From positions 1 to 48,397 of the IMG/VR virus record IMGVR_UViG_3300025653_000057: a DNA stretch of 48,397 nt. The stretch is one strand, 5' to 3'. Numbering within the stretch: the first letter of the stretch is position 1; each line of letters starts with the position of its first letter. Both the position numbers and the translations under genes were made by a program. The stretch comes from a virus. Its lineage: Duplodnaviria > Caudoviricetes. Below are positions 1 through 48,397 of the stretch, piece by piece. The notes beneath the pieces are model-generated. The model saw only the letters and a list, made by a program, of their open reading frames with translations, made no database searches and had not been told where the DNA came from.

Positions 1-972
1 TTCTTTTCTGATACCTTCAATCTTTTCTTTCTTAGCCGCTCTGCCCTTTTCAGTCTTTAACTCAGCGGCTTTACCCAACTCAATTTGATAGATGTTGTGA
101 AAGTATTCTACCATTTCATCAACAGTTTTGGGTATGTCAGTTACCTTTTCTCTAGCACGAACCTTTGTATTCAGAAAAGTTTTCATGCGCTGTAACAGTT
201 CTGGATTATCTGATATACCATTCAGTCCAGCCGCATCAATTTTGTTGAATGTTTTACCAGCATTGGAAAGGATGTCAGTAATCTCTTTTGTCTTTTTCTT
301 TGTGAGTGTAGCAGAACCAGACACATCTTTATATTCTGCATCGACTGACCATACTGCACTTGATTGAGTAAGACTGTCAGCAATATTCTCACCGAATGAT
401 GCTTTCATGCTTTCAAAAGAATTGCCTGTATATTTTGTATGCCAGACGATACCTATCTTTGCTTTAGATATCTCTCTAGCAAGTGGCACATCAGTAGGCA
501 CCGCATATACGATTGTATTAGGATGGAAAGTGATGTAAGACTTTCCACCAACCTTTTGCTTTTTCAAATCTCTCTTTGAGTATAGAAAGTCACCTTGAAT
601 CACACCTTGTATATTCAAGTCTGGTAGATGTTTCAATGCAAGTTTCAGTTTAGCATTCAAATCACCTTTGGTATCATCATCAATGTCTTTATCAGTCTTA
701 TAGACTTTTGGATTCTTATTGAATACACCCTTCTTTGCTACAAAAAACTTCCCATCGGAAGGGTCAGTTCCAGCAAAGATTGCAGGCGCTCCATCCCATT
801 TGACGCTAACATTGACTGCACCACTGCTATTACCAGCAAGCATATCCCGAAGGCCCCTAAGAAAATTGATACTTTCCCTTGCACCTTGAACGCCTCCATT
901 TAGCACATTGTCCTCAATATGCTCCATATGTGTATTTTTTTCTTCGATTAGAAAGGCTGAGAACTTTTTCAT
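1..972 (-). CDS. Conserved marine T4-like protein (DUF6267-like) with a KxDG ligase/nucleotidyltransferase-type motif; runs off the window start
   Basis: Not in the ORF track; translated by hand from ATG at 972: MKKFSAFLIEEKNTHMEHIEDNVLNGG...VSVKWDGAPAIFAGTDPSDGKFFVAKKGVFNKNPK...IQGDFLY...ITFHPNTIVYAVP. ATGA overlap with the upstream gene. Confidence 0.8.
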   Translation of the reverse strand, partial: MKKFSAFLIEEKNTHMEHIEDNVLNGGVQGARESINFLRGLRDMLAGNSSGAVNVSVKWDGAPAIFAGTDPSDGKFFVAKKGVFNKNPKVYKTDKDIDDDTKGDLNAKLKLALKHLPDLNIQGVIQGDFLYSKRDLKKQKVGGKSYITFHPNTIVYAVPTDVPLAREISKAKIGIVWHTKYTGNSFESMKASFGENIADSLTQSSAVWSVDAEYKDVSGSATLTKKKTKEITDILSNAGKTFNKIDAAGLNGISDNPELLQRMKTFLNTKVRAREKVTDIPKTVDEMVEYFHNIYQIELGKAAELKTEKGRAAKKEKIEGIRKE

Positions 973-1766
973 TTCACACCAAATAGTTTCTTTACATCTT
1001 CTACATTATCTAGACTATATGAAGACTTCCCTCTTGTCAAGAGTCTTCCTTGCAGTCTTAGACCAGCAGAACGAGCCGATGTAGGCTCTGGTTGTGTAGG
1101 GAATGATAGTTTACCACCACCGAAACCAAGTCTCATTTCAATTTGAATTTCACCCTTTAGTTCTGGCACATCAAGTTTCAATGGATTTTTACCCATATAG
1201 AACAGTCCAGCACCACCTACATTGATATAGTAAACACCCTTTTTGTTATAATGTTTAGCGATAAATGTTGCAGATGTCTTTGTATTCTTATTGATTTTAG
1301 CAAGCAGTCCTCTTTTCTTTAGTTCTGCACGACCATCAACGGATATCTTCAGAGGAATACCAGAGATGTTTTTATGGAATTGAACTGGCTCAATCTTTCT
1401 AGCGGCTTTGATATAGTTGTTGATATCATCAATTTTTTCTTTAGCACCAGCAAGAAGTAGTTCCAAGTCTTCTGGGTCCATTTCTTTTGCTGGTGTAAAC
1501 ATACCAGTAGCCATATCGTATCTAAACGAACCGCCACCCATCTGGTCTTTCGATGATGCTTTGATTTCAATATTGAATGGTTTACCGTTATAGGATGCTT
1601 CAATATCTCCAGCACCTACATTAGAAAAACCAGCGCCAGGTTTGTCACCAGCCTCTAGGCCTGGAATCTTTGCGGCTTTCATAGCAGAGTGAACCTTTAT
1701 TTCATAGTCAAGTCCGGCCTGTCCGATTGTTTCTTGCAGTTGTTGATGCTCTGTAAATGTAAGCAT
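969..1766 (-). CDS. Putative PD-(D/E)XK nuclease-fold protein
   Basis: 265 aa; GLDYEIKV ... GAGDIEASYNGKPFNIEIKAS fits the E...D-x(n)-E-x-K pattern; late promoter upstream. Confidence 0.55.
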   Translation of the reverse strand: MLTFTEHQQLQETIGQAGLDYEIKVHSAMKAAKIPGLEAGDKPGAGFSNVGAGDIEASYNGKPFNIEIKASSKDQMGGGSFRYDMATGMFTPAKEMDPEDLELLLAGAKEKIDDINNYIKAARKIEPVQFHKNISGIPLKISVDGRAELKKRGLLAKINKNTKTSATFIAKHYNKKGVYYINVGGAGLFYMGKNPLKLDVPELKGEIQIEMRLGFGGGKLSFPTQPEPTSARSAGLRLQGRLLTRGKSSYSLDNVEDVKKLFGVK

Positions 1767-1794
1767 GATACCCTCGTATGTTTTATTTACCCAC

Positions 1795-1802
1795 TATTTA
1801 TA
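1795..1802 (-). promoter_or_regulatory. T4-type late promoter TATAAATA
   Basis: Exact gp55 consensus about 30 nt upstream of ATG 1766. Confidence 0.8.
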
Positions 1803-1830
1803 ATATAGAAAAAGGGCTGAACAAAGTCAA
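1802..1830 (-). promoter_or_regulatory. Sigma70-like promoter TTGACT-N17-TATATT overlapping a hairpin
   Basis: -35 at 1825-1830, -10 at 1802-1807. Confidence 0.55.
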
Positions 1831-1838
1831 CCCTTTTT
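1809..1838 (-). terminator. Intrinsic terminator-like hairpin
   Basis: AAAAGGGUUGA-CUUUGU-UCAGCCCUUUUU downstream of the tRNA/2OG unit. Confidence 0.6.
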
Positions 1839-1881
1839 GCCCAGGCGGCACCAGTCATTCAATTGTTAAGTGAGAATGACA

Positions 1882-2067
1882 TCACTCCTCTTTCTTTTTT
1901 AGTGAGAAAGAGCCATTTGGAAGTTCCTCCCAAATTATAGTATCACCCACATCCCAACCAACTTGATTGATGCAGTCTGGTGGAAACTCAATATACAACT
2001 CTTTAGTTTTACCGTCTTGTTGAACTTCAACTGTCCAACCATTTTCGCTTGTTTGTTTATATTTCAT
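1882..2067 (-). CDS. Small AbrB/MazE/SpoVT-like protein
   Basis: ELYIEFPPDCINQVGWDVGDTIIWEELPNGSFSLKK resembles the swapped-hairpin motif; start taken at MKYKQ. Confidence 0.55.
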   Translation of the reverse strand: MKYKQTSENGWTVEVQQDGKTKELYIEFPPDCINQVGWDVGDTIIWEELPNGSFSLKKKEE

Positions 2068-2068
2068 A

Positions 2069-2641
2069 TTAAAACGCCCATGATATTGCTGAATAACGAA
2101 CACCTTTGGTTACTGGTGTTACACGATGAGGATATAAAAAGTTTGATGGAAATACCATTATATCACCTTTATTGAAATTGATTTTCTCATCATCCCACAT
2201 TAAAAAATCACCACCAACATAATCATCATTCAAAGAATGTAAAATGGATAATGTTGGTATACCTTTTTTGTTACCATCAAAAATAGACTGTATATGGTCA
2301 CAATGCATACTCATTAATTGTTCATTTCTATAACGATTATATCTAATTGCACTAAAACCAGCCCATCCAGCAAACCAATCAAATCCCAATCCTTTTATAT
2401 ATTTGTCAATTACATTCCAAGTAATATCCATTAATTGATTGTGTGATTCTGTATCAATGTAAGTTACATCAAGTTCTTTGTTAGCATTAAGATTTAACGC
2501 TTCACCAGTCTTATGGTCACGATATGTGTGCTGTTCCCAATTGATAAAACTATCTTCTAAATCAGATACCAAGTTATGACACAGATTATCATCTATTTCA
2601 TTTTTGAATACCCAAACATAATCTTTAATATCTGTGTTCAT
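2069..2641 (-). CDS. 2OG-Fe(II) oxygenase (prolyl-hydroxylase-like)
   Basis: HxD (MHCDH), LNDDYVGGDF, FPSNFLYPHRVTPVTKGVRYS. Confidence 0.9.
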   Translation of the reverse strand: MNTDIKDYVWVFKNEIDDNLCHNLVSDLEDSFINWEQHTYRDHKTGEALNLNANKELDVTYIDTESHNQLMDITWNVIDKYIKGLGFDWFAGWAGFSAIRYNRYRNEQLMSMHCDHIQSIFDGNKKGIPTLSILHSLNDDYVGGDFLMWDDEKINFNKGDIMVFPSNFLYPHRVTPVTKGVRYSAISWAF

Positions 2642-2652
2642 TTAATCTCCAT

Positions 2653-2726
2653 TGGAGCGGTCAGAGAGAATCGAACTCTCACACTCTCGTTGGCAACGAG
2701 ATAGGCTACCCTTACATCATGACCGC
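2653..2726 (-). tRNA. tRNA-Gly(GCC)
   Basis: Acceptor GCGGTCA/TGACCGC, anticodon arm TCTCG-TTGCCAA-CGAGA, T loop TTCGATT, encoded CCA; weak D stem. Confidence 0.9.
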
Positions 2727-2729
2727 ATA

Positions 2730-2805
2730 TGGTGCTGAAGGAGAGGCTCGAACTCCCGACCTGATGATTACAAATCAACTGCACTACCAACTGTGCTACT
2801 TCAGC
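2730..2805 (-). tRNA. tRNA-Thr(TGT)
   Basis: GCTGAAGTAGCACAGTTGGTAGTGCAGTTGATTTGTAATCATCAGGTCGGGAGTTCGAGCCTCTCCTTCAGCACCA. Confidence 0.95.
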
Positions 2806-2808
2806 AAA

Positions 2809-2884
2809 TGGCTCCCTGTGCTGGACTCGAACCAACGACATATGGATTAACAGTCCACTGTTCTACCAACTGAACTAACAGGGA
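2809..2884 (-). tRNA. tRNA-Asn(GTT)
   Basis: TCCCTGTTAGTTCAGTTGGTAGAACAGTGGACTGTTAATCCATATGTCGTTGGTTCGAGTCCAGCACAGGGAGCCA. Confidence 0.95.
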
Positions 2885-2890
2885 ATAATT

Positions 2891-2973
2891 TGGTGCGCCT
2901 AGAGAGACTCGAACTCCCACGCTTTCGCACTAGAACCTAAATCTAGCGTGTCTACCAATTTCACCATAGGCGC
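2891..2973 (-). tRNA. tRNA-Leu(TAG)
   Basis: GCGCCTATGGTGAAATTGGTAGACACGCTAGATTTAGGTTCTAGTGCGAAAGCGTGGGAGTTCGAGTCTCTCTAGGCGCACCA; long variable arm. Confidence 0.95.
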
Positions 2974-2977
2974 AAAC

Positions 2978-3244
2978 TCATACAAGAATTATATATCCTT
3001 CCTCATGAGGCTCGAATCCTTTTATAGTGTAACCCTCAAAGTCTTTTGGAAAGTCGATGACATCACCTTTTGCGAAATAGGGGCCACCAGAAGGGTCAAC
3101 CATTGTAATATTATTTTCTTCATCGACAGAAACTCTCTCATAACTGCGAGAACCACGCCAAAGAATATTTCTGTCTTCTGTCCATTCAAATGACTGCGTA
3201 TCACCATATCGGTTCTTAAACAGTTGACGGGGCATACTCTTCAC
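2978..3244 (-). CDS. Hypothetical phage protein
   Basis: KNRYGD...MVDPSGGPY; packed in the minus-strand gene run. Start may be ATG 3235. Confidence 0.7.
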   Translation of the reverse strand: MKSMPRQLFKNRYGDTQSFEWTEDRNILWRGSRSYERVSVDEENNITMVDPSGGPYFAKGDVIDFPKDFEGYTIKGFEPHEEGYIILV

Positions 3245-3461
3245 CTACTTGCTTTGCTTCTGCATAAGTTTTACGAGTTAGAAATGCAACTCGTTTTCTA
3301 TCTTGAGTTATCTCAATATGAAACACCTTTGGTTTTGCAGTCAACTCATCAGGCCAAGTTATTCCACCCTTTTCGCCAGGCGTGTGTGGTGGATTTTGCA
3401 TAAGTTTATCTGACAACTCATATTTAGCACCAAAGATTCTATATCGTCTATCACTCATCAT
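3216..3461 (-). CDS. Hypothetical protein
   Basis: ORF overlaps both neighbours in the operon. Confidence 0.55.
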   Translation of the reverse strand: MMSDRRYRIFGAKYELSDKLMQNPPHTPGEKGGITWPDELTAKPKVFHIEITQDRKRVAFLTRKTYAEAKQVGEEYAPSTV

Positions 3462-3762
3462 TATCCTCAATCAATTCATAGTCGATATCGTAACCGCCTT
3501 TACGGTCAGTCCACAAATCTTCTTCGGAGTCCATACAGTCTGCACCCCAAACAATTTCCATGAAAATATCTTCTTCTTCATCTGTAGGTTCTTCACCATA
3601 TGGTTCTGGAGCATTCCAACCACTACCTTTATGTGATAGGATTTCTTTGAACCTATCTACTGTCAGACCTTGTTCTTCAATCCATTCATTTCCAACTGAC
3701 ATAGTTTTATAGATTGTCATCTGATGATATTCAATCTGCTTAAAGTCTACACAATCACTCAT
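3451..3762 (-). CDS. Acidic hypothetical phage protein
   Basis: 103 aa, ATGA-type overlap, ends DLWTDRKGGYDIDYE. Confidence 0.7.
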   Translation of the reverse strand: MSDCVDFKQIEYHQMTIYKTMSVGNEWIEEQGLTVDRFKEILSHKGSGWNAPEPYGEEPTDEEEDIFMEIVWGADCMDSEEDLWTDRKGGYDIDYELIEDNDE

Positions 3763-4193
3763 TTCTTAACAAACCTCAATTGATATTGTTTTCCATCATG
3801 ATAAAAAGTCACCACTGAATGTGAATAGACTTCAATCACCTCTTCATTATATCGTGTTGTTACTTCGCAGACTCGTTGAGTGCCAGAAGTAGCATCACTA
3901 TTTGCATGGCCAAGCATACCACCAATAACAGCACCGATAGCACCGCCATTTTCTTCACCTTTAATATTGTTACCAATCAAACCACCGATAATAGCACCTT
4001 TTAGTGCATCACCAGTTCTGTCTCCAGATACATTTTTATCAGTGCAGACTTCAACATTATACGGTGTTCGATTAATAATATTTTTTGTGTAATCAATTAC
4101 AGTTTCAGCAGATGCTATTCCACTAAATCCAGTAAGAACACCAACACCTACTGCAATAGCAACTGAGTGAAAATATAACTCTTTGAACTTCAT
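3759..4193 (-). CDS. Glycine-zipper 2TM membrane/secreted protein
   Basis: Signal-like N-terminus, GAIIGGLIG...GGAIGAVIGGMLG; RBS AGGAGAAGGAA before MKFKEL. Confidence 0.8.
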   Translation of the reverse strand: MKFKELYFHSVAIAVGVGVLTGFSGIASAETVIDYTKNIINRTPYNVEVCTDKNVSGDRTGDALKGAIIGGLIGNNIKGEENGGAIGAVIGGMLGHANSDATSGTQRVCEVTTRYNEEVIEVYSHSVVTFYHDGKQYQLRFVKK

Positions 4194-4214
4194 TTCCTTC
4201 TCCTGTTTAGGGGA

Positions 4215-4371
4215 GAGGGGAGACATTGCGCCTCCCCTCAGAGTGTCGGACTATTTAGAGAGAGTGAGAGAGAGGTAGTCCGACAAACCAAACTCTGAAA
4301 CTTGGACGGCAACCCACTTCCTAGGCAGGGCTTTTTGATTCTATTTTCGTGACCGACCGTCTCGTATCACG
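4215..4371 (-). ncRNA. Candidate structured ncRNA with a CU-rich anti-RBS loop
   Basis: Perfect 10-bp stem 4244-4253/4276-4285 around loop CCUCUCUCUCACUCUCUCUAAA; outer stem; 5' hairpins with possible pseudoknot; 3' GC hairpin. Confidence 0.55.
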
Positions 4372-4378
4372 CTTGCGA

Positions 4379-4717
4379 CTAGCGCAAGTAGAGAGGACCT
4401 GTCCACCGAATAGTGTAGTCCTCAAAGATATTACCACGGGCGCCATTTCGTGCAGGCGCCGCCCAACCAGCGGGCTTGAGAATGTCACCCTTCTGAAACT
4501 TCTTATCAGTCTCAGTGTTGACGACAAAACCCCAAACGCTACCACCGTTCTTTGTAGTAATTTTGATGTATTTGTTACCCTCTTTGTAACCAAGTTCTTC
4601 GTTGAACTCAGCAATCATGCGCTTATTGATTTCACTCAAGTCACCTTTAGCGCAAGCAACTGTCCACTCATAGTAATCTTTCTTGATGTTCTCAAGGAGT
4701 TTCTCAACTGCATTCAT
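4379..4717 (-). CDS. Conserved early hypothetical protein of marine T4-like phages
   Basis: GNKYIKIT...SVWGFV...KGDILKPAGWAAPARNGARGNI...WTGPLYL; early promoter and AGAGG RBS. Confidence 0.8.
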   Translation of the reverse strand: MNAVEKLLENIKKDYYEWTVACAKGDLSEINKRMIAEFNEELGYKEGNKYIKITTKNGGSVWGFVVNTETDKKFQKGDILKPAGWAAPARNGARGNIFEDYTIRWTGPLYLR

Positions 4718-4740
4718 AATATTTACCTCTTTTCTCATCA

Positions 4741-4779
4741 TTACAATACTAATATAAGTGGCGTAAGCACAGATGTCAA
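4741..4779 (-). promoter_or_regulatory. Early sigma70 promoter TTGACA-N17-TATATT-AGTATTGTAA
   Basis: Member of a repeated element; A-tracts upstream at 4793-4810. Confidence 0.85.
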
Positions 4780-4782
4780 TGG

Positions 4783-4995
4783 CTAAATTACATTTTTTTT
4801 AATTTTTTTTGCAATTTCTTCGATTTCTTTTTCTGCTTTATCAGCATCTACCAGAAGAATCCATTCAAGTTCTTGAATGAGTTTCCGATACCACATCTGG
4901 TCACGCCAGTCGTGTGTTACCTTCAACTCATCCTTTAGGAACTCAATCCTTGCTTGGATATATTGTTCCTTTGTATTTATTTTGCCTCTACGCAT
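4783..4995 (-). CDS. Hypothetical protein
   Basis: 70 aa ORF in the operon. Confidence 0.6.
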   Translation of the reverse strand: MRRGKINTKEQYIQARIEFLKDELKVTHDWRDQMWYRKLIQELEWILLVDADKAEKEIEEIAKKIKKNVI

Positions 4996-5483
4996 TTCAT
5001 CAATTCCACAAAAAGGTATTCTTCCAAATCATCTTCATTTGCTTGATACTTGATACCAATGCCACCTTTATCAATCCAGCGTCTAATGTTATCAGGCTTA
5101 TCATCCACTAGGATGTTTGGAGTTCCATCAATTTTATTGACAGCATACTGTTCTTTCTGTCCTGTAAAGATAAGGTTTTCAATCTCAGGCATGAAACCAT
5201 ACCTGTCTAACCAAATTCTTTTCCAAAATGCGGAGTTGTCTCTGTCACCTCTTAGTGGTGAAGAACAGATACCCCAATCCTTACCAAAATTAGTTTTAGC
5301 AAACTCTATCAATTTAGAAGAAGTAGGATAAGGCTCTAGCGTATTAAAGTAGTCAGTTCCCTTTAGCGCATAGATGGATTCCTCAGTTTTGGGAATCTGT
5401 TTCCAATGTGCAACATTGAACCTTTTCTCTAGTCCACCAAAGAAGTCTGCAAGGACTCCATCCATATCCAAATATAATTTCAT
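4977..5483 (-). CDS. HAD-family 5'(3')-deoxyribonucleotidase-like protein
   Basis: LYLDMDGVLADF (DxD) and ILVDDKPDNI motifs. Confidence 0.85.
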   Translation of the reverse strand: MKLYLDMDGVLADFFGGLEKRFNVAHWKQIPKTEESIYALKGTDYFNTLEPYPTSSKLIEFAKTNFGKDWGICSSPLRGDRDNSAFWKRIWLDRYGFMPEIENLIFTGQKEQYAVNKIDGTPNILVDDKPDNIRRWIDKGGIGIKYQANEDDLEEYLFVELMKCVEAK

Positions 5484-5484
5484 A

Positions 5485-5703
5485 TCACAATCCTAATATT
5501 CGATGTGTTGGCACCGTAAAACCTTTTGATGGATTTTCACGCAACCAATCTTTTAGTTGTCCAAAGTAGAAAGCGGCATCCTCTTCACCTTGCTTCTCTA
5601 GCAGTTCTTCTGCTTCTTCTGCAAAGTTGATTACCTGTCGCAACATAGCACCACTATCATTGAAGTATGACTTGTTGCGCTTCAAGGGTCGTTGATTACT
5701 CAT
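5485..5703 (-). CDS. Hypothetical protein
   Basis: Start MSNQRP with AGAGG RBS. Confidence 0.65.
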   Translation of the reverse strand: MSNQRPLKRNKSYFNDSGAMLRQVINFAEEAEELLEKQGEEDAAFYFGQLKDWLRENPSKGFTVPTHRILGL

Positions 5704-6050
5704 TATGCCACCTCTTTCACTTCTTCCCAACCAAACTTCGCACAAACAAACTTCTTGCCCGTGTCATCCTCAAGGATATCACCAACAGAAATCGAGTGCA
5801 TCTTATCCAACCGTTCAATACGGTCTTCAGGGCCAATGTTACCAACCTCAAAACAATGCTCCAAATCATCAGCAACAATGTTGGCAACATGGTCATAGCA
5901 CTTGTGCATCAAACCAATCTTAGGGTCACCCTTCATCAATGCTTCAGTGTAAGCAACACCTTTGACATGGGCTTGAAACCCTTCCTTGTTGATAAGTTCA
6001 ACAACACCTTTATCCAGAACAATCTGGTGAAGTTTCCACATCTTAGACAT
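5703..6050 (-). CDS. Hypothetical protein
   Basis: Start MSKMWK; MHSISVGDIL motif seen in YodL-like phage proteins. Confidence 0.7.
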   Translation of the reverse strand: MSKMWKLHQIVLDKGVVELINKEGFQAHVKGVAYTEALMKGDPKIGLMHKCYDHVANIVADDLEHCFEVGNIGPEDRIERLDKMHSISVGDILEDDTGKKFVCAKFGWEEVKEVA

Positions 6051-6231
6051 TAGCAGTCTCCCACAATTTACCAATCAATTCCCAATCGTAAGTGATTTTT
6101 TTCGTCTTACGATTACGGTCATAAGCCATTTCGATACCTGTGTATTCTTCAAGATATTTCACAGCATCTTTCACATTCTCAAACTCTTTGAGACCTGTGT
6201 TATTGTTCAAATTTGGTTTTGCTACCCACAT
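6043..6231 (-). CDS. Hypothetical protein
   Basis: AGAGAGG RBS, 62 aa. Confidence 0.7.
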   Translation of the reverse strand: MWVAKPNLNNNTGLKEFENVKDAVKYLEEYTGIEMAYDRNRKTKKITYDWELIGKLWETANV

Positions 6232-6243
6232 GATTTTACCTCT

Positions 6244-6435
6244 CTAGTAAAGATAGTCTGTAACTGCTTTGTAAACAAAGTCAGCATTTTCATTGATGAT
6301 GTCTAACTCTTCATCAGTCGCTTCACGACCTTCGATTAGAGCCTCTGCGATGAAAGCATCACAGAAGTCAGGAGCATCATTGAAATCAATATCTTCAACT
6401 TCAATCACTTCAATTTTTGTGAAATCAATATTCAT
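6244..6435 (-). CDS. Small acidic early protein
   Basis: IDFNDAPDFCDAFIAEA...REATDEELD; AGAGAGAGG RBS; promoter upstream. Confidence 0.75.
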   Translation of the reverse strand: MNIDFTKIEVIEVEDIDFNDAPDFCDAFIAEALIEGREATDEELDIINENADFVYKAVTDYLY

Positions 6436-6472
6436 AATAAAACCTCTCTCTATTGCGAATCACTATACTTAT

Positions 6473-6500
6473 ATACTAGCAGAATTGACAGAAATGTCAA
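6473..6500 (-). promoter_or_regulatory. Early sigma70 promoter TTGACA-N16-TAGTAT
   Basis: -35 lies within the palindrome TTGACA-gaaa-TGTCAA (6485-6500). Confidence 0.65.
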
Positions 6501-6503
6501 CCC

Positions 6504-6677
6504 CTAAATGGCTTTTTCTTGAAAAATTTCCATAACTAAATTTTCGACCATTTCATCGACTATTGTGTTTCCAGCAATTTTTTTCTCATCAATCGCATTT
6601 TGAAATTCTTCAATAGTCATAGCCATCACTTCATCAAGGATGTTTTCTTTAACCATTTCATTGGTAGCATTACTCAT
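6504..6677 (-). CDS. Small acidic hypothetical protein (57 aa, below the ORF-track cutoff)
   Basis: MSNATNEMVKENILDEVMAMTIEEFQNAIDEKKIAGNTIVDEMVENLVMEIFQEKAI; AGAGAGG RBS. Confidence 0.7.
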   Translation of the reverse strand: MSNATNEMVKENILDEVMAMTIEEFQNAIDEKKIAGNTIVDEMVENLVMEIFQEKAI

Positions 6678-6692
6678 AATAACCTCTCTTTC

Positions 6693-7046
6693 TTAAACAG
6701 TCTGCTGGTAGGCTTTATCCCACCGACCAACATGAACATCAATCCAATAAGCGACATCAAAGTAGTCGGTCATGTAGTCGCTGTTGTTGTACCACTTAGT
6801 GCCTTTCATAGCGGCGACAAGTTCAGTCAGAAAAGCAGTTTCTTTAGTGTCTTTACCGTAGAACTTTTCGATGTGGTAAGTGTTGACTTGCTCATAATCA
6901 TCAAACTTCAAAGGGCCTTCAGTGACCCGAACACGAAGGCTAGTGTGACGGTCAATGCCGATGCTACCCTTCATATTGTATTTTTTGAGAACCGCTTTAA
7001 TAGCAGGGGCAAGTTCTTTCTTCTGTTCTTGTGAAATGTAAGCCAT
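6693..7046 (-). CDS. Conserved early hypothetical protein
   Basis: MAYISQEQKKELAPAIKAVLKKY...WYNNSDYMTDYFDVAYW; early promoter and AGAGAGG RBS. Confidence 0.8.
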   Translation of the reverse strand: MAYISQEQKKELAPAIKAVLKKYNMKGSIGIDRHTSLRVRVTEGPLKFDDYEQVNTYHIEKFYGKDTKETAFLTELVAAMKGTKWYNNSDYMTDYFDVAYWIDVHVGRWDKAYQQTV

Positions 7047-7079
7047 AATCAAACCTCTCTTTCCGAATCAATCTCTCTC

Positions 7080-7117
7080 TTACAATACTAATATAATGGG
7101 TCTACAGAAAAAGTCAA
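7080..7117 (-). promoter_or_regulatory. Early sigma70 promoter TTGACT-N16-TATATT-AGTATTGTAA
   Basis: Shares ttacaatactaatataa with the 4741 and 26577 copies; upstream A-tracts. Confidence 0.85.
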
Positions 7118-7126
7118 GGGCTTTTT

Positions 7127-7813
7127 TTAATTTTTTTTCAAAAAAGTTGAAAAAATTTCTGGGTCAACAGTGTAACAAAGTTGGCCTTCCCATCTAGGAT
7201 TAGGTAAAAACTCTTCATTCACCAAAGGATTGAGTTCAATATTTGCGTATGAACCATTCATCAAATCAGCAAAGAATACGAAACTGGTGTATTCTGCATT
7301 TTCTGTCGCATGAATAACTTTGTGCTTTTTGATATCGAATGTGCCACCAGTAAATCCTGCCTGAACATCAATCAGCACCTTTTCATTTGGTGCAATCAAA
7401 TCAGCATCACCAGTTCTTTTGAAAGTTTCAATGTCAGTTAAATCATCGCCACCATTTCTTTCTATGGTCGTTAGATTCAAACTTTCTTTGATAAGAGGCG
7501 AGAACACCAGTTCGGCTAGATATCCTTGTAACCAACTGTAATACACATTTTCAATCGCTCTACCATGATTGTTAAGACGAGGCAGAATCTCATTATCTTT
7601 AATAGTCTTTGTAACAGAAGAAACAATCTCTTCAATGTCCAGTTTTTTGGACACAGCAAGAAGACCATTAAGTTGTGTAAAGATTTCAATCAATCTATCA
7701 TTCTTTTGATAGATTAGTTCCCAATTAGGCTGAACAATATCTTTTGCACCAAGATACTTTTGAAACTTTGTTTTATTTGTAAAACCCATTAATTGACGAT
7801 ATTCTTTACTCAT
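7127..7813 (-). CDS. Putative type II restriction endonuclease-like protein
   Basis: 228 aa; GYLAELVF ... GDADL ... IDVQAG is a PD-(D/E)XK-like variant. Family assigned by resemblance only. Confidence 0.5.
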   Translation of the reverse strand: MSKEYRQLMGFTNKTKFQKYLGAKDIVQPNWELIYQKNDRLIEIFTQLNGLLAVSKKLDIEEIVSSVTKTIKDNEILPRLNNHGRAIENVYYSWLQGYLAELVFSPLIKESLNLTTIERNGGDDLTDIETFKRTGDADLIAPNEKVLIDVQAGFTGGTFDIKKHKVIHATENAEYTSFVFFADLMNGSYANIELNPLVNEEFLPNPRWEGQLCYTVDPEIFSTFLKKN

Positions 7814-8210
7814 ACCACTTCTCCAGAATTTCCTCTTGCAGTTCATATGCCTGCTTTTCCCAAGGCTGATTATAGTAAGTAGTTTTTGTATGGTCTTCAT
7901 TAAACCACATCATCCTACCGTCACTCAATTCACGCTTCCATCTACGCAAATCTTGAACGACATGAACAACTTCATGGAAAACAGCAGTTAGAAGGTCATC
8001 GCCCGTTTCTTCTTTGTTGATGGTGATTTCAAACTCACGCTCACCAATCATAACCTCATAAGCAGAAACATCCAAGTTTTCTTCTACTACGATGTCAATA
8101 CCAACAAAGTTTTGAACTCTAGGCATAAGAGTATAGAAAGCAAATTCAGCGGCTCTTTTCAGCAAAGCCGCTTTTCTACCGTTACAACCTGTGACATTTA
8201 TTAGTAACAT
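7806..8210 (-). CDS. HEXXH metallopeptidase-like protein
   Basis: FHEVVHVVQ ... YYNQPWEKQAY. Confidence 0.75.
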   Translation of the reverse strand: MLLINVTGCNGRKAALLKRAAEFAFYTLMPRVQNFVGIDIVVEENLDVSAYEVMIGEREFEITINKEETGDDLLTAVFHEVVHVVQDLRRWKRELSDGRMMWFNEDHTKTTYYNQPWEKQAYELQEEILEKWYE

Positions 8211-8239
8211 ATGTATCCCTATCTCTCAATAACAGATAC

Positions 8240-8267
8240 ATTATACCAAATTCTAGATAGTTGTCAA
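8240..8267 (-). promoter_or_regulatory. Sigma70 promoter TTGACA-N16-TATAAT
   Basis: Consensus hexamers with an extended TG. Confidence 0.8.
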
Positions 8268-8455
8268 GGCGTTTCGTAACTATATGATTCGTTTATGAAA
8301 AATCTTGGAGTTTCTCCGTCAAATCCAGCACCATTATTCAACGATTCGGCGATTGATTCGGCAATTTCTTTTTTGTCTTTTGTGGTGATATATTGTTGTG
8401 TGCGGTTTTCATAGACTTTCCACTTGTCACCATGTCGTCTTACTTCATAATTCAT
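8264..8455 (-). CDS. Hypothetical protein
   Basis: LNNGAGFDGETPRFF; overlap-coupled. Confidence 0.7.
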   Translation of the reverse strand: MNYEVRRHGDKWKVYENRTQQYITTKDKKEIAESIAESLNNGAGFDGETPRFFINESYSYETP

Positions 8456-8649
8456 TTGCTGTTCCTCGTTGCTGATGAGAATGCTCCACTACCAAAGGTA
8501 ATCATTTGTAGCCATAATACTGCACCGACAGTTGCTACATTAAATTCAAGTCCTAGTCCAAACAGTGTGTTGAGTGACCAGATGGTGACAAATGGTGCAA
8601 TGATAATCAATGCTACCAAAAAGGCTATCATAAAAATTAAGTTGTTCAA
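8452..8649 (-). CDS. Small two-TM membrane protein
   Basis: Hydrophobic, IWSLNTLF motif. Confidence 0.7.
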   Translation of the reverse strand: MNNLIFMIAFLVALIIIAPFVTIWSLNTLFGLGLEFNVATVGAVLWLQMITFGSGAFSSATRNSK

Positions 8650-8909
8650 AACAAGTTACTCCATACTTTTAGTTTTTCATGCTTCTTTGCACCATACTCA
8701 TCCATTTTGGTATAGGAAACCAAATCCTCACCATGCATCAAATCAATGATACAGTACAAATCTCCTAATTCCTTATTCAAACTTTCAAGTGCATTTTCAC
8801 CTTGGTATTCTGAATCCTCACCAAATCTTTTAATCTTTGATGCGGCTACAATTACCTCTGCACACTCTTCCATCAGAATAGTTAGAAGTTCTTCTTTTCT
8901 AGTCATCAT
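8646..8909 (-). CDS. MazG-like nucleotide pyrophosphohydrolase
   Basis: LMEECAEVI ... LNKELGDL (ExxE...ExxD). Confidence 0.75.
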   Translation of the reverse strand: MMTRKEELLTILMEECAEVIVAASKIKRFGEDSEYQGENALESLNKELGDLYCIIDLMHGEDLVSYTKMDEYGAKKHEKLKVWSNLF

Positions 8910-9459
8910 ATAGTCCTTCAACCTTTTCCAAAGATACTGACATATTGAAACTAATAATTGTCTTCATTTCATCGCTTTGATTTTTTGCACTTCTGTGCAA
9001 GACCAGTGAAGGAAATATCACGACATCACCTTCTTTTACATCAATTGTCTCTATCTCATGTAATGAGTCTGGATTTCTTATCTGAAGTTTTGGCGCATCC
9101 TCAGGCAGGTCGAGATAGTAAACTCCAGTAAAGGAGCAGTTCAGATGAGTATGCCATCCATGCTCACTTCCCTTTTTATATTGCTGAAACCAGTAGTCAT
9201 GAATTTTGAAAAAGGTATAGCCCCAATCATTGTAAATTTCTTTTAGGTGATTAAACATATGCTTATCAATCATGTGAAAATATGGCTTAGTTAAATCACC
9301 AGCCCTTGCATAGTCACACCTATCAATATCAGTGTAACAATCTGGATAAACATATTCTTCAGCCCACGAATTAGAGATAGCATCCAGCAGTCTTTCCTTA
9401 TACTCAGTATGGTGAGCAAATTGTTTTATAGACATAGGGCATTTAATATATCGTGTCAT
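8899..9459 (-). CDS. 2OG-Fe(II) oxygenase-like protein
   Basis: WFQQY..HGWHTH..FTGVYYL..EGDVVIFPSLVLH..TIISFN. Confidence 0.85.
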   Translation of the reverse strand: MTRYIKCPMSIKQFAHHTEYKERLLDAISNSWAEEYVYPDCYTDIDRCDYARAGDLTKPYFHMIDKHMFNHLKEIYNDWGYTFFKIHDYWFQQYKKGSEHGWHTHLNCSFTGVYYLDLPEDAPKLQIRNPDSLHEIETIDVKEGDVVIFPSLVLHRSAKNQSDEMKTIISFNMSVSLEKVEGLYDD

Positions 9460-9650
9460 TTGTCTTTCTCTAACTTATCAACATAAAGTGTTCTAGGACA
9501 TTGATATTGATTGTCCGTATACACTACTTCATTTTTCCTTTTATCTTGACATTTGTATTCGCAAACTCTGTCATTATTATCAGTGTTCTTGTCAATGTCT
9601 TGTGAAACGAGTTTGCATATTACCATACCAGCATATGCAAGTTCTATCAT
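9456..9650 (-). CDS. Small Cys-containing hypothetical protein
   Basis: CKL...CEYKC...CPR; ATGA overlaps. Confidence 0.65.
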   Translation of the reverse strand: MIELAYAGMVICKLVSQDIDKNTDNNDRVCEYKCQDKRKNEVVYTDNQYQCPRTLYVDKLEKDK

Positions 9651-11059
9651 ACCTTTAACCCACTAAAGTCCTTTCTTCCCATTGTTTTGGTAGCCCATTT
9701 CATCATCTGCTCCTCGTTATCTCTTTTTCCAAACTCAGAGTTATCCATCACAGGGCCATCTAGCACATCTTGTTGTGCTTCTTGTTCTACATCATACAAA
9801 CGCATCTTCGCTCTATCTACACCAACAACAAACCTCTTATACAAGGTAGGGTCATTATAACGATTCTTCAACTGCTTGACCATAATCTGATTCAATTCTT
9901 CAAGTTCTTCAGTAGAGATAAGAGCAAACATGAAGTCAGCAGTAGCAGGCAAACCAAATGATTCTGAAGTATCTTCCAGTCCAATATCTGAACTGGTATA
10001 ACCACTTCTCGTTGTCTGTGTTGCAGAGACAATCGGAACTACTCTTTCTACTGCAAGTCCTCTCAATTCTTCTGCAATCGCTTTTATGAGGGTATATGAG
10101 TTGACATTAGAGCCAGACTTGATACGAGATGACATACAAATATTTAGATAATCAACATAGATAATGTCTGGAATAAATGAGCGTTTTAGTCTTAGTTCAT
10201 TCAATAGATGTCGAAAGTGTCCAGTGTGTGCGGATGCAGTTGGATATTCTTTGACAATCAGTTTACCAGATGTCTTACCCTTTACTCTTGTAATCTTCTT
10301 ATCATACATATCTTTTGGAAGTGATGCTAAATCATCCAGTGTCACATTCAACAGATTCGCATCAATTCGTTCTGCAATCTTTTCTTCTGCCATCTCCATA
10401 GTAATATAGAGAACATTCTTACCGTCTAGTAGATTAGCAGAAGCCATATGACACATCGCAAGCGATTTACCGACTCCTGTTCCAGCAAGGATAATGTTTA
10501 GTGATTTTTTGGGAAGACCACCTTTAGTAATCTTATTAAGGTAGTCGATATCGAATGGAATACGCTCTTCAATACGATGATAAAAATCCCACCTATCATC
10601 AGCGTCATCCAAAAAGTCGTGACCGATGCTAGGGTCAAAAGACACAGAAAGAGCATCGGATAGTAACTCAGGGATTGCGCCCTTTTCCTCTTTTGAGTTT
10701 CCTTCAATAATTGATATCGAGTCCATGATTGCATTGTAGATAGCCTTCTCTTGACAGAACTTCTCAGTCTTTTCAATCAGCCATTCTTTATCGACTTCTT
10801 CTTCTATTGTTAGATTACCAATGACAGAACTACACTCAGAAAAGTCTTCATCTGATATCTTACCATTATTATCAAGTTCGATTATTAACGCTTCTCTAGT
10901 GGGTAGAGCATTGTATTGAGAGATATACTTATCAATTTCTTGATAAATGGTTTTCTCATGTCTCTCTTGAAAATAATCAGGCTTGAGGTATGGTAGTGTG
11001 CGTCTTGCATAACCTTCATCATTCAGAAGGTGTTTCAGCACCATCAGTTCTATCCGCAT
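9647..11059 (-). CDS. gp41: Replicative DnaB-like helicase
   Basis: LAGTGVGKS Walker A, ITMEMAEE, YVDYLNI, DTSESFGLPATAD, QLKNRY. Confidence 0.97.
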   Translation of the reverse strand: MRIELMVLKHLLNDEGYARRTLPYLKPDYFQERHEKTIYQEIDKYISQYNALPTREALIIELDNNGKISDEDFSECSSVIGNLTIEEEVDKEWLIEKTEKFCQEKAIYNAIMDSISIIEGNSKEEKGAIPELLSDALSVSFDPSIGHDFLDDADDRWDFYHRIEERIPFDIDYLNKITKGGLPKKSLNIILAGTGVGKSLAMCHMASANLLDGKNVLYITMEMAEEKIAERIDANLLNVTLDDLASLPKDMYDKKITRVKGKTSGKLIVKEYPTASAHTGHFRHLLNELRLKRSFIPDIIYVDYLNICMSSRIKSGSNVNSYTLIKAIAEELRGLAVERVVPIVSATQTTRSGYTSSDIGLEDTSESFGLPATADFMFALISTEELEELNQIMVKQLKNRYNDPTLYKRFVVGVDRAKMRLYDVEQEAQQDVLDGPVMDNSEFGKRDNEEQMMKWATKTMGRKDFSGLKV

Positions 11060-11321
11060 CAACAAAGTTCCTTAATAGTTCGTTTAATATTTCACCGATT
11101 GTATCAATAAATGGCTCTTCTGTCAAGTCTAAACCTTGCTCATTCTTGATAGTAATGAAGTTAAAGTGCATCCTCACATCGTCTTCAGATTTCTCTTCCA
11201 TCCGAATGTTGTCATATTGGAACATGACCCCAGCGTAGTCACCTTCCAATATTTCAATGCACATCAAGTCCTTATGAAACGCTTCCTTATTTTCAACGAC
11301 ATTAAACTTCGGCAAGTTCAT
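11019..11321 (-). CDS. Hypothetical protein in the T4 gp40 position
   Basis: Lies between uvsX and 41; synteny only. Confidence 0.6.
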   Translation of the reverse strand: MNLPKFNVVENKEAFHKDLMCIEILEGDYAGVMFQYDNIRMEEKSEDDVRMHFNFITIKNEQGLDLTEEPFIDTIGEILNELLRNFVDADRTDGAETPSE

Positions 11322-12351
11322 TTTCTTCCTCTACTACTTCATCTTCATCATCACGACCATACATAAACTCTTTGTTTGCCGCTTGTTCTAGTTGAGCCAT
11401 AATCTCATCAGTGAAATACTCTTCTGGATTCTCGTTGATTGCTTTACCAAATACTTTGCGACCATCTGGTAGTTCGTAACGAGTTGATACCTTTTTGATG
11501 ATATCATACTTTTCAGCAAGTTCTAACAAGCCATAGTATCTGTCTAGACCTGTATCATAGGACAGTTTCACTTCCACTTTCTTATTCTCTTTAGTAAAGC
11601 GAGACTTGTGCATAGTGACCTTGATGATATTACCAACAACATCAGTACCGTCTTTGTCCTTCTTCTTACCAAGCATAGCAATGGATGAAGCGGCATACTT
11701 CAAGCCTGACCCACCAGAGATTTCTTTGGTAGGTATGTAAGCACCAACCACATCATAGACATGATTAGTTACAAGCAGAGGCACATTCGCTTTTGCAAGT
11801 TTCAGAGATAGAACACGAAAAGTACCACGCAACAGTTGTGCTTTTGTCATGTCTCTTGCTTGCTTACCAGAAGCAGTATCTTCCAGTTCTTTTACAGATG
11901 ATAACATACCAAGTGAATCAAGCACCATCATCATAGGTGGTTGTTCACTGCTATCATTGTATGAGTCTAGCATACGAACAGCATTGGTACGAAACTCTTC
12001 AATAGACTGAGGTTCACTGATAACTACACGGTCAACATCAATACCTCTTGTGGTCATCATATTCTTAGTGACAGCGGCTTCTGTATCAAAGTAGATAACA
12101 CCACCATCAGGATTATCATCAAGAAACTGTTTGATAACACCTAGAACGAAAAAGGTCTTCCCAGTTGCACTTTCACCAGCGAATGCTACAATCTTATTAT
12201 TAGGCACACCACCATACAGACTACCAGACATAGCCGCATTGAGAATGTATGAACCTGTATCAATAGTGCCAGAAAACTCTGAACTATTCTCACCACTGCT
12301 GGCTACATGAGTGTTATCAATACCAGCGATTACATTATTAAGGAAACTCAT
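11302..12351 (-). CDS. uvsX: RecA-like recombinase
   Basis: AGESATGKT, YFDTEAA, VLDSLGML, SGGSGLKYAAS. Confidence 0.96.
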   Translation of the reverse strand: MSFLNNVIAGIDNTHVASSGENSSEFSGTIDTGSYILNAAMSGSLYGGVPNNKIVAFAGESATGKTFFVLGVIKQFLDDNPDGGVIYFDTEAAVTKNMMTTRGIDVDRVVISEPQSIEEFRTNAVRMLDSYNDSSEQPPMMMVLDSLGMLSSVKELEDTASGKQARDMTKAQLLRGTFRVLSLKLAKANVPLLVTNHVYDVVGAYIPTKEISGGSGLKYAASSIAMLGKKKDKDGTDVVGNIIKVTMHKSRFTKENKKVEVKLSYDTGLDRYYGLLELAEKYDIIKKVSTRYELPDGRKVFGKAINENPEEYFTDEIMAQLEQAANKEFMYGRDDEDEVVEEENELAEV

Positions 12352-12611
12352 CCGTTATATACTCCATCAAGTTTATCACTAAATTCTTCAATCTTCGCCA
12401 TGCGTGTAGCACCTGGCCAATAGATATAATCCTTATCAGGATTTGCGGCTAGGTTGTTTAGCAATGGTTTAATCATGTTGTAGAGAGTATCGCATTTTTC
12501 TTGCACTTTGTCAAGCCCTTCCGTGGTCGATGCGACAGTTTCTTTTGCTTGCTGAACGACAGCAAGTTCTTCTTCTGTGACGGCTGTGAAACCGAAATCG
12601 AAATCAGACAT
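12348..12611 (-). CDS. Conserved hypothetical protein
   Basis: MSDFDFGFTAV...PLLNNLAANPDKDYIYWP. Confidence 0.75.
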   Translation of the reverse strand: MSDFDFGFTAVTEEELAVVQQAKETVASTTEGLDKVQEKCDTLYNMIKPLLNNLAANPDKDYIYWPGATRMAKIEEFSDKLDGVYNG

Positions 12612-12625
12612 TTTTTATTCCTTCC

Positions 12626-15136
12626 TTATTTCCAGAAATCTTCTAGCGTCATCACTTTCTCAGTCTTCCATCCAATGACATCAAGGATAACCTTCAAAGG
12701 CTCAGTGAACGCTTTAGCGAACTGTAGTTCATAGTCGATGAACTTTTCAAGTCCAAACTCAGGTGGGAGATTGTTGATGATTGAGATGACATTCTGTCCA
12801 GTGCCATTCGGCTCTTTGAGATAACAGAACTTAATCTTCTCGCCATCTTTGATAGTCGGATACTTCTTCTCCAGTCCGTTCTGACGAATGAGATGATTGT
12901 ATAGCAGTCCACCTCTTACATGGATAGGTGTTCCTTTTGCTAGAACGAGGTTGTCTTTATCCCTACTATCATATTTATTCAAATCAGACAGTGTGCGAGG
13001 GAAAGCAATGTCCTCAAACGGTAGAGACTTGAACTGCTCTTTGAAGTCGGCGATGAACTTCTGAACAGTCTCTTCATCCTTGTTCAGAGTAATCTCAATC
13101 GCTTCCTTCAGAGCGTCACGACAAGACGCAGGCGTTGAAGACTTGACAGTTTCGATACCCATCATCTTTAGTTTAGGTGTGGAGAAACGAACACCCTCAC
13201 TATCGTGAACATTCAGCATATATCGCTTCTTAGCAGTCCATATACCCTTGTCAGCAATCACCTCACGCTTCATGAACATCTTCTGCTCATAAGCATTCAT
13301 ATTTTTAGCAAGGTCCTCGTAAGCACTATCAATAAACGGTTCAATCTTTTCTGTCGCCACTCTGTCAAGGAAAGATACCACTCGTTCGGTCGATACCTCA
13401 CTTTGACTTTTCTCCAATCCCTCTCCTTTTTCAAACACCTTATCAACAAGTTTGTCAAAAGTAATGTATACTGAATCCGTATCGGAAGCAATGACATAAT
13501 CTTCTCCATCAGTTTCTAGCAGTTTGTTTAGGTATTCGTTCAAGCGTTTCTCAATCCACCGAATAGACAACTGACCAGACAGTGTGATAGATTCCGCTTG
13601 TCGTACATCAAAGAACCGAAAGTATTGATTACCAAGCGCACCATAAGCAGAGTTCAACTGAACCTTCTTGGCCATTTGCAAGTTCTTATACTTGGATATC
13701 TTCTTCACTAGTTCATTCGATTTAGATTTCTGAAGTTCTTTCTCCGCTTCAATCATCTGTTTCTTATAGAGAGAACGCTCATCATACATTGTCTGCATCA
13801 TCTCAGGAAGGAAGCCTTGGAAGGTTCGGTTATAATAGTGTCCATTTGCAGTCAACACCATGTCTTTTGGACACTCTGGTGTCTCACCAGCAATCAGTTT
13901 GTCAACAGATATCTGTGCAAACTTACCCTCAACGAAAGTGTCAGGCGAGATATTGTATTGCATAATCAGGTGTGGATACAGCGAGTTCAAGTCAAACGAC
14001 ACCACCCATTTGTGTTGACCTACTTGCGGGTCTTTGACATAAGCACCAGCATACGCTTGCGTCTTGATGCTAGACTTCTTTGGTGGTATCACCATCTTCT
14101 TCTTTAGAAGATAGTTGTGAATGAGAACATCCCACAGACGCACCTGTGTAAACACATCGTTGTAGTTCACCTTTGCATCATATGCGATAGCGAGAGCCAT
14201 CTCAATCAGTTTCATCTTGTCATCAATACGCTCGACAAGTTCCACATCCTTGATGTTGTAGTCGATGAACTTCTGATAGTCAGTCCGATACAACTCATGC
14301 AGTGTTCCAACCTCAGAGTAGTCGAGTTTCTTCTCACCAATCTCCACATGAGCGATATGGTCAAGTCGATAGGATTCTTGTTGTGAGTATGTGAACTTAC
14401 GATAGAGTTCAAGATAGTCGAGGATAGAGACACCAGCGAGTTCATAGCACTCTTGTTGTCTGTTCCATTGTTGTATCTGTCGATAGTTCAGACTACGATG
14501 CGGAGACATCCTTTGAGCCATCTTCTCATCGAACAGACGAGTGATACGATTGACAAGGTAGGGAATATCAAAGAAGCGAACATTCCAACCAGTGACGATA
14601 TCAGCATCAAGTTTTTCCCACAAGTCAAGGAACTTCATAATCAATCTGTCTTCAGTCTGACAGTTGAGATAGCGAACATCATCTCTGGTATTGTGATACT
14701 CGCCAACACCAAGCACGAACACCTTACCATTCATCTTCACAGTGATAGCAGTGATAGGTTGTTTAGCATCAGACGGCTCTGGAAACCCTTCCTCAGAACC
14801 AACCTCAATGTCAATGTTAGCAACACGAATGTGTTCGATATCGTAATCGTTACCATACTGCTCATTCAGACAAGCATACTCATACAGGTTTGAACCATAG
14901 ACGGTAAACCCATCGACATCAGCATATCGCTTGACAAAATCTCTCGCTTCACGAATAGAGCCTTGGACGACTGGCTCAACAGATTGTCTATAGACAGTCT
15001 TCCAATCACTCTCTCGCTTGCTTGCAAGATAGAATGTTGGGGAGTATGGTATCTTGTCTACAAAGCGAACACCGTTGTCGTATCCACGAATGTAGACAAG
15101 ATTACCTCTTGTGTATGTGTTTGTATAGAATCGCAT
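12626..15136 (-). CDS. gp43: Family B DNA polymerase
   Basis: Exonuclease DIEV, SFDLNSLYPH, KVQLNSAYG, SDTDS, KKRY; C-terminal clamp-binding peptide TLEDFW. Confidence 0.98.
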   Translation of the reverse strand: MRFYTNTYTRGNLVYIRGYDNGVRFVDKIPYSPTFYLASKRESDWKTVYRQSVEPVVQGSIREARDFVKRYADVDGFTVYGSNLYEYACLNEQYGNDYDIEHIRVANIDIEVGSEEGFPEPSDAKQPITAITVKMNGKVFVLGVGEYHNTRDDVRYLNCQTEDRLIMKFLDLWEKLDADIVTGWNVRFFDIPYLVNRITRLFDEKMAQRMSPHRSLNYRQIQQWNRQQECYELAGVSILDYLELYRKFTYSQQESYRLDHIAHVEIGEKKLDYSEVGTLHELYRTDYQKFIDYNIKDVELVERIDDKMKLIEMALAIAYDAKVNYNDVFTQVRLWDVLIHNYLLKKKMVIPPKKSSIKTQAYAGAYVKDPQVGQHKWVVSFDLNSLYPHLIMQYNISPDTFVEGKFAQISVDKLIAGETPECPKDMVLTANGHYYNRTFQGFLPEMMQTMYDERSLYKKQMIEAEKELQKSKSNELVKKISKYKNLQMAKKVQLNSAYGALGNQYFRFFDVRQAESITLSGQLSIRWIEKRLNEYLNKLLETDGEDYVIASDTDSVYITFDKLVDKVFEKGEGLEKSQSEVSTERVVSFLDRVATEKIEPFIDSAYEDLAKNMNAYEQKMFMKREVIADKGIWTAKKRYMLNVHDSEGVRFSTPKLKMMGIETVKSSTPASCRDALKEAIEITLNKDEETVQKFIADFKEQFKSLPFEDIAFPRTLSDLNKYDSRDKDNLVLAKGTPIHVRGGLLYNHLIRQNGLEKKYPTIKDGEKIKFCYLKEPNGTGQNVISIINNLPPEFGLEKFIDYELQFAKAFTEPLKVILDVIGWKTEKVMTLEDFWK

Positions 15137-15142
15137 GATGTA

Positions 15143-15171
15143 AATATATCACAGGTCGTCAAGTATGTCAA
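15143..15171 (-). promoter_or_regulatory. Sigma70 promoter of gp43 (TTGACA-N17-TATATT)
   Basis: -10 ends 6 nt before the ATG. Confidence 0.75.
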
Positions 15172-15174
15172 GTG

Positions 15175-16125
15175 TTATTGTAGAGGAATTAGCCCCTGTT
15201 CTACCAAATAACCATCATCTCCAATTGCCTGCTCAGACATAAACGCATCGACAAAATCTTGAATGCCTGGAATGACACCAATATGCTCTTTCTTTACATA
15301 GAAGAATAGAGGCCGTGATACTGTATAAGAGCCGTCTGCAATAGTGTCAAAAGTAGGCTCTACACCATCAACGAATGATGCTTGAACTTTGTCAACATTC
15401 TGGTCGAGAAAAGAAAAACCAAACACACCAAATCTCTTTGGCTCACTGACAAGTTTCTCAATGATTAGATTATCATTCTCTCCCATTTGCACTACATGAA
15501 TATCTGTGCGAGTAGCAGTGCAGTGTGCTTTGTATTCTTTCTTACTCATTTTGAGTTCTTTTTTACAATAGTCATGCATAATGAGTTCTACAAAGGCATC
15601 TCTTGTTCCAGATGTTGTTGGTGGAATCATTACATCAATTCTATAATCTGGAAGTGATGGATTAATCTCATTCCACTTTGTATATGGATTGTCTACCCAT
15701 TCACCGTTGATTAAAACTTTTTCAGAGACAGCATTGAAGATATCACTTTTTGTGAAACTTACTTTCTCACCCTCTCTAGAATTTGAGAATGTAATACCAT
15801 CATAACCAATAAGGTATTCGATTGGTGTTACACCATTTGATTTACAGTCATCAATTTCTTTTTGTTTGATTGCTCTTGATGCGTTAGCAATGTCAGGCGT
15901 GACAGCACCAAGGCCTTTACAAAACATCTTTATACCGCCACCAGAACCAGTTGATTCAATGACTGGTGTTTTGAAACCTTGTTGTTGTCCGAATTTTTCT
16001 GCTACTGATGTTGCGAATGGAAAGACTGTAGATGAACCTACGACTGAAATTTGGTCACGGGCAAATGCTGTAGAAGTTATTGAAATTAAAAAAGCACTAA
16101 ATAGTACTACGAGCGATTTATGCAT
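15175..16125 (-). CDS. pstS: Phosphate ABC transporter substrate-binding protein
   Basis: Signal peptide; GSSTVFPF, STGSGGG, ANASRAIK, PPTTSGTRDAF, SRPLFFY. Confidence 0.93.
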   Translation of the reverse strand: MHKSLVVLFSAFLISITSTAFARDQISVVGSSTVFPFATSVAEKFGQQQGFKTPVIESTGSGGGIKMFCKGLGAVTPDIANASRAIKQKEIDDCKSNGVTPIEYLIGYDGITFSNSREGEKVSFTKSDIFNAVSEKVLINGEWVDNPYTKWNEINPSLPDYRIDVMIPPTTSGTRDAFVELIMHDYCKKELKMSKKEYKAHCTATRTDIHVVQMGENDNLIIEKLVSEPKRFGVFGFSFLDQNVDKVQASFVDGVEPTFDTIADGSYTVSRPLFFYVKKEHIGVIPGIQDFVDAFMSEQAIGDDGYLVEQGLIPLQ

Positions 16126-16190
16126 TAATCGTTCTCCTATGATTAGAAATAGAAAAGAGGCACCATTTCTCCCTTTGGTGTCTCTTTTCG

Positions 16191-16198
16191 TATTTATA
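16191..16198 (-). promoter_or_regulatory. Late promoter TATAAATA upstream of pstS
   Basis: Exact consensus. Confidence 0.7.
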
Positions 16199-16231
16199 GA
16201 TGTGAGTTTTTTTGCACTTTTGTGACAAAAA

Positions 16232-16747
16232 TTAATCAATCATCTCAAGTGCAAGTTCAGTAGTTTCAGTTACACGCCGTGTCCAACCTCTACCAAATGT
16301 ACCAAAGGTAGACAAACTTTCATAGTAACCTTGTCTCTTGTGTTGATACTCACCAATTGCCTCTTCAACAGTATGGCTTTCAAGATACTCAGCAAGTTTA
16401 CCTAGTGTGCCTGGGCCGATTGCACCATCTTGTCCAGCACCAACTAGTCCTTGTAGAAACTTTGCCGCTCTACCTGTTCCAGCATTAACACCGAAATCGA
16501 ACACACAAAGGTCAAGTCCAGCAGGCAAATCATCACCCTTTACTCTATCCCAATAGTTCTTCTTGTAGATAGGCTCGACATCTTCTACTGTCAAGTCTTG
16601 CATATCTTTTGTGCCACCCCATTCTTCATAAACTCTTTTGGTAACACCAAGATTAGTTTCACCGCCAGGGTCTTTTGGATGGTTTACATAACCACCTTCA
16701 TGATGAAGGATAGTTTCTAGACACTTTTCCCAATTTTGTTCAGCCAT
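16232..16747 (-). CDS. GH108 lysozyme with peptidoglycan-binding domain (endolysin)
   Basis: HEGGYVNHPKDPGGETNLGVT, FDFGVNAG, DGAIGPGT, FGRGWTRR. Confidence 0.92.
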   Translation of the reverse strand: MAEQNWEKCLETILHHEGGYVNHPKDPGGETNLGVTKRVYEEWGGTKDMQDLTVEDVEPIYKKNYWDRVKGDDLPAGLDLCVFDFGVNAGTGRAAKFLQGLVGAGQDGAIGPGTLGKLAEYLESHTVEEAIGEYQHKRQGYYESLSTFGTFGRGWTRRVTETTELALEMID

Positions 16748-17366
16748 TTCTTCTCCTATACCACTCTGCATATGTGGGGTCATTAATATCCATTTTAGTT
16801 TTGAACACCACAGAGGTTCTTAACTGATAACATTCTCTTGTCACAGGCATAGCCCTATGTGGTATCTTTGCTTTGAACAGAATAAGTCTGTTAAACTTGT
16901 ATGACGAATAATGAATACAGTCATCTTTCTCTTTGTTGTAAAAAGAAGTTCCACCTTCCCATTCAGCATCCCAACCCATACAAGGATAATAGAGAGCCGT
17001 TACATCACCGTCATCAGTATGTATGCTTCCATCCACTCCATATGTGTGTGAATTTGAATAATAGCGTGTCATATAATGTTTCACGCTGAAATGTTCTGTG
17101 ATTGCTTCTTCGACATAATACCAGAGATTTGAAATTTCATCTGGTAAAATACTCAAGTCTACTGATTCTGTATAAAGGTTTTGAACATCATTCCCTACAG
17201 AGCGATGCCAGTTCCACTTATCAACATTCTTATCTGATAGTCCTCTATTCCAACCAGCAATCCAACTCTTATCTTCAAAGAAAATATGATTGAATCTTTC
17301 TGCTTCCTCAACTGGCATTAAATCGTCAATGACTGCAATACCATCATCATTATAATATGTCAGCAT
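16740..17366 (-). CDS. 2OG-Fe(II) oxygenase
   Basis: IHTDDGD, WEGGT, NRLILF..IPH..RTSVVFK. Confidence 0.88.
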   Translation of the reverse strand: MLTYYNDDGIAVIDDLMPVEEAERFNHIFFEDKSWIAGWNRGLSDKNVDKWNWHRSVGNDVQNLYTESVDLSILPDEISNLWYYVEEAITEHFSVKHYMTRYYSNSHTYGVDGSIHTDDGDVTALYYPCMGWDAEWEGGTSFYNKEKDDCIHYSSYKFNRLILFKAKIPHRAMPVTRECYQLRTSVVFKTKMDINDPTYAEWYRRRNG

Positions 17367-17382
17367 ATCATCCTCATGTGGA

Positions 17383-17400
17383 AGGGGGCCGAAGCCCCCT
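17383..17400 (-). terminator. UUCG-capped hairpin after hsp20
   Basis: AGGGGGC-UUCG-GCCCCCU; weak U-tract. Confidence 0.6.
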
Positions 17401-17404
17401 GTCC

Positions 17405-17833
17405 TTATTTGATTTCAATTAACTTAGGCTTCTTCTCTTCTGGAATGATACGCTCAAGTTCGATTGTAAGCATTCCGTTTTTCAGTTCAGCACTCTTTAC
17501 TTCAATGTCATCTGCAAGTGTAAACTTACGATTAAACTTTTTGAAGGAAATACCTCTATGAATTAGTTCAGCACCATCACTGATATTTTCATAGGTTGAG
17601 CGAACTGTGATTTCACCTTGCTTATGCTCCACTTCTAAGTCCTCTTTTGAGAGGCCTGCAACCGCCAAGTCAATGAAGAACTCAGTCTCCGATTCCTTGC
17701 GAATGTTGTAGGGTGGGAAACCTGTTGACTGTGATTGATGCTCCGCATATTTCCACAAATTGTCGAATACACGGTCAAAGCCAACTGCATAAGGGGTGAG
17801 TCGATTAATATCGAAAGTAGTTAAATGTGTCAT
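17405..17833 (-). CDS. hsp20: Small heat shock protein (IbpA-like)
   Basis: GFPPYNI, LAVAG, HRGIS, AELKNGML, IIPEEKKPKLIEIK. Confidence 0.95.
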   Translation of the reverse strand: MTHLTTFDINRLTPYAVGFDRVFDNLWKYAEHQSQSTGFPPYNIRKESETEFFIDLAVAGLSKEDLEVEHKQGEITVRSTYENISDGAELIHRGISFKKFNRKFTLADDIEVKSAELKNGMLTIELERIIPEEKKPKLIEIK

Positions 17834-17838
17834 TTGCT

Positions 17839-17888
17839 AATCTCCTATTAAGCAAGATTGTTTTATAGATGGCCCATTATGGCGCCAT
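17839..17888 (-). promoter_or_regulatory. ROSE-like RNA thermometer in the hsp20 5' UTR
   Basis: AAUCUUGCU-UAAU-AGGAGAUU pairs the SD with a bulged G; upstream hairpin at 17869-17888. Confidence 0.7.
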
Positions 17889-17894
17889 ACGGTT

Positions 17895-17902
17895 TATTTA
17901 TA
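17895..17902 (-). promoter_or_regulatory. Late promoter TATAAATA upstream of hsp20
   Basis: Exact consensus. Confidence 0.75.
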
Positions 17903-18344
17903 GCCCATCAGGCTTGTTCTCTGCAATCTTTTTTGCTCTCGCATCAAGATATGTAGAGTACATGACTTCGTACAGATTCGGCTCACGATAGTTAGGCCCC
18001 TTCAGCACCTTACCATCTTCACGATAGATTGGCTTCCCATCTGCACCAAGTTTACTCATATTACTTCGTTGCACTTCAGCAAAGCATCTGTCTAAGTCGA
18101 TACCAAATGCATGACCTGCACCGTAAGTAACATAGAGTATATCGGTAAGAGCATCAGCAACCGCTACAAGGTTCTTTGCTTCGATTGCTTCTTTCAACTC
18201 ACCAAGTTCTTCTTCGATGAGTTCTACTCTTAATTTTTGTGTTTCTTCGTTTGGAAATTCTGGCTCAGTTTTTACTTCCTGTCCAAATGCATTCATAAAG
18301 TCCTCTACACCACGAAAGTTAGAGTATATCAATCTTTTTTCCAT
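17898..18344 (-). CDS. MazG-like NTP pyrophosphohydrolase (DR2231-like)
   Basis: LIEEELGEL, ADALTDILYVTYG, EVQRSNMSK, DGKVLKGPNY. Confidence 0.88.
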   Translation of the reverse strand: MEKRLIYSNFRGVEDFMNAFGQEVKTEPEFPNEETQKLRVELIEEELGELKEAIEAKNLVAVADALTDILYVTYGAGHAFGIDLDRCFAEVQRSNMSKLGADGKPIYREDGKVLKGPNYREPNLYEVMYSTYLDARAKKIAENKPDGL

Positions 18345-18345
18345 A

Positions 18346-18744
18346 CTATCTTTTCTTTCCAATATTATATTTAGCAGTCAAAATCCATTCGTCTTTTTCT
18401 TTATATGGTAGCACCTTAATTTGTGATAATGGTGCTACTGGTTCAGATGATTTACTTTCATCTGCTAGTCCAATCAATCCCCACTCAGCAAGTAAGTTAG
18501 CAATGGTATTTCGCCGTGCTTTATCATCATCAGTAAAGTTACTTGGCTTTCCATCAAGCGCAAACAACTCTTTGAAGTGTACAATATAATACTTACCTTG
18601 TTTGTGTAGAATGTGACAAGACTGATAGATTGTCTTATCTTTACGAGATGCAACACCAATACGAGTTAGTGTTTCTCTAATCTTTAGAAAATCATCATCC
18701 TCTTTTAATGTCACCTCTACGAGATTACTAATATCAACCGTCAT
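18346..18744 (-). CDS. regA: Translational repressor RegA
   Basis: DDFLKIRETLTRIGVAS, QSCHILHKQGKYYIVHFKELF. Confidence 0.96.
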   Translation of the reverse strand: MTVDISNLVEVTLKEDDDFLKIRETLTRIGVASRKDKTIYQSCHILHKQGKYYIVHFKELFALDGKPSNFTDDDKARRNTIANLLAEWGLIGLADESKSSEPVAPLSQIKVLPYKEKDEWILTAKYNIGKKR

Positions 18745-19129
18745 TACTCCCACCTTTTTCCAGTGTTTTTCTTATCTTTATTAATTGTTCTGAAGAAAGG
18801 ATAGAAAGGGCTTGTAATGCTTTAGAATCGTTGTAACCATAGTATTCTTTCACAACAGACAAATCGCCTTCATTATCTTTCTTCACCCATTTTGCAAACC
18901 TCTTTTTGGGTCTAACAGTATTTAGTAAATACTCGAACTGAAGGAGATTGTCTGTTTCCCAACGCTTATTCATCTCATTCGCAACACCAATTGTATCTAA
19001 ATGATAAGACAATGCACGATTAGTCATGTAAGAAGAATATGACTTCTCAGCGAGAGTGTCATTATCTGAACCTCGCATGAGATTCTTCTTACTAGTATTG
19101 ATAGCATTAATATAATCAAATGGATTCAT
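18734..19129 (-). CDS. gp62: Clamp loader small subunit
   Basis: PFDYINAIN, NRALS, ANEMN, KKRFAKW, VKEYYGYN. Confidence 0.92.
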   Translation of the reverse strand: MNPFDYINAINTSKKNLMRGSDNDTLAEKSYSSYMTNRALSYHLDTIGVANEMNKRWETDNLLQFEYLLNTVRPKKRFAKWVKKDNEGDLSVVKEYYGYNDSKALQALSILSSEQLIKIRKTLEKGGSNDG

Positions 19130-19884
19130 TCGTAAACTCTATTATATCTTAGATTTCCTGATATTGAAGTTCTTACTCCTTCACTCTTAAATGGATACAC
19201 TTGATGCTCCAGATAGTTTGGAAAGATAAACAATTCGCCCGTCTTTGGGGGAAATGACCTTTTGATAATACAGGCCAATGGATGAATGTTTGATGTTCCA
19301 TATCTAAACTCAATTGCGCCAGGTGCTACTCTTCTAGTGCTTTCATTATAACTGTTTTCTATCTCAGCGTCAAGTCCTTCAGGCACTTCTGTATAAAGAA
19401 CAAACGACATTTGGTCATCATGAGTGTGCAGAGGATTATAATCACCAGCAACCATATGATTTACCCACATAGTACTACACTCTAACGATTGACATATGTG
19501 ATTCACATTAAATTCTTCAGTTTCAGCCATAACCGAATGATTCAAAAATGCGTGTCTAGTATACGCATAGAAATATCTTGCAATTGTATTGAAAATATTA
19601 TATCTCGTTAAACCACTAAATCCAGTTTGTGTTTCTACTGCGCCCGCTAACTGATGAGCATAATTTGTTCCATCTTCATCTTTCTCGATTTGTTCCTTTA
19701 CAATATCAAGTTCTTCATCGGTGATTTGAAATTGACATAGTGGTGGACCCCAAGAATACCATTGATATGGAACAGTGTCATTGTTTTCCACATATTCAAT
19801 GACATTCTCTTCTTTCCACTTCTGCATTTCTTCAAGAGCCTTGGTCTCTTTTTCTTCATTCATTTGATTGATTATTGTTTCCAT
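19126..19884 (-). CDS. 2OG-Fe(II) oxygenase-like protein
   Basis: WVNHM..YNPLHTHD, GELFIFPNYLEHQVYPF..RTSISGN. Confidence 0.85.
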   Translation of the reverse strand: METIINQMNEEKETKALEEMQKWKEENVIEYVENNDTVPYQWYSWGPPLCQFQITDEELDIVKEQIEKDEDGTNYAHQLAGAVETQTGFSGLTRYNIFNTIARYFYAYTRHAFLNHSVMAETEEFNVNHICQSLECSTMWVNHMVAGDYNPLHTHDDQMSFVLYTEVPEGLDAEIENSYNESTRRVAPGAIEFRYGTSNIHPLACIIKRSFPPKTGELFIFPNYLEHQVYPFKSEGVRTSISGNLRYNRVYE

Positions 19885-20816
19885 TCTACTTCCACCATTA
19901 GTTCTGTCAGACACGCCATAAAGTTAATCTCTTGGTCAGCAACAAAAGCAGACTTATATTGGTAGTCGGCGAGTGTAACTACAGTCTGTGGTATGCTCTG
20001 AGGCTGAATGTATTCATTCATTCCATCATAAATTTTACGAAAAAGTGGCGCTACATCACCATCGACATTCTGTGCTACCCATTTACGAACAGCACTAAAC
20101 TCTTTGTTCTTTATTGCATCAATAAGAGTTTTAATATTTGTATCTGAAAGATTAGATAAAATACCAGAGTCAATAAAACCAGTAGCAGAATATCTCTGTA
20201 GTTCATTTAAGATTCTCCTATTATCTGGAAAGTGTTTCTTGATTACTTCAGCAACAACCTTTTGCTCATACTCCACCTGTTCTAGTAGAAGAATCTTCTG
20301 CACCATACCAAAAAACTCTTTAGCCATTTGAGGTTTGTCAGCATTGCTAATTTTGAAATCTACGACAGAACAACGACTTTGTAATGGTGCGATAATTTTA
20401 TTAACAAAGTTGCAAGTAAGAATAAAACCACAGTTGGCACTGTATTCTTCCATAAAGTTTCTCAGTGCTGGTTGCACAGAGTTTGGATTTAGATAGTCTG
20501 CTTCATCTAAGATAACATACTTTCGACCACCAGCAAGTGATACTGATGATGCAAAATTTCTCAGTTCATTTCTTAGAACATCAATAGAACGACCTTCATC
20601 GGAGCCATTGATTAAAATGTAATCACAGTCCAACTCTTCTAACATGGCTCTAGCAATAGTAGTCTTACCTACACCAGCAGAACCAGTTAGAAGAAGGTTT
20701 GGAATGTTTTTATTATCTACGAAAGTCTGAAAGGTTTCTTTCAGTGAGGGTGGCAGAACAGTATCCTTAACCATCTTTGGTCGATATTTCTCTACCCATA
20801 AAAATTGCTCACGCAT
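19872..20816 (-). CDS. gp44: Clamp loader large subunit
   Basis: LWVEKYRP, GSAGVGKTT, ILDEAD, LQSRC. Confidence 0.96.
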   Translation of the reverse strand: MREQFLWVEKYRPKMVKDTVLPPSLKETFQTFVDNKNIPNLLLTGSAGVGKTTIARAMLEELDCDYILINGSDEGRSIDVLRNELRNFASSVSLAGGRKYVILDEADYLNPNSVQPALRNFMEEYSANCGFILTCNFVNKIIAPLQSRCSVVDFKISNADKPQMAKEFFGMVQKILLLEQVEYEQKVVAEVIKKHFPDNRRILNELQRYSATGFIDSGILSNLSDTNIKTLIDAIKNKEFSAVRKWVAQNVDGDVAPLFRKIYDGMNEYIQPQSIPQTVVTLADYQYKSAFVADQEINFMACLTELMVEVEWKQ

Positions 20817-20843
20817 AATTCACCATAATATAATTGTTGGAAA

Positions 20844-21053
20844 CTACTTCTTGCTTTCTTTTTTCGTTTCCTGTTCCTGTTCAGTTGTGGGGGCTTGTGC
20901 TTGTTGCTGTTGGAACTGTGCTAGGTGTTCAGCAATAACTTGTCTTACACTACCAACCGCCGCTAGTTCTGGCCCCTTAAAAGAACCACGCTGGGCTCCA
21001 GTATCAATAATTTGAATCATGCTTTGAAGAAGTGCTGGGTCTACGCTAATCAT
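20844..21053 (-). CDS. Hypothetical protein
   Basis: IIDTGAQRGSFKGPELAAVG. Confidence 0.7.
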   Translation of the reverse strand: MISVDPALLQSMIQIIDTGAQRGSFKGPELAAVGSVRQVIAEHLAQFQQQQAQAPTTEQEQETKKESKK

Positions 21054-21726
21054 TATTATACTCCGAATTTGTTTCAGTGGCAACCCAATACTCAATCTGT
21101 TCTGAAGTATTCTTGAAGTGAGAGATACCAGCCTTGGAAATCTTCACATCATAGTCGCCTGGGATAAATTTAAGGTTTTCAGTTTTGAATATCATATCGA
21201 AAATTGCACCGTTACTTGGAGCAACATCACGACTGTATTCATTGGATGTTGGATTCTTGGTGTCGGTTGCAACAAGAGAGATACCCATTGTGCCACCACG
21301 AACTACAACATGAGGAAGACCCAGTTGATTGGATGCAGATACGACCGCCTTCAAATCACCAGCAGTGACAGTGAATGAAATCTCTGGGTCAGGCATATCA
21401 ATATTTTTCTCTGGTGGTGATGTCACCATAGAAGGGTCAGTGTAAGTATAACGAGAACGAGACTTATTACTCTCATCACGAATCGTTACATCCATTTCAC
21501 CAAATGCAAAGTCTGCATTTTCAAATAGACTAGCAAGGCCTAGAAACTGGTTCAGTTCATAGATAGCAAAGTCTTGTGGGAATGTCTCATCCACCACTGC
21601 TTGAGCGAGGATGTTCTTTTGTTCACTCACTGTGCGGAGTGTATTCCCTCGCTTGAATGCAAGAGAGGGATTGATTGTCGAAAAGTTCTTCAACACATCA
21701 AAAGTCTTGTCACTGATTCTCATCAT
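21046..21726 (-). CDS. gp45: Sliding clamp
   Basis: LKNFSTINPS, FAIYELNQFL, ENLKFIPGDYDV, YWVATE; synteny. Confidence 0.95.
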   Translation of the reverse strand: MMRISDKTFDVLKNFSTINPSLAFKRGNTLRTVSEQKNILAQAVVDETFPQDFAIYELNQFLGLASLFENADFAFGEMDVTIRDESNKSRSRYTYTDPSMVTSPPEKNIDMPDPEISFTVTAGDLKAVVSASNQLGLPHVVVRGGTMGISLVATDTKNPTSNEYSRDVAPSNGAIFDMIFKTENLKFIPGDYDVKISKAGISHFKNTSEQIEYWVATETNSEYNND

Positions 21727-22006
21727 TATCTACCTCAGTTCTGTTTTCAATTGAATCAATATAAAGTGCCATTATAGCATAGTGAACGACCTTTAGCAAG
21801 TCATTTCTATTCTTACCATCTTTCTTTCCATAGCGTTGGCAATACTTGATGATGTTACCCATACAAAAACCTTCGCCGTGTCCACTGTCGATAATAAACT
21901 CAGTAGACTGGAACTTATTGAAAGAGTAGTGACCATCGTAAGTGGCGGCCACATAATCATAGACCTCTTTCAGAATTTTATCTTCATCAAACTTGAACTT
22001 ACTCAT
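21710..22006 (-). CDS. DUF3310-like protein
   Basis: TYDGHYS, GFCMGNIIKY..RYGKK..DLLKVVHY. Confidence 0.8.
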   Translation of the reverse strand: MSKFKFDEDKILKEVYDYVAATYDGHYSFNKFQSTEFIIDSGHGEGFCMGNIIKYCQRYGKKDGKNRNDLLKVVHYAIMALYIDSIENRTEVDNDENQ

Positions 22007-22866
22007 TTTTTCATCAACTTAATTTCATCAGGGTCAGCAGTTGCAGTAGCACCAAGTGCCGCAAGGTCACTCAGACTACCACCGAAAGTATATGAGCCAG
22101 TGTGGAGAAGTTTCATCCAAGGACACATCCAAGTCTTCACACCGACTTTACGCATCCACTGACAGAACATATAATCTTCTGACAGATATCGTTTTGACTC
22201 AGGGTCAATCAGTGCTTGGAAATACATCATGATTTCACGACTACCATCAAAGTGTTTTGTGCGAACATGGTCAGGCTTATAAGAATAATCTGGATATGCT
22301 TCATTAAATTTTTTGAAAGCATTCTTTGTTACCATCATAAAACCAGTGCCACCTTCAAGCACAGGAACAGGCTCATCAAGTCTCACTTGAGATTGTCCTG
22401 TATCTGGATTGAAAACATAGTCACCAACAAAACGCTCCAGTTCGCCTGGATTCTCATCAGCATATCCTTTGTCTACAGCCCGCTTAATCTTTTCCCAAGC
22501 GATAGTCTTCTTAGGATATGGGCCACAGAGAATGTCCATACGCTTCTCAGGGTCTTGTTCTTTCTCATCACAAAGAGCGGCTAGTGTCAAAACATCATTA
22601 GGGTCGAATCCAATATCGGAGTCGATGAACATAAGATGTGTATAGTCACCACGCATGAACTCATCCACGCAATAGTTTCTCGCTCTTGTGATTAGGGATT
22701 CGTTGAAGAGATAAAAGAACTTGATGTCCATCTCATATAGCGCACCAAGTTTTGCTAAGTCGGCAGTTGACTTGGTATACATACCATGACAGTTACCACC
22801 GTACATAGGTGTAGCGACAAAGATTTTCTTTTTCTTTAGTTCGCTCAATTCAATTGTGATTTCCAA
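22003..22866 (-). CDS. GT-A fold glycosyltransferase-like protein
   Basis: VATPMYGG, ESLITRARN, LMFIDSDI (DxD), GTGFM, LSEDYMFC; TTG start with AAGGAG RBS. Confidence 0.8.
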   Translation of the reverse strand: MEITIELSELKKKKIFVATPMYGGNCHGMYTKSTADLAKLGALYEMDIKFFYLFNESLITRARNYCVDEFMRGDYTHLMFIDSDIGFDPNDVLTLAALCDEKEQDPEKRMDILCGPYPKKTIAWEKIKRAVDKGYADENPGELERFVGDYVFNPDTGQSQVRLDEPVPVLEGGTGFMMVTKNAFKKFNEAYPDYSYKPDHVRTKHFDGSREIMMYFQALIDPESKRYLSEDYMFCQWMRKVGVKTWMCPWMKLLHTGSYTFGGSLSDLAALGATATADPDEIKLMKK

Positions 22867-22938
22867 CTCAAAAACTCCTTATAATAAAAACATTGCGTAG
22901 AGTATATATCAACAATGCCTTGGTTGTCAAGGCAATAC

Positions 22939-23033
22939 GAGCAGTTTTATGACTTGCTCAGGTCGTTCTATGTATACCAGCATTTTTAGTCCGAGGCCAA
23001 CTCAGCGACAGGGAACTACTGGCTTACCCTATC
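22939..23033 (-). ncRNA. Candidate double-pseudoknot ncRNA
   Basis: Five mutually compatible helices in an intergenic gap (see findings). Confidence 0.5.
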
Positions 23034-23047
23034 TATTTAGGACACCT

Positions 23048-24202
23048 TTAGAAAGGAACATTATCAGTAACTTCCTCAGAAGTCTCAGTCTGCTCCTCTA
23101 CACCAGAATCAACTTTGGTATAGAGGTCTTTGAAGGACTGCTTAGTATCCTCATCGAAACGATTGATACACATCTCAATAGCAGTCATCTTATCACTGAA
23201 GATGCTGTATGCTTTTGCAATGTGAACCAAACGGCGAGTTGATACAATCTCATCGACACCACCATCGTAGAATGTCTTACGAATGATGTCAGCCCAGTCT
23301 ACCAGTTTCTCGACAAACTCAGCATCATTAATACCAAGGTCATCAAACACCTTACCAAGAATCTTTTTCTCAGTAGTAACTGGTGGATATTCCTGTTCGA
23401 CAGTGATAGGGAAACGCTCAAGAAACGCTTCGTTCATCACATTAGTTCCGATAAAGCGTCCATCATCAGAACCCTTACCTTTAGTGTTTGCAGTAGCAAT
23501 CACAGTAAAGCCAGGGGCAGGCTTGACATACTCACCAGTCTTTTTGATGAAGTATCCCTTACCTTCTAGAATTGACTGAAGACACATCACCTTGGCAGGA
23601 TTAGCAAGGTCAAGTTCATCAAGCAGAGCAACTGCACCCTTTTCCATCGCTTTGATGATAGGGCCTTTGAAGAACTTGGTATCACCGTCAATCAGACGGA
23701 AGCCACCAATCAAATCGTCTTCATCAGTCTCAACAGTAAAGTTGATACGAATGACTTCACGATTGGTTTGAGCGCAGGCTTGCTCAATACCGAATGTTTT
23801 ACCATTACCTGACAGACCTGTCACATAAACTGGATAGAACATTTTAGAAGCAACGATTTGCTTGATTTTGGTAAAGTTACCAAATGGAACAAACAAAGGG
23901 TCTTTCTCTGGAACAAGATTTTCAGTGAAAGATTCTGTAGTCACATTCATATCCTTTACCAAAGCGGCAGGCTGTAGAGCAACTTGCGTTTCAGGCTTTG
24001 GAGTAGGAACTGGTTCTGCACCAGCAACAGGAAGACGATACATACCACGGTCGATACGATACTTATTACCACGCACCAACCATACTGGCTTCTTAAAGCC
24101 CTCAGTTTCCATCAACTCAAGAATCTGTTGACGAGTAATAGTGTTACCGTATTTTTGGGAAGCGGCAGTAACAAACGCTTCTTGGTTTTTAGTGAGTTTC
24201 AT
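23048..24202 (-). CDS. cobS: CobS-like MoxR AAA+ ATPase
   Basis: GLSGNGKT, ETDEDDLIGG, LLDELD, ATANTKGKG, NEAFLERF. Confidence 0.9.
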   Translation of the reverse strand: MKLTKNQEAFVTAASQKYGNTITRQQILELMETEGFKKPVWLVRGNKYRIDRGMYRLPVAGAEPVPTPKPETQVALQPAALVKDMNVTTESFTENLVPEKDPLFVPFGNFTKIKQIVASKMFYPVYVTGLSGNGKTFGIEQACAQTNREVIRINFTVETDEDDLIGGFRLIDGDTKFFKGPIIKAMEKGAVALLDELDLANPAKVMCLQSILEGKGYFIKKTGEYVKPAPGFTVIATANTKGKGSDDGRFIGTNVMNEAFLERFPITVEQEYPPVTTEKKILGKVFDDLGINDAEFVEKLVDWADIIRKTFYDGGVDEIVSTRRLVHIAKAYSIFSDKMTAIEMCINRFDEDTKQSFKDLYTKVDSGVEEQTETSEEVTDNVPF

Positions 24203-24240
24203 AACAAGTCCTCTCTCAAAGGTTTCACAATTTTTTAATC

Positions 24241-24279
24241 TCACAGTATTAATATAGTTGGCTCAGTATCATATGTCAA
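24241..24279 (-). promoter_or_regulatory. Early sigma70 promoter TTGACA-N17-TATATT
   Basis: Variant of the repeated element with upstream A-tracts. Confidence 0.8.
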
Positions 24280-24307
24280 TGGCAATGAGCCAACTTTTTT
24301 CATTTTT

Positions 24308-26557
24308 TTAGGCCACCAAGTCGATGAACTTAGAAAGCATCACTCGACTACCTTTCCGATTACCATTCGCTTTCTTGAAGGCGTTGCGGATTTGAGACTT
24401 ACTAGCATCATCAGAAACTTGAATCTGTCCATTAGAGGTAGCAAGCGCACGACCACCTAGAATACCAAAGTATTGAGTGTATCCATAGTTAGGAATGATG
24501 CAGAACTTATCCTTTTTCAGATTTTCCCACAACTGCTCTCGCTCAAAGTAATCTCCAGAAGGAATTTCCCGAATTGCTGATGGCTTACGATATGGTAAAA
24601 TATGAAAGCCGATTGCATTCGACTGAGTGTGTTCCTTGAACATCTTCAGCAGTTGAGGCGTAGCCAAGTCTTGATTAATCCAACGATACCGCTTCTTAGT
24701 CACAGGGTCAGTAACATAGACAACAGTTCTTTCTGCCTTAAATGACTGACGGAATGACAACCTATTCTCATGAATGTATTGTTGCTTATTGTGACTAAAG
24801 TTATCAACAACTTCTTCACTGAACTCCAATGCGGCACTCGCACCATCAGTAAGGAATACAGTATTGACAACATCCAACCGATTTTTAGTCTTGAAGATTT
24901 TGTGAAGCGTAATACCAGCAACGATAGCATCATCAAGTGGTGTTCCACCTAGATACAAGTTGTAAGGAACATTGTAACGCATTCTGGCGTTATAATTATC
25001 CATGTATTCACCAATCGCAAGCATCACCTTGAGCATTTTCTGATAGTCTGAACGACCCATCTTGTTTGTGAACAACTGAAGCATATGAAACTTGTCATCA
25101 TATCCAATCTCATACAAATCAAATATGTCACGATGTTTGAAGGTCTTCTTATTATTTACATTGTAATACCTGTCGCTGAAGGCATAGACCTCGAAAGGAA
25201 TATTGACTTGCTTGCAGAACATTACCAAGTTCAACAACTGGTCGATAGTATTTTTGAGTTGGTCAACCATCGAACCAGACCAGTCGATGAACATCAGCAG
25301 TCCATGATTCTTACCCTCAGGCAACACAGTCATCTTTTTGAAAATGTCATCACTGAACTTGTAGTTGTTCATTTTCAGAGTGTCGATAACACCAGTCTTT
25401 GAGACAGTAGCCCGCTGGTATTCAGAGGCTTTCTTTTTCATCTCAAATTCTTTGACAAGGTAGTTGATTGTCTTTTTGTTGTCACGCTGAAAGATTTTTA
25501 GAAATTCACCACCAGCCTCGACAGCCTCTTGATTATCATCAAAGAGAGACAAGATTTCTTTGTAATCAACAACACGGTCGAGAGCCAGTTGAGGCTTGTC
25601 AGTAGGAAGTTTCAAGTTATAGAAAGTCTTATTGGGGTCAGACGCAAACTCTTTTGAGATGTTCTCATTCAGTGACTTATCAGTGATAGATTGCGGACCT
25701 TGCTCACCACCTTCATGCCCGACAGTGGTGGCCTCAGACCCCTCTGCATCGCTCTCAGACGGCTCAGAACTGCCGTTTGCAGTTGAGTCCTCGTCTACAT
25801 CACTGGTTTGTTCTGTATCGGTTTTTTCGCCTTGCTCCGCATCCGATTCCTCTTCAGAGCCATCGTCTGCTTCAGCGTCAAATTCTGATTCATCCTCGTA
25901 ATCAGAACCGTATTCGCCAGCATCAAACTCGTCTTCTTCATCGCCGTACTCCGCTTGCATTTCAGCAAAGGCTTGAGACATCGCTTGTTGCTCTTCATCA
26001 AACTCTTCTTTTGCTTTACCGTAAAGACGAGTAGCAATATCTACGACTTGTTCAAAAGTCTCAGCATTCTCAATCTCAGTAATCCAAGTCTTCTCTTCTT
26101 TGCTGAATTGAACACCGACAGTCTGTCCACACTTGAACAAAATATTCAGACGGTCAATAAGTTTGAAATTATTTATCTCATCAGCACTCTTACCAAAGAA
26201 ACCATCAGCAAGCAGTTTCTTGTAAGACTGAATGAATGACTTGCGAAGGCCAGGATAACGCCGTTGAACAAGTTTCTCAATACGAGCATCCTCAACGACA
26301 TTCATAAAAGACTGAAAACCAGAACCGCCTGCTTTTGCTTGCTTTTCCCATTCATCAGCGGGCGTATACAATGCGTGAGCAACCTCATGGCCAACAAGGT
26401 GGTCATAAGTGTAGTTCTCCATCTCATCCCAAAGTGGGAGAGTGAGAACACGGTCTTTTACATTAAATGAAGCAGTCTGCACATTCTGATGAACCACTGT
26501 CAAATTCTCAGTGGCCAACAAACGGGCAAGAACTTCTTTAGACTGAATATTTACCAT
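24308..26557 (-). CDS. CobT-like protein: HEXXH domain, acidic linker, VWA domain
   Basis: GHEVAH, NVVEDARIE, MIDAS DWSGS, GGTPL, LTDG. Confidence 0.85.
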   Translation of the reverse strand: MVNIQSKEVLARLLATENLTVVHQNVQTASFNVKDRVLTLPLWDEMENYTYDHLVGHEVAHALYTPADEWEKQAKAGGSGFQSFMNVVEDARIEKLVQRRYPGLRKSFIQSYKKLLADGFFGKSADEINNFKLIDRLNILFKCGQTVGVQFSKEEKTWITEIENAETFEQVVDIATRLYGKAKEEFDEEQQAMSQAFAEMQAEYGDEEDEFDAGEYGSDYEDESEFDAEADDGSEEESDAEQGEKTDTEQTSDVDEDSTANGSSEPSESDAEGSEATTVGHEGGEQGPQSITDKSLNENISKEFASDPNKTFYNLKLPTDKPQLALDRVVDYKEILSLFDDNQEAVEAGGEFLKIFQRDNKKTINYLVKEFEMKKKASEYQRATVSKTGVIDTLKMNNYKFSDDIFKKMTVLPEGKNHGLLMFIDWSGSMVDQLKNTIDQLLNLVMFCKQVNIPFEVYAFSDRYYNVNNKKTFKHRDIFDLYEIGYDDKFHMLQLFTNKMGRSDYQKMLKVMLAIGEYMDNYNARMRYNVPYNLYLGGTPLDDAIVAGITLHKIFKTKNRLDVVNTVFLTDGASAALEFSEEVVDNFSHNKQQYIHENRLSFRQSFKAERTVVYVTDPVTKKRYRWINQDLATPQLLKMFKEHTQSNAIGFHILPYRKPSAIREIPSGDYFEREQLWENLKKDKFCIIPNYGYTQYFGILGGRALATSNGQIQVSDDASKSQIRNAFKKANGNRKGSRVMLSKFIDLVA

Positions 26558-26576
26558 AACGAATCATTCCTCTCAC

Positions 26577-26615
26577 TTACAATACTAATATAAGTGGCGG
26601 TGTATCAGATGTCAA
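26577..26615 (-). promoter_or_regulatory. Early sigma70 promoter TTGACA-N17-TATATT-AGTATTGTAA
   Basis: 23 nt identical to 4741-4763. Confidence 0.85.
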
Positions 26616-26636
26616 GGGCTATAGGCAAATATTTTT

Positions 26637-27332
26637 TTATTTTATTGCAATTGCTCCGACAAACATATGATTTCTCCAGAAGGGCTGTAGATTCGAGAAG
26701 CCTGCTTCTGTAATCATGTCTTGAATCTCAGCCCATGTATTAGGCTTTAGCATATGTCTAAGCGTTCTTTCTTTATCCATGATGTCTTCAGTGCTAAAGG
26801 TTTTACGCTTGAAGTCGTAATAGTTAAAGGTGAGCATATCCTGTAACTTTGGATTTTCACAGATAGTCTTCTCTGCAAAGATAAAAGCACCACCCCTGTT
26901 CAATCCTTCATAGATATTTTTGATTACTTTCTCTCTATCCCTATGTGGCATGAACTGTAAAGTAAAAATGGATGTGACGAGAGAACAATTGTAAAAGTCA
27001 AAATCACGAACATCTTCTTGCTCAAATCCAACAGTAGCCCATGGATATTTTTCAAATAAATCATGCTCACGCTTCTGCAAATCTTCGTAGAAACCCTCTG
27101 CAATCTCTACACCGATATAGTAAGCATCCTGAGAATGGTCTTGATTTTCTTCTAACATTCTCTGTGTCATCTTACCAGTAGAACACCCAATATCAACGAC
27201 TGTGGTATTGTCCTCAACAAAGTAACGAGACATGGCAACTACATCATCAAGCAAGTCTGAGTATCCACGAATAGATTTGTCGATGTGATTGTCAAATCCT
27301 TCCTCACGATGTGCAAATGTAAAATCAGCCAT
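26637..27332 (-). CDS. cmoA: CmoA-like carboxy-S-adenosylmethionine synthase
   Basis: FDNHIDKSIRGY, DIGCSTG, IFTLQFM, GGAFIFAEK and AGF..FW...F.GAIAIK parallel the CmoA motifs. Confidence 0.75.
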   Translation of the reverse strand: MADFTFAHREEGFDNHIDKSIRGYSDLLDDVVAMSRYFVEDNTTVVDIGCSTGKMTQRMLEENQDHSQDAYYIGVEIAEGFYEDLQKREHDLFEKYPWATVGFEQEDVRDFDFYNCSLVTSIFTLQFMPHRDREKVIKNIYEGLNRGGAFIFAEKTICENPKLQDMLTFNYYDFKRKTFSTEDIMDKERTLRHMLKPNTWAEIQDMITEAGFSNLQPFWRNHMFVGAIAIK

Positions 27333-28467
27333 TATACTTCTCCAATACCTTCTCATAGATTGAACCAGCAATCTCTTTCATCATCTTAGGGGCAACCATT
27401 CTACCAATGCGTTCTGCTTGTGCATCAAAGTCACCTGTCAAAATGTAATCATCTGGTAGCGCCATTGCTCTTTTCATTTCATTGATAGTCAGTTTGCGAT
27501 TTGCTTCATAATGTATGATGCCTGACATACCCTTCTTTTGTCCAGTCTGAGTTAGTGTAGGACAAGGCAAATCTGGACTGCAACGAATCATATTGAAACA
27601 TGAACCCTTTGGATTGGTTTCTTTGAACATGGGATTAGATGCTTTGAGATACCTGTTGGGTCTGAAAGGAATAGGTTCAACAAATTTCCATTGCCAAGAA
27701 TCTTTGAGATAGTCCTCAAGCATCTTTGCTTGCTCTTCATCATTCTCTAATCCTTGTAGCGCATCCTCAAATCGAATACGCTCACTAAATGGTTCTGGAA
27801 AAATACCATGAATGTTGAGAAAGGTCAAACCAACCTTAGAGCATACATCATCACGAATACCAATAAAGATTGTTCTTTCTCTATGCTGTGGAACTCCATA
27901 ATCAGCGGCGGACATTACCTTATAAGACATATTGTAACCAATGCTTTCAAATGCATTGACAAATTGTCGCAACTTTGGTTTAGCAAAGTCCATTGTGATT
28001 CCCTTGACATTCTCAGCAACAATTACCTTTGGTTTGATAACCTCTGCTACACGAATGAACTCAAGAAACAAATCTTCGATGTTCTCTACCTTTTTACCAT
28101 CTGAGTAATTTTTAGTCTTGTTCCATCCCTCTTGATTACGAGACACCATAGAAGAAACAGAGTAAGCAGAACAAGGAGGCGAGCCATCTAGAATGTCTAA
28201 CTCACCTTCCTTTAGTCCTGTCTTATCAAGAAAGTCTTGTCCACTATACTTTTTGATATCATCCACCAGAACTGGTGTATCAGGAAAGTTAGCAGTATAG
28301 GTTTCGACTGCGGCTTCAACAAACTCATTGATAAGTCGAATGTCTCCACCAGCAAGTCGATAACCTGTGGAAGAGCCTCCACCACCAGCGAATAAACTGA
28401 TGACAGAGAACTTCTTCTGTGCAGATGCTTTCTTTACATCTTCTAATGTGTAGGGCGTATACTTCAC
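27325..28467 (-). CDS. DNA cytosine-C5 methyltransferase-family protein (possible carboxymethyltransferase)
   Basis: FAGGGG (I), GSPPC (IV), ENV (VI), PQHRER (VIII), RKLTINE (IX), IGRMV (X variant). Confidence 0.9.
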   Translation of the reverse strand: MKYTPYTLEDVKKASAQKKFSVISLFAGGGGSSTGYRLAGGDIRLINEFVEAAVETYTANFPDTPVLVDDIKKYSGQDFLDKTGLKEGELDILDGSPPCSAYSVSSMVSRNQEGWNKTKNYSDGKKVENIEDLFLEFIRVAEVIKPKVIVAENVKGITMDFAKPKLRQFVNAFESIGYNMSYKVMSAADYGVPQHRERTIFIGIRDDVCSKVGLTFLNIHGIFPEPFSERIRFEDALQGLENDEEQAKMLEDYLKDSWQWKFVEPIPFRPNRYLKASNPMFKETNPKGSCFNMIRCSPDLPCPTLTQTGQKKGMSGIIHYEANRKLTINEMKRAMALPDDYILTGDFDAQAERIGRMVAPKMMKEIAGSIYEKVLEKYNG

Positions 28468-29252
28468 TTCAATCCCATTTTCGCTCTAATAGCAGTTGCA
28501 GAAATATTCTCTACCTTTTCATCAAAGTGTTCTTGCTCAATAGCATATCCCACCTTGCGTCCATAGGTGATGTTTACAATATTCGGAACGAGCATAATAA
28601 CATATTCCTTACCATGTGTAAAGCCCTTTTCGCTCAAACCTTTGATAATATTTCGCTTTACTTGTTCAAAGTCAAATGGATTGCTGTTATCCCATCCTTG
28701 CACATCACGCACTTGAATACAGACCTGTCCAGTCTTTGCTAGACACCGCTTAAATAGTTCTGTGTGTCCATCGTGCCATGGTTGCCATCTACCCAACATC
28801 TGCACCGTTTCTTTTCTCCAGTCAAACGGCTGTAAATCCTTTGATACCAAATCAGATTGTGCATCCGAATCAAACTTATCAAAGTGATAATCTGTCGTTA
28901 CTGTTCCCATTTCATTTACAGGATAGTCAAACATCTTGTTTGTATCCTCATAACGACCCTCTTCAATAGTATCCATGAATACAGAAACATCAGGCATGAC
29001 GATATGACGATACTCTGTCTTTGGACATACAAAATCAAGAATAGCCCATTGCTTATCAGACTCAGCACCAAGCACTCTCATTCTTTCTGCTTGACGCATA
29101 CGACCCTCTTCACTAAAATCCCAATCGTCAAATCGCTTGCGAACTTCATCAGCATTGAAATGGTCACAGTCACCAAGTTTCTGTCGCAACTTATTTGCAA
29201 ATGTTGTTTTACCAGAGCCGGGCAGGCCCATGACAAGAATTGTTTTAGCCAT
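28464..29252 (-). CDS. APS-kinase-like P-loop domain fused to an HxGH nucleotidyltransferase
   Basis: GLPGSGKTT, NADEVR, DFVCP; GRWQPWHDGH, ISATAIR. Confidence 0.85.
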   Translation of the reverse strand: MAKTILVMGLPGSGKTTFANKLRQKLGDCDHFNADEVRKRFDDWDFSEEGRMRQAERMRVLGAESDKQWAILDFVCPKTEYRHIVMPDVSVFMDTIEEGRYEDTNKMFDYPVNEMGTVTTDYHFDKFDSDAQSDLVSKDLQPFDWRKETVQMLGRWQPWHDGHTELFKRCLAKTGQVCIQVRDVQGWDNSNPFDFEQVKRNIIKGLSEKGFTHGKEYVIMLVPNIVNITYGRKVGYAIEQEHFDEKVENISATAIRAKMGLK

Positions 29253-29427
29253 CTAAATTATCTCCTCTCAATTCTTTTTCAGTATTTTCAATTTCCACAA
29301 GACGGCTCTTCATATAACTGATTGCTGTGCTAATGTGTCCAGTATCATGTGGTTGTAGTTTGCTTTCTGCAACCTTAATCTCATTGTTTAGAATTGCTTT
29401 CAAATCATCTATGTAACTCATATTCAT
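29245..29427 (-). CDS. Hypothetical protein
   Basis: PHDTGHISTAI; overlap-coupled. Confidence 0.65.
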   Translation of the reverse strand: MNMSYIDDLKAILNNEIKVAESKLQPHDTGHISTAISYMKSRLVEIENTEKELRGDNLDG

Positions 29428-29770
29428 CTCCCATGTATCCTACGCTCTCACGCTTAATATCGTTATGATTAAATTCAGCCCAGTATAGTTCATATGCGAT
29501 TGCATCTTCCAAACACTCAAATTGATGATACACGCCAGGCTTTACTTTTGTAAAATCGCCTGGGCCGAGAATAGTTTCATCAACCAAGTCATAGTCTTTT
29601 TGCCATACACGAATGAGAAGTTTACCAGATTCTACAAAGAAACCATTCCACTTATATTCATGCAAATGCTTTGAGCAGACGCCGCCTGCATCTGTTTCAA
29701 TCCTATGAAACTCCAGAACTCCATTTGCTTCGATAAGTTCTGTAGTTCCCCACACTTTACCAGCAATCAT
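29405..29770 (-). CDS. Cupin-domain protein
   Basis: KVWG, CSKHLH, FFVESG, PGVYHQF. Confidence 0.8.
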   Translation of the reverse strand: MIAGKVWGTTELIEANGVLEFHRIETDAGGVCSKHLHEYKWNGFFVESGKLLIRVWQKDYDLVDETILGPGDFTKVKPGVYHQFECLEDAIAYELYWAEFNHNDIKRESVGYMGDEYELHR

Positions 29771-30294
29771 GCTACCATCCTATGCTTTTTCCTTAGTTTA
29801 TCAAGTTTTGCTTTCTGTTTTTTCGCTTGCTCAAGGTGATACCTATTTGCTCTCGTTGTATACAGAATGCCGTTACAATGGTCGAGTTCATGCTGAAAAA
29901 TTCTAGCAGTCATTCCACCAAACTTTATTGTGTCAGTTACACCCTCTTGTGTGGTGTATCTTACACGAATCCAATCATATCTTTTTACTTTAACATAAAG
30001 GCCTGGGAATGTCAAGCATCCTTCTTCCTCTAGTGTTGTTTCTTTGGATGAGTCAACAATTTTTGGATTAAAAACTCCAGCAATATTGTCAGGGTCAGTA
30101 GGACTTCCCATCACAAAAACTCTCAATGGAATACCACACTGAATAGCAGACAACCCTACACCATTGTTTTCAATCATTGTCTCTTTTAGATTTTCAAATA
30201 ACTCATTAGCGTCCATCTGTGGATTTTGAAAATCGAAAGGTTCACTATGAACTCTCAATCTCTCATCCATACTTCCAATCAAATCAAGTTTCAT
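29767..30294 (-). CDS. def: Peptide deformylase
   Basis: GVGLSAIQ, EGCLT, QHELDH. Confidence 0.93.
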   Translation of the reverse strand: MKLDLIGSMDERLRVHSEPFDFQNPQMDANELFENLKETMIENNGVGLSAIQCGIPLRVFVMGSPTDPDNIAGVFNPKIVDSSKETTLEEEGCLTFPGLYVKVKRYDWIRVRYTTQEGVTDTIKFGGMTARIFQHELDHCNGILYTTRANRYHLEQAKKQKAKLDKLRKKHRMVA

Positions 30295-30824
30295 TCTGTT
30301 CTCCCATAAAATTCTGTTCTGTATGCTTTGAGTGATGAAAAATAATACCAACAACAATTGTCTTTACCAGTAGAGTTGCTGTCTGGTATCCATTTTACTC
30401 TACCAATACTTACAATTTTACTGACATATGGTAGATAAGGTATTGCTTGTTTTGTATGCATCCAATCAGCATCAAAGAGTAACCACGCACCTTTACCAAC
30501 TTCTCTGAATCTTTCAATCATCGGATGAAGTATCTTTCGATTCCAAGGTGGATTGGTAATTATCTTATGACCCTTCTGATATGCAAAGTATCCAAGTTCC
30601 TCAAAGTCTGCTTTCCTAATATCATCTCTCTGAGGTTCGATATCACTAGCAAACACACACTCATGTCCATATTTGCATAGTATATCTATGAGTTTTCCAT
30701 CGCCAGCACAAGGCTCTACAAAAGGACAGTTTGGTGGCAAATGCGGTAAAAGGGGTAGAACAGCCGCTTCTGGTGTTGGATAGAAGTCTCGTTCTACTCT
30801 TTCAAAATCACTTCGTTTACCCAT
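30291..30824 (-). CDS. Minimal amino-DNA methyltransferase (N6-adenine type)
   Basis: DFYPTP, EPCAGDG, ITNPPW. Confidence 0.85.
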   Translation of the reverse strand: MGKRSDFERVERDFYPTPEAAVLPLLPHLPPNCPFVEPCAGDGKLIDILCKYGHECVFASDIEPQRDDIRKADFEELGYFAYQKGHKIITNPPWNRKILHPMIERFREVGKGAWLLFDADWMHTKQAIPYLPYVSKIVSIGRVKWIPDSNSTGKDNCCWYYFSSLKAYRTEFYGRTE

Positions 30825-31137
30825 AATCTAATTCTAACCAGTTTGTGTTCTCATCCATTAGAGTGAGTACATTTTTATATTTTTCATAAATGTGTGAATT
30901 ATTCATTCGTAAACCATAACTATCTTTGTGACAGATATAGCAACTACCAGATTCACCATAGAAAAAGTAATATCCTTCTTCATAGGTGCAATTAACGATA
31001 CCGCTATTCATTCTCCATGAATCGCCATCTAGATATCCACCTGACCATCCAGCAAGAACCTTATAAAAGAAACCACTGACGGTCAGTGCTGTTGGAATTT
31101 TTAATATTACCCAATTGTCTGGATTGTATTCATTCAT
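30817..31137 (-). CDS. Conserved myophage hypothetical protein
   Basis: PDNWVILK, YKVLAGWSGGYLDGDSWRMNSGI. Confidence 0.8.
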   Translation of the reverse strand: MNEYNPDNWVILKIPTALTVSGFFYKVLAGWSGGYLDGDSWRMNSGIVNCTYEEGYYFFYGESGSCYICHKDSYGLRMNNSHIYEKYKNVLTLMDENTNWLELDYG

Positions 31138-32849
31138 GCCGCTACTCTACTAAAGTTCTTCACTTTCTCAAAGCGAATCTGATTACGAAACTTCTCTGAC
31201 AGAACATCACCCTTATGTGAGATGACAAACACATTAGTCTCACCACCCAACTGATGAATCAGTTTTAGAAACTCATCACAGCCAGCAGTATCAAGTGAAG
31301 CATCAAAGACTTCATCCAAGATGAGTAGGTTAGTGTTAGTAGAGTTTTTGAGTTTAGCAATTGCACGCCATGTGAATAGTAATGCCAAATCAATTCGCAT
31401 CTTCTCCCCTTCAGAGAATGAAGCATAAGAAAACTCGTCACGATGCCTACTCTTAATAATCTCATTGAACTCCTCGTCTAACTCAAATGCTACAAAGAAA
31501 TCTAGTGCGGCGAGATACTTGTTAATCAGTTTGTTCATAATCGGAACATACTGTCGAATGATTTTGGTTTTGATACCACCATCCTTCAGCATATCAGAAG
31601 CAACACCAAATAATTCTCTGTCGTTGATTAGTTCTTCTTTCTTCTCAGAGAATGTCTGATTTTCTCTCTGTAATGTTTCAAGAGTATCTTTTGCCTCAGT
31701 GTCGTCAGCATTTGCGCTTTGTATTCGCTGAATTTCTCCTTGGTTCTTGGAAACGGACTTCTCCAAGGATTTAATTGTTGATTGATTTGTTGAAACATTA
31801 GACTGCAAAACACTGACCTCTTGCTGAGTAGTTTGTATCTCAGTAAGTCTTTCCTGTAGCGTATTGTATTCTTCTTCCAGTTCTTGTATACCATCTTTGA
31901 CTTTTTCGATAATCTGATTTGTGTCCTCAATAACCTTGCTCTTAATAGAATCTTCAATCTCCTGTGAACAGGTAGGGCATTCATCATTTCTTTCAAAGAA
32001 GTCAATTCGTTTGTGCGCTTTGTCATGTTTGCTCCTTAACTTATTAATCAAGTCAAACACCTTACCACTTTTAAGTGTAATAGAATCGGAGTCCTTTACC
32101 TTTTCAAGTAGCAGTTCTGTTTTTGTAATCATACAAGCATTGTTAGATGTAAGAGACTGTATCTCTTTCTCTGATTCATCAATCATGTTCTGAAAGGTAG
32201 CAATGGTATCATCACTCTGTTCTTTCAGTTTACGAATGTAATCTTTCTGTGTCTCAATCTTACTCTCAACCAACTGCATCTGATATTCAGTTTCACGAAT
32301 ATCTTCTTTGTTCTCTGCAATCCTATCTTTCAACAACTTACCCATAGAAGAGAAGATACTAATGTCCAGTAAGTCTTCAATAACCTCTCTACGATTAGCC
32401 GCTGTCAACTGCATGAAAGGCACAAATGTAGATGCACCCAACACAACGATTTGTGTGAAAGATTTATAGTTAAGTTTGAGAATAGTTTCTTCAAGTTGCT
32501 TCTGATAATCTCTTACTGAACCTGGCTGGTTTAATAGATTACCATTCTGATAGATTTCAAACTTAGCAGGCTTCATACCTCTCTTAATGATGTATTCTTG
32601 CTTACCAATACTAAACTCAATCTCTACCATCAAGTCTCGTTGATTGATAGTATTAAGTAGTTGCGATTTTGAAATTCTGCGGAATGGTTTGCTGAACAAA
32701 ACATAACATAATGCGTCAAGTATTGTAGACTTGCCCGCACCGTTTTCACCAACAACGATTGTGTTTGGTGAACGATTTAGTTGGATTTCAGTATGCACAT
32801 TACCAGTTGAGAGAAAATTCTTCCAACGAATAGTTTTGAAGTAAATCAT
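31134..32849 (-). CDS. gp46: Recombination endonuclease subunit (Rad50/SbcC-like)
   Basis: GENGAGKST, CPTC hook, FSEGEK, LILDE, ISH. Confidence 0.97.
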   Translation of the reverse strand: MIYFKTIRWKNFLSTGNVHTEIQLNRSPNTIVVGENGAGKSTILDALCYVLFSKPFRRISKSQLLNTINQRDLMVEIEFSIGKQEYIIKRGMKPAKFEIYQNGNLLNQPGSVRDYQKQLEETILKLNYKSFTQIVVLGASTFVPFMQLTAANRREVIEDLLDISIFSSMGKLLKDRIAENKEDIRETEYQMQLVESKIETQKDYIRKLKEQSDDTIATFQNMIDESEKEIQSLTSNNACMITKTELLLEKVKDSDSITLKSGKVFDLINKLRSKHDKAHKRIDFFERNDECPTCSQEIEDSIKSKVIEDTNQIIEKVKDGIQELEEEYNTLQERLTEIQTTQQEVSVLQSNVSTNQSTIKSLEKSVSKNQGEIQRIQSANADDTEAKDTLETLQRENQTFSEKKEELINDRELFGVASDMLKDGGIKTKIIRQYVPIMNKLINKYLAALDFFVAFELDEEFNEIIKSRHRDEFSYASFSEGEKMRIDLALLFTWRAIAKLKNSTNTNLLILDEVFDASLDTAGCDEFLKLIHQLGGETNVFVISHKGDVLSEKFRNQIRFEKVKNFSRVAA

Positions 32850-33016
32850 ATCTTTGTCTTAGGCACCGTTACATATTCAAGTTCATCATGTTTCTCACCA
32901 CAGTGAGGACAGTGGAGTTTCTTTGGAGTGTAGTTCTCATGACTCGCAATGCTCCACCAACCTAGACATTTACCACAAGTAAAATGATGTAGGTATTCTA
33001 TGCTTGCACGAATCAT
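32846..33016 (-). CDS. Small zinc-ribbon protein (56 aa, below the ORF-track cutoff)
   Basis: MIRASIEYLHHFTCGKCLGWWSIASHENYTPKKLHCPHCGEKHDELEYVTVPKTKI; ATGA overlap with gp46. Confidence 0.75.
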   Translation of the reverse strand: MIRASIEYLHHFTCGKCLGWWSIASHENYTPKKLHCPHCGEKHDELEYVTVPKTKI

Positions 33017-33018
33017 GT

Positions 33019-34080
33019 CTACACTTCCATATACAGTGCTTCATTATAAAGACTTCGCATCAGATTGTCAAGTCTTTTCTTCGACACATTTGTCTCCATG
33101 TTCTCAATATACTTAGAGAGAATGGTGACGGTATCTTCTGCTTCATTGACAATATCCGAATCATCTTCCAAGTTCAAATTGAGATGGTCATCAACAATCT
33201 GGATGTTTACAGGATTCGCTTGATACAACTTATCCATAAACTGGTCGAACCAATACGGATTTTCTTTGTTCTGTGTTACAACCTTGACATACGAACCTTC
33301 AAAACCAGAAAAGTCTTTTTCCAAAATATCAGACGCTTCCTTACCAGAGTCATCATAGAAGACTTTATTGAACATACGATACGGATTACGAACAAACTCC
33401 AGTTCTCTTGTATCCGTATCAAAGATATGAAACCCTTTAGGGTCTTGATAGTCTGACCATGTAAGTTCATATGGACAACCAAGATAGTGGATATTCTTAG
33501 TTACTGACTTAGTATGGAAATGTCCAGATGCAACTAAGTCAAACTTACTGAAGTCTCCTACATCCATACCATGTTCATTGATTTGTCCACGCATCATCAG
33601 ACAACCAGCAATCTCCAAGTGTCCAAATAGAATCTGCGCTGGTGTATCCTTCATATGCTGAATTGCTTGTGCATAGTTGGAGTTGTTAATCCAAGGCATC
33701 AAGCAGATAGGAGTGTCTCCAAAATTTACAGTAGTTGCTTCCGAATAATACGAAACATCATGCTTGTCAAACAGTTCTTGCATTGAGTTAATTTCATTGG
33801 TGTTCTTGTATGGAACATCATGATTACCAATGATGACATGAAGGTCAATACCCTTATCTGTAACTTTGTTTAGGAAAGTATCTTTGAGATGACGGAGAGT
33901 AACAAAATTGATATACTTGCGCCTATCCACGATATCTCCCAAATGGATGATTGTGTCAATCCTGTTGTCTTCCAAATAGGGAAAGAAAATATTATCATAA
34001 AACTTAGCCATGTAGTCAAGAAAATGATGAGCATCGTTTCTTACTCCCCAATGTGTATCTGTAACCAGTGCGATTTTCAT
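33019..34080 (-). CDS. gp47: Recombination endonuclease subunit (Mre11/SbcD-like)
   Basis: TDTHWG, LGDIVD, GNHD, SGHFH. Confidence 0.96.
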   Translation of the reverse strand: MKIALVTDTHWGVRNDAHHFLDYMAKFYDNIFFPYLEDNRIDTIIHLGDIVDRRKYINFVTLRHLKDTFLNKVTDKGIDLHVIIGNHDVPYKNTNEINSMQELFDKHDVSYYSEATTVNFGDTPICLMPWINNSNYAQAIQHMKDTPAQILFGHLEIAGCLMMRGQINEHGMDVGDFSKFDLVASGHFHTKSVTKNIHYLGCPYELTWSDYQDPKGFHIFDTDTRELEFVRNPYRMFNKVFYDDSGKEASDILEKDFSGFEGSYVKVVTQNKENPYWFDQFMDKLYQANPVNIQIVDDHLNLNLEDDSDIVNEAEDTVTILSKYIENMETNVSKKRLDNLMRSLYNEALYMEV

Positions 34081-34646
34081 TCTGTATCCTCTGCAATAAA
34101 TTTATCAAGTCCAGCACGATTAGTTTTGCGTTTGCGTCTTTTGTTCTCTTCAAAGTTGGTGATAAAGTCACTCATATATTCTTGTGACCATTCACTATGC
34201 TTTACACCATCCTCATAGTGATTCATAATGTCTTGTTCTTGCACATCAGAAGTTTCACCAAAGATGTTAGCGTTCTCTGTTGCTTTGTATTTGGTATAGA
34301 GATATCTCTTTTCTTTCTGAATGCGTCTTAGAAATGCATAGTAAATAATTTGTGTAAAATAAGCAAAAGGATTTTTGGATTTCTCTGGATTGAAGTTGTC
34401 GATGTATTGCAGACAGTTCTCAATACCGTCAGAAATCATCTCTTCTCTGAAACTGTAGTTTACAAAGTTTGGTTTGTATGAAAGGTGAGTTGCAATCTTC
34501 ATGATACAATCACCAATATAGAATGGTACTCTGGGTCTATCTGAACCTTGCTCTTCTGCAAGTATGACAGAATCTCTATATTCAATCATTGCCTGTAGAA
34601 ACTTCTTGTTATCTACATAGTTGTGCTTTTGCTTCTTTTTTGCCAT
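34077..34646 (-). CDS. gp55: Late-transcription sigma factor
   Basis: HNYVDNKKF, KPNFVNY, EMISDGIENC, NPFAYFTQI. Confidence 0.96.
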   Translation of the reverse strand: MAKKKQKHNYVDNKKFLQAMIEYRDSVILAEEQGSDRPRVPFYIGDCIMKIATHLSYKPNFVNYSFREEMISDGIENCLQYIDNFNPEKSKNPFAYFTQIIYYAFLRRIQKEKRYLYTKYKATENANIFGETSDVQEQDIMNHYEDGVKHSEWSQEYMSDFITNFEENKRRKRKTNRAGLDKFIAEDTE

Positions 34647-34655
34647 AATCAATCC

Positions 34656-35012
34656 TTAATGAAATACTGTATTACTGGTTAGTCCAGCAAGTGCTGAAAT
34701 CCTTCTTCTCCTGTTAATCTTTTCTTCGTCATCATCTCTATCAAGACCCCTTGCGTGTCTGAGAGCCTTCATGTAAAATTCTTGCATATCTTCGGTTATA
34801 TCGCTTACCATTATAACATGATTCTGTCGAATGTCAACAACTAATTTCTCATCAGGCAAAGGAATCCAGTAGGTAGTCATCATAGAAGGCACGCCAGCAT
34901 GATTGACTATCTCTAGTTTCAACGGGTCTTCAATAGTTATGTGTGTTTCACTTTCGTTAATCACTGAACAAACTATTGTTTCTCCGTTCAGAAGTTTGAT
35001 GAGGCTCTGCAT
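34656..35012 (-). CDS. Conserved hypothetical protein (possibly Sm-like)
   Basis: IKLLNGETIV, WIP; typical position after uvsW. Confidence 0.75.
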   Translation of the reverse strand: MQSLIKLLNGETIVCSVINESETHITIEDPLKLEIVNHAGVPSMMTTYWIPLPDEKLVVDIRQNHVIMVSDITEDMQEFYMKALRHARGLDRDDDEEKINRRRRISALAGLTSNTVFH

Positions 35013-36465
35013 TCTTAATCCTAATGTTGTAAATCTTGTAATCAAACTCTTCTTCGTTGTACATTTTTACACGAACAGCAAAATGTTTCAGAGTGTAGTT
35101 ATGCCAAGATTTGTATGATAAATCGTCTGCTATATCGTAGAGTGTAGCAGTTTCTTTATTGTCACCTTTTCTCAATCCCCTACCAATAGACTGTAGGTTT
35201 CGTATGCGAGACTTGGAAGGAGAAGCAAAGATAATATTATGCAAGTTTCGTATATTGATGCCCGTAGAGAAAGTTCCGTAAGAAGCGATGATAATCGCAT
35301 TGGACTCTTTCTCTGTAATTTCTCTAACAAGTTCTCTTTCATCAGCACTTACCTTTCCATGTACAAAAAAGACTTTTCTGTCAGTCACACTACTATTTAT
35401 TAAGTCATACAACACTTGTCCATGCTTCTCAACAAACTGATATAGAAGCAGTGTATTCCCATCCTGAGATAGAGCAAGGTTCTTAATGAAGTTGTTCCTC
35501 GCTTCACATGATATTAGAAAATTTATCTCCTCGACATAATTTGCTTTAGCCATCATTTTTCTTGTAGCGTCATCATATTTTAGAACCAAACCCTTGATTC
35601 GTAGACTTGCTACAGTGTCATTATCCATCAGTTCCTTAGTTGTGATAACCTTCATAACAGGGCCAAACAGTCCTTCCAGCACAAGACGATGTGTCTGTGT
35701 GCCGTCTAGTGTTCCAGTGAAACCAAAGCGATACTTACACTGCTCTAGTTTTGTCATAATGCTTGTGAGGGATTGTGCTTTGAAGAGGTGTGCTTCATCA
35801 CCTATGATTACATCAAATTGTTCAAACCACTTCTTAGGCATCTTATAGATGGATTGCCATGTCGAAATAAAAATGTCTGCATCTGCATTTTTGTCTTGAC
35901 CTGACATGATTAAGTGTGTAGAATGAATCTGTTGATTCTCAGAATACTCTAAGAAATCACTATTCATCTGATATACCAATGATGTAGTAGGTACAATGAT
36001 TAGTTTCCTACCCTTTAGATAGTCACAAAGCATATAGATGATTAGAGATTTACCACTCGCCGTAGGCGAGAGTACAACTGCACGATTGGTGCGAATTGCG
36101 TGTACAAACGCTCCAATCTGATAGTCTCTAGGTGTAACAGGAAGATTAGCAAAGAACTGTTCTGCTTCAATTGTAGATATACTGTCTAGCGCATAAAGTT
36201 CATTTATACCCTCTAGCGCATAATCTCTTTCTTCACAGAACTGTTCTATGTGTTTGTAAAGACCAGCATAGATTTGTCGAGTGTTCACATTGAACAAACG
36301 AATCTTACCATCCCAATACTTATTGCGATACGCTGGCATGAACTTAGCGCCAGGCACCTCAAAGGTAAAGTAATCGCTTATTTCTTGAGCCGTTCCCTTA
36401 TCACATCCAAGTTTGATGTAGACTTCGTTGACTCTTTCGATTGTGATTGTTTCTCTGATTCCCAT
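34957..36465 (-). CDS. uvsW: SF2 DNA helicase
   Basis: PRDYQ, SPTASGKS, GDEAH, GFTGT, QSIGRGLR. Confidence 0.96.
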   Translation of the reverse strand: MGIRETITIERVNEVYIKLGCDKGTAQEISDYFTFEVPGAKFMPAYRNKYWDGKIRLFNVNTRQIYAGLYKHIEQFCEERDYALEGINELYALDSISTIEAEQFFANLPVTPRDYQIGAFVHAIRTNRAVVLSPTASGKSLIIYMLCDYLKGRKLIIVPTTSLVYQMNSDFLEYSENQQIHSTHLIMSGQDKNADADIFISTWQSIYKMPKKWFEQFDVIIGDEAHLFKAQSLTSIMTKLEQCKYRFGFTGTLDGTQTHRLVLEGLFGPVMKVITTKELMDNDTVASLRIKGLVLKYDDATRKMMAKANYVEEINFLISCEARNNFIKNLALSQDGNTLLLYQFVEKHGQVLYDLINSSVTDRKVFFVHGKVSADERELVREITEKESNAIIIASYGTFSTGINIRNLHNIIFASPSKSRIRNLQSIGRGLRKGDNKETATLYDIADDLSYKSWHNYTLKHFAVRVKMYNEEEFDYKIYNIRIKNAEPHQTSERRNNSLFSD

Positions 36466-36537
36466 AACCAAGCGTGTTCAGTCCTAAACTTTGCTATTCT
36501 AAATTTGATAAGTTGTGTCTTATCTTCTATAGATAGA

Positions 36538-36969
36538 TTAGCCTGTGATAAATCTGTTCCAGTCGATTGCATTTTTGATTTGAAATCCTCTGTTATTGAT
36601 GCTCTTTAGGATTGATTCTAGATAGTCAACCTTTTCCTGTTGTAGAGCAATCTTGTGACTTATTTCAATCAACATATCATCACTATCAATATACATATCG
36701 ACTTCATTCTTCAATAGTTTTTTGTAAAACTGTTCACGACCAACCGCTTCTAGTTCGCTTTGGTCTAACTCACCAAGATAATATTCAAATAAAACTCTGC
36801 GCTTCTTTTTCAATTCAGTCTTTAACTGAATCAAGCGTAGTCGCTCTTCCATGAATATCTTTAGATATTTATTATGCACTGAAGGTATTTTGGTAGATTC
36901 TGTAGCAAGTTCTGTTTCATCAATCTTGCTATCCTTATCCCACATTTCAGTAATTTCACTTGTCTTCAT
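36538..36969 (-). CDS. uvsY: Recombination mediator
   Basis: WDKDSKID, IPSVHNKYL, INNRGFQIKNAIDW. Confidence 0.92.
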   Translation of the reverse strand: MKTSEITEMWDKDSKIDETELATESTKIPSVHNKYLKIFMEERLRLIQLKTELKKKRRVLFEYYLGELDQSELEAVGREQFYKKLLKNEVDMYIDSDDMLIEISHKIALQQEKVDYLESILKSINNRGFQIKNAIDWNRFITG

Positions 36970-37078
36970 TAATTTTCTTTTGCTCCATTATATACTTCCA
37001 AGTGGTGAACAGATACTCACAATATTTTGGATAATTTGCATACTTACGCATCTGCTCTTTCATATATTCATAATTCAT
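36956..37078 (-). CDS. Tiny hypothetical protein (40 aa)
   Basis: MNYEYMKEQMRKYANYPKYCEYLFTTWKYIMEQKKINEDK fills the gap and overlaps both neighbours. Confidence 0.45.
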   Translation of the reverse strand: MNYEYMKEQMRKYANYPKYCEYLFTTWKYIMEQKKINEDK

Positions 37079-37266
37079 AGTTTCTCTGCAATATCCTTTA
37101 TCTTATTTGTAGCATATCTCGTATAGAGACATGGAATAAATGCGTGTATCACAACTCTCCAGCAAATACCCCAAGTCATCCAAGCAAATCCCATTGCTCT
37201 CTTGAAATGTTGCCAGCGAGTTAGACCCTCATAGTCCATATGCTCTTTGCACATTTTACTGAACAT
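37075..37266 (-). CDS. DUF6356-like small protein
   Basis: H....TRWQHFKRA...IHAFIP. Confidence 0.65.
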   Translation of the reverse strand: MFSKMCKEHMDYEGLTRWQHFKRAMGFAWMTWGICWRVVIHAFIPCLYTRYATNKIKDIAEKL

Positions 37267-37275
37267 TATAGCACC

Positions 37276-37809
37276 TTATGTGATAGTTGTCAACTCATAT
37301 TTTCTATATGCGAATGTGACTTGACCTTGAAGATATTCGATATCTGTTCCTGTGGTATTGAACTCTAGTCCACTAAGGGAGATAGGATAAGCATCAATGA
37401 ATTTGATGTCGATATTTGGTTTGTATTGTGCAGTGGTAATAATCATGCTTGCATCAGAATACTGTCTGTTTGTTCCAGTGGAGTTCTGTTGCAGTGTTCT
37501 TTGAATACTTGCTCTTTGCTGAAAGTTATCTGGATATCCAAGTGCATTTAACCAGTCATAGATTTCACGAAAGTTTCTCATATCTTCATCGACTTGAAAT
37601 GTCAATTGTAATTGTCCGAATGTCAACTTATCGCCTGGAATTGGTAGACGAATGAATGTATTGTCTGCTTCCAACTGACCCATAGAGATATCTGGAATAT
37701 TAGCAGATGTGCAGAAATAGTTCACATGAGGAATCTTCTGGATTTGAAATCTAAATCCAGTCGGTGATAGGAAACTCATGTTATCTGGTTGTGTGCCTTG
37801 TAGAGCCAT
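37276..37809 (-). CDS. gp3: Tail completion/tube terminator protein
   Basis: FLSPTGFRF, VNYFC..ANIP, VDEDMRNF, DAYPISLS; late promoter. Confidence 0.85.
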   Translation of the reverse strand: MALQGTQPDNMSFLSPTGFRFQIQKIPHVNYFCTSANIPDISMGQLEADNTFIRLPIPGDKLTFGQLQLTFQVDEDMRNFREIYDWLNALGYPDNFQQRASIQRTLQQNSTGTNRQYSDASMIITTAQYKPNIDIKFIDAYPISLSGLEFNTTGTDIEYLQGQVTFAYRKYELTTIT

Positions 37810-37837
37810 TGATATACTTCCTAGTTGTTCGTATATC

Positions 37838-37845
37838 TATTTATA
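37838..37845 (-). promoter_or_regulatory. Late promoter TATAAATA (gp3)
   Basis: Exact consensus. Confidence 0.85.
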
Positions 37846-37848
37846 AGC

Positions 37849-37877
37849 AAAAAAAGAGGGAGCATTGCGCCCCCTCT
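37849..37877 (-). terminator. Intrinsic terminator after gp23
   Basis: AGAGGGGGCGCAAUGCUCCCUC followed by a U7 tract. Confidence 0.9.
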
Positions 37878-37905
37878 AGTTTTCGGTTGGTTGACCCAAC
37901 TCTTC

Positions 37906-39288
37906 TTACATAAGGTTAGTAACCTTAACAAGACGGTAGTAGATGTTACCATCACCAGAACCGAGGCGAGCGGCAATACCGTTACCATCGTTAGTGGCGA
38001 ATGGATTAGCAACAATACCGTAACGAGTTTTGAAGCCAATCTTCGGCTGGAAGGTGTTCTCACCAACTGCACGAACCATCTGTAGTGGAACATATGGGCA
38101 GTAGAAGAGGCCAGCGTCAAATGCGCTAGAACCTTTGTAGCCAAGAGTGTAGTAGTTATTAGTTGCGTCTGCAAAGTATGGGTCAATGTAGACACGAATA
38201 CGACCGTTAAGGACACCAGCGAAAGTGTTACCTGTGTCGTCAACCTGTAGGTTGTTGCTCAATGCTGGAGTGTAATCAAGAACACCAGCCATCTGAAGTG
38301 CAGAAGCGACATCAGAAGAACAAATCATGACATTACCTTTACCTCTACGAGTTGCTTTAGCAATTTCGTTGGCATCACGCTCGATTTGGAACATCAAACC
38401 TTTGAACTTTTCAACTGACCAACGACCGTTTGAGTCGGTGTCCAAATCGAAAGTACCAGAGGTTGTGGTGTTCTTAGTTGCGCCAGGAACGGCTGAGTAG
38501 TTGATTGTACGAACAACTTCTCTGTTGATTTCAGCAAGGATTTCAGCAGATAGGATGTTTGACAATTCAGTTTCAGCGTCAAGACCGTGGATTGCTTTAA
38601 GGTCTTGAGCAAGTTCCATTGTGTATTCTGCTTTCAACGCACGGCTAACAGCAGTAACGGCAACCTTCTCAATTGAGAAAGCCATTTCGTTAAACTTGTT
38701 AGTGCTTGAGTCACCAAGTGCTTCAGCAAGTGCAGTTGACATACCAGTGTGGACTGTGTAACCAGAACCAGAGGCACGGTCAGCAGGGTCAGTACCGGAT
38801 TGGGTCGTACCCAAAGCACCGTTAGCGACACCAAACTGGTGAGCAGTGTTACCAGCGGCAAGAGATGAGAATGAAGTGTTCGCTTCATTGAACATTGCTT
38901 CTGTGCCAGACTGTGTTGAGTAGCGTGAACGCATCGCAAAGATAAGACCAGTTGGACCAGTCATTGGCTGGACACCAGCAATATCATAAGCGATAAGATT
39001 CGGCATTGAGCGTCTTACGAGTGAGATAAGAACAGGGTCGTAGATGTCTACAGAACCAGCACTTGCAGTTGAAGAAGATGCGCCCATTGCGTTTACAGGT
39101 GCGGCTTCCCCAAGAAGTGTTGGAGCGTTGTAACCACCAGAACCTTGAGCCTGCTCACGGGCAGAACGCTCTTGGTTTTCGAGAAGTGTAGCAGTAACGG
39201 CTCTCTTGTGCGAGTCCTTGATTGGCTCAAGGTCTGCGTGTTCAAGAACTGGCTGCCACTTCTTTTGAAGTTCATCAGATTGATACAT
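37906..39288 (-). CDS. gp23: Major capsid protein
   Basis: DPVLISLVRR, GVQPMTGPTGLIFAMR, SRALKAEYT, FQPKIGFKTRYG. Confidence 0.98.
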   Translation of the reverse strand: MYQSDELQKKWQPVLEHADLEPIKDSHKRAVTATLLENQERSAREQAQGSGGYNAPTLLGEAAPVNAMGASSSTASAGSVDIYDPVLISLVRRSMPNLIAYDIAGVQPMTGPTGLIFAMRSRYSTQSGTEAMFNEANTSFSSLAAGNTAHQFGVANGALGTTQSGTDPADRASGSGYTVHTGMSTALAEALGDSSTNKFNEMAFSIEKVAVTAVSRALKAEYTMELAQDLKAIHGLDAETELSNILSAEILAEINREVVRTINYSAVPGATKNTTTSGTFDLDTDSNGRWSVEKFKGLMFQIERDANEIAKATRRGKGNVMICSSDVASALQMAGVLDYTPALSNNLQVDDTGNTFAGVLNGRIRVYIDPYFADATNNYYTLGYKGSSAFDAGLFYCPYVPLQMVRAVGENTFQPKIGFKTRYGIVANPFATNDGNGIAARLGSGDGNIYYRLVKVTNLM

Positions 39289-39329
39289 TTTAGTTTCTCC
39301 TTTAGTAAACTATCAGCCTTTTATTACAA

Positions 39330-39337
39330 TATTTATA
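39330..39337 (-). promoter_or_regulatory. Late promoter TATAAATA (gp23)
   Basis: Exact consensus. Confidence 0.85.
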
Positions 39338-39342
39338 AATTA

Positions 39343-40425
39343 TTACTTTTTGATGCTTCTTGAAATGGCTTGTGTGTAAGCAGCCATCGAGCCTGTCACT
39401 TGTGTCGCCTCTTCTTCGATTTCTAGAGGCTCCTCATCAGTTGCATCACTTTCAATAACTTCTTCGGCAGGGAAGTAGTTTTCTTTGATTGTCGCTAGTT
39501 TATCAGCGTAGGTGTCTTCATCAAAGTCCACACCTTCTGCTAGTGACTTCATCTTTTCAACTTGTGAATCGGTTAGACCTTCGCACACGATAGAGAGTGC
39601 TTTGTCTTTCTTCATCTCGACAAGTTCTTTTTTGATTTCGATGTTACGCTCAACTTCCTCATTGACGGACGCTTCAAGTTCTTCAACTTTACCAGCAAGT
39701 TCGTCTACAAGGTCGACTTTCTCTTCTGGAATGTCGATGTAGTTTTCAGCAAACAAGTTGCGTAGACCATGCATGAAGTTCTCAACGATTTCTGCACGAA
39801 TACCTTTTTCGATAGCAAGTTCGTTTTCCTTCATCCACTCTTCAGCGACATACTCAAGGTAGTCATCTAATTTAGTGGTTAGGTCTTCAACCATTGTTTC
39901 TTTTTCCGCTTCAAGGTCGGAAGCAAGGTCAACATCAGCAGTTTCTAGAACTTCGTTGACTTTTGAAAGAACAGCGGCTTCAAAGATGGTTGTTGCTTTA
40001 TCTTTGAACTCTTCAGAAAGTTCTTCGTCACCGAATAGAGCCTGTACATCAGCAGATACATCAACATCTTCCTTAGTAACTTTCTTGCTCTCTCTCCGCA
40101 TCTTCTTTGATTCAGCGGCAGGTGCTTCTTCTTCCTCATCATCGCCAGGGTGCATAGCGGCCATCATTTTACCGTAGGCTGCCATGAGGGCATCTTTCTT
40201 TTCCGCTTTCATAGCGTCAACCATAGCGTTAATCATGCCGATTTTAGTTTTAGGCATTTTCTTTTCTGTCGTAGGTGCTTCTTCTTCATCACCTGAGTCA
40301 TCAGCCATTTCTTTAGTAGATTTACGGGCTTCCTCAAGTTCCTCTTCAGTAGCGTCCTCGACAACAACTTCTTGTGCTTCAAGGATAGCATCATCCTCTT
40401 GCATCTCTAGTTCTTTATCGGACAT
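39343..40425 (-). CDS. gp22: Prohead core scaffold protein
   Basis: LSEEFKDKATTIFEAAV, DDYLEYVAEEWMKENELAIE; synteny. Confidence 0.93.
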   Translation of the reverse strand: MSDKELEMQEDDAILEAQEVVVEDATEEELEEARKSTKEMADDSGDEEEAPTTEKKMPKTKIGMINAMVDAMKAEKKDALMAAYGKMMAAMHPGDDEEEEAPAAESKKMRRESKKVTKEDVDVSADVQALFGDEELSEEFKDKATTIFEAAVLSKVNEVLETADVDLASDLEAEKETMVEDLTTKLDDYLEYVAEEWMKENELAIEKGIRAEIVENFMHGLRNLFAENYIDIPEEKVDLVDELAGKVEELEASVNEEVERNIEIKKELVEMKKDKALSIVCEGLTDSQVEKMKSLAEGVDFDEDTYADKLATIKENYFPAEEVIESDATDEEPLEIEEEATQVTGSMAAYTQAISRSIKK

Positions 40426-40464
40426 TGTGAGTCTCCTTTATCAGATAATTACTCATTTACAGTA

Positions 40465-40472
40465 TATTTATA
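40465..40472 (-). promoter_or_regulatory. Late promoter TATAAATA (gp22)
   Basis: Exact consensus. Confidence 0.85.
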
Positions 40473-40475
40473 ATA

Positions 40476-41138
40476 TTACAATCTTGAGAGGAAATTCTCA
40501 AAAACTTTGAGTTTCACGCTCTCTAAATCAGACTTGGAAGCCTTTTTGATTTGTGTTTCATAATCAGCGACAGTGGCTTCTCTGATTACTCCATTATCCC
40601 AAACCCATTCTTTGCTTTCCATGATTCCATTTACAAATGCATCTGGTGCAGATGGGTCTGCAACAATGTCAGCGGCAGTAGCAAGATAGAAATCCTTTTG
40701 CACTTCTTGTGCGCCAGCCCTTCCAGCCTTGAGACTACCCATACCACGACTTGATACTCCAAGTTGTGCGCCTTCGTCCATCAAGGACTTGACAATTGCT
40801 CCATACGGTGTTTCTGTCATAATCTTTGCTTTACCCATGAAGTTTGAACCATCTTGTTTTAGTTCAGTAATCATGTGTGAAACTCTCTCAAGGTTGATTG
40901 TTGGCCCTTGAGGATGACCTAGTTCACCATATGCTCTTTTCTTTTCTACATATTCTTTGTTATATCTAGCAACCTCTTTTGCAAGAGTTTCTGCTGGATA
41001 TACACGACCGTTACGATTCTTAATATCACCTTGCATAAAGACACCTTCGATGAAGTAAGATTTCTTACCACTCTCGTCTTTTGCTTCTGTGATATAGTTA
41101 ATATCTTCGTTGACTTCGCAAATTAGTTTCATGCTCAT
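40476..41138 (-). CDS. gp21: Prohead protease
   Basis: NRNGRVY, GELGHP, GVSSRGMGS, DIVADPSAPDA. Confidence 0.96.
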   Translation of the reverse strand: MSMKLICEVNEDINYITEAKDESGKKSYFIEGVFMQGDIKNRNGRVYPAETLAKEVARYNKEYVEKKRAYGELGHPQGPTINLERVSHMITELKQDGSNFMGKAKIMTETPYGAIVKSLMDEGAQLGVSSRGMGSLKAGRAGAQEVQKDFYLATAADIVADPSAPDAFVNGIMESKEWVWDNGVIREATVADYETQIKKASKSDLESVKLKVFENFLSRL

Positions 41139-41419
41139 GTTGAAACCTCCGCTACTTTAGTTCCGAATACACCACTATTTGCAGTGATTGTATCTTGTGG
41201 ACGCTTACGAATAGTTACAACCTCGTTAGCATTCAGACGAATAGATACTTGACCGCCTGGATAGTTACCATGTTGGTTTGTGTCATTAGGGTCAGCAACA
41301 TTAGCAATAACCACTGTTCTAGCAGTGCCATTGTTGGTAATACGAACGGCAGTAGCATTATATACATTATTTGCAGAAGTTGTAAAAGCAACTGTGTTTG
41401 CTAGAACTTTAATAGCCAT
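41135..41419 (-). CDS. Hypothetical virion-region protein
   Basis: Coupled between the core genes and gp21. Confidence 0.7.
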   Translation of the reverse strand: MAIKVLANTVAFTTSANNVYNATAVRITNNGTARTVVIANVADPNDTNQHGNYPGGQVSIRLNANEVVTIRKRPQDTITANSGVFGTKVAEVST

Positions 41420-42096
41420 TACTTTCCTCCTAATGCTACATCCATCATCTTCATGAATGAATCTGGGTCTTTCTCTATAGCATCAGCAAACTTTTGTTTT
41501 GTCGATGCATTCTTAATTCTTTTATCAAAAGCCTGAACGATAGCACTTGCAGTTGTCAAATCAATACGCATGGATTTACCATTTTTGAATTTAACTTTTT
41601 GCATCTGCTTGTCTTTGACGATTTTTCTGAGAGTGTCCATTACACCTTCTTCAAGTTCCTCATCATCATCCTCGTCTTCCTCTTCATCCTCATCTTCGTC
41701 TTCGTCTTCTGCGTCATCCTCTTCAGGCTCATCTTCTTCTTTAGCCTGCTTTGCTTCTTTGATAGGATTTACAGGTGTCATATCACCCTGTTTCTTATCA
41801 GCAGAACGCTTTGAGTCACCACCGCCTGCAGGCTCTTTGACAGATGTGCCTGCGGCTACAACTTGTTTCTCACCAGCATCAGAACCTTTTGGTGATGTTG
41901 GTTGTGTTGAACCATTGTGAACAGATGGGTCAGCAGTTGGATGTGGTTCTGTCTCAGTGGTATGAGCATCAGCAAAATCTTGCTCACCTTTAGAGCGATA
42001 CTTTGCTTTCTTTCTTTCATCGTCATCCTTTTTAACAGGCGTCAAATCTGCGGCGCTTGCTTCAAGGAAAGTCTTAAACTTCTGAATCTTGGACAT
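41419..42096 (-). CDS. Acidic prohead core/internal protein (gp68 position)
   Basis: KFKTFLE N-terminus, D/E tract, synteny. Confidence 0.65.
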   Translation of the reverse strand: MSKIQKFKTFLEASAADLTPVKKDDDERKKAKYRSKGEQDFADAHTTETEPHPTADPSVHNGSTQPTSPKGSDAGEKQVVAAGTSVKEPAGGGDSKRSADKKQGDMTPVNPIKEAKQAKEEDEPEEDDAEDEDEDEDEEEDEDDDEELEEGVMDTLRKIVKDKQMQKVKFKNGKSMRIDLTTASAIVQAFDKRIKNASTKQKFADAIEKDPDSFMKMMDVALGGK

Positions 42097-42271
42097 CAGT
42101 ATCCCCTTCGTCTGATTGTGCAGACATGAATTGAGATGCTACTTCAACTCTTTTTAGTTCAATTGCATCCGAAACTTTATCGGCCATGATGCTATTGATA
42201 GCATCTTTGAATTTTGCAGTGTTGCCATCGAAAGCAAACTCTACTGCATCTCTTGTTGTATAGTCTGACAT
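42074..42271 (-). CDS. Prohead core protein (gp67-like)
   Basis: Small acidic gene after gp20 with its own late promoter. Confidence 0.7.
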   Translation of the reverse strand: MSDYTTRDAVEFAFDGNTAKFKDAINSIMADKVSDAIELKRVEVASQFMSAQSDEGDTDVQDSEV

Positions 42272-42289
42272 TTTTATCTCCTGTTCATC

Positions 42290-42297
42290 TATTTATA
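42290..42297 (-). promoter_or_regulatory. Late promoter TATAAATA
   Basis: Exact consensus. Confidence 0.85.
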
Positions 42298-42313
42298 AAA
42301 CAAAACAACTGAA

Positions 42314-43804
42314 TTACATAAATTCGTCTTCACCTTCTTCACCACCACCTTCGTCTTCAACTTCTTGTGCAATTTGCTCAATTTCTTCCTCAGTCTGTCT
42401 AAGAACATTCTTTTGAATCCATGCAACAGAAAAGTATTTACCAGTATACTGGTCAACATCAGCAAGTAGACGCAATCTATTCTCAAGTATTTCACTGTCT
42501 TTCAATTCTGCAAAATGGTTGTCTTCCATAAAGTCGTAGCGAATCTGGTCTTGCATATCTTTCCACTCTTGTAATGTGATTACACCTTTGAGTAGAAGTT
42601 GTCTTTCAAGTAGAATATGAAAGATTTCTGAGAAGCGAGTTCTCAAACGATTTACAAAACGAGAGAACTTCAGTTCATCTCTTGTAATCTCTGATGCACG
42701 ACCAAGATTGAAAGCACCATCTGCTTGAAGTCTTGTAGTAGGAACATTCAATGCTTCATAGAGTTTATTCTTGAAGTAGTTGACATCTTCCATTTCACCT
42801 AAGTTCTGACCGCCTGGCAGAGTGGTAATTTCCGTACCTCTCCCTCCCTCTCTACGAGGTAGCCAATAGTCCTCAAGCATTGTGAGAAACTTTCTGTCAT
42901 CTCTTACTTCACCTGTATTTGCATCATACACAAGTTTGTTCTTGTGCTTGACCATCATATCACGCAAGTATTGTTCTGCTTTCGCTTTAGGTAAGTTACC
43001 AACATCAATGTAAAAGATTCTACGCTCTGGCGCACGGGCCAAGCGATAGATAACTGTCGCATCTTCTAGCATACGCAACTGATTGAGAGGTTTTAGTGCT
43101 TTATGAAGATACGATAAAACTGTATAGTTCTTATTGTCTAGCAATCCACTATGACAATATGCGATTGAATCTGGAGCAATCTTCAGTCCATCACCCTCTG
43201 ATGTAATACCTTTAGACTGATACACAAAGAACTCATCATACTTCTTAACAAGTGTTTCTTCATTTAGTCTACGATTTGGGTCACGCTTTTCTTTGCGAAC
43301 TTTTTTAATCTTGCGAGGGTCAATATGTCTTAATTCTTTGATGCCTGCTCTTGGATTTTTAGTATCAATAATGATGTGATAGTAAAGTCTACCATCCACA
43401 TACCAATGACGAAAGATATCATATCCCCTATAGTTGAATTTCATCAACTTGAGAATATAGTCAAATTCTTCACGGATTTTCTTTTTGATTGATTCTGGTT
43501 GTTCGACATCATCAAGCACCAGTTCTAGGGGTGCTTTTATGTCATCACCAACAATAGCCTCATTCACAATATCGTCAATCGCTCTTTCCGCTTCTGGTTG
43601 TTGAGCCATCTCACGATATTTTGTGATAAGTTGTGCTTCGTTTTTTACTGTATTGTCTAAGTCTACGGTTGTTCCAAACGCACCGCCTTCAGCAACAGTG
43701 ATGCTTCCATCATCTTGTGCTGGTGGTACGAATGAAGGTAGATTGTCGAGTTGTTTTTCGTCAACATCTCTACCAATTTTGAAACCGAATAGATTTACTG
43801 CCAT
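42314..43804 (-). CDS. gp20: Portal protein
   Basis: WYVDGR, NQLRMLEDA, RAPERRIFYIDVGNLPK, EDYWLPRREGGRGTEI. Confidence 0.98.
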   Translation of the reverse strand: MAVNLFGFKIGRDVDEKQLDNLPSFVPPAQDDGSITVAEGGAFGTTVDLDNTVKNEAQLITKYREMAQQPEAERAIDDIVNEAIVGDDIKAPLELVLDDVEQPESIKKKIREEFDYILKLMKFNYRGYDIFRHWYVDGRLYYHIIIDTKNPRAGIKELRHIDPRKIKKVRKEKRDPNRRLNEETLVKKYDEFFVYQSKGITSEGDGLKIAPDSIAYCHSGLLDNKNYTVLSYLHKALKPLNQLRMLEDATVIYRLARAPERRIFYIDVGNLPKAKAEQYLRDMMVKHKNKLVYDANTGEVRDDRKFLTMLEDYWLPRREGGRGTEITTLPGGQNLGEMEDVNYFKNKLYEALNVPTTRLQADGAFNLGRASEITRDELKFSRFVNRLRTRFSEIFHILLERQLLLKGVITLQEWKDMQDQIRYDFMEDNHFAELKDSEILENRLRLLADVDQYTGKYFSVAWIQKNVLRQTEEEIEQIAQEVEDEGGGEEGEDEFM

Positions 43805-43819
43805 TTTATATCCTCAATG

Positions 43820-43857
43820 AAAATAGGGAGCGCCTTTGTTATATTTATGGCGCCCCC
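43820..43857 (-). terminator. Terminator hairpin after gp19, with late promoter variant CATAAATA (43842-43849) in its loop
   Basis: GGGGGCGCC-AUAAAUAUAACAAA-GGCGCUCCC-UAUUUU. Confidence 0.7.
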
Positions 43858-43877
43858 AACATAACTAAAAACGGATT

Positions 43878-44426
43878 TTAATTGCCGCCGGCGTTGCCAG
43901 TTGAGCCGCCCGATACTTCCCAATAGTCATACTGGAAAGTGACAGTGTATTCTTGGATGCCTTCAGTCTCCCAAGCAAGGTCGATAGTGCTTACTTCAGT
44001 TGGGAAAATACCAACAAAAGTATACTCTCTAAGAACATCACCAGTCTGTGAATACTGAATGACTTGAGCGTTTGCTTTATACAAAGCAGGCGCAGAACCA
44101 CCAGTTGTTCTTAGGTTTCCTTGGAATGAGTTGATGCTGTTAGACCACTGTTCCATTGCGTTACGAATAGCAAAATCTTCATCGTTGATGATGGTAGGTG
44201 CCCACTCTGCAAATGTTCTGTTACCAGCAACCTTTACGGTGCGGCCGAAGTAAGGAACTTCGACTACACCTAAAGTAGCGGCTGGAATTTGAGCGGCTTT
44301 GCAGAGAAAAGGTACTTGAACATCAGCGACCCCGTTTACTGGATTCGTGATTTGCACTTGAAACAGTGAATTTCTAGCACCACCGCTTGTAAGGGCGCCT
44401 GAAAATTCGTTTACATTAAAAGCCAT
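43878..44426 (-). CDS. gp19: Tail tube protein
   Basis: GGARNSLF, FLCKAAQIP, AGNRTFAEW, FQYDYW. Confidence 0.95.
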   Translation of the reverse strand: MAFNVNEFSGALTSGGARNSLFQVQITNPVNGVADVQVPFLCKAAQIPAATLGVVEVPYFGRTVKVAGNRTFAEWAPTIINDEDFAIRNAMEQWSNSINSFQGNLRTTGGSAPALYKANAQVIQYSQTGDVLREYTFVGIFPTEVSTIDLAWETEGIQEYTVTFQYDYWEVSGGSTGNAGGN

Positions 44427-44448
44427 CTTCTTTTCTCCTGTTTACCTT

Positions 44449-44456
44449 TATTTATG
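44449..44456 (-). promoter_or_regulatory. Late promoter variant CATAAATA (gp19)
   Basis: Overlaps the gp18 stop codon. Confidence 0.65.
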
Positions 44457-46389
44457 TTGCTCTACCAACGACTTCAGAAAATTCTACGCCAGTTCTTACA
44501 GCAACAAAGTTCAACTGGATAAAGTTGATAGAACGAGCAGGTTTGATGTAAATGTCACCCACAAATTCGTTTCTATCAATGACTTCGCCAGTGTTGTTTG
44601 TACCATCGACTACGACTTGGAAGTCTGTGATACCTCTCCGACCTTGGACATCTCTAAGGAATGGCTCAACCAAGTTCTTGAACTGTGAACGAGTAAACTC
44701 ATCATTGAACTCAAAGAGAGTAAACTTAGCGGCTGTGCTAATTGCTTTCTCAAGAACAATGAACAGTCTGCGAACATTGATACGGTCGAATGCGCTTGGC
44801 TGGTCAAGCATTGTCTTGTCACCAAACAATACAGTTCCTTGACCTGGGAATGTTACAACAGGATTGACACCCTTCTTGTAAAGTTCATCCCTATCAGTCT
44901 TACTTGGATTGAATGCAAGTTTGATAACATTTTTGACATTACCACGATTAAATCCAGCAGGCGAATACCAAGGGTCTCTAGTCAAATCTGTTTGAACCAT
45001 TAGACCAGCAGTGTCACCGTTCAGAGGAACATAACGGTAAACATCGTTGTATTTGTCATACTGATACTTCCAACCAGAATCCATGACTGCATAAGAAGAT
45101 GATGGTAGCAAGTCTCTGAATGCTATGATATCATCTCTCTCTTTACCTTCATAAGAATTGTTGTTGACAACATCTGCTCTTTCTGGTGAAATGACTGCTA
45201 CGCAATCCTTTCTGTGTTCAGCGATGTTGTTGATAAGGTGAATAGCAACAGTTGAACTTGAACCAGAGCCAAGAACAAGTGATACATCCACAGTATCAGC
45301 ATCTTTGAAATAGTTATATGCACTAATGTAAGCGGCATCTGAAGCAGAACCGTCCTTACCTTTAGTCATGCTTGCGCTAACTGGTAGGTCATTGCCTGGG
45401 AAGTTTGTTCCAGAGCCAGCAGTTCCAGCATTTGTCAAGTCGGCTCTTGTGCCACCTTTGGTGAGATTGCTGTTGTGTGCGCCCCACCATACCCACTGTG
45501 AGCGATTGTTAATCACATCTTTGTAGTAAAGAGTGTCACCCTGTGGCCCTTTAGCATCTGGTGCTTGAGAAACATTTTCGTATTTCTCTAGAACTGTGCC
45601 GTCCTGACCTGAGATTACACCATCTTCATCGACAACTGCGACATGAATTGCGTCACCCTGTGAGTTGACTGTGTTAGCATAAGTAGTGGTTGTTGGCGCT
45701 CTATCAAAGTTGTTAAAGTATTCCCATCTACGAGTTAGTGATGGTGAATAGTTTGATACTGTATTACCTTGATACTTACTGGTAAGTGTAATTGTGTTAC
45801 CAGAAACGGAAGCAATCTTTCTTTGCTCCTTATCAGGGCCGAGCAATAGAATATCGCCAGCAACAAATTGTGTTTCTGTGTTTGAAGAACCTTGACCATC
45901 ACCAGCAAGTGTGACAGTTGTTGATTCTCTGGTAGCATAGTAGTTTGTTGATACTGTGCTTTCCCATGCGTTTGCGTTATGACATACAGAAACCTTTAGT
46001 GAGTTACCAATGTCGCCTGGATATTTTGCTACCCAATCGCCGTGACCACTTGAGTTTGTGTATGTTTCATTGTAGTAATCTTCATTTTTAATGAATGCGC
46101 CTGTTCCGCCTGTTGTTGCATTGTTTGCAGAAGCAACAGCCCTCGTTACATATAGAGCGTTTCCATATGCAAGGAAGTTAGCCGCAGTAAAGAAGTCATC
46201 AGCCGTATTTGCATTAGGTTTATTGAAAACCGAAACTAATTGGTCTTCAGTACTGATGAGAACTCTCTGGTCAACCGGCCCCCACTTAAAGTGTCCAGCA
46301 AGGGCACCAGTAGTGGTAGATACGGCAGGCACCACCGTAGTGAGGTCAATCTCACTTACATTTACGCCAGGTGATACTTGAAAAGCCAT
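44452..46389 (-). CDS. gp18: Tail sheath protein
   Basis: SPGVNVSEIDLT, WYSPAGFNRG, FDRINVRRLF, IKPARSINFI. Confidence 0.97.
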   Translation of the reverse strand: MAFQVSPGVNVSEIDLTTVVPAVSTTTGALAGHFKWGPVDQRVLISTEDQLVSVFNKPNANTADDFFTAANFLAYGNALYVTRAVASANNATTGGTGAFIKNEDYYNETYTNSSGHGDWVAKYPGDIGNSLKVSVCHNANAWESTVSTNYYATRESTTVTLAGDGQGSSNTETQFVAGDILLLGPDKEQRKIASVSGNTITLTSKYQGNTVSNYSPSLTRRWEYFNNFDRAPTTTTYANTVNSQGDAIHVAVVDEDGVISGQDGTVLEKYENVSQAPDAKGPQGDTLYYKDVINNRSQWVWWGAHNSNLTKGGTRADLTNAGTAGSGTNFPGNDLPVSASMTKGKDGSASDAAYISAYNYFKDADTVDVSLVLGSGSSSTVAIHLINNIAEHRKDCVAVISPERADVVNNNSYEGKERDDIIAFRDLLPSSSYAVMDSGWKYQYDKYNDVYRYVPLNGDTAGLMVQTDLTRDPWYSPAGFNRGNVKNVIKLAFNPSKTDRDELYKKGVNPVVTFPGQGTVLFGDKTMLDQPSAFDRINVRRLFIVLEKAISTAAKFTLFEFNDEFTRSQFKNLVEPFLRDVQGRRGITDFQVVVDGTNNTGEVIDRNEFVGDIYIKPARSINFIQLNFVAVRTGVEFSEVVGRAT

Positions 46390-46441
46390 TTTCATTTCTC
46401 CTTCTAAGAATATATCAAGTTATAATCTCTGATTTACTCAA

Positions 46442-46449
46442 TATTTATA
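46442..46449 (-). promoter_or_regulatory. Late promoter TATAAATA (gp18)
   Basis: Exact consensus. Confidence 0.85.
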
Positions 46450-46460
46450 AAAACGAGTGT

Positions 46461-48092
46461 TTAGAACCAAGTATCACGGTTTGAGGAGTTGATATACTCC
46501 TGTATGTCTTCTGGTCCATTCAACACTCCTTCTTCTGGATGCCCATCATCAATTATTCCGAATGGAAGTTGCTCATCTTCAAGCATTTTTATCTTTTCTT
46601 CATACAATTTTTGCCTGATATCAACATCTGTAATGTCTCTGAAGTATGTTTGTCTCACCAACCATGCAAAGAGAACGCAAGTCATCACCAAATCATCGTG
46701 ATTTCCTTCTTCTGCTTCATATGATTGTCTTCTACCTATGAAACTCGATAATTCAGATATCAAGTCAAAATCTTCAATTATCAACTTATCTTGTTCAATT
46801 AAATCCTTTAGATTTGAGCAACCTATTCGTTTTACTTGTTTAGTTGTACGAACACCAAATTGTGTTCCAGTTGAGAATCCACCACTCACTTGTTGTCCAG
46901 CACGACCTTTTATTGAAGTTGCAATTAGATTCTCGTATTCTAAGTCTGAATGTAAAATATCTGCTACTTGTGCGCCAATATCATTTACCTCAACCAATAC
47001 ATACGCTTCATTGTACATCTTAGCAATTGAGTGTATGTAGTTTGGATAAAGTAGTGGCGATACTTCCTTATCTCTATATTTTGCTACTAATTTGTATGGT
47101 GTCTCTGTTACATCGAATACTGTAAATGCAGAATAGTCAAGTCCAACCCCTCTTGCTACATCCACTGATATAACATATGTATGATTTTCTTCTTTTTCAT
47201 AATAAAAATCTACGCCGTTCCATTGTCTTATAGGTCGTTTGAAAGCAAGAGTTCTTAACTTTGTTGGATGGATTAGAGTATTTGCTGAACCTAAGAACTC
47301 ACACTCAAATTCCTGTCTGAACTGCTCTTCACTTGTATTAGCAATAGTCTCTTGTTTCCACTTCTCATCTCGGCCTGGAACTTGTGACCAATGCACTTCG
47401 ATGGGAACATATTGACTTAACTTCTCTGTCGCATCAGTCCACATCTTATAGAAATGATTCATACCATTTGGTGTTGATACGATGATAACCTTTGATGTCT
47501 GACCAGATGAGATTGTAGGATAGACTGAACTGAAGAACTCTTCAGCCATGTTATTACCAACAAACGCAAACTCATCCAAGAAGATTAGATTGTAAGAACC
47601 ACCACGAATAGCAGATGATGAAGTAGCGGCGGCGACAACCTTAGAACCATTCTCTAGTTCAATGTTACCCTTGTTCCACACAACCACGCCTTGCTGTAAC
47701 CACTTAGGTAAGTATTCATATGCTAGTGAAATCTTACCCAACAAGTCTCTAGCAAGAGAACCTTTGTTTGCAAGGATAGCAATATTCTGCTGGTCAGTGA
47801 AAAGAATTAACCACAAAATATATGCGGTTGTTGTCGTTGATTTACCTGTCTGTCTAGGCAGTTTGCAAATGGAAAAACGATTGTCATTGAATGTACGAAC
47901 CATGTCTTCTTGAAAGTCGTACATTTCAAAAGGCATAAGTCCTTTATCCACATTAACAATCTTAACATAGTTTCTTGCAAAATAAACAGGGTCTTTAGAG
48001 CATTTGATATACTCTTCAATCTGTTCTCTAGTGAACTCAAGTGGTATTCCAGACTTTTTTAAGTTTGGATTACCAAGATAAACATCAGTCAT
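46461..48092 (-). CDS. gp17: Terminase large subunit
   Basis: YLGNPNLK, PRQTGKS, FLDEFAF, STPNG, DVARG, HDDLVM. Confidence 0.98.
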   Translation of the reverse strand: MTDVYLGNPNLKKSGIPLEFTREQIEEYIKCSKDPVYFARNYVKIVNVDKGLMPFEMYDFQEDMVRTFNDNRFSICKLPRQTGKSTTTTAYILWLILFTDQQNIAILANKGSLARDLLGKISLAYEYLPKWLQQGVVVWNKGNIELENGSKVVAAATSSSAIRGGSYNLIFLDEFAFVGNNMAEEFFSSVYPTISSGQTSKVIIVSTPNGMNHFYKMWTDATEKLSQYVPIEVHWSQVPGRDEKWKQETIANTSEEQFRQEFECEFLGSANTLIHPTKLRTLAFKRPIRQWNGVDFYYEKEENHTYVISVDVARGVGLDYSAFTVFDVTETPYKLVAKYRDKEVSPLLYPNYIHSIAKMYNEAYVLVEVNDIGAQVADILHSDLEYENLIATSIKGRAGQQVSGGFSTGTQFGVRTTKQVKRIGCSNLKDLIEQDKLIIEDFDLISELSSFIGRRQSYEAEEGNHDDLVMTCVLFAWLVRQTYFRDITDVDIRQKLYEEKIKMLEDEQLPFGIIDDGHPEEGVLNGPEDIQEYINSSNRDTWF

Positions 48093-48397
48093 TTAGATTC
48101 ACAAACTCACGATTTTTTAAGTGTGCTTCTTTGATATCATCCTTTGACTGACCGTAGTATGGAACAGCATGATATTTTTCAATCATGTATTCATTCACTG
48201 TCTGGTCAGCATAGTTTGTAGTTCTTCTAAGTGAACCTAGAATACGACCAAACTTACCTTTTGCGTCATACTCAGCAGTTTCTAGAATCATCCACTCATC
48301 ATCACACATTTTCTTCAAAAACTTTTTAGCGGCAAGTCCATAGACTTTTTCTTCTTTGTCGGAGGTTCTGGATTCTGGTGTATCAATACCATACAGA
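48085..48397 (-). CDS. Staphylococcal nuclease-like protein; 5' end outside the window
   Basis: Extending the frame gives LYGIDTPESRT...KGKFGRILG...NEYMI...AVPYYG. Confidence 0.85.
   Translation of the reverse strand, partial: LYGIDTPESRTSDKEEKVYGLAAKKFLKKMCDDEWMILETAEYDAKGKFGRILGSLRRTTNYADQTVNEYMIEKYHAVPYYGQSKDDIKEAHLKNREFVNLND

Follow-up and report, generated by a model that had tools for sequence, protein, structure and literature searches.

A CmoX and CmoA gene pair predicted to carboxymethylate cytosine in the DNA of a T4-like phage

The cmoX-cmoA locus

On the minus strand of a 48.4-kb linear virus fragment (48,397 nucleotides, analysed at full length and called the window here) lie two overlapping genes. 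cmoX (27325..28467, GTG start) encodes a 380-residue homologue of the DNA cytosine-C5 carboxymethyltransferases, of what is termed below the 'Q' recognition-loop clade, and cmoA (26637..27332), read from the ATG of MADFT, encodes a 231-residue homologue of carboxy-SAM (Cx-SAM) synthases. The stop of the former and the start of the latter share 8 nt (27325..27332), as an earlier note made from the letters of this DNA had described and as the open reading frames (28467-27325 and 27332-26637) bear out; the overlap likely serves translational coupling. By completeness estimate the window is 27% of a T4-like phage genome; in sequence comparison its polymerase is ~52% identical to those of Kyanoviridae cyanophages, and for the capsid protein the identity to that of Pelagibacter phage Mosig is 67%. 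Extension of the genome through its terminase and VWA genes led only to short, near-identical contigs. A perfect -35/-10 site upstream of gp46 (TTGACA-17-TATAAT, 12 of 12 positions matching; 33043..33071, minus strand) likely drives an early transcript from 33071-33043 through the cmoX-cmoA slot; the total of 37 sites in the sigma-70 scan equals the shuffled mean, and only perfect sites are notable.

The same run contains, five genes further upstream, a small DNA methyltransferase gene (177 aa, phrog_799, NPPW motif; 30291-30824, minus strand), and elsewhere are tRNA genes for Gly, Thr, Asn and Leu (2653-2973, minus strand). Genes for a phosphate-binding protein (15175-16239), a GH108 lysozyme (16232-16783), a small heat-shock-like protein (17405-17833), a peptide deformylase (29767-30357) and four 2OG-Fe(II) oxygenases (2069-2641, 8899-9459, 16740-17366 and 19126-19914) are of kinds usual in marine T4-like phages. 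Four 4-base palindromes are at zero in the window, namely ACGT (77 expected), GATC (222), AGCT (156) and CGCG (42), and two more are scarce, CCGG with 5 (26 expected) and GTAC with 35 (147 expected). The avoided set differs among relatives, one sister-phage contig (G001) keeping GATC while having few AATT, a pattern suggesting that phages of a single lineage meet different restriction systems in their hosts.

The cmoX product matches Pfam PF00145 (E 2.6e-51) and is identical at 201 of 366 aligned residues (55%) to SpCmoX, the carboxymethyltransferase of the CmoA-CmoX-CmoY system of Synechococcus phage S-B43 (Yang et al., Nat Commun 2025;17:281, PMC12783734; PDB 8YF3). In a sequence search 8YF3 is its top structure match by a wide interval (E 2e-116, the next structure at 1e-20) and it is also the top fold match for the protein's model, which is of low confidence and poor over residues 237-357. 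Motif IV reads SPPC and includes the catalytic C99 (residues 96-99; 28171..28182, minus strand, from the ORF translation and alignment), the ENV (152-154) and QHRER (194-198) motifs are preserved, and motif X reads IGRMV, with an Asn-to-Arg replacement at R356 (codon AGA, 27400..27402, minus strand) which aligns with SpCmoX R350 and with an Asn in HaeIII; the earlier note's reading of all these motifs stands. SPPC together with an Arg at the R350 position are the two features by which CmoX is recognised in PMC12783734, and the window enzyme has both. More broadly, F26, E48, F49, D70, C99 and R356 correspond in the alignment to SpCmoX F25, E47, F48, D69, C98 and R350, so that all four Cx-SAM contacts F25, E47, F48 and D69 are kept. 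The gene is under purifying selection (dN/dS 0.06 against a sister phage). Two points count against the assignment: after the catalytic Cys the window lineage departs from other Q enzymes, its catalytic loop, SAYSVSSM, being present in one of the 120 best homologues (SAFSVAGK is in 100 of them), and in a quick tree it is on a long branch.

For cmoA, 140 of 230 residues (61%) are identical to SpCmoA, a match to the E. coli CmoA structure 4GEK has an E of 1e-25, and the protein model (pLDDT 85) has 4GEK as its best fold match (TM 0.87). Both orthology to SpCmoA and the CmoA fold are thus found, and this gene too is under purifying selection (dN/dS 0.11 against the sister phage).

The association of the two genes extends well beyond the window. 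The earlier note had expected a basic residue in motif X to track cmoA across methyltransferases, and had taken Gly-Arg at this place in enzymes lacking a cmoA neighbour, if common, as an argument to the contrary. A CmoA profile gave 523 confirmed viral loci; in the best 80 of these a C5-methyltransferase is present in 75, all 75 with Arg at the R356 column, and three of the five loci without one begin at a contig edge. Picking by methyltransferase instead, cmoA is present in 69 of the best 80 of 540 loci, and in 32 of the 34 whose flanks each extend to 3 kb or more. The control was a sister family, that of Methylophilales phage Melnitz, whose methyltransferase is 40% identical to the window CmoX: among the best 80 of 178 such loci, 79 have Leu at this column, none has cmoA and 64 have a TET-like neighbour. 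The expected tracking is therefore evident among the best-ranked loci, and the cmoA-less family has Leu where Gly-Arg would have been adverse, though the locus sets hold many near-copies, so that loci are non-independent as lineages, and the control is a single family. In Melnitz itself (L252:4001-6185) the Leu-type gene adjoins a Tet_JBP gene.

Outside the marine T4-like group, Arg-type methyltransferases are present in Moraxella phage Mcat8 (L253:3959-5666), where the gene overlaps a small methyltransferase gene with a weak CmoA-profile match (42 bits), and, in a long form, in Erwinia jumbo phages (L254), with cmoA ~17 kb away in pEa_SNUABM_30. In two further loci (L005:9147-11224 and L006) cmoY and cmoX are adjacent with no cmoA within 9 kb, and there CmoX may rely on a host or distant CmoA.

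From this comparison of sequences, the window's cmoX and cmoA are very probably orthologues of the S-B43 genes, and their products would carboxymethylate cytosines of the phage DNA. Which cytosines these may be, and in what final form, is considered before the chemistry itself.

Recognition loops and target motif

SpCmoX writes 5-carboxymethylcytosine (5cxmC) at GC, and the specificities of other CmoX enzymes are stated as undetermined in the same paper (PMC12783734). Two loops of the window enzyme, CFNMIR...PTLTQTGQKKGMSG (27520..27603, minus strand), differ in alignment from the CFNTKR...PTLTASGG of SpCmoX. By analogy with C5-methyltransferases in general, these loops are presumably the DNA readers. 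Sorting of 193 CmoX-like ORFs (Arg occupies the R356 column in 189, three are truncated and one has Leu) gave loop types named here S (SpCmoX), M, T, R and, for the window, Q. In a quick, midpoint-rooted tree of 76 rows, from which the long Erwinia protein, ORFs below 330 aa and most duplicates at 90% were left out, 30 rows form a Q clade (SH-aLRT 95) and 41, SpCmoX among them, an S+M+T clade (98).

In 23 loci two cmoX genes are side by side: Q+R in 11, Q+S in six, T+S in three, Q+M in two and one with a truncated partner, a single Q having been assigned manually on a fragment of 72 aa. Like is never paired with like in these loci, which represent a handful of lineages, and the tandem paralogues of unlike loop type are 49-70% identical (L113-L122, L134, L148-L165, L112/L116/L117). 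Unlike loop types in adjacent genes are most easily explained by the reading of different motifs. On these comparisons of loop sequences, a target other than plain GC is, by a small degree, the expected one for the window CmoX.

The contrary position, that the window enzyme modifies GC just as SpCmoX does and that the loop differences leave the motif unchanged, is only somewhat improbable. It is favoured by the 55% identity to a GC enzyme and by the preference for GpC of most TET-linked phage C5-methyltransferases, related enzymes (10.1101/2023.12.21.572611), which keeps GC in play for the window CmoX; set against it are the loops, both of which differ and define a separate clade, and the consistently unlike tandem pairs. 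Base composition is non-diagnostic, and to that extent leaves a GC motif its place. Early odds ratios and a codon-controlled test gave GC depletion in S-B43 and CC depletion in Q-type phages, and at synonymous sites eight Q-type phages are little depleted in GC compared with four S/M phages (medians -0.16 and -1.10), a weak point against GC. The test did not withstand stricter controls: ten complete T4-like phages without PF00145 have a median of -0.92 as against -1.47 for S-B43, and the S/M types do not separate from these ten methyltransferase-free controls (p 0.26). CC fares similarly. Its depletion in the eight Q phages against the ten controls has p 0.043 (0.016 with palindromes masked), but the window's own value, -0.87, is inside the control range, the methyltransferase-free DLP6 reaches -1.66, and a relative carrying a TET-associated glycosyltransferase (TAGT) gene, with no cmoX in its contig, is at -1.16. 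Naming the motif from synonymous-site composition was accordingly abandoned, methyltransferase-free phages being GC-poor as well and the window CC value being within the control range; CC is a weak lead as a target.

End product and the exchangeable slot

In S-B43, CmoY ligates glycine to the carboxymethyl group, and the virion DNA contains the glycine amide only, with no free 5cxmC (PMC12783734). A comparable ligase was not seen in the window, where the best tblastn match to SpCmoY has an E of 0.22 and PF00733 has no match. The CmoY query likewise gave no match in the sister phage, whose CmoX is 95% identical to that of the window and whose two contigs (G001 and G022, which agree at 99.98% of 12,003 bases) together cover ~87 kb, nor in the 80%-complete G006 or the complete genome of Synechococcus phage S-CRM01, the last two of which have both cmoA and cmoX; the positive control, S-B43, was matched at E 1e-72, and G009 was matched also. 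With CmoY not seen, free 5-carboxymethylcytosine is put forward, with modest confidence, as the end product, an amide formed by a ligase encoded elsewhere being less likely.

A full three-enzyme pathway in which the third gene is displaced, so that a ligase encoded outside the window joins glycine or another amine to the mark, is less probable. In its favour, the window leaves about 73% of the genome unseen, cmoY is 2-3 kb from cmoA in several other loci, and S-B43 itself ends with the amide alone. Moreover, with flanks of 3 kb fetched, cmoY is present in 27 of 38 deduplicated loci and in 14 of the 16 that have a single Q-type cmoX, the window's own loop type. The counter-evidence is that neither the 48-kb window nor ~87 kb of the sister phage contains a ligase, that cmoX and cmoA fill their slot alone, and that cultured S-CRM01 (L002, HQ615693 115080-116917), with a cmoA-cmoX pair, gave no match to an amide ligase across its complete genome. 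In the sister phage (L004:11942-14817), cmoA is followed by two ORFs of 360 and 288 aa with no Pfam or PHROG match and then by a Dam-like methyltransferase gene (phrog_56).

The slot itself has a sharply defined left edge, the GTGA by which cmoX overlaps the stop of the upstream kinase-nucleotidyltransferase gene (28464..28467, minus strand). Three close relatives (L328, L329 and L330) have the same neighbours, L328 being 97% identical to the window in gp46 and 95% in the kinase gene, and start a gene for a 512-aa TET-associated glycosyltransferase (PF20691, E 3e-42) at that very base (L328:4786-6324, L329:4786-6324, L330:4100-5638), with a small HNH-like gene after it. PF20691 has matches in these three relatives and none in the window or G001; reciprocally, no cmoX is present in the relatives' short contigs, and the searched fragments of these TAGT carriers contain no TET/JBP gene. 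The pair is proposed to be an accessory cassette, replaced in relatives by a DNA glycosyltransferase gene, and the presence of the latter at the same junction points to switches of modification chemistry among closely related phages. The kinase-nucleotidyltransferase (28464-29252) was considered as a stand-in for CmoY and rejected: only one of 80 of its loci has cmoX, that one being an identical contig, and it is absent from the corresponding place in the cmoX-bearing sister phage, which places it outside the system.

Joined together, these points outline a ligase-free branch of CmoX that leaves free 5-carboxymethylcytosine at a non-GC motif and whose cassette alternates in this phage lineage with TET-type glycosylation, another DNA armour, at an exact junction, a composite that is tentative and, taken whole, rather doubtful. 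No paper on a non-GC or a ligase-free CmoX was found in a mainly non-subscription literature. The possible ligase-free end product, the other motif and the cassette swap are leads beyond PMC12783734, and it is on them that the interest of the locus depends, for the carboxymethylation pair as such is a further example of a published family, of which a census already in print counts 5,615 CmoX, 4,257 CmoA and 2,251 ligases (PMC12783734), so that the core claim matters little. A second natural CmoX specificity, if true, would be a useful reagent, carboxymethyltransferases already serving sequencing methods (PMC12015181, PMC13288465). Virion DNA is not yet known to end with free 5-carboxymethylcytosine; a phage without the ligase would reveal whether an unamidated carboxylate can be tolerated and gives protection, and the cultured S-CRM01 allows a direct test.

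Cofactor supply, chemistry and known systems

In E. coli CmoA, Arg199 binds the carboxylate (PMC3663124), and the earlier note had pointed out, as a doubt, that the Arg of E. coli QKR falls on KER in the window protein. As an alignment that is right, Arg199 aligning to E188 (DKER), with E. coli E203 aligning in turn to R192, a reciprocal swap of the E. coli R199...E203 pair (E188...R192 at 26757..26771, minus strand). As a doubt it does not hold, for SpCmoA, which has been assayed, shares this pattern (DKEKELR, Glu at the Arg199 column) and makes Cx-SAM with a kcat of 2.33 per s compared with 0.23 for E. coli CmoA (PMC12783734); with an active enzyme carrying the same Glu, E188 is no argument against activity. 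Each of the two residues, E188 and R192, recurs in 156 of the 158 CmoA ORFs compared from phages, duplicates included, the other two having gaps. R192, one helical turn away, likely stands in for E. coli R199 as the carboxylate binder, to judge from the aligned residues. By the equivalog model for bacterial CmoA (TIGR00740, E 3.1e-32) the window protein scores 112 bits against a curated cut-off of 193, below the NCBIfam cut-offs, and has Glu in place of Arg199. The Glu being shared with SpCmoA, the low score lessens the case for a 'bacterial equivalog' and not that for a protein that works like CmoA.

Two readings that would deny the pair its joint function are both highly improbable. That the methyltransferase is an ordinary SAM-using writer of 5mC, with cmoA serving tRNA modification or a SAM drain, has on its side the database name of DNA cytosine methylase and the four tRNA genes of the window, and is opposed by the acceptance of Cx-SAM only by wild-type SpCmoX (PMC12783734), by the co-occurrence of the Arg with cmoA and by the lack of a cmoB in the window. 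That the phage CmoA, without Arg199, is inactive and CmoX depends on host Cx-SAM would agree with the Glu at that column, with the ability of E. coli CmoA to feed SpCmoX (PMC12783734) and with the cmoX-cmoY loci L005 and L006 that lack cmoA nearby, but is countered by the tenfold greater speed of SpCmoA with the same Glu (DKEK), by the retention of E188 and R192 and by the dN/dS of cmoA.

The orthologous pair would then act as follows. CmoA would convert host SAM and prephenate to carboxy-SAM, with R192 likely acting as does E. coli R199, on the precedent of SpCmoA; in CmoX, by analogy with SpCmoX, C99 would attack cytosine C6, the carboxymethyl group would pass to C5, and R356 would hold the carboxylate. 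Modification of this phage's cytosines would most likely be post-replicative, free 5-carboxymethylcytosine would, with no CmoY, be likelier than an amide from a distant ligase, and the mark would likely block host nucleases at overlapping sites, an effect that for SpCmoX has been demonstrated against HhaI in vitro only (PMC12783734).

The closest known system is that of S-B43. The earlier note had proposed that a phage makes its own Cx-SAM and that an Arg-bearing C5-methyltransferase uses it to write 5-carboxymethylcytosine, with the Arg on the carboxylate; it had also surmised that similar natural pairs might already be published, and PMC12783734 indeed establishes this chemistry for the 55% and 61% identical orthologues through LC-MS, a test in cmoA-null E. 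coli, the mutant R350N and a crystal structure, in which R350, replacing HhaI N304, contacts the carboxylate. That mutant also corrects the note's suggestion of an R-to-N revertant as control: SpCmoX R350N is inactive with both SAM and Cx-SAM, and such a revertant would be null and write no 5mC. The window is like S-B43 in its adjacent cmoA and cmoX, absence of cmoB, SPPC, motif X Arg and retained cofactor-binding residues. It differs in the order cmoX-cmoA, in having no cmoY between or nearby, in the separate recognition-loop clade of its CmoX and in having no match to PF02195 within the window, unlike the S-B43 system with its ParB partner. Synechococcus phage S-CRM01, which the main text of PMC12783734 does not mention, similarly has overlapping cmoA and cmoX genes (g149/g148, HQ615693; 62% and 52% identical), with the gene order opposite to that of the window and a CmoX in the SpCmoX clade.

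An engineered precedent is M.MpeI N374K, where a basic residue in place of the motif X Asn allows use of Cx-SAM (PMC12783734); that enzyme is CG-specific and has Lys, whereas the window CmoX is natural and has Arg. With the E. coli CmoA/CmoB pathway to tRNA cmo5U (4GEK; PMC3663124) the window shares the CmoA fold (TM 0.87) and most cofactor contacts, but its predicted acceptor is DNA cytosine and not tRNA ho5U, and R199/E203 become E188/R192. The earlier note's report of no CmoB-like enzyme is upheld for the window, where PF08003 has no match in this 27% of the genome, the same search having matched 12 of 14 control genomes. Lastly, the phage clusters of C5-methyltransferase, TET and glycosyltransferase genes (10.1101/2023.12.21.572611; PMC8256090) likewise provide for post-replicative modification at cytosine C5 by a related methyltransferase. 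PF12851, for TET/JBP, has no match in the window, the same search matching Melnitz; where those clusters write 5mC and then oxidise and glycosylate it, the window combines a motif X Arg with cmoA.
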